A stretch of 64,000 nt of DNA from positions 3,348,001 to 3,412,000 of the forward strand of contig JAYWIR010000002.1 of assembly GCA_036172245.1 (NCBI GenBank), in the 5' to 3' direction. This DNA comes from Raillietiella orientalis. Taxonomy: Eukaryota. Positions 1-64,000 of the stretch are shown here, one piece after another (the first letter of the stretch is position 1; every line of letters begins with the position of its first letter). The translations under genes and the position numbers were made by a program. The notes beneath the pieces were generated by a model. The model did not search any database. It was given only the letters and a program-made list of their open reading frames with translations, and was not told where the DNA came from.

Positions 1-249
1 TTCCGCGTCGGCCGTCACACGGACGGACGGAGGATGCCTTGGGCAGTAGCTTGGGATGTGCACAGAGTCTTGCTCCACGTGGTGGTGCACGTTGCGATCA
101 AGAGGGCAACAGCCCACCCGGTGGCCGCACTCGCTTTTTCCCTTGCTCGGAACGCTGTCTTTCGAGTAATCACTGAGTGTCGTTCGAGGACACAGCCCTC
201 CTCTTCCCTCACCCTGCCCCAAATCCACCATGGAGACGAGCAGAAGTAG

Positions 250-620
250 CCCAAGAAAAACCGATGAATAAGTCCCGTACATCGTTCCCAAGAAGAATGG
301 CAGAAGTCCGCCCAAAACGCAACGCCTTCTTCACTCAACATTGGTTACAGGTATCCTCGCAGTTTATTCTTGCAGCCGTTGCTTCGTGCCGGAGACGGAA
401 TCTCAGCTTTCCGAAGGCGGCCAGAGAGTGAAGCGGGGTACCTTTCGTGTGTCCCCGAAATGGCAAAGCAGTCTCCGATCTGCAAACACGCGAACCTTTG
501 CAGGTCGAAAGTTTCCTGAAGAATGGGTGGAGTTCCTGGCGAGCAGCTGCTGTGGAACAGCCGCCGACTTCCGTGAGGATCACTGGCATCGAACGCCGGC
601 AGCAGCAAGCAAGAGATGAC
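250..620 (+). mobile_element. decayed LINE ORF2 C-terminal (zf-RVT-like) fragment
   Basis: Frameshifted NAFFTQHWLQ / GILAVYSCSRCFVPETESQL resembles CxxC..ET..H of zf-RVT. Confidence 0.35.
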
Positions 621-699
621 GCGTGAAAGCTATACGGAGAAATCACTCGGTTGGCAATGCAGCTAGAAAACTGCCCTCGGTCTGCCATCTGTCTCCATG

Positions 700-1700
700 A
701 ACGCCTTTGGATAAGTGGTAGTCATTTGTCTTCCAGAGGGTTCCTTCTCCAATGTTTCCTATGGAGCATCAAGGGAGAACATGGCAGTAGATGCCATCCA
801 TCGGATGTTGTGGTGTTCCTCTTCAAGTAAACGAAGCTTCCAGTGCTTCAGTTGCTCCAAAACCTTCAAGGAGACACTGGCTATAATCCTGGAAGAGGGA
901 GAAGAAACACGATCTGATTCATATGAGTCCCCTCCCTGTGTTTCACTCAGTAGGTACACTGGAGCTGTCAAATGTAACGAGACAGAGAGAAGCGGATGAA
1001 GAAAATCCTCTGTAGAGGGAATCGCGCGTGTGCGCAGCAATGGATCTGTAGCTGATTAGAGAATGCACTGCTTACGCATCAAGCCGTTCAGTTGTTTGAT
1101 ACGAAAGACAGCGGCCATTCATGGGGGAATCTCACGCGACCCATGGATCCCTTGGAGGGCACTCAAACGAACACTAAAGACATGAAGCACGAAAGAGAAG
1201 CGAAAGTGAGCAACCATTGGGGGGGGACAGCTTCTGGACTCTCGCCATTAAGGTGGATAGGATCATGACCAGATGAATGTCTGGCTGATCTTCGACGAAC
1301 GCGGAAGAGCTCCGGTCTTCTGTGAATGGTCCTCAATACGAGCTCCACAGGAGAAAGCCTCGCATCCGAAACTTCTTTTCCGACACACAGGTTCCGCGAC
1401 CATGGGTTCAAAGACTGATGAGCTTGACGGACCTCTTGTGTTGCTTTCTCTCCCGAGAAGAACTGCAGGTCTCCCTTGTGTCTTGACAGCTCCGGGTATC
1501 CCCTCCGGATCCAGCAGGAGATTCCAGCACCTGAGAATTTCACGAAACTGAATCAAACACTGTCTCCGCCTAACGAGGGGCAAAGCTTTCCCCAAAGTAT
1601 GTGGGTGCGTCTTCGGGGAATTTATTTTGAAATGCAAAGCTCTGTGCTCGGACAAGGATCCTCCCACACCCGAACGAAGCTTTTTCGGAGACAGCACAGG
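700..1700 (-). mobile_element. decayed non-LTR RT fragments
   Basis: ATDPLLR and FKINSPKT..LGK / KFSG remnants resembling RT core and thumb; many frameshifts. Confidence 0.3.
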
Positions 1701-4700
1701 ATCCCGTCCTGCATCCGAGGGACGTCGAGGCAGCTCGCTTTAGCGACGGAGCAGCCGCCTCCACGCTACGCAGGGAGGGAAAGTGCCAGTGCCATCTGAT
1801 GCCTGCAGCAGCGAGGAAGCGCCATCCTCGTCCACACCACTCTAGGCGCCAGGGTTCAGGAGGAACAAAGTCCGATGATCCTTCTCCATGCCCCGATTAT
1901 TTATTCGCTTTCTATCATCCTTCCGTCCCCTTTGCTGCTAGACAGCTCTCCCGCGGGGCCTAGTGGCGCGAAGGACAGTACCTAAGCCACGCCAGGGCTC
2001 CATTACGAGCCTGACTCCAAGTTCCCTGTTTATTTTCGATACACAGACGTCCCGGAGTGTCCTTCTCGCCGTGGGTCATCCATGTAGACGAAACAAAGGA
2101 CAAATTCGCCTGAGGAGAGAGTCCGTCATGCTCCAGCTCGGAACGGAAGGGTTCAAACCTCACTGGGGACGCAGGGTGAAAGAGGTCGTGGGTGGGAAAG
2201 GAGTTCCAGAGGGGAAATAGACAATGAACAGATCCAGTGGACTGGTCTCATGGTGGAGATCATCATTTCTGAGGGTCGACGTGGGCAGGAAACGTCTAGG
2301 GGAGGAATGGAATGCCTTATCGGTGGCTTCCAGCTACTTTGGACCCACGTTGTTCTGAGGCTCCCTCGCATCTCACATCTCGGACGGGACCATTCCATCT
2401 CACACGACGGAACTGGAGAGATTCACTTCGGAACTGCGTCAGTAGGAACCTTGCTTGCTGTTCTTGCAATGTCTTTCCTGTGCGGCATCGGGAAACAGCT
2501 CCCCGAGGGCAGCACAATGCCGTGGGAAAAATCCAAAAGAGGAGTCCTCGTTCCTAAAGGAGCATTCCGAGGGTCCCCCAAGAAATGCTCTCTTTCGGGA
2601 ATCGGCCTACGCTCTCGGTGCTGCTGCATGCAATGGAGTAGCTCAACTAAGCGCGCTGGTCGCAAAAGGGGCGATCAGAGGGCAAGGGGAAGGCCTGACT
2701 GCCACAGATTCCACGCCGCAGGAAGACTGACGTGAAGCGTGTTTAGTGTTTCCTTCGAATAGAAGTGTTCAGAGAGTTCTCTTTGAAGAATTTTCGAGGG
2801 ATTTGGTGAAGACCCTAGCGTATTTGCTGTGCTGTGCTCCCACCCTGGATCTTCTTTGATTCTTCTTGCAGATCGCTGAAATCTAGGCATTCGCTCCGCG
2901 GGCTGACAAGCTGGAACGCGAGAGCGCCAGCAAGCACTCTCTAGAGCTGCTGTGCGAAAATTGTGAGTCAAGTATTCCCGAATGGTGCAAACGAACGCCA
3001 GCGGGGTTCCCAGCGTGGAACACTGGTCCATGGGTGCAGCAACTGCTCCTAAAATGTCAGAGATGATGCTGCAAGTAAGACGCTTCAGGTCCCAGGGGCA
3101 CGCGTTGACTCCAAGCAGTTCCCCCTGGACAGGCGTACACATGATCCATGTCCAGATGGGCGTATGTCATGGTAGGCACGAACTGTCCCTGTCCTGCTGT
3201 CGAGAATGAAAACGAGATGTGGGCTGCCATCACACACCCTGACAGATGAATTCCCCGATACGAAATCCTGGATATGACCGATGATACAAGAATCAGAATT
3301 CGTTTTAGGAATTTTTTTCCTTTTCCCTAGAGATTTCCTTCCTTTTCGGTTCTTGAGAACCGCTCTCAATTATGATTTCATCCTGTGACGGTCGTTATGG
3401 AATTCGTATCCATTTTTTAGCAGAGCTTTGGTCAGAATCACAAGGTTCCTACCTATGAGGAGCAAAGCTCTCTTCCTCACTTCTCGTGTATCAGCTTCTT
3501 GGATTTTATTCTCAGTTCTCCCTTCTGATCCTTGGGGTTCCATGCTGAAGTTCCTCATGTCAGTTCTTCATGAAGTTCATGTCACTCACTCTTCTCTCCC
3601 AGGGAATCACCAGCATATTGTTAAAGGGACCGAAGCATTGGCAAGTTTTGTGATTGACTCCACAGAATCGGTTCTTGTACGAGGCATGGAAGCTCTCCTG
3701 TACGCATGCATGTGGTCCCCAAACACGTACCTTACATACGTGGTTGGGAGCCAGTAAACAATCGAGAAAAGTGCCTCCCATGCAAAAGATCTGCAAAGTG
3801 GGAGTATTATGAGTGGCACCCAAGAGAACACATGAAGGCAAACAAGGAGGATCAATCTGCTCATCTGCCTGGAAAAGCTCTCACCTAAACGCAGCTACGA
3901 CTCATGATCACTGGTGGTGACGGAAAACGCCTACGCTTCTGAAAAAATTCCGGCGACTGAGATACCAACGCACAAGATGTGGTTTGGTTCTGGCGATGCA
4001 GCATAGACGTGGAGGCTGATGCGTGTATTTCCAACCCATATAGCCGTTGGCTACTGCAGAACTTTCCGGAGTTCCCTCTTGTTCCTCACTTTATGTCTTT
4101 TCTTGCTCTGCAGGCTTCCCTATCCCGTTCGGATTTCATTTTCCGCCAGGCGCAGCGGTGATTTGAATTCAGAGTCCATCGGGGTCTTGATCTGCTTCTC
4201 GGAGGGACAAACGTCCATTAGCAGCGCCTCAAGAGACTTGTTCATGACGACGGAGGAAATCTCGGGCAAAACGGCGCTCCACTGCAAGCAGGAGTTCGCT
4301 CCGCTGGAGTCCGGCTCGCACTGGGGGAAGTACAGCTCCCTCAAAACAGCTGCTCGTTCCAGGGTTCCGCATTCCAGGAGCTTCTGCAGCACTTTGTCAA
4401 AGTGTGCAGTCGCGTCCTGCAGCCTTCCCGCCAATCTGAGAACAAAGAGCAGACTTGCATCTCTGCGAAAGTTCATTATGGATTAGCTCGATGCAGCGGA
4501 GAGTGGAAGCTCCGGCTACCAAGAGCGTCACGCAAAGCCGGGACAAGATAGAGACTGAGAGGACAGTCAGGTTGTATGTTCCCGAAAGCGCGCATGTCAG
4601 TTTCGTCACTTCCGGTTCAGATTTCCGGAACAGCTGGACTCTCGTGGTTCCAGTGCCCCGCGCAGATTTGAAGTCCAGAACTGGGTCATCTGCATGATGT

Positions 4701-7700
4701 GGACCCTCCGAGCAGCGAGTCATTGTACAGTATGTAATCAGCGTTTTCTTAAGAGTGTGCCTCGCTCGGTCTGGAGTTCGACGGGAGCAAGCGCGAAGAA
4801 TTTTATTTTATTTTTTTTCTTCGGATTCACTGCCTGCAGGGTCACGTGTTTCGCGCATAAGATGGGAAGGTGACATCGGAAACAGAACGGAAGCAGCAGC
4901 GCCTTCTGGCAACCCTGGCTCTCGACCGAGGTTGGAAATCGCGAGAAGGGACGCGGAGCGACATCCTTTTTGTCCGATAACGGAATCGAGGCTTCAGGAC
5001 TGTTGCAGACCATTGCCGTCTGCTGTTGTCCGAGCTTGCCTTTCTGCTAATTTTCCTCCCTATTTTCATAACCAGAGGAGAGAGCCGAAGATGAGTTGCT
5101 GCTCTTCTTCGGTTCATGATCGTCGCTCCACGCCCGCCCGATGCGCTCAAGAACGGGTCTCTGAGGGAAGAGGGGGAGGGGAAAACGGGATTTCGCATCA
5201 GAGCGCCCTTGCGGGACCTCGGCTCTTGCTGCGTGAAGGCCACAGCAGAACTCGCAATCCGCGCGGCAGCGGCAAGCCCTGTAGCAGCATTCGTTGAAGA
5301 AGATGGCTGCACCCCTGGTCCTGGGTCAGAGCTCGTTCTTCCCGCCTCGCGTTGGCCTGACAGCAGCTATCAGTCCCTCCTCCTCGTGAGTTGACTTGTG
5401 CCTCCAGCGATCTGAATGCAAGTCCCTCCTCCCTCCCCCAGGGACTTCCTTCCTAGGAAAGGAAGGGAGGTTCTGAATGCCCTTTTTCCTACAGGTCTTC
5501 CTGAACTAGCAGTGAGAACGCTTCCGGGAAAGAAGGAAGGATGCCCTCTTTCCCGCAACCACCACCTTATCGCGCTAGCGGCGGACAGAGCTGCGGTCGT
5601 TCCCGTAGATTCCAAGCAGCATTCTATAGATCGGGGACGACCTTGAGCTTCCCTGCGGTTCGAGAAAGTGGGAGAGCGCCTCTCCGAGGGGACGGAATAT
5701 CGTTCCAGGTGACCCTGAGAGATCGGTCTGAAGAACGGGAAGGTCATTCGTGGGTCATTCTTGGTGCACGACAGTCTTCGCTGTTGCAGTGTCACTCCGG
5801 GTTCTGGTGAGAAGAGAGAGCGCGGGGAAGACCTGCTGAATTCGAAGGAAAAAGCAGTTTCTCGGGTGCCAAGCCCTTCCCCCTGCCACGGCCGCTTCGG
5901 GGAAGGTCAGTGCCTCTCCAGAAGCGACAGCGAGGAGAGAGAGGTTCCAGCAACAGCGGCGAATGCGGCGCGTGGGGAAGCGTCTTCAGGAGCACCGCAT
6001 TACAAACCCGTCTCATGGACAGGGGTGACCAAGGGAAGAGCAGCTGTCTGCGGCCTCCTCCGGCAGAGGATCGTCCCGAAACCAGTGTCCCTCTCACCTC
6101 TTCTTGTCTTCCTCGCAGAGGCTCTGCACGTTCACCATAGTCAGGAGCAGTCCGCAATACTGACAGCACTCTTCCCGGCAGAAGTTCAGATGGGCGACTA
6201 TCATCGTTAGCAGGTGTCGGAGGGTCGAGTTTAGCATGCGCGGCATCTCCCAGTCGCAGTTGTTCCAGAACTTCTTCAGATGCCTCGGGAACTTGTTCTG
6301 GAACAGCTCCAGTCAGCCTGCGAGGTCACTCCCAAACCTTTTTTCCTGAGAGGCGACTATCGGAGACTACACGAGAGCACGCACTCCGGGAGGGACCCCG
6401 AAAAAATTCGCGCCGGGGACATAGGAGAGGACTCCGCTCCGACCGGAATGTACCCGACTTCCTGTGGTGCTCCACGCTGCTTCCAGACCCCGGAGGACGG
6501 CGGCAGTAACGAGGGCTCCGGAGATGGGAGAAGTAGCGTGAGAACAAGATACCCCCTCTGTGGGGGAGGGAAACAGTCACACGATCTCGGAGGCCCGCGA
6601 AGTCGTGCGGGAGGTGGGTCTCGCCACGGGCGACCCCTTTAGCGCTCGCTAGTTCCACTGTCCGTGGTCTGCAATCGACCTCGGTACCATTCGGCAGGAG
6701 AGGCTGTGACGGAGGAGCATCTCGACTGAGCAAAGAGGCTCTCGACTACCGGGTCCCAGTGTGGCGGAAGGGCAGATCTTCGGGAATCAGAAAGTCAGGA
6801 CGGAAAGCCGAGAATTTGCGGACGCGGAGCGCGCTTCCGGCAGTCCGGTTTGCATTGCTGCCTTCGAGTGGTCTCTATCCTGTCCTTGTGTCTCCCCTGG
6901 CACTGTCAGGCGAGACGGGAGCCGGTCGTTCGCCTTCTCCTCCCATCCGCCCCACCCGCAGCTAACAGTAGAGGAGATGCGAGAAAGCGGAGTGAGGCGG
7001 AGGCGAACAGAACTACGCCATTGGCCAGCGGCACAAAATGCAGAGATCTGCTCCGATAGTGTCCTCGCATCCTCCTGACGCGCGAGTTTGCGAGACGAAG
7101 AAGGACAGACGGGAAATGCAGACGGCACCCCACCCCACCCCCACTTCAGCCTGAACGGTGGAGTGAGGTATCGCTAGGTAGGGAAATCCATCGGGTCACG
7201 TCCTGCAAGGCTGGAGCTCCACGACCTGATGCTCACGCTCCAGTATGAGATGCTGGGACGGAGCTGATGCTGCTACAGCTTTTTTCGAGAGAGGGTCAGC
7301 AGCAATGAAGCTTGACAGACTTCCCCAACAGACGCGCTCCTCTCACGGGCCAAGAGACGAAGATGGACGAGGGATTCGGGATCCGAGCGTGTGAAGCCGC
7401 AACTGGGCCCCGTGCGCTTCGCAGTGGAAGCTCAAGCGAGTCCTCCCTCCCTTCCGAAGCGAGCCGTGACCCGTCAACGCGTCCCGAAGGACTCTCAGGG
7501 TCAAAGAACAGGTAGGGTCGGATAAAAGCTCGAGATCGGTTGAAGCACCCTTTGTTGTCATCTCGGACGGCATCCTGTAGACTAATCGAGCAAGCTCGGG
7601 CAGAAGCCAGAAGTGCTGCTTACTTCCCCATTATAAGAAGAGACCCCTTAGAACAGCAGTGGGGAACCTGCGGCCTGTTGCGACGAAAAGGTCGCCGGCC

Positions 7701-9329
7701 GCTGGCATCGAGGGCGTCCCAACTTTCGTGGGATGATGCAAGCGAGTCTGATGAGGATAAATAACGAAAATCATCAAGGATGGACCTTCCATTCTTTAGT
7801 CGACCCGGGGATCAAAGAGCACATTCGGGAGATGCGGGTGTTCTTTCTCATAGACGACTCTTAATTCCAAACCGCATGAACTGAATCCTCAACACGCAAC
7901 GCGTTTGCGCTTTCGTCGATAACGTTCCAAAAACACCGCTCCTTTGCTACGGAGAGTGATGCCGTTCTCCATTGGAAACATTGGCTTAAAAATAAAAAAA
8001 CGTCCTGATCGAAATGATGAGTGCACGCAAAGGTATGTACACATTTGTAAGCGAACGTGTGCGAATAAATTCGCCATGTTTACACAGCAATTTGTGAAGA
8101 CGACTAAATTTATGTTCACGACGGCCGTTTGTTCCGCTTGTTTCAATTTCCGCGGATGATTTGTCTGGAAGAACATCACGATAAATACCTCCTCAGTATC
8201 TCGCCCTTCGGGGGCTGGCAACAAGCTATCAGGATATCCGTCAGTGCAGCGGCTTGGAGGGGTTCGCGCGTGACAGATGCACACATCACATTCTGACCAC
8301 GCGTTTGAATTCCAAATGTTCTCCGCGCGATGCTTCCGAGTTGTGCTCCGGAAGCTGCCCGAGCGCGGAAAGCGCGTGCCGCCGCGCGTTCGAGAACCTT
8401 CTGGAAGGGAACTTTCCGAAAGCGATTATCTCGGAGTGGACGTGAGAGCTCGCATTGCTGCTGGCCGACGCGAGTGGCGTGAGGCGCTGCAAAAGCATCC
8501 ACACGAGCGTGCCCTTCACGGGGCGAGTGCGCCAGGTGTGGCCCCCGTTGCGGCAAAAAATCTCGGACCGAAGCCCACGAGCGGCCAGCGCCAAGTCGGC
8601 GGGAAGGAGCCACCACGGGTCGCCCTGGCAGGCAGTCCTGGAGAATCCTCCGCGGATCGCCTGCGACGAGTTCGCCGAACCTGGCCGTCTTGGCTCGCCC
8701 TCCATGTTCCGGGGCGCGGGCGAAGAAATCAGGAACGCCTCCTGGATCGCACGTGGGTCCCTGCTCCCTCAAGTCGCTGCGGACCCCTTCCCGCAGGGCC
8801 TGCACGGCAGGGACCGAAGGCCGCCTGTCCACGCAAGCAGCTCACCTGCCGCCTCCCTGATACGGCGGAGGCCCCCAGGTCGGGGTGTAGTGACGGCAGG
8901 GGGAGGGTGCGGGGAGGAGGGGAAGTCGCTCCTTTGATGGGTTCGCGAGAAAACATCGTTGCGAGGGGGGGGGGGGGGATAAAGTCGTTCGACGCGCGCG
9001 CGCACCTCCCGCGAAGGACGCACCGCGCTGGCGGCCGAAAACGGGGGTGCCTCCCATTTCCCCCAGCAAACGTCGGCAAGCCCGCCCCCCTTGGTCACAC
9101 CGCCGCCTGCAGACTTCCTTCGCCAAGGAGGTGCAGGAAAACGATCCGGAACCTGGGATTCTGACACGTCCGTGGATGGGAAGAATAGGGTCTTTTGGGA
9201 GGCGGCAAAGAGAACTTCCAGGACTCACCCCCCCTCAGGAAAAATCAAAAAATCAGGAGACTCCCCCCCCCATGTGCTGACCGTGACGCGCGCGCGTGCA
9301 GCCTCGACACCTCTCGGGTTTTTCTTACC

Positions 9330-10800
9330 CTCAGGGGCCGGGCGTACTTGAGGACCAGCTTCTCCCAAGGCGCGTTGCTGCGCTGCAGCTCCTCCAAGCG
9401 CCTCCTGGCCTCCTGCAGCTCCTGGTCGTGGTCCTCGAGGCGCACGGGCTGGTACTGAGGTCGGTTTGACAGGAGCCCCGAGAGTAACCCTTCCCCCGTA
9501 CTGCCCCCTCTCCCCGAAATCCGGGAAAGAAAATCACCGGGATCCGGGAGGCGACCCCGATCTTCACGCTCAGGCTCCGGACGGTCTTCAAGTGGCACTC
9601 GATCTGCACAACGCAGCATCCCAGCTCCGCCAGCGCCCTGCCGTGCATCTCGTACGCCTTCTTGATGTTGCAGTGCAGCTGCAAGATGCCCGGTTCATTC
9701 GCCCTCAGTTCCTCCCCCCCTTCACCCTTCCTCACCGTCTTGACGATCCTCTCGTACAGCTTCTCGGAGAAGGTCTCCTCACAGCAGCTGTTTCCAGGAG
9801 TGGAAGAGATGGGTGACTCTTTAGTGAGGCTGGAGGACCGGCACGGGTCCCCGCCCTCGGGCGCCCACGGGTTGCAACGGAAATCCAGGGAGTTCGCGAG
9901 GCAGGCAGCGGTCAGCAGGAGCTCTCACCGGAGGGATTTCCGTCCTCCCCATACGGTGTCTTCATAGCTGCGCCGAGGAGGATCGGGAGGCGGCGATCTC
10001 GGACCCGACACGACCGCAGCAACGTCACTTTCAGCGGGAGTGAAGTGGCTGGCGGAGGGGAGCCGCGCTTCGCTTCCGCGTGCTCCCGGCTTCCCACTCC
10101 GAGATGCCGTGATGCCGTTTCCGGAAGAGCTCTCGCGGAATGGACGAAGGGCGGTTCGAAGGAGACAATTCAAAGGGGATAGCAAAAAGGCAGAGCGAGG
10201 GAACCAAGGGAACTCCTCCGGACCTACGGATTCCGCGCTGAAACCGCTTACTGGGTCCGCCCGCTCCCATCCTCGCCTGTTCGTCTCCATGCGCGACAGA
10301 GGCACGCCCTCATCACCTCCCGCGCTCCCCCTGACTCTTTCAATCCCCGGAGGACCCCTTGTCCAGCATGTGTTCACTCCCATTCTCGCGGATCACTTCC
10401 CCCTCGGACCCTCCCTCGACCTGGAAGCGCGCAACCCTTCCCCCCTCTTTCCCTCTCTGGGGCTCCGGGAACGGTCCCTCCCGATCGCAGGACGAACTGA
10501 GTCCCCGGACCCCCCTCCAGCTAGGCATCCGTGCTGCCCCACCCCCTACCCCTTCCCTCCGGACGGCGTCCGCAGGCTGCAGGCTTACCACTTCTGGACG
10601 GCCACCTGGCACCTCTGGCAGGTCTTGAAGCGGGGTTCCACGGGAGCCAAGGTCGACTTGGACCTGCACCTGCTGGAGAGCCTGGATGGGATCGTGAAGA
10701 AGTCCTTGCTGGAGAACTGCTCGTCCGTCTCCACGTGGGACTCGCAGGCCGGCCTGGGAGCGGGCTCTCCTGCCTTCCCCCTTTTCAGCATGCCTTCGAT
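9330..10800 (-). mobile_element. ORF1/Gag-like remnants
   Basis: Helical coding-like stretch (EKLYERIVKTVRK...KKAYEMHGRALAEL) and a degenerate knuckle KTCQRCQVAVQKW*AC. Confidence 0.3.
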
Positions 10801-11516
10801 TTCAGCCGAGGCGGTCGGAAGAGGGAGATCGCATCTCACGACACCCACACGAGGGGGATGAGGAGAGCGAAACAAAAAAAAAAAGAAAGAAAAAACGCAA
10901 GCAGAGAAATTTCGTCCGGTTCCGCAATGCCTTCTTCAGCAGAGGCTGCTAGGCAACCGACCGACTTTGAGAATCCGCGCGCGCCTCTGTTAGAAACTAA
11001 AGGAGAGAACGTGGCTTCGACGTGCGCAGCATCCGGGGCGTCTGAATTGGCTTCGCGTCTTAGCCTGGCGTCCGATTGACGAGGATTCCGGACGTACCCT
11101 TTGCCTGCCCCTTCCCCCCTCCACTGCTCGGCCAGCACCCCCTCCTTCGTACTGTCCGAAGCTCAGGTATCGCCTGCGACCAGTCCTTTTATTCTTCCCC
11201 AAATCAAGTCGGGGGCCCATTCTTTCCCCGTGGATCTGACACCTCCTCTCTTCCTCGAATTTCGAAGCCCAAGGTTGAAGCGGCAAACTCCGTGGCATCT
11301 AAAGAGTAGCCGCCTCCTCGCTCCTGACCTCCCTTAACGCTCGAAGGAGGTTTCGAGGTTTCAAGCGACTCTGCTGGGTCTCTCCGTGCTTCCGCACGCT
11401 TCACCTCTCCTCTTTGACTCATCCCCTCCCCCTCCTCCTGTCTTCCTCCTTCCCTTCCCGTTCCCTGCCCGAACCTCCTTGGGCCGCGAGGAGCCTCGCA
11501 GACCCTCCGTCTTCCA

Positions 11517-12260
11517 TCATGGTCGCCTGCGCGTTACCTCCGAGTCCTCCCGCTGCAGCTGCTTCTTCGCCTGGGCGGCTTTCATCTTGGGGGACGCTGC
11601 TTCCGCGTCTCGTACGCTCCGAGCCACGTGACCAAAGTCGCACGCGCGTCCTTCGTCCCGAAGCAACCAGCCGAGCGTGGAGCCTCGGCAGACTCGCCAC
11701 CTGGAGGCTCCCATCTTAAAGGGCAAGGAGCCCTCGAAGTTCCGGACCGTTCCAGCGCGGCGCCTCCCGTCCTCCTCTTCCTTCACTGGGGCCACTTCTC
11801 CGTAGAACGTCAGCTGCGGACTAAACTGAGATTCTGGATTGCGGGTGCGATCCCTACCTGAGAGATGCAGGACCGTCCACCTCGAAGACGCTGCTGCTGC
11901 AACATCAAGGTGGTGGAGGGAGGGGGACAGGAATCGTCGGCCGGACTTGCTTCTATTCGCCTCAGCGCGCACCTTCCTGTTCTTTACCTCTTCCTCTTTC
12001 AAGCATCCCGTGACCCTTCCGGGAGTCTGACCGAAGCGCCTGAGGAAGCTCGGGCGTTGCCGCTTGCAGCTCTTGGCTCCGCCCGCCTGCACAGCACCGG
12101 CCATAGAGGGCGTTCCCCGCCGGCCAGTCCTTTCACTGCTGCCACATCCCTGTCGGTTTCGCGCCTTCCTCTTTGGATACAGATCTGGGATGAGGCGCTC
12201 CGAGGGATCGAGCCAGTCAAGCACCAGGTGATGCATCCAAGTCAGCTTCCGTTCCATTAG
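11517..12260 (-). mobile_element. Tx1/L1-like ORF1 (RRM-like + CCHC knuckle) remnant
   Basis: MERKLTW...TVLHLS...QLTFYGEVAPVKEE...GWLLRDEGRACDFGHVAR has the typical ORF1 layout, with a degenerate zinc knuckle. Confidence 0.5.
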
Positions 12261-13099
12261 CGTAATGGCGTTTTGTTGTCGACCCGGGGAGAAGAGCGCA
12301 CGTGCGGATCTCGCGTGTTTGCTCGCTCGGAGAGAAGAGCGGAACCTCGGCCGATGCGCGGAGAGTTCGCCGCCCTCCCTCCCTTCCCTCCCCATCGCGG
12401 GCTTTAGTGCATCGTGGGGATAAGGGAAAAAGATGATGAGAATGGATCACTGCCCATGAAGCGGGGCAGGCCGCGCTCTCTTGCTCGTTGCCACGGAAGC
12501 TCGTATTTATTGAGCCAGGCGACTAATTCGAATCTCACGTGATCAATTGCAAGAGAAGGGGAGAAGGGGGACGGAAGAAATGGCTCTCGAGGACCGCAGT
12601 TGGATGGTTCCGATGCGTGTCAGTAGCAGAAGCAGCGGCGCTCACGAAGCGAGTCGAGCCATTTCATCAGTCCCCGATGAGCGTTCCCTTCGCTCATTCT
12701 CTCGATTCGGACCCGGTTGCTCCGGGCCGTTCATTTACGTGCAAATAGACTTACAAGAGAAGCTTGTGGTACAGAAGGTAGAGAGGGGTTGGTAGCGAAC
12801 ATGAGACGCCGCCTCGCCCTTGACAGAGAAATATCGAGGAGGGGAGGAAGAAGTTCTGACTAGACTAGACCTTCCATTCTTTAGTCGATGGAGAATTCTC
12901 TCTATTTCCATCCCAGTGGATGAGGGAAGCGAGAACATCACAGAGATTGGTAAGTGTGTAATATGCGACTCCCCACGCCAGTCTTCTCGGATTGCCACTC
13001 TAGAAAGTGCCTAGCTCGAACCGGTCCATAGATGAAGCATAGCACTGTGACTGCTGCAAAGTCGTGAAGACCCGTGCGTTGCAAGAAGCGACGGAGGAT

Positions 13100-14200
13100 C
13101 TCCTAGATTGTCGGAGAACATAGGATGGCGTGGACCAGGCGCTCCCAGCCTCGTCAAGCCTCCTGGCGCTCGATCGACATATGTGGTGACGTCTCTTCAG
13201 AACCATGTCGACTGCAGTTTGGGGACGCATGTTTTTCCCGTTGTCTGGAACTCTTTGCGTTGTTTTGGGTACGGCAATGGTTCGAAGGGAAAGCGCGCAA
13301 CACAACTCATGAGAACACAGAAGTCCTGATCGGATAGGTCCACGAAGTTGGCCCAGCGGGTGAGGTCTTTGGGCAGAGGGTGAGGTCTCCTCTCGACTTC
13401 CCTGGATATGTGCGTCGGCGAGCCGGCGAACTTCCGCGAAAGCTGCTGAAGCCAGCCTCGAAGGCCAGGGAGCGTTCGAACGGAGGGAAACCTCTTAGGT
13501 GGACTGGCTGGCCGCAGGCGGTAACCCTTGCCCCCTTCCCGCGCTCTCATCCGGTACGGCGTGGTGAGTTTCACCCGTCCGTCCGTCCATCCCGGGGTCG
13601 GTCGCCTGGCCGGAGTGCACCCAGGAAAGGTTCGGGGACGAACCAGCAGTCCTCTTGTGGCTCCCAAGTCCCTCCCTTCTAGAGGGGATGCAGGAAATAC
13701 TCTGCGGCGGATTGCAGGCACCGCTGTTTGGTAACTCTTCTGGGGAAGGAGTTGATCCGTTAGGGGGAAGGGGATTCTCGGTCGCCTCGGTTGCCGAGCG
13801 CCGGAAAGCGCATTCGCGGGCGATGTGGCAAACACGTGGAGAAGCTCCCGCCCGTCTGTCTGCGAAGGGGAGGTGGTCCGGTCCGCAGAGTCCCGGATTC
13901 GGAGATGTCCCTGTTGATCGTGGAGAGAGAAATGGCGGCTCTCGGAGGCGAATGGAGAAGGAAGAACAGGATGAAGATGCCGGAAGATTCCAGGTTGGCA
14001 CGTGTGCAGCTCCTGTCTTGCTCTTCCGGATTCGCAGCCGGGCGGTTTTTCGGGGCGTCATCCCAGTGGTCCGCCAGATCAGAGTGAAGCCAAGCCGCGC
14101 TCCGTGCCCGACGGCACAGATCAAGCATCAGATGGAATCCTCGGAGCTGTTTTCACTTCTCCCTCGCAGCGTGCGCTCGTGAGCCGACAGGGCGTTTGCC
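13100..14200 (+). mobile_element. decayed APE endonuclease and linker of LINE ORF2
   Basis: RLSENIGWRG (cf. SWNI.GL), VTSLQNH (cf. LQETH), SKGK.AT.L, and a later SPGF (cf. GPG.WKLN). Confidence 0.4.
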
Positions 14201-14469
14201 TTTCCGCGGTGCTGCGCGAAGGACTTCCCGGTGATGCGCATCGGGTTATTCCGCCGGGATATGTTGGTACACTTCCAGCTCAGACATCCCGAACAGGTGG
14301 ATCCCACGGCTGCCTCCATCCCTTTTGGCCTGAAGCGAAAGGTTATCCGACTCGATGAGGAGACGATACGACGATCTCCATCTTACCTTTCCCCCTCCTC
14401 CTTCATCTCTTCCAGCTTTTCCCTTTTTTCCTGTTTGGTTCCCAAGGAGTGCTGAAGAACCGTCCGCCT

Positions 14470-14955
14470 CCTTACGGGAGGCTCACAAAGCTCTTTGGCG
14501 CTGTCCGCGCCACCAGAGGGTGCGTGTCGCCCTGGTTGTTTTCGAAAGGAACCTCGAAGGGAACCTCCTCTTCCTGATTCTCTCCGGAGGGTTTCCCAAA
14601 GGGGGGCACTCCTTGTTACTTCTCCGAAGGGAACCAAGAAAGAAATTGTTCCCTATTTCCTATTCTGAAGGAACCCGGAAGTGAACTTACAGATTTCTGT
14701 GAAGAACCACCCTCCGAAGGGAGCCGCGCCCTTCTTGCACTCTCAAGAGGCATCAGCCTACTCAATGAAACGCTAATGAGGATCCTTCCCAGAGGGTGGG
14801 AACGGCTCCCTTTTCACAACCGGCGAATGGAATCGGCTCTTAGATTCCTGAAAGGACTCCAGAGGGTCGATGTTTCATCCCGGCCAGTCGACAGGGGCAT
14901 CCGGCTTCCTCCGGTGCCACATCCGAAGCCTACAGGTCAACCAGCGCCATCCTGC
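14470..14955 (-). mobile_element. SINE-like host element copy (head missing, empty LINE target site at 14910-14921)
   Basis: Homologous to 14956-15570, 21780-23001 and 37023-38095; shares ccggtgccacatccgaagcc...aaccagcgccatc and the gaaggg-rich subrepeats. Confidence 0.7.
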
Positions 14956-15570
14956 GGTGGGGGTGGGTCGCGGGTTTCGAGCTCTTCCCGCGAGATGACG
15001 CTGGTCGGCCTCCATTCATTCGGGTGCGGAACCGGTAGCGGTTTAAACCGGATGGCCCCGATGAGGGACGGGACAATGAGTCCTTCCAGGAATCAAGGAG
15101 TAAATGTTCCCGCCCGGTTACGAAGAAGCGGACTCCCTCCTTAGGAGGTTATCTTCCGTCTCGTACCATGGAGCTGGTGGATGGACGATGCCTGTCCAGA
15201 GTGCAAAGAAGCGTGTCGCTCCCTTCGGGGAAACTGCGTCCTTCTGAATTTCGGAAGCGTTCCTTCTGGGTTCTCTTCAAAGGAGTAAACAGGAGTAGTG
15301 CGCTTGCGGGTTCCCTTCGGAGAAGAACAAATAGAGCCGAACCCTTCGGGGGTCGCTCCGGAGAGAATAAGAAAGGCGATCCCTTCGGGGTTCCCCTTCG
15401 GAGACAACCAGGGTGGAAGGTTTCCTTCGGGGATCCCTCCCCAGGAGTGAGAGGAACGGACTCCCTTCCCCAGAGTTCTTCCTGGATTCAAAGGGTGGTT
15501 CCCTTTTGGGTACCCCCTATCTTGAAGAGCTGCACCCTCGGATGGCGTGGGACAGCGTGAAAGAGCTGCG
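14956..15570 (+). mobile_element. SINE-like host element copy with ~39-40 bp subrepeat array (empty target site 15025-15036)
   Basis: Collinear with 37023-38095 (gatgacgctggt, cgtaccatggagctggtggatgga, ggagtaaa, ccccctatcttgaagag, aagagctg). Confidence 0.75.
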
Positions 15571-15629
15571 GAAGCCGCCAGACGCGCGTCGGTTCTGCCA
15601 TGTGCAGATTTAGTGCAGATATACACTGG

Positions 15630-16309
15630 AAGAACAACCTCCCTCTGAAGTGGCAGGGGTAGGCACTTCTACTGCTGCACTAGGGTCTCCTGTTTAACTC
15701 CCGCCGCTCTCACTGGACCAGGGGGGCTATGGACTCCATGGCGCAGGTTCGAAGAACGGGAATCCTTGCTACACTTACTTGCAGACTGCGTTGCCCTCCA
15801 GCCCCTGTGGTTGCGTTACGCAACGGCCCTTGGTGCACCAACCGTCAATCCCAGGGACGCCTTTTCGTGCGCCATGCCCTTTAGTCTACCGCATCCCCAG
15901 CAGCTCTTTGCTGCTGTCTACGTGGGATTGTGGAGGCCTGGAGCTACGCGAGAGGAGGACGGCGCAACAGGAACGCCATCTGCTTCTCCCTGCGCTTCCT
16001 GCGCACGGCAGCAAGATGGCCCCACCTGGAACACATACTCGAATGGAACTTGTCGGCATCCTGGAAAGGATGCAGAGAACGCTTCCCAGCTCCCGGTGGT
16101 CCCTTCCCGTGCCCCCTAGAGTTCTTTTTGTTATTGATTTTTCTTTTTGTTTGCCTTCTTCCCCTCCGCTGCCGAAGCGATCCTTGACCGCCTGCGTGCT
16201 GGTTACTCGGCAGGTTCCGAGCATTTTCGGACAACGTAAGGCCGATGGCCCTACACATGTATGTTTATTATTTTCTATAATAAACGCCCCGGCGTGACCG
16301 GGTGATAAA
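15630..16309 (+). mobile_element. 5'-truncated Tx1/L1-like LINE 3' end (zf-RVT + 3'UTR)
   Basis: RESLLHLLADCVALQPLW; pyrimidine-rich 3'UTR; AATAAA followed by a terminal stem-loop at 16279-16304; near-identical to 32911-33443 (rc). Confidence 0.8.
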
Positions 16310-16929
16310 TCACGTGCTGATTTATTAAATGACTGAGAGGATTTTCACCCCGATCTCTCCTCGTTCTGCAGCTTCCCGGATTGCTTCAGTCACTGCAAAA
16401 TCAAGGGGTCCAATCGCTCCAAGACGGGAATCGCTGTCATGGAGACCTGCTTCGACTCAGAGGAAGACGCAGCCGTCGTTATGGACAAATCATGATGATG
16501 AGCGATTTCTCCCAGATCCTTTGCGAAGAGATTCAGAGTGGACCGAACTTTGTGGCACGCTTGTCTGGTAGTTTTCATCCGAAGGACCACCATGCAGTTT
16601 TCCCAACACTGTTTCTTTGAGAGCCCATTGCCATTTGGAAACGCACCGCTGCGGCTCAAGAAGACGTCGCTCTCAGATGGATGCCCAGAGAAGCAACCAA
16701 TCGTGCCACACCCCACTGTTGTGGAACAGACGGGAAAAACTCTCCTGCGCTCCTGCTATCTCGTCTGTTTAGGCTTCGCGGAGAAGATGCTGCTGAGCGA
16801 CCCCTTCGGGTGAAACACGAACTAGCCCCCCTTAGGGCATGCTCGAGCTTTTCCTCTTTCGATCCCTTCATCTCTGATTCTTTCCGACTCCCCGTGCTTC
16901 GCTGCGGTTTCCACCAAAGCCCTCCTGAG

Positions 16930-17040
16930 AAATTTTGGGAGCGTCCCTTCGTGGTTCTCTTCATAGGAGTAAACAGGAGCGGTTCCTCTGCGGGCTCCCT
17001 TCGGAGAAACTTCTAATGAACGGATCCTTTCCGAGGGGAA
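16930..17040 (+). repeat. partial copy of SINE-like subrepeat array
   Basis: ggagtaaacaggag...gcgggctcccttcggaga matches 15282-15322. Confidence 0.65.
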
Positions 17041-17049
17041 GTTCTACGC

Positions 17050-17450
17050 CATCAAAGCGCATTCATAGTGCCATCGGAAGGGCACGACTCAAGGAAGGCA
17101 TCTCTAGACGCGCTATTTACCTGCAGAGCAAAGGGCGGGAGCGATGGTTGGCTTCCAGCACGCGCGTCGTCCTTCTCTTTTTCGCGTCCGTTTTTCTTTC
17201 TGAACACGGGAATGCCGCGAGCAAAGCGCAGCAGACACACCGAGGTCGGCTGCGGATGCGACTGGTTCCGCAAGCAAACATCTCCATTTGGCTCAGCGAG
17301 CAGGTCCAGACTACTCCCGTGTTTCTACAGCATTGGCTGCTATCCGAGGGAAAACAGCGCGCCATGTGTCATCGCGTTTACGGTACGGGACGTGGGTGGT
17401 TGAGCTCCTTCCGGTCCTCCGAGACGATGCCGCCTCTTGGCTAACAGCCG
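17050..17450 (+). mobile_element. LINE ORF2 post-RT fragment
   Basis: GISRRAIYLQSKG resembles the V/ISR..LY.P..GG motif downstream of RT. Confidence 0.3.
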
Positions 17451-18559
17451 ACCCCTGGTTCGGCTCTGGCGCCAAACGCTGCGGCGCAGATCTCTGTTGA
17501 ACGCCCCCACCCTGATGCGGCAAAAAGGAAAGGAGGCCCTGAGTGGAGAAACTCGCAAGTCTTGCCCCATGTGATAAACGAAACGTTCGCAGTCGTCGAC
17601 GCGTCTTCTGGCACGGATCCAGACGTCCCTCGAAGGAAGGGCTCTCCACCTCTTGACTGCACGTCTACTTCCGCCCCGTTTCAAGCAGAAACAGCTGCCT
17701 GCTCCAGCCGTCAGTTTTCTTCGATGCGCGGAGAACTCCGGGACCTTGCGGTTCATAAGCTGGTGGGAGGCCCTCCGGTCTGCCCTCCGGTCTGCCCTCG
17801 GGCCTGCTCTCGCAACTGCCACTGCCGGTTTCCTAGGAGCCAAGGAACAAAAAAAGAGAGGTCCCGCGAGTTTCACTCACGAGCTGCCTCCGGGAGTGAG
17901 CAAAGATGCCGCTTCTGTTTGAGGACCCAATCTCGAGTGACGACAGCGAAGCGGTTGCGAGGCGAGCAAACTCTCGGACGTAAGAAGACTGTCGAGAGAG
18001 AAATTCGTGCAGACAAAAGGAAAATGAAACTCTTCGGGAGTGGTCCCTCGACATTGCGTCACTCGAAGTGCCCTTGCAGAGACCACAAGTTCCCTCCTCA
18101 CCTACCTATGGTGCAGTTTCCTTCCATGGACCCCGTGACTGAGAAGCCGACCCAACTCGTCGAGAAGCGGAGTCCTCAACGCGACTGTTCTAAAGAGGAA
18201 TCCGGATATGCGATATATGCGATCTTTCTTGAGAGCATAAAAACAAACAAACAAACATTCGTATTTATCAGCAATGATTAATCTATCGACGTTGTTTTTT
18301 TTTTTAATCTTTTTAACCCTTTTTTATGCTGTAATTAGAGTTGTCCATCAGAAGATCTGAAGACATCCAGAGAGAAGGAGCCGAAGGAGATTTCTTGACA
18401 GATGCAAACTTATTTAAGGTTCAAACGTTAATCGAAATTCGTGTCAGTGCTGTTCCTGCTACCCGAAAAGAATCACGCAATACGGACAGGATTGCCATTG
18501 TCTGAAACATTCTCCTAACTCCCTAGTGGAGTCAACCCCGTAGAGAGTAGTAGACTTCG

Positions 18560-19300
18560 CTTCATAGTTGCAAAACAAAGGATCTACTATGAAGTAGTAG
18601 ATTCTTTGTTATGCTACCAACAAGCGGAGGAGCAGTAGATCTTTTACATCCCACCTTGCAAATGAGCTCATCTCCAAGGAAACAGCCTTCTTTGTGAAAA
18701 CGCCAATGTGGCTGCAGAGAGTTCCCAGCACTCAAAACCTGGAAACTGACAGATGTGTCCCCTTGCTCGAGAACAAGTAATGAAGGACGACACACAGATT
18801 GATTGTGGGGCTTTAACTTGCCATAAGTGCTGTCTGTGCAGAACAGAAATGTCTGGGTAGTCCAAGGTGTAAACCCAGCATTTAGCACCTTCCACGTATA
18901 TTGGGAAGATGCCCCTGGTTCTTTGCATCATCGTTAATTCATCATTGGTAACTTCGAGATAGGATCACATGTGTTCATGGTAAGGGGCCATGTACCGTTC
19001 AAGTGTCCATTTTCTAAACTTTCATTCCGTGCATCTTCCTTATGCGTTCCTTGTGTTTTTTTGATACCTTCAAGGAAAAATCTGCTTTATTATCTAGATT
19101 TTTCCAATGCTTGAAGGGATTTGATCCCTTAAAAGAACTTCCTAAAGCAGAATGAATCCTCCTGAGGACATTACGAGTCACATTTCTTTCAAACTGATGG
19201 ACCAACTCAGTCACATGAGTGGAGGAAACATTCTGACGCAGGTTCCTGATCACCATAATATATGGGAGAATATGCACCCTCTTTGCCATAATTGCTGTAT
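18560..19300 (-). mobile_element. decayed ORF1-like sequence
   Basis: VIRNLRQNVSSTHV, GIFPIYVEGAKCWVYTLDYP and degenerate Cys/His knuckle remnants. Confidence 0.3.
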
Positions 19301-20799
19301 TTGTCCTCGAATAAATTCAAAATGGTGAAGTCTCCGTTGTCTTCCGTCATTTCCATTTTCAAACCTTGGAGTCGCTTGCTGGTAGACATGCGTGTACAGC
19401 ACGCACACCTGGACATTCAATTCTGAAATGACCGTTCAAAAGAGCAAAGCTCGGTGAGAAAGGTGAATGGGAAGAGGGATAGAAAATGCACTCAGTAACG
19501 ATTCGCTGTACCGCTTCTAGCTCTGCCAAGATATGAAGTGGGCAATGCTGGGGTATATTGCCCATTTGAAGGAGAAGAAAAAAAACTGAGTTGGATTTCC
19601 GATATAGTTCATTTTGTGTGTATTTATTGATTGTTTGTATGTATGTACCGATGCGTTATCGCAAGGCGTGACCTCAACTCTTGGTGCATTGAAATTCCAT
19701 TGCGTGATGGTGGATCTGCGCTCTTCAGCACAAAGTGTTCCGAGAAAAGATCGTCGTACAGAAGTGTCTCATGATTTGACTGCGAGCTAAAGTCCAGTCG
19801 GTCGAGGTTTTTACTGCAGTTTTGTTAGGGTGATCCCGTTTTTGGTGGGAAACATCAGGAAAAGGAGGAGGTGGCTCCAGTCATCACGTGAGTGCAACAA
19901 CTGGAGGGACTTTTTCTTTCGGATCCAAGGGGTGCGAAACTTGAACCAAGAAAAATTGGTTTCTCGCTGTTCGTTCATTCCTGGTGCCCATTTTTCAAGA
20001 AGCGAAATCTGCCGTTCTGCAATCCGTCGCTGATGCCTCTTGAGCGCCGTGGCTCTGTCGCGAGTCTGCAGCCGAAATTTCCGTCCTACAAGCAGGTCCT
20101 CCGCTCTCGGTCGGAACGGTGATTTGTGAATCTTTCACACCTGCGCTTTCAAGTGCAGCCAGTGACCTCGGGGCAGAGCGGGGATTCAAAAAACGACGAC
20201 CCGAAATCCCACCATTCTGGGGGACTAGCAGCAGACGCGAAGTTGATTTTGTCCGGTTTTCCTCACAAACCACGTCGGAGGAGATTTCAGAGGACCTCCA
20301 AGCCTCTTTGTCGCCGTCGAGCAGGCGTTTGGCCTCGAAGGCACGCACGGAGGCAAACAGAACGCATCAAATTCTGCAAAGAGAGCGCTCTTTGTCAGCT
20401 CAAATGTGGAGAAGCCGGTTGACAGAATTTGGCGTTAGAAAGTGAAAAAGAAGCAGTGAATGCTCCCTTTTCAATTGCTTCCATGGCAACGGTAAGTTCC
20501 TGCGATCAAATGCCATCGGTGAAGTTCCTTTTCAGCCACATCAGCTTGATGGATTTTGCGTTAGACGGTCGCAAAATGTCCACATTCGCGGTGGAACCTT
20601 CGCTCCAAACCATGACGTAAAACTGACCAAAGGCTCTCAGGAATGATAGGTACGTTGAATCTGAACCAACGAAGAACTTTGTTTGCGAATTGCCTACCTC
20701 AAAGAAGCGGCAGTAGGGAAGAGTTCCTGATTACGAGTGGCCAGCAAGAATGGGATCCATGGGCTGAGGAAAACCTGACCAGTCACTCATTACGCACCC

Positions 20800-21480
20800 C
20801 ATGGGGTCTTGATTGAAGGAGGAAAAGGATACCAAGGGTTGGTCTCACCATACGCTCGGGGCGCATGAAGCTTTCGGCCTCCTTGAGTTGCCTTGGAGGA
20901 ACGAGAGAAACTGAGACGGAGTTGTGAACCCATGCTCCAGCAATCCGCCGTGCAGCATGCATGCTGCAGGTGCTCTTCGAATGGATGCTGAATCCGTCCG
21001 TTTCTCTGTTACGCTCTCCATGCATGCACATGGCTGAGACGCCTTCCGGCAGTTGCGGAAGAGGCTTGTCGGGAGTCTCCTTCCACTCTTGCTCTAATTT
21101 CCTCACCGAGGCAGATTCCTGTCTGTGGTATCAGTGATCTTTTCCTAGAATTTCGACCCATGTAAGTGAAATCGAAAACTTCCAGGGCTTCCGCGCCTCA
21201 CAGGTCGAGGCTTTGAGGCGGATGCTCGAACGCGCCGCCACGCACCACGCAAGCAGTAAATCAGGGGTTCGGCGCTGCAGCAGGGGCGAGCTGCTAGAAA
21301 ATCGCCTTCGACACGGTCTGCAGCCCTGGCAATGCTCCTTCGCGCACTTTGCCACCATCTGAGTTTCGGCGGAGAGAAGCATTTCCGTGATACCGCGCGC
21401 CCTCTCCCGTTTTCTCTTGCCCTTGGTCCATGCCCTCGCTCCTGCCCTTGATCTTCACCCCGTCATCCAAAATCAAAATG
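20800..21480 (-). mobile_element. RTE-like RT C-terminal remnant
   Basis: GVKIKGR...ARY (cf. LRYADD), EALEVFDFTYMG (cf. EVVD.F.YLG), GEEIRARV (cf. EI..RI). Confidence 0.45.
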
Positions 21481-22082
21481 GAGTTGGAGAGCAGGAGGCT
21501 TGGTGACCCTCTAGCAGCTGCGCGTCATGGTGAGGGCAATGAATGTTTCCTTCGGCACTCGAAGATTCCCAGAGTAGCCTCTGAAAACAAAGCAAGCTTT
21601 CGGACGTTCACAGGTCGTCGAAGATTCGGGAAGAGGTCACTCCGCTTCGGAAGGGAACTTAGTTCAGCACTTGACACTGTTTTGAAAGCAACAGGAAACT
21701 GTTCCGTCTTCGAATTGGCAGCTCTTCTCTGCCTTCCTTTACGGGATGACGTCTCCAGTCAAAAAGCTTCTTGTTGGTGCCCCTCTGAAGAGGAGGATCC
21801 TGAAGGGATGCTTCCCATGTTCTTTGAAAGGCGCTCCCCGAAGGAAGCAGCGCGCTTCTTGACACTCTGAAGAGGCACCCCCGAGGGGGGTTTCGACCAG
21901 TTCTATGGTACGCGATGTAGGGTCTCCCTCAGAGGCGTGGAAAAGTGGCTCTCTTTTTCTAACCAGAGGGAAACCCCGAAGGGCTCTTTGATGTCCTGGA
22001 AGGATTCCGGAAGGTCAGCTTCCAATCCCGGAGGCTAGTCAACCGGAGCATATGCAGGTTTCCGGCTTCCACCAGTGCCGCA

Positions 22083-22827
22083 GCAGTGCTCTGGAGAAGG
22101 AGAAGTGGCCCCCAGCGTGCTAGAACAGTGCAATCCTCCCCCTAAATTGGCAGGAGTCGGCGTTCCTGCTGGGCCTCCGTGCAATACCCCCTGAGCATCC
22201 TTGGACACAGGTGTTTGCGGATCCAAACTGTGCAAGCTGTGGGGAGCGGGAATCCCTCCTGCACCTCCTAGCAGACTGTGTTGCCCTCCGGCACCTTTGG
22301 GGGCGCTTTGCTTCGACCCTTGGAACCCCCAGCGGCAACGCCAGAGGTGTTCTTAAGCGGCTCTTCCTGGGAGACGCCCTCGCGCCGGCCCCATCCCTAG
22401 CAGCACTGTGCTGCTCACGGGGTGAGACCGTGGCTGCATGGAGCAACGCCAGAGGAGGCCAGAACAACAGGGAAGCCATCTACTTTGCTGCCCTCTTCAT
22501 GAAGACAGCGTCAAGATGGCCCCATATGGGAACCATAAAACAGGAACTTGCAGGCATCCTTACAAGGTTGCAGTGGACACCCTCCAACACACATGATCCC
22601 TTCCCGAACCTCCCCCCTTCCTTTTTTTGAGTGCATTTGTTTTGTTTTATTTTTTTTCTTTTTGCTTGTCTCCCCTTCCCCTGTGCTGTTGAGGCGACCC
22701 CGCCGGCCCGCGTGCCAGTTCCCGGCAGGTATCTTCTCGTAGTTATAAGTAATGTGGTAGGATCAAGTGCCTTGCCACAGACACGTGTTTATTTTATAAG
22801 CAAGCGCCCTGGCGTGACCGGGTGTCA
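22083..22827 (+). mobile_element. 5'-truncated Tx1-like LINE with TSD
   Basis: LPLNWQESAFLLGLRAIPL...DPNCASCGERESLLHLLADC (zf-RVT), then 3'UTR and stem-loop 22805-22824. Flanked by accagtgccgca (22071-22082) and accagtgccgta (22828-22839). Confidence 0.85.
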
Positions 22828-22920
22828 ACCAGTGCCGTATCCGAAGAGGCCAACCAGCATCATCTTGAGGGGGTAACTCGAAACCCTCACGACGCACCCC
22901 CCATCTCTCGGCGTCGATCC

Positions 22921-23001
22921 TTCCCCGGGCGGGATTCGAACCCGCGACGCTTCGTACCGCGCGCGGACACCGCTGTAGCCACACGGTCGCCAACGCGGAC
23001 C
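22921..23001 (-). promoter_or_regulatory. tRNA-derived Pol III type-2 promoter (SINE head)
   Basis: Perfect T-arm/B-box GCGGG-TTCGAAT-CCCGC (22945-22929) and an A-box-like TGGCGACCGTGTGG upstream; acceptor and anticodon arms are degenerate. Confidence 0.7.
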
Positions 23002-23029
23002 ACGTGAAGTCCGTCAGACATCCGATGTG

Positions 23030-23290
23030 CCCTCATCCGAGCTTTGTGAGGAGCTGCGACGCTTGGAAAGAGGTCTCACTCCTGCAAACGCTGTCCCCGA
23101 AGATCGTTGCGTCGATGGCGGTTCCCTGAGTCCCGGACTTCTTCGAAAACGGTGGGAGGTTTCCACAGCAACTGGATTTGGTAATGATTTCGGTGAAACA
23201 AATGGAGCTCGCATAGATCAGGTCACGGTCAGGGATGTCAGAAAGGTGAGCAGGGATACAAAGAAGCTGCGGTTCTCTCATCCGACCATG
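23030..23290 (-). mobile_element. endonuclease (EEP/APE) N-terminal fragment
   Basis: AHLSDIPDRDLIYASSICFTE resembles the AH..DI..D......I.C.TE(T) EEP motif. Confidence 0.3.
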
Positions 23291-26200
23291 GAAGGGTGGT
23301 CTGGCGACGATTCAATTGGCGCCGCCGCGAGTCGGCTGCAGAGTCACCTTTCGCGAGAAGACGCGAAAGAAACTGGATGAACGAGCGCGTTTCTTCTGTG
23401 GAGAACGTCGGCCTCCGCGGTTATGGCCGTGGTCCCGAATGGAGAGGCGTTTTGCGTGGATCCAGAAAAAAAAATCGGGATCGAAATTGGGTTTGACCTT
23501 TCTGGCAAACGGTGCCTCGGGATCCTGGACTCGCGCTTCTTAAAGAAACGCACATTTCATTTTATGGATATCCCCAATGTTTACATTAATGGATATACAG
23601 TATATTAGTGGATATACAACACCATGCAATGGTACATTGCGCTTGCAAGATCTACAAAGGCAATTCCGAAATCCTCAGCTCGATGTCTTGCTGTGTCGAT
23701 CCTTGTCTGCAAAGCAAAATTCTGATCCGGCAGCATCTCGTCAAAAGGAAAAAAAAACCTTCTGTCGGGGGCAGATAATCCCATTATCTAACATTCACTC
23801 TCTGAGTCTTGCAGACAAGAAGCGTTTGGCATATAAGCGATAGATGCTGTTTCCAAATGATATTGGTCTCCAATCTTTGATTTTCGTTGAGATTTCCTGT
23901 GTTCTTGGTAATGGTATAGTCTAGAACTTTCCCATTGGTGAAGACCTTTTTTTTTTCCTGTCGGCACGTTGAAAATAGGTGTAATCAATCGTGCCTCTGG
24001 GTCCACCATGCTCCATCCTGCATACGTTATTCCGTGCTCTCATGGAAATGAATTTTCTGCAACTCTCGGGATCCTGGAGATTTCCCCACCTCTAGCCACA
24101 TTTCAAAGTGTCCTACTTGCTCCACTTCAACAGGACATGTACGTTCGTTTTGTCCTATGACCGCTCTTGTCGCCCTCCTCCTATTTATCCTATAAAGCTT
24201 CTCTATTTAGGATCTGTTTGATGAATCTATTCTAACTTTCCTCACATATGGCTTGTTTGTGTGAGCATTTAAGGCACTTTGTATCTTCAGCACCAGCGCC
24301 TCACATTCTCTTTCCGATGTTACCCGACCCGCTTTTGCTCCTCGCGAGAGAGCTTGAAATTCTCGTTGATCCTCTTCAAGCAGTTTGGCATGATTTCTAA
24401 TTTTCCTGCTTTCCCTCCATTATTTCTTCCTGATTGGTCATTTTCACCTCACTTTTTTGGGTTTGATGTTGCATCGGTTGAATCTGTGAGCCGTTGCCAT
24501 CTTTAGATATTACCAATAATTGACGTGTCTGTTCCAAACACTATCTTCTGGCGGCAAGTATCGTGTTCGCCAAAATTTGATCCTGTTCAATATTTGATCC
24601 ATCATCTTCCCTGCCTGTTGTTTCTTCTTCAATTGATGCGCCCTCGGCTGCACTCGGATCATCAAAAATCCCGACTTCATTCACTTCTTCCAGTGGGGGC
24701 ATTTTTAACCCTGTCTCTTTTACTTCAATTACTGGAGATTCATCCGTCGTTTCTTCTTCTTCTTCTCCTAGCTCGACTTTCGCGCCTCTCAAGTCTGTTG
24801 AGGCCACTTGCCTCTCTGAGCGATCATGCCAAGATTTGGTGGTTGAAGAGACCTCTTCTTGTCGAAAAGACCATACCGCACTCTGGCTTGCTGCAGATGC
24901 ATCTCAAAGACACGTCCACCACTGTCGGGCATTCAGCAATTTCGACTGAATCCGAATGACTGCGCTTTACTTGCTAAGGAAAATTTCCATTGGATGAAAA
25001 AATTAGAACTTTCAAAAAAAAAAAACCCCAGAAAAAACTGAAAAATTAGTTCATAATTTTGAGTATTTGTATTTCATTTTAATATATATAAATTCATTTT
25101 TGATGCAATTTTTGACAATGGAATTTCATTTTTCCATTTTCTCTAATTAAGGCATGTTTCATTTTGTAAAGACTCGGTTTGGTTTTGTCAAAGACAAAGC
25201 ATGATACATGACGTAAATTTGCACCGACAAAATGCTTTCGTGGGGCTCCTGAACGGATGTCTTGCATTGCGGCTCTTCAGTGCATTCGCTCTCTGGGTAG
25301 CTCCAATAGGAAGATGTGAATCCTTTGAGATCGGTAAGCAGAAGTCAGACCTATTGCCGAAATGTAAACGTAGGAGAACCAGGAACGAGGTCTTAAGGAG
25401 TCGTCACATTCTGGTCGTACGGTTTCCGGGGCAGGCTAAGGTTGTCGAGAACACTGCGAACGAATGAAGACATTTTCGGGAAAGAGCTGAGCAAATTCCT
25501 TGATTTGGTGAATCTGGTCCTCGGAGTGGTACGGGATTTGGAGTCTGGACGTGACCCTTCGATGCCTGTCTTGAATTATTGAGAGGTAAAAAATCACTAT
25601 TGCATCCCACGGTCGCTACTAATGGGTAACCAGTTTTGGTCCTTGAAAATTCAGGAATAGAGGCAGAAGGACTATTTCCTTTGATCTGGTAAGACCACCA
25701 GGATCTGGTGGCTGTAACAAAAAACAGGAAAAAAAATCGGCACCACTAATGTCTTCGAATAGCATGCATCGGAATTGGATGAAGAATGGCACCAAAAAGC
25801 ACAGGGAAAAATTCTCCAATCCCCTGGTTTCAGCAGGTGCTACCAAAGCTACAACTACAGGGAAAAGTCACTGACAAAGCCCACCGGTTCAGGCGTCAGA
25901 TACTAATCGGCGGATGTGGAAGACAAGAAAGAAAAGCAACGTCCCCGACGGGGAGAAGGATCACGAAGCATATAGACTGAGTGGATGATGAAGGTGACTA
26001 GCAGAACTTTACATATCCCGCTAGCATCTCAGCTTCCGTTGCGTGCGGATGGATCGAGGACAGCAGTGCGAACTCTCTTGAACACCGTGGGGGAAGTGGA
26101 AGGTCGCAGTCCGCGTTTCGAAATCACAGAGCACCCATGGCGGGCAGCCCAACGATGGTGAGCGAGGGGAGTGGGCGACCTTGGATGATTTTGGCTACCT

Positions 26201-29161
26201 TTGTGCAACCTCCTTTCCTCCCATCTTCTCTCTGGACGGTACTGGAACCGATGCAGCCAGCAGAGAGTAAATCAGGGACATCTGGATATGATGTTTTCCG
26301 AAAAGAATCGCTTTCGCACCTGGTCAGCCTGCGCGGGCGGCAGGGACGCCTGAACCAGTCAGGGCATCTGAAACATGAAGTGACTTGCATCCGTTCGTAG
26401 CAGCCACATCCTTCCAGTGCAACTCCTTCGCCACTGCCCTCGTCCCATCTTTGTTCCCTCCATTACTAAGAGATCTGGATCTGAAGGTCTTCTATTCCCT
26501 CTGCCTTTTCTTCCTCTTCTCGTTATTGTTTCTTTGCTTTCTTCCACGGAAGCGAGGAAGGAAGCGTTCACAAGTCAGGGACCTCCTTGCAGTCACCCGA
26601 TATCGACCATCGCGGCCTCGAAACTATCTCAGAGGCTTTGTGGAAAATCAGCTGATCACACAGGAAGCCTCAACACCTCGGAGAGACGTGTCCTCAGAAA
26701 CGTTCCTTCCTCTTCGTTTCCACGTCCTGTCGCTGAACGAGTCCAGGGCGCGCTCGAAAGGACCCGCCGAATGCACAGCAAGTTTCCGCGAGTCCTTCTC
26801 ATTCCTCTAGATATTCCTGCCTTCTCGCGAGGAATGGATGCGAATCTCCTCTCAGAAACATCGATCCTCCTTTGAGATTCTCCTCTCGTGGTACCTCGTT
26901 CTCTCGCCAGTTGGCTTCGCGCCCGCCCCCGTCGGTCTGAGAAGAGCTACGTGCGCGCGCGCTGAAAGTTCCTGCCACGGGAGCGTTTCCGGTCCATTCA
27001 GAATACCCCGCCCCTTTCTTGTTGTCACTGCCTGGTCACCGTCTCCCTCGCTGTTCTCCACTGAACCTGAGTGGCCTCCGTTTCTCTTTGCGCCGAAGGT
27101 TTGCCTGCCTCTAGTCTGGAGACGGCTTTCTGGATCGGACAACTCTCCGGGTTGTGACCAGGAGCTGCGGGAAGCCGTGAGCCTCGGTCTTGGATTGATC
27201 GAGGATTCCTCCTTGGTCAACCCAAGGCGACCATTTTCAAGTTTTCACCATCTAGCGAATCACAGAACGGCGGCATCTTCCTCTTTGCTCTCCCCCTCCT
27301 CCCTACAGAGAAACACGGCTTTGTAATTTCTGTCGAGGCACCCCAAAGCAGAAGAGCGAATCGAGAAGATCCTCACGCGGAGGAGAGCGATCGGATCAGA
27401 GCAACCCCCTGCTTCTCCTCCTCCTTTTTCTCTCCCAAAGGAGGTCGTTCTTCAGGAACAGCCGGACCCTCTACAGGAGAATCACAAAAGGGAAAGACCT
27501 TGCACGAGGAGGGGCACCGGGTGCAGCATCGTCAAAGAGTGTGAGGACGAACGCACCATTCAGAACGCAGTGTGCTTCTCTTAGCGTTGTGACTCCTCGG
27601 CTTGAGGTCCAACGTGACCACCGGCGACAGTAGCCCCTCTCACGACAAGACAACGGATGCAAGGACTGCTATGGTGCACTCTCCGTGTTTAGATGATTCT
27701 TCAGCGGGAACACAAGCTGGAAGGTTCTCTCAGCCATGCGCCGCGACGATCGGCACATCAGAACCCTGCTTTCTTCAGAGCTGATACCCAGCATCCTCTC
27801 TGCAAGTCTGTCTCTCGTCGGCTGACCCCCTGGAGTGCGACGTCCGACAAAGGCGCACGCGAATGACCGCACTGTCGCGTTCTTCCACCGCGGTCAACGC
27901 TCGATCGTTAACTCCGCGTCTTCAAGCCACCTTTCAGCCTAGATCCCCTTTTGAACGCATCTCCATGGAGAAAAGAAAAGCGGAAGAAGTCCAAAGAGCA
28001 GGTTTATTTCAAGAAGCACCTTCTCGCGTCTGGGTAAGTTTTCGAGGAACACTTCGTGTCTACGTTTCTCTCCGTGCCTAAGATGAAGAGCACTTGGGGC
28101 AAACGGAAGGGTTAGGGAGGGGGGAAGGTGTTCTCTCCACCAGCTCTCACAGGGTACGCAATTCGCCGCCGCTAACGGCATTTGGGTAACTCGGAGTGCC
28201 GGCCCCACGAGGGAGAACACTGTCCGAGGGGGCACCGTCGACCTCAGTTTGTCGAGCTCACTTCGAGGCGCGCGGTCCGGGACGCGCCAACGATGCGAGG
28301 TGGAGCTGTGGAGGGCCGGCCATGCCGAGTCGCGCTCCTCATTACCAAGGATGCGCAGCAAACAAGCAAAGTAGACCGCTAGGCATCTCGCGGCTTTAAA
28401 CGTCCCATCGCATCCAGTGGCTCTCCGACGGGCTTCCGTCGAGGAGGCCGCAGCGGGGAAGCGTGGTGACCACTCATCAGCACGTAACCTTTCCATTCGT
28501 CCAGAGGTGCAGTGATTTCTTCCTTGTTCCTTGTCTCCTAAAGGGGCCAGTCGAACTGCGCATCGCAAAGGTGACCGGTGGAGCAGTTTTCCTGTCTTCC
28601 CAGCCCTACTTCCTTATAGGACGGTGGACGCTTCGACGACTCGTGATATTGACGACATGCTGTTGACCCCGAGGCAAGTGGCATCGCGTAGCGCACAAGC
28701 GGGCAACGAGGCGAGTCCAGGTGCTGGAGGGACGCCTCCCTGCTCGGCCGCTCGCGTCGGAGAGCTCAGCAAAAGGCACGGCGAAAATTCGATCTCCCTG
28801 CCTTACACCGGCAAGGCCCACAGAGACTCCCCTTTCCTCGAAGCTGCTCCCTGGAGCGCTGCACTAGGGAGCTGCAGTGACATCCCCTTCGTGGAAAACT
28901 TTCTGCACGCACTGGAGCATCACGGAATCTTCTGGAGCAATTCTGAGGAGTGTCACCCAGTGAGTTGGTTCTTGCGGACGAGCTCTTGCGTTTTGGTTGA
29001 CGTGCCAGATGGCTGACGCAGCCATCTGGCGCGCCAGCCAGCCGCCTGTTCCCTTTCGCGGGTGAACTAGCTTAAAGGCAGGCCACTGCTGCATCTCTCC
29101 CATGGGAAGGCTAGCTCCGTCCCCAGAAGTGCAGCTGCAATCCCTGACCTTTTCCAGTACG

Positions 29162-29524
29162 GCATCCGCATCCGTCGGGAGCGGAAGAAGCGCAGGCCTC
29201 CTTCTTGTCTAGAAGGGGTCAAGTCCTTCCGCCGCGTCTCGGATGCGGCGCAGCCCCGCGGGGACCGCGCCGGCTGAACAGTCTCAGGGGACGACGGGGA
29301 AGAAGGGATGGGAGAAAAGGGGCGCGACAAAGACGTCGCATGCGGCTGTCCTCTCAGGAAGGGGAGCGGGGGAGGCAGAATTTGGCTGCCGCGAAAGGGG
29401 GCCACGGCACGTTGCGCCTTTTCCGTACACAAGGGCGGGCCAGGCCAACGCTGGAGGGAACGAACCCGTGGTCACCAGACTAGGTAGGAAGTCGGCGCCG
29501 ATTTTCCTACGGGAATTCCCAAGG
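29162..29524 (+). repeat. ~363 bp repeat, inverted copy of 32232-32594
   Basis: Direct comparison shows only about 9 substitutions versus the reverse complement of 32232-32594. Confidence 0.9.
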
Positions 29525-29529
29525 ACCAC

Positions 29530-30520
29530 AGAAATCCGGTCTAACCCATGTGGCCCCTCTCCCATGGTCTCCTGCCTCCAGGCATTCAGATTTCTGTACA
29601 AGCAGGGAATCTGGAAATGTTCTCCAATCGTAGTCGGTGATTCGGAGGGCAAGTTAAGCCACAGAGGCGCAGTCTGATTGGGGAAGTCGGGGCATTGCAA
29701 GTCCCTCTCAGCCGTCCACTAACTAGCCCTAGCTTCTGGCAGGTGGGTGGAGACCTCCGGAGGGCTCATGAGCTGCGCGCCAGGACAAGCCCCTCATGCT
29801 GGAACTGCAGTTCTGCTGTCAGGAGCTTCAGCCCTCCATCTCTACGTGGAGGACCACCAAGCCTTCAGGGCGAATCTCAGATCTCTCTCGAAACCACACC
29901 TAGATTTCATCAAGAGGGTCCCGACCAGTGCCTTTGTTGCTCTTGAAAAGGAAGCAGGAAGAATGCAGTAGGATGGGGGGAGGGCACGGCAAAACGAAAC
30001 GGTGGAAGAATGTAAGCGGAAAGAATTTCTGGTTCCCATTTGCAGTCTTGAAGGCTGGAGGGAAGGAATGGGTCTGGTGGCCTCTCGGTTGATGAGGACA
30101 GGACAAAATCGAAGACAGTGGTGACTCCTTCTAACAACTGTTGATAGAGATCCACGGCGATGCTGTGATATGCACGTGCGCAATGGTCAGGCGCGCGAGA
30201 GGAGGGATGCTGCTGGTGCAGTGGAGATTCGAAGCCTCTGATGGCGTTCTCGGAGGTCTCTGTACCAAGGCCTTAGCTCTTGAGTCGTCTCCGATACCCA
30301 GATAGCAGTTCGTCATGCAGTTGTGTTTCATGAAGCAGAACTCTGAATGAAATCCGAACAGACTGGCACCGCCTCCTTGCATTGAGCCTGAGCGCTAGAA
30401 AGGAGCGCATCAGCGCCTTTCAGGAGAAGCAATGCTTTGGTCAATGGAAGTCCAGAAAACTCACCACCAACAACCTGGGAAAAGTTCCCTAGGACAAAGT
30501 GAAACCGAACCAGAAGTACA
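29530..30520 (-). mobile_element. decayed RT core
   Basis: LFGFHSEFCFMKHNCMTN (cf. Q.GF...SC.TN) and VLINREATRPIP (cf. INGE.T.P). Confidence 0.35.
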
Positions 30521-30799
30521 TTCAAGCCACCACCATCCCCGCTAGTTGTAGAGCTGTCCTCCCTATGGAAGATGAACAGCTGCCAGCCTTCAAGGTGGAT
30601 GGCCTCGCGCTTCGTAGCAGAAGTTACGAAACCTCTAGGCGAATGCTCGACAGGCCAGCCGGCCGAGGCAGCAACATCCGATGCTCATCCACCGTGACCA
30701 CTCCCTCCTTAAAGAAATGTTGCATGCACCAGCCTCCGGAATCAAGATTCCTTCTCTTCGTTCAATCTTCTCCGTGCTCCCCCTCGAGCTCCAGCGTGC

Positions 30800-31300
30800 G
30801 ACTCACTGTTCTTGCACTGAGACAGACGACGCCCGGCACCTCCCGATGAGGGGAAGCCGGGAGTCTCCTGGCCCAAACTGCTCCGCTGCGGAGAACTGGA
30901 AGCGCTTTCTCACTATCTTCTGGACGGCTGTCTTTCTGAGCATTTGGAAATGCTTCGAGGCTTCCATCCTGAAGACACCCAGCTGCCGGGGGACTGCTGC
31001 ATGTGTGAGGAGCTTTTACCCACAGCCCCGGGCGCAATCCTGTGCTGTGTCGGGGGGGTCATGGCTCCTCAGTGCACGCAGGAGGCGCTCCAGCAAGGTC
31101 GGGAATCCGCAAGCTCCGCTTCATCACGGATCAGGAATGTGGCGATATGGTCGAACCTGAAACACGGAGTGTAGAAGGATGCCGCCTGCATCTCTGTGCG
31201 ATGCAGACAGCGAAGAACAGAGCTGGGAACAGAGCTGCAGAAGACACGGAACTCTGAGAACCAAGACGTGCTCTCCAATCCAACAACTCCAGGAACTTGG
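30800..31300 (+). mobile_element. Tx1-like RT N-terminal remnant
   Basis: ESPGPNCSAAENWKRF (cf. KSPGPDG..AE.YK.F) and AQSCAVSGGS (cf. Q.C.V.GRS). Confidence 0.45.
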
Positions 31301-32231
31301 AATTCGTCCAACGCTCTTAAAATTTTCCTATTCCTTTATTCGCAAAGGGAACCACTTCTTGCGGGGATCTCTAATTCTGGAGGTTCCTTCATCGCACCCC
31401 GAGTACGGACCTCATCTCACCCAGCTCCAGACTCAGCGGCAAAGACGATGCAAGAAAGAATGTGGTGCAAACGATGGTGGAAGTTGCAGGATACCCATCT
31501 ATCAGAATTGTGACTCCAACTGGAATGCCGTGATGATGATCTGGTAGCATGGCAACGATTCCGGGAGCTTTTGGTACAGCAGTCCTCCACGCGCTATCGT
31601 TTTTTCACCTTCTCTTTGAACTTCCTTCTTGTTGTTGTTGCTTCAGGAACTATGTCCCTAACTTGCTTGTTTGTTGAGCTTCCTTCCCAGGTCACCCCGT
31701 CTAATCCACGCCCACATCTAATTCAGGCTAACGGTAGAAGTCATGACCTCCTAAAAAGAGCGCGAGTCACGCGGAAGGTCTATCAGGAGTTTCACCTGAG
31801 AAAACAGCGCCGGGCGCCAGAGTCGACTTTCAAAAGGCTTCCTGCTGTATCAGTCAGCATCCCCTTCTCAAGCTGCTCGAGAAGGTTACCTTTAAACCTT
31901 CTTAGATGCCTGCGCGAGCTGCGGTGTGGAGTACGTGTCCATCTTCTCTAAAGATCAGCTCACCCGAGGCACGAAGAGCTCCACAGAGCGGAGGCGGTGT
32001 GGATCCGGTGCCCGAACCGGTGCCGAGCGCGTCCCGGCACGCTCCAGCTGCCTCTCTCTCGTCCGACTCCGACGGGACCGCGCCTGAATGGCGACCCGCG
32101 CCGACGACCTGCTCCCCCTGTCGCCTGCGCGGTGCCCAGCAACGTCGCCGCACCACGCGTCCTCCGAACTCGTTCACAGGGGCGCCGGCGTTTCGGCAAA
32201 AGTCGTGTCTTCGGGCGCAGCGTCGGACCGC

Positions 32232-32594
32232 CCTTGGGAATTCCCGTAGGAAAATCGGCGCCGACTTCCTACCTAGTCTGGTGACCACGGGTTCGTTCCC
32301 TCCAGCGTTGGCCTGGCCCGCCCTTGTGTACGGAAAAGGCTCAACGTGCCGTGGCCTCCTTTCGCGGCGGCCAAATTCTGCCTCCCCCGCTCCCCTTCCT
32401 GAGAGGACACTTGCATGCGACGTCTTTGTCGCACCCCTTTTCTCCCATCCCTTCTTCCCCGTCGTCCCCTGAGACTGTTCAGCCGGCGCGGTCCCCGCGG
32501 GGCTGCGCCACATCCGAGACGCGGCGGAAGGACTTGACCCCTTCTGGACAAGAAGGAGGCCTGCGCTTCTTCCGCTCCCGACGGATGCGGATGC
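32232..32594 (-). repeat. ~363 bp repeat, inverted copy of 29162-29524
   Basis: Same comparison; near-identical ORF translations on opposite strands. Confidence 0.9.
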
Positions 32595-32904
32595 GAGCGC
32601 CATGCCGACCCTGGCGGCGGGTCTCCGGTGCCGCGCGATTCTGATGAAGGGTGCGGGAAAATGCGGAAGGGGCGGCCGCAGCATCCGCCCTCTCGCTCAA
32701 CGACCGGCACGGCCGAGGTCCGTGCGACCCGCTCCTCCCGACCGTGTTGCTGCTGGGGGAAGGTACGGCAGCGCCATCCGTCTTGCAGGGACACCGGCCG
32801 GTGGTGTCCTGCTTCCCAGATCCCGGAGTGTGGCCATTCGGGACTCCGTGCGTCCGTTAGTTCATCGTTTCATCAGCGGGACCGACGTTCCTGCAGAGTA
32901 GGGT

Positions 32905-35000
32905 TTATGTCCCGGTCACGTCGGGGCGTTTATTATAGAAAATAATAAACATACATGTGTAGGGCCATCGACCTTACGTTGTCCGAAAATGCTCGGAACC
33001 TGCCGAGTAACCAGCACGCAGGCGGTCAAGGATCGCTTCGGCAGCGGAGGGGAAGAAGGCAAACAAAAAGAAAAATCAATAACAAAAAGAACTCTAGGGG
33101 GCACGGGAAGGGACCACCGGGAGCTGGGAAGCGTTCTCTGCATCCTTTCCAGGATGCCGACAAGTTCCATTCGAGTATGTGTTCCAGGTGGGGCCATCTT
33201 GCTGCCGTGCGCAGGAAGCGCAGGGAGAAGCAGATGGCGTTCCTGTTGCGCCGTCCTCCTCTCGCGTAGCTCCAGGCCTCCACAATCCCACGTAGACAGC
33301 AGCAAAGAGCTGCTGGGGATGCGGTAGACTAAAGGGCATGGCGCACGAAAAGGCGTCCCTGGGATTGACGGTTGGTGCACCAAGGGCCGTTGCGTAACGC
33401 AACCACAGGGGCTGGAGGGCAACGCAGTCTGCAAGTAAGTGTAGGAAGGATTCCCGTTCCCCGGACCTGCACCATGGAGTCCATAGCCTCCCTGGTTCAG
33501 TAAGAGCGGCGGGCATTGCACTCGCGGTCCCAGTGCAGCAGCAGAAGTGCCGACTCCTGCCTCCTCAGTGGGAGGGCCCGATTGTTTTTCAGCGCCGAGG
33601 TCCACTCAAGGTCAATCTTGTGGGATTCCCAGCAGCTCACTCCAGTACAACAGTTCTTTTGGTGGGGTAATTGGGGTCACAGCGTCCTTGGGGGGGGGCG
33701 TGGTCCAACCACCTAATTTCTTCCCTCTCCACCGATCTCACATCGGACCTCCCATCTGGCCGCCTGGTTACTTCCCAGGTGCTCCCTGGAGGAGGACAGT
33801 GCCGCGGCTAGGGAGGTTCTTTGCTCCCACGCACATGTGGCGGGTTGCACGATGAAGTCCTGTAGCGTGGGGGGTGACCCGCCGTATCTCTGCGGTCACC
33901 AAGTCCAGAGGGCAGTGGGAAGCGTCTCGGCTGGCGAGCGAGGCCGCATCAGAAGTTGAACGGAAGAGTGGGTGGAGCTTCCCGTCATTTTTCGCGAAAA
34001 CTTTAGAATCCCGGCCTTTCCAGCGGACACCTCGGTCCTCACAACCCTTCACCTGAGGACCGCCATCTTGCTGGCGCACTGAACTTTTCCCCGCAACCAG
34101 GGACGTCCAAACTCCGCCTCAGATGAGGGAAGAGGGAGGGGAACGTCTCGAAAAAAGCGCACTTATCGAGTGCGAAAGGGTGCGCTGGGTCGGAGCCGTA
34201 AACACGTCTCCGGAACACGTCCGATCCCGACACTGCCCCTTGGGACTTTCTCAAAGCCTCGTCGCGTTCCTCCAGGCTAGCAGGTCACCTCGCCGTCGGC
34301 AGCTCCCCTTCAAGATGGAGGAAACGTGTGGACATCATCCCGGAGAGTTGTCTTCGAGCTCCACGGACAAAATACGGAAGGTTGTAGGGGTGACCCATCC
34401 ACAGGAAGTGGGACACGGGGGAATCTTAGAGAGCTGGCGGGAACCTGATGGCAAGTTCCTGCTTGTGGATCCAAGTAGGGTCAACCCGTCACGATCTGGT
34501 AAAGGGAATGGCGATCGGAACGGCATCTCTGGTGCTCTGGTCCTTGTCTGCGTAGCTTCGGATCAGCCAACGCGCTGCGGAAGCAGCAGAGGGCTGAGAC
34601 CGCCGCAGCGTTCCTATCCTTCGGGAAGAGAGGTATCGAAATGACCCTCGGCTCGTGCGTCACGCGAGAGAGGAAGGTGCCTTGAAGATTGGAGGTCATG
34701 ACCAAGGGATCTCGTCGAGGGGGCCTCACGGCACCTCCACACTCCTCGGGGGAGCAATGCGACCGGAGATGAACAGGCAAGCCGAACAGAGACCTGGAGG
34801 AAACGGAGAGGACCGTCCGCGGATCGAATGATGGAGGCGAACGCGGATATCTCCCCAGAGATCTCGCTGCTTTCGTTGCTCCTCCCGCGCCGTGCCGCAG
34901 CCGCAGCCTCCGCAAGGATTCCAAAGCCGAGGGGCGGAGCTCTGGACCGATCTTACAAGCCGGGGTGGTCTCCTCGGAAACAGAGGACAAGAAGGTGCAG
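32905..35000 (-). mobile_element. Tx1/L1-like LINE, RT to 3' end
   Basis: LSPLL, RILSVEL, ALPLRRQESALLLLH and PWCRSGERESFLHLLADC occur in order; AATAAA + stem-loop at 32934-32911. The upstream part is heavily frameshifted. Confidence 0.65.
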
Positions 35001-35349
35001 GGGCCCTCCTCCGGCAAGAAGAAGTTCTCTGGAGTGAAACCCGGGGACGGAAAGACGGGAAGCTGGTGAATCCTGGGAAAAAAGAGGACGAGGACGCTCT
35101 AGGATGATCCGTGGCTGAAAGCAACCAGAAAGATATGCGGCTCGCGTCTTAGCGGCTCCAGGAGAAACAAGGGAAGAGGAAAGGGGAAAATCCGATGGCT
35201 GATAGAACAGTATTCTACACTCTAGCAGAATACTACTGTTCTACTGGAATCGGCAGAAAAGCGACTGCCGACTCCAAAAAAAAATGCTAGAAATTCCATT
35301 TCCGTACCCCCGCGGGTTCCTTCTGCAGGAACCCGGCATCCTAGCGGAG

Positions 35350-37022
35350 TGCCGGGCGGACAAATCCCCACTCTAGGACACTGGCTTCCGCCTCCATCGC
35401 ATCTTCGGCGCAGAGAAGCGGGACCTCGGGTATCAGGGAAGAATGGGGTACTGATGCTGGGAGGAACCGTGAATTTCTTTCTCGAGGGAGCAGCGCGCGC
35501 TGGCAACTGCGTGGCTGCGGTCTTTGCACGTGGTACCAAGTGTTGCTGGTTCGAACACCCGCAAAGGATGGTGGAGAGTCAACTCCAGTGTAGAAGATTA
35601 GCCCGTGAGGCGAAGTTCTGGACCACCCACTGGCGCGTCCCAGACAGACTCTTGGCCGAGAGAGCAGCCGGCGCCGAGGAACTCCGTGCGTTCCTTGTGT
35701 ATGGCCACCGAGAGTTGCTCCGACGCGGATACCAACTCCGGCAGGTGGTCGCCTCGGTCCAGGAGAGCGAGTGGATTTCCTGTCGTCCCGCCAACTGTAA
35801 TGGCTGGAAACAAGAAACGGGTCAGGCGTGGGCGGAAAGAAACATCACGAGGCCCGGAGCCATTGCGATGCCTGCGGTTCTCGAACTGCGCTCGCTGCTC
35901 ATTGCAGGAAATCATGGGCTGCCCAAAGAAGACCACCCGGGCATTCAGCACCTCGCTTGGGGCCACGCTGAGTGCAATCCAACTAAATGGACTTGAAGAT
36001 GGCCTTGCATAAGGAGAAGTATGCTGGGAGATGGAGGGAAAAAAGAAGCAGCTGGGATGCTGGACGGTGCGCCAAGTGGCTGGCGCATGTACCTCCTCCG
36101 TCCCCCTCCGAAGGAAATCGTTCCTGGATGAAACTCCTGGGCATTCCTCCTCGACGAGGCAGAAATGCCCCCAGTGTTTGTGGACAGCTCCACGCTTCCT
36201 CTGAAACGGCAGGACTCGGCATTGCAGTTGCGCTGGGAGATCCCATGCAACGCACGAGTCCACCACTGGACAAGGGGAGTGCAGCCCCATTCTGTGCCAG
36301 GTGTGGGGAGCGGGAAAACCTTTTCGTACCTGTCGCTGGACTTTGTTACCCTCCTGATTGTCCGGGAACGTTTCGTTGCGGCCCTCCCATTCCCTGTGGG
36401 CAACTGCAAAGAGGTTTCGCGGTGCCTCTTCGTGCGCGACGCGATGTCGCTTGCAGCTTCCGTTGCAGCACGGTGCTGCAAGGGAAGGCAAAAAAGAAAA
36501 ATTTTGCATGGATGTAGTATCGTGTTTAAACCAGCCGAAATGCTGCACCGTTGTACGACAATTGCCTTTGTGGGACCGTGGTGGAGAGAACCCGCGCCGA
36601 AAGACGGCAGTCGAAACGGCGAGGCCATCCCAATAGTCTGCTTTTTCACGAGGAAGGCGACAAGATGGCCACATCTCTGACAACAAAAGGAGGGAGTTGC
36701 CAACATCCTCCAAAAGGATGCTGAGGAAGCCAGAAAGAAATCTACGATCCCTTCCCTTCCTCCTCCCTCCACTCAACATTTTAAAACTGAGCTTTTGTGT
36801 TTTTTTTTTTTTGTTTTTGTTTTTGTTCACCCCTTCCCCCACTTCTGTGCAGGCTTCATCGGGCAGCTGCTCACGAGGACAACCTCCAAGGCCTTTTGGC
36901 CTTTTCCTTCGTAGTGGTGAGCTCAAACCACCAGAATTGGATGATACATGACTGTTTTTTTTTTCCTGTGAATATTCTTTACAATAAACGCCCCGGCATC
37001 GTGGCTGGGTGAGAATAAAAAA
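35350..37022 (+). mobile_element. Tx1/L1-like LINE ORF2 3' half + 3'UTR
   Basis: PFCARCGERENLF (zf-RVT), RKATRWPHL (homologous to TASRWPH in other copies), T-rich UTR, AATAAA + stem-loop at 36983-37011, short A tail. Confidence 0.75.
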
Positions 37023-38095
37023 TGGACGCCGAGAAATGAGGGCCTTGCGGATTTCCAGATTCCCCGCAAGATGACGCTGGTTGGTCTACAGGCTTCGAAT
37101 GCGGCGCCACTGGTTGACACCCTGTCACGCCGGGGTGTTTATTTCTAAACCTACATGTCTGTGACAGGACGTTTGATCCTGCCACGTTACTTATGAATAC
37201 GAAAAGGAGGAGTCTGCCGGGATCTGGCACGCAGGTCAGCAGGGTACGTCTCGGCAGCACGAGGGAAGGGAAGACGAACAAAAAGAGGAAAACAAACCAA
37301 AAAAACTGCAGGCATAAAAGATGAAGGGAGGGGAGGGGGGCTCGGGAAGGGATGACTGTGTGTTGGAGGGCGCCCGCTGAATCCTTGTAAGGATGCCGGC
37401 AAGTTCCTGTTTTATGGTTCCCAGATGGGGCCATCTTGACGCTGTCCTCATGTAGAGGACAGCAAAATGGATGGCGTTCCTATCGTTCTGGCCTCTGGTG
37501 TTCCATGCGGCGACGATCCCGATCCCGCGTAGGCAGCACAGTGCTGCTAGGGATGCCCCCGTTGAATAGCCGGGATTGGGTTCAGGGTCCTTCTAGAAAT
37601 CAAGGAGTCGGATCCCTTTGGGGCTTCCTTCCGGTTGTGAAAGAGAAGCCGTCCTTTCCCCTGGCGGGGGATCCCCCGTCTCGTACCATGGAGCTGGTGG
37701 ATGGATACCTCTCCAGAATGTCAAGAAGCGCTCTGCTCTCTTAGGGGTGCGACCTTTCAGAGAAATTGGGAAGCGTTCCTTCGGGATTCCTCTTCAGAGG
37801 AGTAAAAACAAGGAACAGTTCCTTCGCGGGTTCCCTCCGAAGAAGAAATTCCAGGAGCGGGTCCTTTCCGGATTCGCTTGAGACAAGAAAGGAGGCGCAG
37901 ATCCCACAAACCGGAGAGAATAAGGAAGAGGTGGTTCCATTCGGAGTTCCCTTCAGAGACAACCAGGGCGAGAAACGAACTCCTTCCTCTGGGGTCTTCC
38001 TGGATTTCATAGTGTGGTCCGCTCCTGAGGAGCCCCCTATCTTGAAGAGTCAACACGCACCGCCAGGTCGCGTAGGACAGTGTGAAAAGAGCTGA
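37023..38095 (+). mobile_element. SINE-like host element interrupted by a LINE
   Basis: 37023-37114 matches rc of 22828-22917; 37551-38095 matches 15050-15570. Confidence 0.75.
37115..37555 (-). mobile_element. 5'-truncated Tx1-like LINE (same subfamily as 22083-22827)
   Basis: MRTASRWPHLGTIKQELAGILTR versus MKTASRWPHMGTIKQELAGILTR; stem-loop at 37137-37118; same 3' junction gggtgtca|accagtg. Confidence 0.85.
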
Positions 38096-38249
38096 GTAAG
38101 GCCCTAGGCCTTGAGTACTTGGCGAGTCAAAAAAAGGGATTCCGAAAAAAAAGAAAAAGAAAGAGGGGGGGGGGGGGCTAGAAGGAAAACGGCGAAACGG
38201 AAAAGGATCCAGCACGACTTTCCTCAAGTTTTCAACTAGCAATAATCGC

Positions 38250-38800
38250 GCCTCCCTTTCGTTCAGCGGCCGCGATACTGCCCGTGTGCAAAGCACCCGA
38301 TGCAGCTGACCACACTGCTCTTCCGGCTACGAGTTGATCCGAACGAACCTCTCTCCGATGATGAGACGGCAGAGATGGTCGGATGGCCGTTCGTCGTCTC
38401 TGCACTTGAGCACAAGCGAACGAACGGCGCACCGGCGCTGAAGTCCACTGTAGCCGCGGAGCAGATTCCATGTGCCTTCACTCAACATCTTCATCCCATG
38501 AGTGCTAGATGCATGCGCATCGCCCGTCCGTATCCCCTGCTTAAGGGTTCAGCTGAACTTTCGGACTGCCTGCCGCCCCAAGCTGACGATGGCCGTTCAC
38601 GAGGCGCTGGAAGTTTGGAACTTCTTTAGCTACTGCGGCTCCAGCCCCTGCCTCGGAAAGGAGCACCGATGTGGGCGAGTGCATCTTTTACCAGAGAGCG
38701 CAAATCCTCAGAGGCACCTGAGGCCAACAGGATCGCACGTTCTCGAAGAACCGCGAAAGGATGCAACACAGGATGTGCCTGTTCCACCGCTGGCGCGCTT
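38250..38800 (+). mobile_element. APE C-terminal remnant
   Basis: AFTQHLHPMSARCMRI (cf. FT...SRLDRI), ELSD, RGAG/EVWNF (cf. G.G.WKLN). Confidence 0.35.
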
Positions 38801-39139
38801 TCGCAGCAGCCTTGCACGCGCCTGCCCTGCACTCCGGCATCGGCGAGGAGAGAATGGTCCACTCTGGGAGTAGGGGATCCCTACGATCTGATGACTTGGA
38901 AATGCTTCGCTCATACGTGCAGCTGGGGTGACACTGCGAAGCGACAAGACAGGGAAGGGGGGGGGGGGCGCTCTCTGCTACCGAGTGCATCTGGAAGTCA
39001 ACTTCCGTGGTTGTGGACAGAACGCGGGAAAACTTCAAGATGAAGAGGGTGCTTTTTGATTTCCAAGGAATTTTTCAGCTAAGAGGGTTCTTCCCTCTGA
39101 GCCCTAAACAAGGCTTGCCCTCCGATGATAAGGATCGGG

Positions 39140-39420
39140 ACTACTCAGAGTTGAAGAACTGATCCAGAGCTATGTAGATAACGGAACGAGAATGGAATAG
39201 CAAGAAAACGGATTATAGAAGTTCGAGAAGGGTCGTCGTTTTCCTTTCTTCCAACATTCAGTGATTCCTCTACGGTTCGGCCTTCGTTGGAGAAAGCATC
39301 CTCGAACCTCAACACGGAATGACAGTTGCCATAAAGTAGGGAGATGCCCACGACGCTTCTGTTTCGATACGAAACCGGCGTTTCGGTGCGAGATGCTGCT
39401 CAGTGGAGTCGCTGAATCTT
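39140..39420 (-). mobile_element. RT fragment
   Basis: ISLLYGNCHSVLR...EESLNVGRK resembles the RT segment preceding GV.QG. Confidence 0.35.
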
Positions 39421-39520
39421 TCAAGCCTCAGAGAATTCGGGCTGAAATTGAAATCTGTGTGCTTCTGATGCAAAACGAGATTGCAACTGGTGGCAGGCGT
39501 GTGACCCTACTACGCGGCGT

Positions 39521-39585
39521 CGTTCCGGATTTTTCTCCGTCGTTCCCGATTTTTCTCCGTTTCCGGATTTTTCTCCGGATTTTTT
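39521..39585. repeat. short ~20 bp tandem repeat (cgttccggatttttctccgt)
   Basis: About 3.5 units visible directly. Confidence 0.8.
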
Positions 39586-40039
39586 AGCTGCAATCACGTG
39601 TTCATCCGCACTGTTCTAAATGTCCATTCGTGAGACGGCATTTTTCTTTTCTTTTTTCCTTCCTGATATTCAGGCTGTGGAGGGGCCTTAAAATCTTGGT
39701 TCAGCACCCATCTCTTTGCCGTACTTAATTTTCCGTATTACGATGCTCATTTTGTCTCTTCCCCGTGGTACCTGAAACTGGAAGTCGCGTTCCGTTCCAG
39801 ATATCTCCATAGCAGGACCAAACGGATGCAGCTTACACACGAGACTGTATTATATCCTGAGCCTCAGATGAAATTATAGTTTATGGCTAGTAAAGAAGAA
39901 AGTGCCAAAACGTGATGCCACCGCATTCCATAGCGTTTCCTTGGCAACTTTCTATTCGTTCAAATGATTGCTGAGCAGTCCCCGTCTTTCATAGTTCTTT
40001 TGGATTACATGCAACATTCAGAAAGCCAACTGATTTAGC

Positions 40040-40560
40040 TTTTTTTTTTTTTTATTGTTTTTGAACATATCCCATATTTTCCAGAGACTCTTCGATAACA
40101 AAAGCAGAGTTCGATTTTTGCGATGTAATGCGTGCGTTATTTTCACCGGAACAGATATGATGCATCGCATCTTCCTCTGTCTTGAAGCAGATGAGAACTT
40201 TTTCGATTGTCGCGGCTTGCACTTCTTTAACAGCTACTTTTATGATCTGTTTGGGATTTGATCCAAGTCGAAAACACTCGATTTGAATCTTTGCGATGTT
40301 TTGTTTCTGCTAAGGCTCTATTGGACAGATTACTGATTTCTGAGCGCGGTGTTGTGCAATATCCTATGTCTGCCAACAACTTTCCAACGAGTCCCAAATC
40401 GCAGAACGTCTGTAAATTTCCCGCCAGTAATCAGATTCTCAGCATCAGTGAATGGGAAAATTCGGGAAACTTTGTTCCTTATTGAGGTTTGTCACCCGGA
40501 TATGCCAAGGCATTTATTATTAAAATTTTTAGACAGAATTCCATAATGAAGTCTATAGAC
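40040..40560 (-). mobile_element. old LINE 3' end with poly(A)
   Basis: ICFKTEEDAMHHICS and LLLLSKSLWKIW, followed by aataaa merging into an A run (T run at 40040-40053). Confidence 0.35.
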
Positions 40561-43500
40561 CGTCTGTGTGGTGGTAGAACACTTGGTTCCACCACGCTTG
40601 AAGACTTGTCGTTACCCGGTGCTAAGACCGGCGAGGTCCTCCCCTGAGGCGCAGGGGAAGGGGAAAGGCAAACAAAAAGAAGGATAACGGGGAGGGGAAT
40701 GGTTATTTACCTGTTATTTCATTTCATTGCCATCTCTGGAAAGGACTCCGAAGTACTAGAAACTTTTCAAAGTTTGGTTTGAGCTCTCTGTGCTGTTCAT
40801 CAAAATGAAATGCGCTAGATAGCAAAACACGAGCATCAATGATAAAAGAACTCCAATAAGAGAGAATAGAATGACAGTGTTTTAATCAATGATCTAAATG
40901 CATTTGAGTATAATGATTCGCCCTTACTCCCGAGACTCCAACAAATCGTTTCGGTACCATTAGATAGTGAAGTTTGGAGTTTTGCGTGTGTATTTAAGAA
41001 GGATCTCATCAATGCATTTTTTTTTTCTTTATGCTGTCATTAATGCATTTTTCGTGCAATAATAGACAATTACACAATGTAGGGATCATCAGTGGCAATG
41101 CTTTTGCTCCTCACAGGAAAAACTTTTCAGTTGTTTACATATAGGCTTTCTCGACAGTGAAGTATCAAATTTGGAAAATACGTAAAGAGAAATTTACGCT
41201 TCTCTTATTGGAAGCTGTTTAGATTTTCAAGTTTCTTCTTCGCAAACAATGAATGACAACGATGATTAGAAAAGTTAGAAGTTTTTGCTTTTAATTTCAA
41301 CCATGAGCAGTAGGAAACGGGCGAATTTCACAAATAGCCAACTTAGCTCCTCAATAATTCCAAAAGGGTGGAAAAGCTTATCAAAAAGGCTAACGCCTAA
41401 AATAAGGCTAACCGTCTTGGAAACTATCCTACCATGAGTGAGATCTTAATTTCCAGAAGATTTCGAGGTGCAGAACCTAGGTTTGAGGGACTGTTGGACG
41501 CACTCTAAAGTCTTTACTTCTAAGCATACACAGCATTTGCATCCCACAAGCCAAGAACGATGATTTCAGATGCTACACTATGCAACGGTCATGTGAAATA
41601 TCTCTTGAATTCTTGACAGAAAATTGAAAGAATTAGCCGGTCCCATTGAGTCATATACTGACAGCAGCAAGATTACGTGATATGCAATTGCCAACCAAAT
41701 TAGTAATTTTCAAAATATTGAAATCTCAAATGTATTGAGGAATCAACGGTGAAATGAAAGCTCTGAGCACATTCAAACTAAAAACCTAAGTGAGCTCCAA
41801 CTGAATCCCTTCCTTGCTTTCGTGCTCTTACCTTTAACATATTCGATATTCCTAGTAATTTTTGATTAACTTTCATTTAGCATTTAGGATCCACAGCTAC
41901 CTGTAAGTCCAAGTTTCACCTAGTATTGCATGCATCGTTTAAAAAACACAAGCTCATCCTTATCTTTTACTTGTTTTCTACTTACTAGAAGTATTATTAA
42001 CTAGGCAACGTATCGTCCTACAGAAAACTACGACCATAATACGTTTTGTGCAATTTTCGTGTTCTAGTTCTATAGCAGCTCGTTACCATTCGAACCCTAA
42101 AATGTTCGTTTTCGTTTCGTTTCATTTTTTTTTTTCTTTTCCCTTTTTTTTGGGTGTTTCCTTAGTGGGAACACTAAGCACTCACTTATCGGATGCTGCT
42201 TATCCACAGATTACCAAGGTTTGTTTGCTTCTTTTATCTCCTCTGCCCTAATCACAGAATCAACAGGAAAGCATCGTAGATAACCGTAGATTATTTTATT
42301 TCAAACATGAGGTTGAAGTTCCTTGTTTTTCCGAATGCAAGGCCATTCATTATTCCCACTGTTTGCTTGCAAGCCGCAGAATGGTGGCGATGATGACGAT
42401 GATTTCGATTCCGAGTTTCGAGACCGAAAGGTTTCTGTGGTTCTCTCGGGGTCCCTCGCCTGCTTTCCAGCCAAGAAACTCTTATGGTTGGATAAATGCA
42501 TTTGCCACAAACATCTTTAGGAGTAAGATGTGAGCACATGTGAATTTGTTCGCAAAAAATACGTTTCGCGTTGCTAAAACAGGAATTTTTTGTTTAAAGT
42601 GGGGGGACGGGGAGAGAGGGGCAAACGAGCAAATGGTTCCGCGCTCCATACTTTGTGAAGAAAATGAGAAGAGGGTTGTATATCCGACCCCTTGAATTTG
42701 AAGAGTAAATGAGCATGTCAGAGTCATGTATTAGTAATATGATTATGATTTCTGTACTCCCGCGAGGTCTGGTTGGTCCATCCGTATTTACACTCATCAT
42801 CCCAAGGAACTTTCCAAACGAACTTGAAGTACACTATAAGTATATCCATTTCCCATCGTTTCTTCTCTGTATTGGTGGAATGGATAACCACATGGTTTTC
42901 ACTAATTTTAGGAAAAATTGCATTTTAACACTGATGACGTTTAATTGTACTAATGGCAACCCAGTTGTACAAGCAGCGTTTGCCTTGATGATCCTCCAGT
43001 TGCTTTCAACATGAAATTCATCCAGGGATTTAGTGTGATCATGAACACTTGTACAGAGCAAAACTAAAAGCCTAATTTTAATATTTAATTCAAGTATCGT
43101 GATAAAAAGTCTTATGTGCTGTACATGTGGGTATGTTCTTGTAATGGAAATAAAGCTGCATCTTATTTGGATATGTGATTTTGCACGTTTGCTTTATCCA
43201 TGGCCCCAAAAAATGTGCGTTAGTAAGTAGTCTTAAAATTTACAAGCTTATTCCGATGCAAAATCTGTTTTACCTTCACAATTCAGGATTTAAATATTCA
43301 AACCTGTTTAATAGAGTTATAACCATCCTTTAAAAGTCTGATGTGCATTGGTATTTGTTAAGTTTCTTTGGAGAACCATTGTATGCTCTTTTTAATTGGC
43401 TGTCCCAACCAGATTAATTTTTATATTCTGTGAGAACAACATGCACTACAGAAACTTTGGATTCTGCAGTGTATGTTGTCTGTTCTATGAAAATAATGTC

Positions 43501-44408
43501 AGTAATCCAAGAGACTCATCAAAACTTTGCATAAGATTTCAGAAACTCAACCGTAAGTTTCCTGCTAATGAGAAATTTTTTCTTACTGAAAATTGTGTTT
43601 TTGTTTTTTTTAATCAAAATCAAGTCTGTGGCAGAATTTGCCTAGCTAGAGTATTTTTTGCTCGCATAGATTATGCACTGCTTATTTGAAAAGCCCAAAG
43701 AATAAAGTATTGCAAATGATCCCAGTAGATTCAAAATCAGAAAAAAAAAGTTCTTTATCTGGAAGCATGTAAACTTGGAATTAAAAATGAGTTGGAGTAA
43801 GAAGAAAAAAAAACATACAGCCTCACACTGCTTCTCAGGCTACCCAGTTAGAACGAAGATTTTGACAATTTAACATTTAATGACAACAACGCTCATTATC
43901 TAGGGTGCCCTTGACATATGATTAGCAGTTTACAAAAATTTAATGAGTTTCAGGAGATTTTGTGTATACCTTGGAGCTTTGGTTCCTTATGTACTTATTA
44001 TACAGTGAAGCAAAAAACCCTAAATTTCCCTGTTGTAAGAATTTTATCCAGATGGGTTATTTAAGTTCTAGAAGATCCATGATGTTAAGCATGCTATGAC
44101 AAATCAGATTGAAGCACCCTTTTTTTTTTCCTTTCCTTTTTAATCAAGCACTCATTTTTGCAGCCCTTATGTAAATGATCTGCAAGAATGTCAGTTAATG
44201 TTAGTTAGTCTGTTAAGAATGTTAGTTAGAAATGTTAGTTAATCCTTGATGTGAAAGTTTTCGTGTTTGTGTATTTTGTTTAGTTATGTGTAGTTGCTAT
44301 TGATGTACAATACGTGTAAGATTGTATTTAGGTTTCTTGTAAACAAAACCGTACTTTGCAGATGAAGAGGAATTTGGCTTATGACCAAAAGTTCGGTGAA
44401 AGAAGTTC

Positions 44409-44602
44409 ATGGCTACAAAAGACGTTTATGAATACTCTCTTCGCGAAATTGGACGGATCAGCTCTTGTTTTCCAACCAAAAATGCAACTCCACGCCAAGG
44501 ATGTGTGTGCAACGACACAAAGGCCGTAATTACGATAAATAAGTCCATCTTCAACAACCCCGAGCATTCACTTCAAGGGCTCGAAGGTTTCAGCCACGTT
44601 TG
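44409..44602 (+). CDS. TRMO: TRMO coding exon 1
   Basis: MATKDVYEYSLREIGRISSCFPTKNATPRQG...IFNNPEHSLQGLEGFSHV(W). Donor TG|GTAAGT at 44603. An in-frame TGA at 44382 supports ATG 44409 as the start. Confidence 0.9.
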
Positions 44603-47600
44603 GTAAGTCTTCAGGAAACAAAAGGCGGATCAAACACGAGCGTGACCCCATGAAAGGATTTCCCCGACGGATCCTCGCCTCCCTTTCCTTCCTTCACCAA
44701 CTTGCTGCTGAGGCTGGCGGGTCCATTGCCAGAGGACTGGCGTCCACGCGAGGGAGGGGAACCCTGTCGGATGACCCTTCCGGAACATCCGAGCAAGAGA
44801 ACCGCCGGCTTCCAGGGCATTCGTTTTCGGATGCACTCCCTCCGCCGTCTTCCCACGCGTGCTGCTGCTGAACGGACGCTCGGTTTAAATGAAATTCGGG
44901 AGGAAGGACCGGGGCATCCGGCAGGAGAGCCGGACGGTCGGTGTAAAGTTCGATTTGGATTCCCTGCCCGTGCGAAACGCCGCATAATCCGTGCATCTTC
45001 CCGCGTGCCCCACCCCGAATCCCAGGGGAGAGCAGGTGCTTCTCGCTTGGTGCAGAATGGGATGAAACCGATACGGATATTTTGGGGATGCGAATTCGAT
45101 CGGTTTCACAAGGCGAACACTCTCCTTGTTTTCGCTGCGTGGTTCTATTTACCGGAGTTTCCAGGTCACTGCAATTACAGGGAGAAGAGGTGAAAGAAGC
45201 CCTCTTTGAATAAAGTAGATTTCTGCATCAGATGCCTCTTTTGTCGTTGGCTTGTCTGATCGTTGATTCCAACGTTGAGACGACATCCGATCGGTGCAAT
45301 CACGGAAGGGGGGGGGGGGGGAACAAGAAAGTAAGCGTCCATTAATTTCGAGAAATAACTTCGAGCGTGGATTGGGATTAGTTGCAGACTTCATACACTT
45401 CCCTGCGTGCTGTGATTGGGCCGGGGGCACAAGAACTTTGTCACAGAGCAGTTCTGACGTCTCCAGAAATTACATCAGGTTATTTTTAGTGAATCGTAGC
45501 ATCATGAGTAATGAACCCGTATTCACGATCATCGATGATTGCAAGGATGCATGTAATACTTCATGGAAAAGCTATCGTTCGTGTATGCATGTATGCTTCC
45601 GAACGTATGTGGATGGACAGATGGGCAGACCTCTCCTGATGGGTAGAACTGTTTCTCTGTTTGTAAGCATGTGTACAGATATGCACGTGTCTTCGTGCTT
45701 ATAGGCATGCATATGATAGACGTATGATTTATATCTCATCCATGCGTAAAATAGGTATGATAGGTAGTGGTATGATATACACGAGTGGCAGATTTTTGCT
45801 ATTTTCTTCCGCAGGCTGTCGTTGAAGGAATTGATCGGTTGGGTCTCATAAGTTATGCCGGAAGGAGCGCACAAACGCTTATGGTGACGTGTGTAGGTTC
45901 CTCAGACTTCCCAAAGTCTAGATGGGAAGATATCCTAGATTTTTCATAGATGGGAAAATCCCCATATGCAATGGTAATATCTTTGCATATGAGAATCCCC
46001 TTACCTGGAAAGCATATCTTTGCATACGCAAACCGTGGTTAAGCATGATGAAAACATGTTTTCAGCAATAACCTCTAGTTGTCCTCTAGAAGGTAATTTT
46101 ATGTAAATTGATATCTCAAATTCACAAATTGATCAGAATCTTTGTCAGCATTTGTGTATTACGATTATTACAATTCCAATATTTTGGCTGAATTCGAAAA
46201 AGTGCATCGCAGGGGTACAAAAAAGGTGAACTGTAAATAGAAGTAGAATTAAGACTGCGTAGTCTCTGCGGTAGAGAAGTTCATTAAACGAAGTGGAATA
46301 ATAAGCGATGTAATAGTAGATGCAGTATTTTTCTACTGATATCCCTGCGTGTTATCATTCGAAGAACGAATGGTCCACGTGAGCTGTTTGGTCAAAATGG
46401 GTCAAAATTTTCCTCATTAGAATCGGCACCCTCCGGCATCGTTCCGCCCCAGAATCGATGGCGTATTCTCTCAGATTACCCATATTTTTCCAGTAATCAG
46501 ATTTCGCAAATCAAGAAAAGAACTTCTCATTGGCGTGGCACGATCTTTTCGAACTTTGGCTGCGCTCCCCCATTTCATAGCTCGTGTCTTCCTCAGTTTT
46601 TTTTTTTTTTTTTCCTTTCCTGTTAATTCCTGAATGGTAAGCCTTCCGGCAAGCCAGAAGCACGTTCCCATCCATGCACCAGATGGCAAAATGGCTTCGC
46701 GCGCATGCGGCCTGTCGACTGTCCGCAGTATCTTGAGGTACTCTGAAGCACTTCAAAGAAGAACTTTTCTATACTGCGTTTGTTCTTGCGGTCATGGTGT
46801 ATGTCACCAGAGTGCCAGGTCCACTCACTACACACTAAGACGCTTAAGAAACAGGAAGATCAATCTTCGAATCAAAAGAACCGAACCCTTAGTAGTCCGC
46901 CGCACGGTGAGACCACTCGGAAACACCCTGAAAATCCTTCCTGAGGCCCACCTGATAAACGGACGCAGGGACGTGTCAAGAGAAGAGAGTCCTCGCTGCA
47001 GAAAATTCAAAATTGAAATTGCTGAGCAACGGTGTTGAAAAACGTAGAATTTTTGTGTATACCTGATGGTTGCCGTTCTTGGAACAATACAGACCTCATC
47101 CTTCTTAGCATCTCGTACAGCATTGCTACTGTTTCACAGAAAGGAGTATCAATAAAATGCACCGCTGATTTGTGGTGCGTGAAGGAGATCGAGGGATGAG
47201 ATTACGTTTCTGATGCTCCTGCGTTCCATCTGATGCTTTTGACGGGATGTTTGCTTGGCGCATGAAGCAGGTGGCCGATGCTTCTGATCTAGAAGATCTG
47301 ATTTAGAAGGCAGGTAGGGGCGTTTTCCGTAGTTTTGCGTAAAGCACGGAATGAAACGCTCTTTCGTGTTTTTGAAGTGGATCCTGAGTGGGACTTCAAC
47401 GTTGGAAAAGCCGGCTCAGCAGGTGCATTGGATGAAATAAATTCCTCTTATTTATATCGATTTCAAAAAAAGCAAAAACAAAATAAGCGGAAAATCTATC
47501 TATTCAGAACTGATTCGTTCAAGTCGAGCTAGATGACTTCCACGTGAAATTGAATCTGCGGATCATTTTCAAATTTTACTGCTCCTATCTTTTTGTCCTC

Positions 47601-50600
47601 ACGAGGAGCTGCTTTATCAGTAGACAGCTTCAGCAGGAATATCTGAGATTTGGATTATTGGATTGGGCAGATTCCTTGGAGTTGGCGAGGGCATCTGCTA
47701 CGCGAAACTTGATTCTTTTGTGCGTTGAGGAAGTACGATCAGGGAGCACCATGATGGAACTGTTTCACTTCTTGGGATGATGTCGATGGCCTTCGGTGGC
47801 GGCGGGACGGTGGAATGCTAATTTTCGGACTTTTTATTTCATAAATGCAATTTTGTTTGAAGTAGAGCGTGAAAAGCGGTGCGCGTTTTGCCCATTATGT
47901 GCATGGAGAAAGATTATAAATCTCGGGAATTTGGGATGCGAAGTCATTTATGTGGCAGCGTTTCGATGGATTGTGTTGACATGTCAGATAACGAAATGAA
48001 AATCTGAAAGCGGGAGTTGTTGCGCACGAATCCCGAACTCTCGCTTTACGGAGCGCGGGAATCATTTCCTGCCTCGAGGAAATCAGGTCAGGTGGGAACT
48101 TTGTGGCACGCGCGAAAAAACTCTTCCTGCATGGACCGTTACTTCGACATTATTAAGTACGTGTCCCAACACACACCCTCTCGCATTTGCTGGTTCGCCA
48201 TTTTGCCATCCAGGGCAGAGTTGCTGTTGTGGCTTTTTGAGAATCGATTTCTGCAAGCCCGATGACAGATTTTGCGTGCTCTCCGAAAATTTACCCGTTT
48301 GAAGCAGGGCGTGGTCGTTTTTGGAGCTTCTCGTTTTGTAACTTTGAGGCTGGGGGCCTCAGTGGGGAACGTGGGCTCTTCTGGAAGGAACAGGAAACAG
48401 CACCGTTCCGACGAAAAGTGGACTCGATTCAAACCGATCTCTTCGTGGGGTCGCTGCTGGCCTTAGGATGATGGAAATCCTTGGGTTCTTCTTTTTCTTC
48501 TGTCTTAGCTGTTTTTTCCTTCCAGCTTTTTTTTTCCCTCTTAAATTGAAGAAAAAAGTTAAGGAAATGGAAGATGAGAACGGACAGGGAACGCCATCGG
48601 TCTGGGTTCAGCGGTCCGATCCAGGACGAGTACGACTAACAGTGCTTGGCGACAAAAAAGTTGTGTCGTCGACAACGTCGCCAGAGACTTCGGACAGATT
48701 TCATTTCTTAACAGTCAGTGGATTGACGGACTCGAGATGAAGTTTCTCGACAGGGGAATGGGTAGAGAGTTGCCAGCAGCGAAAGTTGAGTCACTGAAGG
48801 CAGCGCCTTGTTGGATTATTTAAATGGCATTAGACTGTGTGACGCTCGGGTCCAGTGCAGTGCGCTGTTCGGTGACTTCCTCTCGGATAAGATGCGTGTG
48901 TTCAGAGAGGCACCTTCTTCACGGAGAGCAAACGAGCAAAGAGAGAATGTCGGCCAGTTACGGGATGCTGCCAGCCGACGGTAATCGAACAAACGGGATG
49001 CACGCCACCTTATTTCATGCAGCGTTCCTTCTTACAACACAGCTGGATCACTGGATGGCCTTTAGCTTTTCGATGAATTCAAACATACAGACCGGAATCA
49101 AGTGCAAGAGCTCCCGTGTCTGTAAACTGCCAACCCAGCTGAAGCACGTTTTCCACATTGTGGCATGCGCACGTCCTCTTGCCCGCACCAACTCAGAATC
49201 AGTTCGAAGCAAGAGGCAACCACCCTCGGAAAGCTTTCACTTCCGGAAGCGGCCGCCCGCAGGCTGTTCCAGAGCCGCAGCACAGCCAGACCGAACTTTA
49301 TCCGGTGCACTAATTGAACTCCGTCCTGTTAGCGAGTCTGCATCTCGCTCATAATTTGTCTCTTTGGACCCTTTTTTTTTTTTTGTTGTGCCTCTCAAAG
49401 TCGTTTCTCTTCACAGGAAGGAAGGACCAAGAACACTTTATTTATAAGAGTGTTTTGTAAATCCTCCTTTGAATTTCTGGACGTGCTTTCGGGAAGCGGA
49501 TCGGCTGGCTCGCGATCTTCCTATTTTCCTTAACACGTCCGGCGTAGCCGACACGAATCTCTCAGTGGTGGGTGTCACTTTGAGGCGATCCCTCCCCCCG
49601 TAGAACTAGGATGGAAGCTGATGGATGCAGGAGGACTCTAAAGATACATAAGCGAATCGATCGAAGCTTTGGATTGCTGGCTAGGAATGGAGCATTGCAT
49701 TTCGTCCGCCTCCGCCGTTGCCGTCCATTTCGCTCATTCCGACTTTGGGTCTATGCATCGAGGAGAGCTCCGGTTTCAAGTTCAGGAGGAATTCGGCATC
49801 CTCGGCGGTTGGAAGATCTGAAAAAAAATCGTCAGCTCCAACAAGAGTGGGAGAGCCAAACCTCTCCCTCCTGTTTCCCCGGAAGGGGTTTTCCCGTGTC
49901 GGAGAATATGCGCGTTTACTTGACAGAGAGGAGGGAAAGCACCCGAAAGAGGCGCGATCCGTGTTCCCTGCCTAAGTGGTTTACTTGCTCTGTGCTGCAG
50001 TCTTTTCACCACATTAGAATTGGTCCCGGTTAAATGCTTACTGTTCTTCGTGGGAATCTTAATGGACGTCCCTTGAAAAGATCTGTTTCTGCAAAGCAAT
50101 GAAGAATCAGATTTTTCCAAGATTGCTGGCGAAAAACGTCGTTTCGTTTCCACTGCCTCCAGGACTCCCTTTGTCGCGATAGCGCAAAAATTCAACCATT
50201 TCTTTCATTTTGCCAAAACTGGGAAGCGTTCTTTACGTCATCTTTATCAGAAGTTCCAGGAAGCACGTCGAGATGATTTATTCCATGAAAAATGGAGGAA
50301 ACTTACTTCCTCGTCTTCTGGTACTTCAAATCCTCATGCTGTTAAGAACTGAGATGATCAGTAGCATCAGAAAATGGTGCATAATTCTCTTTTATTTCCT
50401 GGTCCGGAATCGAAGCCCTCTTAGGTGTTCATGAAACAAAAAAGATTCCCCCAAGCGTGTGGATAATTTGTACACAGGTGCGTATTGGGTGTTTCCCATG
50501 AGGTTGCCGGTTATCTCTTTCTGTAAGGGAATAATGACCTGTTCTGCTGCATGGACCACAGAAAGAAACTTCTTCCCCTACCGGTCTCCCGTGTCAGGTC

Positions 50601-50755
50601 CTAGTTGGCTAGCTTTTCAGCATTTGCCTTATTCTATAGGGCCACTTCCGTGCTTCTGCCGAACATGTCCGCGGCTGTTCCACATTCATAGCGCCGCGTA
50701 TTGCCTTCGGCACTGCTTGACACACACATCTCAAATGGATTTTCTCTTCCCCCAG

Positions 50756-50916
50756 GGTTCTGTTCGTATTCCATAAAAACAGGAACATTGGATTCTTGAA
50801 GCCCAAAGTGGCTCCTCCCCGACTGCGTGGCGCTAGAATAGGGTTGTTCTCAACAAGAGCTCCCTACAGGCCCAATCCGATCGGCTTGTCCTTGGTCACA
50901 CTGGAAAAAGTTGTAG
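50756..50916 (+). CDS. TRMO: TRMO coding exon 2
   Basis: Acceptor tttctcttcccccag|G. (W)VLFVFHKNRNIGFLKPKVAPPRLRGARIGLFSTRAPYRPNPIGLSLVTLEKVV(G). Donor G|GTGAGG. Confidence 0.95.
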
Positions 50917-52752
50917 GTGAGGATGACGGTGCACCACAGTTGCGCAACGCGGTGTCTGTGTCGTTGGTTGGATCGCCTACCGGTTTGCATAGGAAAGTCA
51001 TTAGCGAAAGTCCGCGCCGTGCTTTACCTCTGCTCCGCAGCCGTCGCTCAAGGATGACGGATGGCGCTTTACTTTGATGGGACTCTCATTCTGCCGACGG
51101 TTTCCCCAAGGTCTTCGCTGCTCCTGCAGCTAACATCCGGGTTCTGCTTCTTAGTTTTGCAATTCGTTTTGGATTCTTTGCCCTCCACCTCTTTTTCCGT
51201 TTTTTTTTTTTTTTTTTTTTCCGTTTTTTTATCCTCCTCTCTCGTGTTGGTTTTGCTCTCTCCGTGTTTCTGTAACGGCAGACCGTCCGGCGCCTTTCTG
51301 TTTTCCACAGTCCGTCCTGCCCGCCTGCCTGTCGCTCTCACTCTCTGCGCCTGCATCCCTTGTTTTAACTCAAGCGGGCGGATTCTTTTGTGACAGCGCA
51401 CCAAATAGAGCGCACTGAGGGGGAGAGGATAAAAGTGTACTCTCCGAAGGAAAGCTGTCCCGATCCCTTCGCGTAGCGAGCTGCTTGCACTGCACTTCCA
51501 AGGTGAAGCCGTGACCACGCTGATTCGTGTCCAGTTAAATGCACTCCCGTCCACCTGGCCGAACTGCGATCCTTCGAAACGCACGCTGAAGCTGCGGATG
51601 GTGACTCCGTACGGCGGCGACGCCGTGTTGCAGTCGATGATGAACTAAAATCTACGGAACACTCCTGGGAAAAAAGGACGAGGGGGGGGGGGGAAACGAA
51701 GGGAAAGAATTGAATCCGGAGTGGGTGAGTGGGCCGAAATAGCCCAGCGTTTTCAGCTCCTATGCGTTTGTTCCCAAGATGCGTTTTTGAAGTGTCCTGT
51801 GAAGTGTTTGGTGTGTGCGTCAATAATGACGCGAACGGAACGGAGGGGCTTAGCCAGGAAATTCGGATGTTGCCACAAGACGCACTCAGGACCGACGGAG
51901 GGCTGGTCATTTCCGACGAAAAGAGATCGTCTCCTCACCCCGGAGAACTCTCTCCTCCCGGTGTAGTTAGCGCGCCGCGTCGGCCTTGTGGCTAAGATCA
52001 AAGTGTCGTCTCGTCTCTCGGTTGTCCGCAGCCCCCCGTGTGGGCCCTGGGGCTCTTCCGTTGCCGTGCTCGCTGTTCAGCTTGCTAAAGGAAGAAAGAC
52101 TGAGAGAAGGTCTCCCCGGATGAGACGACGGTTCCAGATTGCGATGCTCGGAGTCGTTCCTCTGGGGTCCCGAAAGTTCCAAGCAGCGGGGATTTTCTCT
52201 CCCTTCAGCCTGGCGGGATCAGTCAAAACAGATATCTTGCTGCTGCACATGTTCATCCATCTTGGTACAGCTCGATCCTGATGCGCACTAGTGTGCTCGT
52301 CGACGTCTCCCTTAATTTGCATCCCTCCCCTCTCCCCCCTGCTTGGTAGATCGGCATCCAGATGCTGATCAGTAGAAGCAGGGTTCCCATTATATGGTAA
52401 TCGGGGATGACGCAACTCGCTGGGAAAGTGAGATGAGAAGACTGAAAAGCTGCTTCCTTCCTCCTGAACGGGATTCCGGAAGCGCCTCTTTTGGGGGCCT
52501 TGCCGTGAGTTGTTTTACGGGGACGAATAATTTCAAACGACTCCCGCTGCTTACCGGGATCATTTGGACTAATGGACGCTCACTCATCTCTGCGAGTCGG
52601 CGGTACCATGGGAAGCCAGGAGACTCCAGCGGGCTGGAAGTTTTTCCCGCGTTTTCTGCATGCAGAAATCGACGGCAGGGGTCCGTTGCGAGGGCGGGAA
52701 TTCGAGATGGGCTCCAGAGCGGTGCGGATCGAATTCCCGAACGATTCTAAGT

Positions 52753-52820
52753 GATATATATATATATGTATATATAATGTGTGTGTGTGTGTACATGCAT
52801 TCATATATATACATATGTAT
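52753..52820. repeat. (TA)n/(TG)n microsatellite
   Basis: Visible directly. Confidence 0.85.
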
Positions 52821-53649
52821 CATTTAGGACTGTTCGGGATTTCGAACCAGACCCGTTACGGAGAGCACTGAGGAAGGCGAGAACGTCGTTCCACGTGCCC
52901 GAGTACTCCCGAAACTCCAAATTTTTCGCATCCGGGGCCTCGCACGTACTTGGAAGCGTGTTCTCGTGTTTTACGGTACGCGGCTGCTTTCGTGGCTGAC
53001 CTCTCCTCGTTGTTGAGGCTGAAGAGCTTTCTCTGGTCGCACCGAGAAAACATTCCCTTCGAGGGGACCGGATCTTCGTAGCTACATCCAAGGAACACTT
53101 TTGGATGAAAGTGAGATGTTCCGCGAGTGTCGCATCAAGAAAAGAGAAGGAAATGCGGAGGAGCGGGAGGGAGCGAGGCGGCAAAACACGTTCGGAGTGA
53201 ATGCGTGTTTGCATCGGCATGTGCGTGGTTCTTCAAATCTGCCACATGTCACTTTCCCTGTTTTACTGTGGGCAGGAAAGGTGCCCAGCAATGACTCCAG
53301 CTGACCGCAGAGGCTTCGACGATTCAGGTCGCGTGCTGGAGAAGTCGGACCGTCAGTTTTCGTGCGTGAAAGAAATACGCAAAGGATTTTTTGAAGAGGC
53401 TGGTGAATAGGAAAAGTGAAGAGGATGCTTAGTATGCGATCACAGCGATTGATTGAAGGATTCCGATTCGCGAAAGTGGATTGATATGTGGTGCTGATGC
53501 AGTAGCTGCTACTAGTTGGTCACATCTGCTGCATCCCCTCGTACGACTGCAGTCTAATGGTTTTATGGTCCTTTACTTCCAGTATTCGTGTGTCACATGG
53601 ACGAAAAGCACTATGAGAGGTCCTTGGTAATCTTTTGCTGTAAACTGGA

Positions 53650-54400
53650 ACGGCACACGTTTCTGTGGACCGATCCAGGACTTGGGGGAAGTTTCCTATT
53701 TGCGCCTTCCCCTACTCACAAGACATCATGAGCTTGAAATGGAGCCATAGTACTTCGGTAAATTCTTGTGTGGATAGGAGAAGGCAGGCTCAAGATCTTC
53801 TTCATCTTTGGTTGCAGAAGCACTCACCTCAAGCAAGCATCCTGCACGAAACGTTAGATTTCAGGAACTCTCGAACTGCATCCATGGACTCGCAAAATTC
53901 AAGCTGAACGTTCCCCCTTTGTGACGTTTGCCTACCAAGAGACCTTCATTCAATACTTGCTTGTAAGATCTACTGATGCTGCAGGATGATTTGTTGCTGC
54001 TCTAGTCAAAGTAAAAATATTAAAGGGAGCCGATTTCGTCCTGCTCAGCCAAAGTCGATCGACTGTAGAACACTTATCGTTCCGAAAGATGTTTTCATGA
54101 AGGCTACTGGAAAGTAGCAAAAACTGCCACTGGTACAGATGCGACCCGACGAACAGGCACCCCTCACATTTAAGTACGCGGCATAAAAACTCATTTCGCT
54201 CACGCTGTACGCCTTGGTGATCTTCCAGCAAGATCCTCTCTCTCCAGCATAGCGCAAAACCACTCCGGAAGTTGCATGTTCTTGCTTGGATGGTGTAAAC
54301 AAATAGAGTAATTTTAGAGTTTTCTGTCTGCATCCCTGGTCGAATCCAGAAAACGAGCCAAACCAGCTTTCTTAGGGTGGTCTTCGGCTCAACAAGAGCA
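53650..54400 (-). mobile_element. RT core remnant in TRMO intron 2
   Basis: TCNFRSG (cf. Q.GFR.G), FYAAYLNVRGA (cf. .Y.AF.D.KAFD), KSAPFNI. Confidence 0.4.
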
Positions 54401-55883
54401 GGATGGCGTGATGGAATGATGGATTAAGCAGGGATTCTCCAAACATTTCTTACGGCCAGTTCTCGGGGGAAAAAAATAAAAATCTGCAAGAGGATCCATG
54501 CAAGGATTAGCACTCTCCGTTGCTGAGACCCGCCGTGGTGAACGCGATGTAGACAGCCGAGTAGCTCAAGACATTGGAATATCAAAATGCAATGCTGTTG
54601 TAGTAAGAAAGCTTTCAGGGAGTGAAAACCGTAGTGCTAATGCAAGTATGACGTTGTTGTTGGTCAGTTAGATCAAGATTAAAATAAGAAATGAAGCATG
54701 ATGAAAGCTGGACCAGCGCTCTACGAATCCAATCCATCACCCGCAATGAGGAGGGTTTCCAGTTCGAAGAGTGATTCCTGGTGAAATTGCCACTGTAACT
54801 AATGATCCGTTCGGATCACGTGACTTGGAAATGACGGGAATAATAGCGTGAATTCATTAATTTTGTAGCTCAGGAAAATGTGCTCACTTGAACCTGCTGT
54901 CCTTGAGATCACTTCCACCTTGGAAGCGCTCTCTTTCGTCCGCAGCCATCGCTGAATAGGGCGTAATTTGGGAAGCATGCGGCTGGCTGTCCGCACGGGG
55001 AATTCTGCTCAAGACGGGGGGTCCTCGCGATGACAGTGGACCAGAGGCTGAAAATTTCGTAAACATCAGAAGTGATGAGCATTCCCGCTCATCACTTCTG
55101 ACGGAATAATTTGCATCATCCGAGCGCCGCACAATTAATGTTTTCATGCGGGAGTCATTGCTCCAGGCCGCAAGTGACGCAGGGGCGTTTGATTTCTATC
55201 CAAGTATTCCTCCGCTAATGTTTCGCAACCAAACGAACTTTCTGGAAGTCGTTTCTGATTCCAATGGGAGTTGTCTTTTTCTTTTTCTTTTCTTTTTTTG
55301 CCTACTTTGAAAATCCTTCCGCGACCCAATCTGCCCTTCTGATTGTTTGGCGTTGTTCGGCCCCATCGCACGTCCAGCACGGCCACTGATAGCATGGGAG
55401 CACTCATTTTGTCCTCACGCATTCCTGCCAAAACTGCCAGAATCATGAATAAGTAAGCGAGCTCGGTGCGATCGATGAGTCTCGTGGCAATCCCAAGATG
55501 AACGGAAACTTCGGAGATTTCCCCGCGTTCCCCAAAGCGGACGCAGATTTCCCGTGACAGTCATCTCTCTCCGCGGAAAAGAAACCCATTTTGCGTTGCA
55601 CTCCCGCGCGAACCGTCAGTGACAGAGGCGAATGACGATTGGAACCTTGAGCCGCGAAAGAGCTGGAACACTGGTTAAACACATCTCAGACGGGAATTTC
55701 ACATACCGCGGAAGATGTGTGCGTGCGAACGCTCGTCACACCTGTTGGTCCAGAAGAATCTTCCGGCTTGCGATGCACTCGATGAATCTCCTATCTCCTC
55801 AGCGACTTCCCATTGGCGTTTTGCGCACCGATGTCGCAACCACATTAGGAAACATCCATCTCCGTGGCATGTTGGTATTTCAG

Positions 55884-56128
55884 GTCCGCAGTTGTTTGTT
55901 TCCGGAGTGGACATCCTAGATGATTCTCCCATCATCGATATCAAACCCTACATTCCGAAATACGATTCGCCTCTTGATTTGAACTTTGGATGTCCATCGA
56001 TGTTGCCAAAAAAGGGCAGCCGTAGAAACCGGGTCGAAGGAGGAGAAACCGACCCTTTCTCAGAAGAAAAAAGCAATTCTTCTCCCACGCACATGAACAG
56101 GAAGCTTGATCAAAGATTGGTTTCGGAG
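55884..56128 (+). CDS. TRMO: TRMO coding exon 3
   Basis: Acceptor atttcag|GT. (G)PQLFVSGVDILDDSPIIDIKPYIPKYDSP followed by a low-complexity linker to ...QRLVSE. Donor GAG|GTAAGG. Confidence 0.9.
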
Positions 56129-57849
56129 GTAAGGTGGTCGGTCAGTCTTGAATGTTCCATAATATCGCAGTCACCGAGGCTTGCAGTCGATTCCATTTTT
56201 CATTTGATTACTCTTTTTGAGTTTGGCTCTTTCAGTGTCGTGACATTCGATTAGCGAGCAACCTTGAGGATCGCAGGGAGGCTTTTCTCCTCGTGTTCCC
56301 AAGTTGCTCGCTTACATGGAGACGCAGCCTTGTCTTGGAAATCCATCGCAACGTACAATAGGTGCTCTTGTTTGGGAGGAGCCGGAGGTGTCAACCTTGG
56401 GAACGCCCTGCGACCCCCAAGGTTGATACCTTCCATAACTCCAACTGCTCATTTCAGCCTCGCTACAAGTAGAATTGACCGTTTCTGGGAAGGTGTAAGC
56501 AGAAGCTTCCGGAATGTTTCTTATGCCTCTCCTTTGCTCTCTCTTCTGGCTTCTTGCAGTATGCGCCAGTGACTTCTTCATGCAGTGCGTTCAGCACGAA
56601 AGAGGACAGTTTGTGTCACGCCAGTTGGAGACTTTATCGTATTGTCATGAGCAAGGGCTACTGCCAAGTCGGGAATACGGAAGAGACGGGTGGAGACGAA
56701 CGCGGAATGTGAAGGGGAGTTGCCTCATCCAGAACTGTTTGGTTTGCAGACGCGTTGCTACCGGGCGCACAGAAAGCGCGGCAACGGGCGTAGTGACCAG
56801 GGAACATGATCTTAGACAAAGGTGTTCCAAAAAAGTTTTTGAAGGAAACCTGCAGTCCGAAGTGAGCTTGTAAGTCTTTCTCGCTCTTCCGTCATGGCGG
56901 ACGCCCTCTATGCTTATGCATACTTCTGTCATCCACCTCGCAGCGCTACGAAGAGGGAAAGAAGAAAGAAACCTTCAACCCGAAAATGGAAGAAGAAGTT
57001 TGGGGAAGCTTGCGACAGGCTTGTGACAAGTATTCGCTATCGCCTCAGGGAGCTTCCAGTGAATGAAGCAAGATTAGAGGCCTGCTGGTAAACGGTTTGC
57101 GGGAGGCAAGATGCCTTTGAGCCATCCAGGAACTGGCTTGCATCCGGGAGGATCTCTGCCGCTTAGCAGGGAGTGAATGGAGGCGGTCGGCTGGGACTCG
57201 AGTTTCCCTCGCAGCCTCCGGCAGTGAACGCGATGCGCCCAAAGGCTTTCCTCACACTGGGAACCGTACGCGAAGGTCGGACGCATGCCTCCTCGCGGAA
57301 CGGTCCTTAAGAAGGCCACTCCAGGCACAGTGCGGGCCATGGCGCAGCGTTCCTCATCCCCGGCTATTCTCGCCTGCATCGAACTGACTTGGATGTGTGT
57401 GCAAGGAAATTCTCCGTTGCTGCTGCTGTACTCTGGACTGTGGAGGGAAAGGTCCAGTTTGCCTGCTCCATTTCTCCAGTGGACGCGATTCAGCAAACAA
57501 GGACCGAACGCTGGGAAATTTCGTACAGGAACCATGAGAGCTAAGTTGTATCGGTGCGGCTTCGCATTCCGCCACAAGGAACCACAGCGTTTTCTGGACA
57601 CCTCCGGCTCCCCCCAAACAAGGGCATTTTTTGCACGTTGCGATGGATTCCCAAGAACCCAGGTGCACCCAGGGGAATGGAAGAGCTGTCCCCACGTCGC
57701 AGCCCCGAGTGCGCTAGTGTGAGATGGCCTGAGGAAACGCTGAAAAGTCCGTCGCCTCGCAAGTCATGCGTCGCCCGATCAGCTCATGTATTACGTATGC
57801 GGTCGGATGCTTACCTCCCGCAGGGTTGAAAGGAAACTAATGAAGCGCA

Positions 57850-58400
57850 GCGAGGCGGCTCTCGCAACAATCAGATCCAAAATCATTAATAATCATGGAA
57901 CATCAGGAACTTGGGGTCGCTCGTTGCTGCTTAACTTAAGCACGGAGCATTCCGCTAGGTGCTACGAGACTGCTGACTCGTTAAGAAGTGGCTGTGACTG
58001 CGTGCGAGGGAGGTTGACTCGCTCTTCCTCTTGCTTAGGCGATGATTGCATCTTCCTGATGCCTGAGAAGCGGGCGTGCTGGAGAATCCCGCATACAGCC
58101 TCCATGGAACCTTGGGAGAATGCTGTCCACGACATCGCGACTTCGGATTGTGCCAACGATGCTCATATATAATGTGCAGCACACGTAACGCGGATCGTAA
58201 GAGTCGGCATTCGTGATCAGCTGGTACTTTCAGCATTGAATCCATTGATCGGAAGAGGAGATACCTCGCCAGAGCACGAGTTCGGCGTTAGCGATTTCGT
58301 GCTGAATGAAAATGTCAACTTCTGACGATCGATGGACCAAAGAATGTTGGAAAGTATTCTTGGGCGAAATCGGGATCGCTCTCTTGGATGTGTTGTTGAA
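57850..58400 (+). mobile_element. RT remnant in TRMO intron 3
   Basis: TWGRSLLLNL (cf. NWRPISLLN), CVRGR, MPEKRACWRIPH (cf. D.EKAFDRI.H). Confidence 0.4.
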
Positions 58401-59496
58401 AACTGATGGGATCAGAAAGCAGCACTCGGGACGTCAGCACGGCACTGCAATAAGTTGCTGCTCCGGTAGATTGTCCTTTGGAAACTCCTCCTGCGTGGAA
58501 GAATCTCAACACATCTGTATTGCGATTCTTCCTTCTTAAGGAACCTGCCCAAGAATCGCTTCTCTGCCTTTTGGCCAGAATCAAAGTGCAGAAGGTTCGA
58601 GGTTCTTGTCTGAGAGCATTCTGTCTTGAAACAGCACTGAGAATCCTGACCTCAAACCATTTGGAAAGCAAAAGCATGGAATTCTGGGAAGCGTCTCACA
58701 TCGAAATCCAAAGAGCTGGAAGTGCTGGTCTTCTATCAGAGGACCAAACATGTGTATAAATGATCTATTTATAAATTTCACGTATAGGATTATAAAAAAT
58801 CCACCTGAGGTTGTAAGAGGAAAGCGCACCCGGCAGCCTCGGGGAGTGTGGCAAAGGAATTGCACCCCAGACATTTATTAGCTTATGTTTCTGGAAATAC
58901 TTTGGGGTTTCGTTTACGTGGTCACTGCTGTTGTTTACTTTTTATGTCTCCCACAAGCAAGCATAGGTAATGGAAGTTTGCCAAGTTTTTTCTCTTGCCA
59001 CCGAACACGAACTTGGTTCGTATTCGGGAGCAAGAGAACACCATGTTTTTCCCATAAGACTCTTCTTGCTAAAGATGGCCGAGCGGAGTCTTTTATCTGC
59101 TTCGGAGTTCTACTTCAAGCGAGGAACTCGCGGATGTCCTCGCGGCTCGGTAGATGGCTTCGCCGGATGTCTTTCGCTGAACTCCCCAGGCAATGGTTGC
59201 AGACCACGCATCGCAATGTGGACACGAAAAAAAAAAAAAGCATTGGAAGATAAAGTGCTCTCTGATATGGAAGCTTCTCTAGTCTCCGCAGCAGAGCGTG
59301 CGGAGAATGGAATCCTCCAGGGAACAACGGACTCCCCGAACACGGCTCAGACCACGGTGTAATCCGATCTGTGGCTCGCACTGAATTTTCGTATCGCGCG
59401 AAGAACAGATGCAGGATTGCGCACTATGTGGGAAACGTTCCTTGCATTCTTGATCCACGTGGCTAAGAATGTGCGTACCACAAGCGTGGGCGAGGT

Positions 59497-59670
59497 TCAA
59501 GTGTTTCAAGTGGTCGGCGTCGAGGAATGATCCGGAACATTCGCCGCATATCTCCTCCTCCTCCTTTAACTCCAGAAAAGTACCAATAACAGAAGGCTCC
59601 TGAACTTTTTGCCCACGATCGTTGCTCTCGGATTTCGGGGAGGTTCTCTCACGACGAAAGAGGTGCAGGG
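59497..59670. repeat. diverged direct repeat of 60520-60695 (LINE-derived)
   Basis: Shared ggaacattc...ctccagaaa...tttttgcccacgat.gttgc...ggatttcggg.aggttctct. Confidence 0.75.
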
Positions 59671-60010
59671 GTGCAGCAGCCCATGTGAGAAACGTTCCTT
59701 GCGTTCTTGATCTGCGGAACTAAGAATGTGCTTACCACAAGCGTGGGTAGCCTACTCACCTCCGGAACTGTCTGTCAACTGCAAGTGTTGCCACAGCTTT
59801 CGAGGGCATTGCAGTGACGTACATTGTCCTCTTACGAGGGGGAAGACCGCTCCGCGGGTTCGGCGACGGAAGCGCAGTGACCACTGTGACAATGACGTCT
59901 TTGGGGGGAAAGGAGTGATGACAGCTCAAATGGGCAGGGTCAGCGATTTTGTGTGTGTGTATATATATGTAAATATATATATATGTATATCTTTCTTCCC
60001 AACAAACCAG

Positions 60011-60304
60011 ATGAGGGTTCCCGAATGGGTGAAGTGCACGCAAGTGCTGGAGGTGAGGTTCACCGACCGTGCCCGGTTGCAGTTCGAGGAATGTACAGCA
60101 GGCTTGCGAAACGAGCACTTCCAGACGTCCGAGAACCTCGAGAGCACGGTGCGCCGCCTTCTGGAGGCTGACCCCCGTTCCGAGTACAGACGATCGCACT
60201 GCACCGACCGTCTGTACTACTTTTTCCTGGACCACTTTCATTTCACGGTGTGGTTCGACGACTGCGTGGCTGAAATCCTGAAAGTGAAGAAAATCGAAAT
60301 CTGA
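60011..60304 (+). CDS. TRMO: TRMO terminal coding exon
   Basis: Acceptor ...aaaccag|ATG. MRVPEWV...LEVRFT...LLEADPRSEYRRSHCTDRLYYFFLDHFHFTVWFDDCVAEILKVKKIEI*, matching the metazoan TRMO C-terminal domain pattern. Confidence 0.92.
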   Translation: MRVPEWVKCTQVLEVRFTDRARLQFEECTAGLRNEHFQTSENLESTVRRLLEADPRSEYRRSHCTDRLYYFFLDHFHFTVWFDDCVAEILKVKKIEI

Positions 60305-60519
60305 CCGCGCATACCGAGAAGTCCGACCGTCACTGGGATTCATCGGGAGCTGCCTGGATCTTCTCCCCGTTACCTCCCTCGACATGAACCTTTGGTCCCT
60401 CGGAATTTCGACTGCTTCGGCATCTCCTCCGTGTCTCAGCATTCATCCACAGGTTGCCGTACGTGACCCCATTTCAAGCGTGAGCGCCGAGCGACCTGCA
60501 CTTCTTGCGATCGAGTGGA

Positions 60520-61000
60520 AACCAAGTGTTCAAGGTGGTGGATGTCAAAGAATGGTCTGGAACATTCACTGCATGTTTCCTTTTCCTTTAGCTCCAGAAA
60601 GCTATTCGTAATAAAAGGTTCCTGGGCTTTTTGCCCACGATGGTTGCCCTTGGATTTCGGGAAGGTTCTCTTCCCATAGCTGCCTTACGAGGTGTTTCAG
60701 CGTCAAAAAGACACTCCCCCACATTTCTCTTCACAGGCTTCATTGGAGCTCCTGCAAGAGGTGCTACCAGTCTGGAATCATCAGATGGATCGAGGCCTCT
60801 TGTGGCACGAATCTCCCAACAGTCGACTAATCCGTATTTTGAGTCTTTTATGGAGGCAGCTTCTTCGTCGTTCATGAGAATGGAAGAAAGGAGGGCCACC
60901 TCGAGAATTTCAGCATTTCTCAGCTCTTGTTTTCTCAGCTCTTGTTTCTTAGCGACTAGCGTTCGGCATCTGATCGATGCGGATTCCGGTCCTGGTGAAG
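60520..61000 (-). mobile_element. LINE ORF2 linker remnant downstream of TRMO
   Basis: LLSSILMNDEE...VDCWE resembles the post-APE linker; its left part repeats 59497-59670. Confidence 0.4.
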
Positions 61001-61549
61001 CAGAAGCGTGTAACGCGCCTCCGGGGCACCGACAAGTTGAGCCAGGGCATCGGACAGCAACGGCTCCAGGACCAGCTGAACTCTCCATCTGCAATGGTGC
61101 CAAGGAGAGCTATCGCGCTAGTCAGGAACGGGGCTGCACGTACCTCCCTGGAAACGTTCGTTGCTTAGGAAGACCGCAGGGTGTCCCCATTCGTAAGTGC
61201 TCAGCTCATCTTAGCAAGCATACGCAGACCCCAGCAGAATGAAGAATGCACTTCTGCGGAACAAGAACGCCATCTGAGGGCATCACCACCGTCGTAAGCA
61301 GTGCGAGCATTCACCGCAGCAAGCAGAAGTTCGGCGATGCCCGAAAGGACATGGCAGCTGTCTAAAAAACTCCAGTCGGAATGGCTGACTGCAGCAGCCG
61401 CAGCAAATCATTATCAAAACTGGGAAACTTCTGAGGCGAACCGAACGAGCTGCCCTCCCGTGCCTATTTCGAGGCGCTTCGAACGGTATCGAGCCCACCT
61501 CCGGTCTACTTGCCCACTCCTAAGGCCTCGAGCGGGGGAAAGACGAATG

Positions 61550-61950
61550 CTATGTGGAAAAGACGAAATCAGCCACGAGGAAAATGATAACTGCCCTGGA
61601 AGCGGCTATCGTTTTCATCGTGGCTGATTTCCTCGCCGCCCGGTGGAGGTCAGCATCTACCCGGAACACAGAAGCGAAGTGGCTGACCAGTGTCGAAGCC
61701 AATCGCCTCCTACTCCTGGAGGCAAACGCGATTCCCTTACCTGAGCAGGCACGTGTATTGTCCGCGCATCGGATGCCGGACGACGTCAGCTTTGCCCAAC
61801 CAGCCATCGACTTCGCTGCTGGGCCGGCAACCACCTGTTGCCGATGTGGGGAAGGGAAAGATCGCCACACTCCCTTCGGAATATCGGGAAGACCGGGTCC
61901 TCCAAGCCAAATTCTACTGCGACAGCGTGGAAACATCCCTTAAGGAAGAG
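61550..61950 (+). mobile_element. zf-RVT remnant
   Basis: LLLLEANAIPL...TTCCRCGEGKDRH. Confidence 0.4.
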
Positions 61951-63279
61951 CGCTTCACAATCAACATCAACGGACCGGAGATGAACAGCATCCAGGAGGA
62001 GTAAGGTCTTCGGCCAGTCCAACGCTGATCGTTGCGCACGCGGTGGTGATGTCCACATGGATCGAGGCGGCCTCAGAAAGACTGGAAGGTGGATGCAACG
62101 AGAATCGCGCCCTTGGTCAGGGCAGGCACTCTCATGTTCTTGGTGAGGGATGAGCGTGCGCGCTCGGATATCGCGAACTCGATGAAGGAAGGACCGGACC
62201 AGAAAACCAATGCTCAGAAGCTGGAACTTTCCTGGACACCGCCTCTTCGATGGAGAAGGAATGCCGAGTGGTTATCACAATGAAGCACCCTGGGATTTGA
62301 TGGGAATTTGGAGACGTCTCTGTGCCGATAGCATCTTGGAAAGGATCGTGGGGAAGTGACCACGTACAGCCGGTTCGGACTTCTCGAAAGAAAAAGGTCG
62401 AATTGGAGGGCAGCGTGCGGCTTTTCAGGTTCTGTGGAGAAAGGCCAACCCATATCCATATGCCCACCCATCAGTCGCTGACCCAGGACTGGAAAAGGTC
62501 GAGGATGATGATGGGCTTGCAGGAGAATGCCAGAACAGGGAACCCTGGGTGGACTCTTTGAAGTAAAAGGGGTCGTTCTCTTACAACCCTGTAGTGCGAA
62601 TCGCTACAGCCTTCTCCATCACGAGCGCCGCGACAAGAAGGCTGAAAATCCAGCAGGGGGAAGCTGGAGCGATCGCGGAAATCCCAGCAGGTCTGCTAAG
62701 GAGAGAATCGGGAATTTGCAGGGACCCAAGCACAAACCACAAAAGAATCCTTGCTTGGACTTATCCTTACACTCAGCGATAGGCACTGGGGACGAAGTCC
62801 AGGTGTTTTGCGTCACCATGTGAGCTGGAAGCGGCGGCTGCTATGCGCAGACGGCCAAAAGAGCAGGCATTGCATATGCGTGGAAGTAACTCGCTGCTCT
62901 GCTTTCCGTGGTCCCGTGTTGAGCTACGGCAGAAGAGAACATGTCACCTTTTCTCTGTCTGTTGGACTGGAGAGACAAGAAACGAAAAATTGCGAATTCG
63001 GCGGTGCGGGGACACCCTGCAAACCATCTGAAGATTGAATGGCTCTCTGCGAAGGGTTCTCGACGGCATCTTCCGAGCAAAGGGTGGTACCTGGCGTTGA
63101 GTTCTGAAAGGGAATCTTGGAAGCCTGCTGGGGCCGCATGTCGACCCGTGGTCCGTCCCTCCGCTGCTGCAGCGGCGCGTTCCCTTGCGAGCAGAGGCAA
63201 GCAGGGGGAAACGAATGGGAGCGAACTATTTCACTGCGGAGGTCGTTTTGCTGACCGCAGTTTGTTTGCGATTTGGGCA

Positions 63280-63560
63280 GCAAGGAGTCTGTACTGCGAG
63301 AGTAGAGGCGTTCCCACCTGATGTTCCCAAGCTGCTTGCAGCCGCGGCACTCGATCTTCGGGCTCCTCCTCTCGAGATGTCCCTCTTCGTCGCACTCGCT
63401 GCAGGCGGAGCAGAATGAAGCGGATGATTGGGAAGAGTCCGGCACGGTCTTCAAGGGCATTCCGGTGCAGGTGCTCCAAGTTGCGGCACGGTCCCAAGCA
63501 GCTATCTCCCGACTCTCACTGGTAGACGAGGATCACGTGAGACCACGCGAGGAGGAAATT
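63280..63560 (-). mobile_element. LINE ORF1 tandem zinc knuckles
   Basis: CRNLEHLHRN; CSECDEEGHLERRSPKIECRGCKQLG (CxxCxxxGH repeats). Confidence 0.55.
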
Positions 63561-64000
63561 TTTGCCCCCGTCCCCTGGAAAACGGGCATCCGATTACATC
63601 CTGACCTGTGTGGAGGCTCCTAGCAATCGACCGGAATGACCAACGGAACGAGAGCATCCGAAGAGAAAGACGTGCTTGGGATCTCCTCGTAAGCAGCCAC
63701 GGGTGGGGGGCACGGAAGATCCCCATCTTCGAGCGAGGCTGCGCCTGTCTGCCCAACTGCTGAAAAGCGCCAGGGAAGAGCGCCTTGCTGACGGTCCTCA
63801 TTCGCCTCAAACTCGGCCACCAGAAGCTGCGTCCTACGCCTCGAGGGAGGTCGGTTCTGGCCTTAGGGCAATCATTTATTCGTGGGTGCGCGAAAACTCA
63901 GACGCAGGACCCTCTTATTCAGTTTCACCAAAATGAGATGAGGATTGCTTCACCAGACACACGGCGCCACCTGGAGCCGGCCCATCGGCTGCTCTCGCAA

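Follow-up and report, generated by a model that had tools for sequence, protein, structure and literature searches.

The 64-kb window, by which we mean the whole stretch of DNA analysed (52% GC, no N, CpG o/e 0.90), appears eukaryotic and is rich in decayed repeats. At 22083-22827, on the plus strand, lies a 745-bp LINE copy (copy A) comprising a 5'-truncated ORF2 C-terminus and a 3'UTR and ending in ...GGCGTGACCGGGTGTCA. The open frame of copy A spans 22124-22630 (168 codons) and includes a zinc knuckle of the form CX2CX7HX4C, CASCGERESLLHLLADC, read from the translation at 22229-22279 (plus strand), while the 3'UTR is about 200 bp long and finishes with a hairpin, ...GGCGTGACCGGGTG, followed by TCA. 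Judged from its sequence, the inserted piece at 22083-22827 is the tail of a non-LTR retrotransposon, since the knuckle, the 3'UTR and the terminal hairpin form an architecture common to six copies in the window. Pfam matched the knuckle to zf-RVT at a score below the cut-off (E = 0.07, 14.2 bits, cut-off 27.5 bits), and the zf-RVT set accounted for 7 of the 30 protein-atlas hits of the copy A frame. A C-terminal CCHC knuckle in ORF2 is common to L1 and other clades and is therefore not diagnostic of Tx1; that of copy A sits at the ORF2 C-terminus, as in the Tx1 clade.

Copy A is bounded by a direct repeat on the plus strand, ACCAGTGCCGCA at 22071-22082 and ACCAGTGCCGTA at 22828-22839, with an 11/12 match; by hand arithmetic, the chance of at least 11/12 at one fixed offset is ~2e-6. 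An alternative reading extends the repeat to 15 bp (TCCACCAGTGCCGCA / TCAACCAGTGCCGTA, 13/15). The earlier note had described a LINE enclosed by an 11/12 target-site duplication (TSD) inside a SINE-like element, and the coordinates it gave for the insertion hold. Taken together with two empty sites elsewhere in the window, the TSD shows that copy A inserted into a pre-existing dispersed repeat.

A second member of the same subfamily, A', occupies 37115-37555 on the minus strand and shares 77.6% identity with A over 451 alignment columns. Its 3' junction, GGGTGTCA followed directly by ACCAGTG, is identical to that of A; a 21-nt junction pattern allowing up to three mismatches matched the window only at A and A', with 0 matches expected from shuffles. 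Both copies also run the same way through the host, in antisense to its tRNA-like end. Their 5' junctions differ. A' starts 315 bp deeper into the LINE than A, at a CATCC microhomology (37551-37555), where the junction reads ...ggggCATCC/ctagcagc and abuts host sequence ...GGGGCATCC; A' has no TSD, and 7 bp of target are gone. These results agree with the prior description of a diverged minus-strand copy lying antisense in another host copy, with a gggtgtca/accagtg junction and a different 5' end at a ggatg microhomology, which is CATCC on the other strand.

The host repeat and its empty sites

One dispersed repeat of ~0.7 kb supplies the flanks of both A and A'; the window contains four copies of it, two of them filled, and one fragment. 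The first filled copy (H1), located by nhmmer and alignment, lies on the minus strand in the sense of its tRNA-like end: the body distal to the insertion covers 21468-22082, and the remainder, 22828-22997, consists of 91 bp of proximal body (22828-22918) and the tRNA-like end (22919-22997). The latter contains an A-box-like TGGCTACAGCGG, a B-box-like GGTTCGAATCC and a T-arm, GCGGGTTCGAATCCCGC, that forms a perfect T-arm-like hairpin. In the second filled copy (H2, plus strand), nhmmer and alignment place the body distal to A' at 37556-38095, while the proximal body occupies 37026-37114, between A' and a further LINE copy, C. The tRNA-like end of H2 (35496-35571, plus strand) aligns with that of H1 over ~70 nt and is split from its body by C.

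The two empty copies are H3L (14488-14975, minus strand), with the uninterrupted site tccggtgccaca at 14910-14921, and H3R (14975-15580, plus strand), with the site in reverse complement, accggttccgca, at 15025-15036; both had been noticed earlier at these positions, and both are present. The reconstructed empty site matches 14903-14928 with three mismatches, and the empty sites themselves already differ at 3 of 12 positions. A further short host fragment was recovered by nhmmer at 16919-17035 (minus strand). H3L and H3R stand head to head across 14488-15580 and meet at the internal hairpin of the host (~14975); this inverted pair is no recent duplication, as the four-way alignment shows its arms to be only ~56% alike.

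The distal terminus CAGCTCTTT..CTGTCC is common to three host copies, and three host copies end in ...GGACAGYGTGAAAGAGCTG. Next to the distal terminus of H2, 38223-38295 on the minus strand, probably continuing to ~38097, matches the 5' half of U4 snRNA, scoring 49.4 bits in Rfam, which exceeds the gathering score. Beyond the match come a possible Sm site and a terminal hairpin, and the 3' end of this U4-like stretch abuts the H2 terminus tail to tail.

The host had been labelled a tRNA-derived SINE. What stands is a dispersed, SINE-like repeat, although its length of ~0.7 kb is not that of a short SINE. Its tRNA derivation is weakly suggested by the box-like motifs and the T-arm-like hairpin, but an ARAGORN search returned 0 tRNA genes, the best Rfam tRNA match of the H1 end was tRNA-Sec at 12.7 bits (E = 5.8), and Rfam gave no match for the H2 end. 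The host also shows neither a poly(A) tail nor a LINE-shared 3' tail, one of which is expected of a tRNA-derived SINE. Comparison of the host 3' end with five LINE tails in both orientations revealed no significant local similarity, and a shared tail was therefore rejected. No convincing TSDs were seen around the host copies in the window. We call the host SINE-like because the tRNA label is weak and the host 3' end is unlike the LINE tail.

LINE copies and their insertion sites

Self-comparison and an nhmmer profile identified six LINE copies with 3' ends in the window (A, A', B1, B2, C and D), the profile alone giving nine hits in eight separate places. B1, of a sister subfamily with ~67% identity to A, runs from about 15613 to about 16311 (plus strand) and ends in GGGTGATAAA; B2 (32904-33640, minus strand; end GGGACATAAA) is 95.8% identical to B1 and likewise ~67% identical to A. 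C covers approximately 35572-37021 (plus strand; end GGGTGAGAATAAAAA) and is nested in H2 at another host position, and the 3' end of D is found at 40488-40700 (minus strand; end GGGTGACAAA). Two tailless, diverged scraps were detected by nhmmer at 30859-31192 (plus strand), where a CCHC-like stretch is still recognisable, and at 34413-34596 (minus strand). Beside B2 lies one arm of a 363-bp inverted duplicate (29162-29524 / 32594-32232), which at 97.5% identity is much younger than the other repeats.

The terminal hairpin CCCGGC GTGA CCGGG is common to all six tails and is followed by only 3-10 nt, mostly A-rich. After GGGTG, both A and A' continue with TCA and then ACCAGTG. The corresponding sequences are ATAAA and then tcacgtg in B1, ATAAA and then ccctact in B2, AGAATAAAAA and then atggacgcc in C, and ACAAA and then cctcaataagg in D, so that all four tails outside subfamily A have unrelated 3' flanks. 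Given these flanks, the LINE family as a whole does not show site specificity, and the proposal of a site-specific family applies, at most, to subfamily A, in which both copies in the window (2/2) sit at one junction rather than next to unrelated 3' flanks.

Two of these other LINE copies, B1 and C, lie near or in host copies. B1 starts 30-60 bp past the terminus of H3R, with a possible 13-bp TSD at 15600-15612 / 16312-16324 (ATGTGCAGATTTA / ACGTGCTGATTTA, 11/13). C sits exactly between the tRNA-like end and the body of H2, in sense orientation, with a possible TSD, AAAGGATGG / AAAAAATGG, at 35563-35571 / 37017-37025. H2 thus bears two LINE insertions at two different sites, as both C and A' are nested there. 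The positions of C and B1 differ from the A site, and their targets are A-rich.

Tx1 elements would be recognised by a reverse transcriptase that groups with the clade in an RT phylogeny and by an APE-type endonuclease that nicks its target sequence-specifically; no sequence of either domain was found in any LINE copy of the 64-kb window, so that Tx1-like, the term used in the earlier note, is a candidate label, and in-window tblastn with X at stops yielded no extra upstream LINE homology. Comparison of the 168-aa ORF with longer and near-length proteins produced no relative and no full-length element. The full HMMER search with this ORF gave three hits, of which only P0001 (87 aa, 56% identity), a fragment and a singleton from a JGI contig, is credible; P0002 and P0003, both repetitive proteins, were judged spurious. 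The LINE-tail pattern had 0 matches in metagenome contigs, an alignment-based related-locus search of metagenome contigs gave 125 pattern matches and 0 confirmed loci, and the conserved LINE pattern had 0 matches in genome contigs.

Two other open frames were noticed. Antisense to C, 35598-37085 (minus strand) holds a 495-codon stop-free frame, longer than we would expect by chance at this GC content; Pfam assigned no family to it, and gave none in a run on five neighbouring frames. Farther downstream, an open frame at 55679-56254 (plus strand) contains a TrmO_N-like stretch (...DILDDSPIIDIKPYIPKYD...) with an atlas feature score of 0.85 to TrmO clusters, and probably represents one exon of a gene for a tRNA methyltransferase.

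One insertion event or two

We favour the reading in which one subfamily inserted twice, as A and as A', each time directed to the same position and orientation in the host, to which we give slightly better than even odds (a probability of roughly 0.55). Independent insertion is favoured because the 5' junctions differ, the ORF has diverged less than either the 3'UTR or the host flanks, the amino-acid replacements are conservative and the indels keep the frame. Independence is partly supported, in that each test is of modest strength by itself (P about 0.004-0.05) and n = 2.

Between A and A', divergence is 12.4% (24/194) in the ORF, compared with 21.1% (49/232) in the C-terminal tail and 3'UTR (P = 0.020) and 22.3% (96/431) in the host flanks (P = 0.004). 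After removal of CpG columns, the ORF value is 9.3% against 19.2% (P = 0.004), and when only the well-aligned host flank is used (63/333, 18.9%), the contrast between ORF and host weakens to P = 0.053. Across 64 aligned codons, neither copy contains a stop, and 25 nucleotide differences translate into 14 amino-acid differences; a test that combines the number of amino-acid changes with the lack of stops reaches only P = 0.058. The 14 replacements are conservative, their BLOSUM62 sum exceeding that of neutral simulations (P = 0.022 and 0.035). Gap runs in the ORF net +3, -3 and -3, while only one of nine downstream is a multiple of three (Fisher P = 0.018, computed by hand). pN, at 0.114, falls below a neutral proxy of 0.219 (P = 0.003), with pS at 0.181, although dN/dS alone is non-significant (0.59, P = 0.21, 73 codons; 0.63, P = 0.31, 64 codons). 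These comparisons suggest a modest signature of purifying selection on the shared ORF.

As a separate observation, divergence at CpG-involving columns (29-39%) is roughly double that of the remaining columns (9-20%) in each of the four H1/H2 and A/A' segments, an excess that hints at CpG decay despite the CpG o/e of 0.90 in the window.

The same arrangement might instead descend from a single ancestral LINE insertion in one host copy, with the composite of LINE and host then copied by host retroposition or duplication, and the 37-kb copy later losing 334 bp across its 5' junction between two CATCC motifs. We consider this possible, with odds well short of even. It accounts readily for the identical 3' junction, orientation and TCA tail of A and A', since both copies could have received the unusual TCA that follows GGGTG from a single event. 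It also predicts equal divergence of the 3'UTR and the host flanks, and the observed values, 21.1% and 22.3%, are indeed equal (P = 0.77), as is the identity of the proximal 91-bp flank (82.4% without gaps) to that of the LINE part (82.9%); this equality weakens the case for targeting. The 5-nt junction microhomology is typical of deletions, and CATCC fits a later deletion as well as a truncated insertion, which weakens that case further. An amplified composite subfamily would easily reach the observed occupancy of 50% (2/4 host copies).

Several features are nonetheless hard to reconcile with such copying. An antisense fragment that was already dead would not be expected to show a lower divergence of the ORF, conservative replacements and in-frame indels. 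Comparison of the two composites reveals a single large indel, and it alters the 5' junction; its host-side end lies 7-19 bp from the insertion point, and no other gap run, in the alignments of host or LINE, exceeds 11 columns. Such an indel is normal for independent 5'-truncated insertions, whereas copying of a composite needs a well-placed 334-bp deletion that removes exactly the 5' junction and takes only 19 bp of host. A single 5' junction in all filled copies had been named in the earlier note as evidence against targeting; the two 5' junctions differ, but a later loss of 334 bp in a copied composite still fits at n = 2. H1 and H2 are moreover no sister host copies, as quartet sites among host copies split 15/21/15, and their grouping as one host subfamily was rejected. 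Finally, TTTT occurs on the SINE-sense strand inside both LINE parts (22540 and 37410), and a TTTT run should stop the Pol III transcript of a composite.

A further alternative holds that two independent insertions were spread by recombination or gene conversion, or were drawn to a place in the host that is fragile or structured, with no sequence-specific LINE machinery involved. LINE debris is abundant (the nine nhmmer hits in eight places), and with C also inside H2 and B1 within ~60 bp of H3R, the host copies may just be situated in DNA that is prone to LINE insertion. A second random hit on the same nucleotide and orientation of a ~700-bp element would be expected about once in 1400 (hand arithmetic), however, and host copies only about 62-78% alike are a poor substrate for conversion. 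C and B1 also chose other positions with A-rich targets. We regard this explanation as improbable. Directed insertion of A and A' remains our preferred reading, weakened by there being only two filled copies and by the lack of site specificity in all four sister-subfamily copies.

Under directed insertion, target-primed reverse transcription would start where the cDNA-priming strand was nicked, immediately 5' of ACCAGTGCC, a position that follows from the shared 3' junction if the events were independent; with the nick marked by a caret, the predicted target site is GGCTTCC^ACCAGTGCCGCATCCGAAG. In H1, a second nick 12 (or 15) bp away would have produced the TSD. In H2, the cDNA would have been 5'-truncated 315 bp further in and joined through the 5-nt CATCC microhomology, 7 bp of target being lost in the process. 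Target-primed reverse transcription accords with TSDs of 12-13 bp, as seen at A and possibly at B1 (11/13). We infer the mode of site recognition, as we do the independence of the two events: the endonuclease may pick out the site, or a read-through transcript that includes host sequence may pair with the nicked target. Annealing of the LINE tail to a look-alike target was rejected, as local similarity was non-significant and in H3L alone did the best tail match lie near the insertion point.

Comparison with target-specific LINEs

The comparisons that follow draw on excerpts of the papers cited. Many Tx1-clade families, from a clade found in animals, have a target preference, according to the excerpts of Kojima 2015 (PMC4494074). 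Tx1L of Xenopus laevis inserts into Tx1D, a piggyBac-type DNA transposon (Christensen et al. 2000, cited in PMC4494074), and Keno inserts into U2 genes (PMC4494074). Among crocodilian elements, Tx1-Mar targets Mariner-N4_AMi, while Tx1-8_Crp and Tx1-4_AMi target LTR retrotransposons (Kojima 2015, PMC4494074). The arrangement described here resembles Tx1L in that a LINE occupies one defined site in another dispersed transposable element, with filled and empty copies side by side; in the excerpted account, though, the Tx1L target is a DNA transposon, whereas the retroposon occupied here is SINE-like and has a tRNA-like end, and no endonuclease was seen in the window. With Tx1-Mar it shares a LINE lineage that prefers one transposon family as target, but the excerpts report dozens of copies there, against two here, and another class of target. 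In the same source, independent insertion is argued from many truncated copies, e.g., 88 truncated SINEU-3 copies (Kojima 2015, PMC4494074).

A precise, repeated 3' junction is also a property of R2, R1, Keno and Utopia in the excerpts of PMC4494074 and PMC4640811. The targets of these elements are conserved multicopy RNA genes, as given there, while the LINE here sits in a mobile repeat that is itself in decay, so that the site erodes. Possible help from co-transcribed target sequence would be a further likeness to R2, as raised in the R2 discussion of PMC4494074. The hairpin ends of the six tails in the window recall L1-type LINEs with a 3' stem-loop in place of a long poly(A) (Ohshima 2012, PMC3472496), the difference from that excerpted account being that no SINE with a shared tail was found in our window. 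A narrow literature search retrieved no LINE described as targeting a SINE.

A bolder and rather doubtful interpretation, which we offer tentatively, is that an L1-like LINE lineage became strictly specific for a single site in a SINE-like retroposon and used a decaying mobile element, instead of a conserved RNA gene or a DNA transposon, as a safe landing pad. The sister subfamilies would still insert at A-rich sites, so that a switch from relaxed to targeted insertion might have been caught within one family. Should the composite instead have been copied, the locus would be an ordinary nested-repeat fossil. Since LINE-into-transposon targeting is already known from Tx1L and Tx1-Mar, a SINE-like target would add one member to an existing class: if targeting is real, a retroposon would join the short list of transposons used by LINEs (piggyBac-type for Tx1L; for crocodilian Tx1, Mariner-N4_AMi and some LTR elements). 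The genome would then offer targeted and untargeted subfamilies that are close kin, which would help to map what governs the choice of site by an endonuclease or by RNA guidance.
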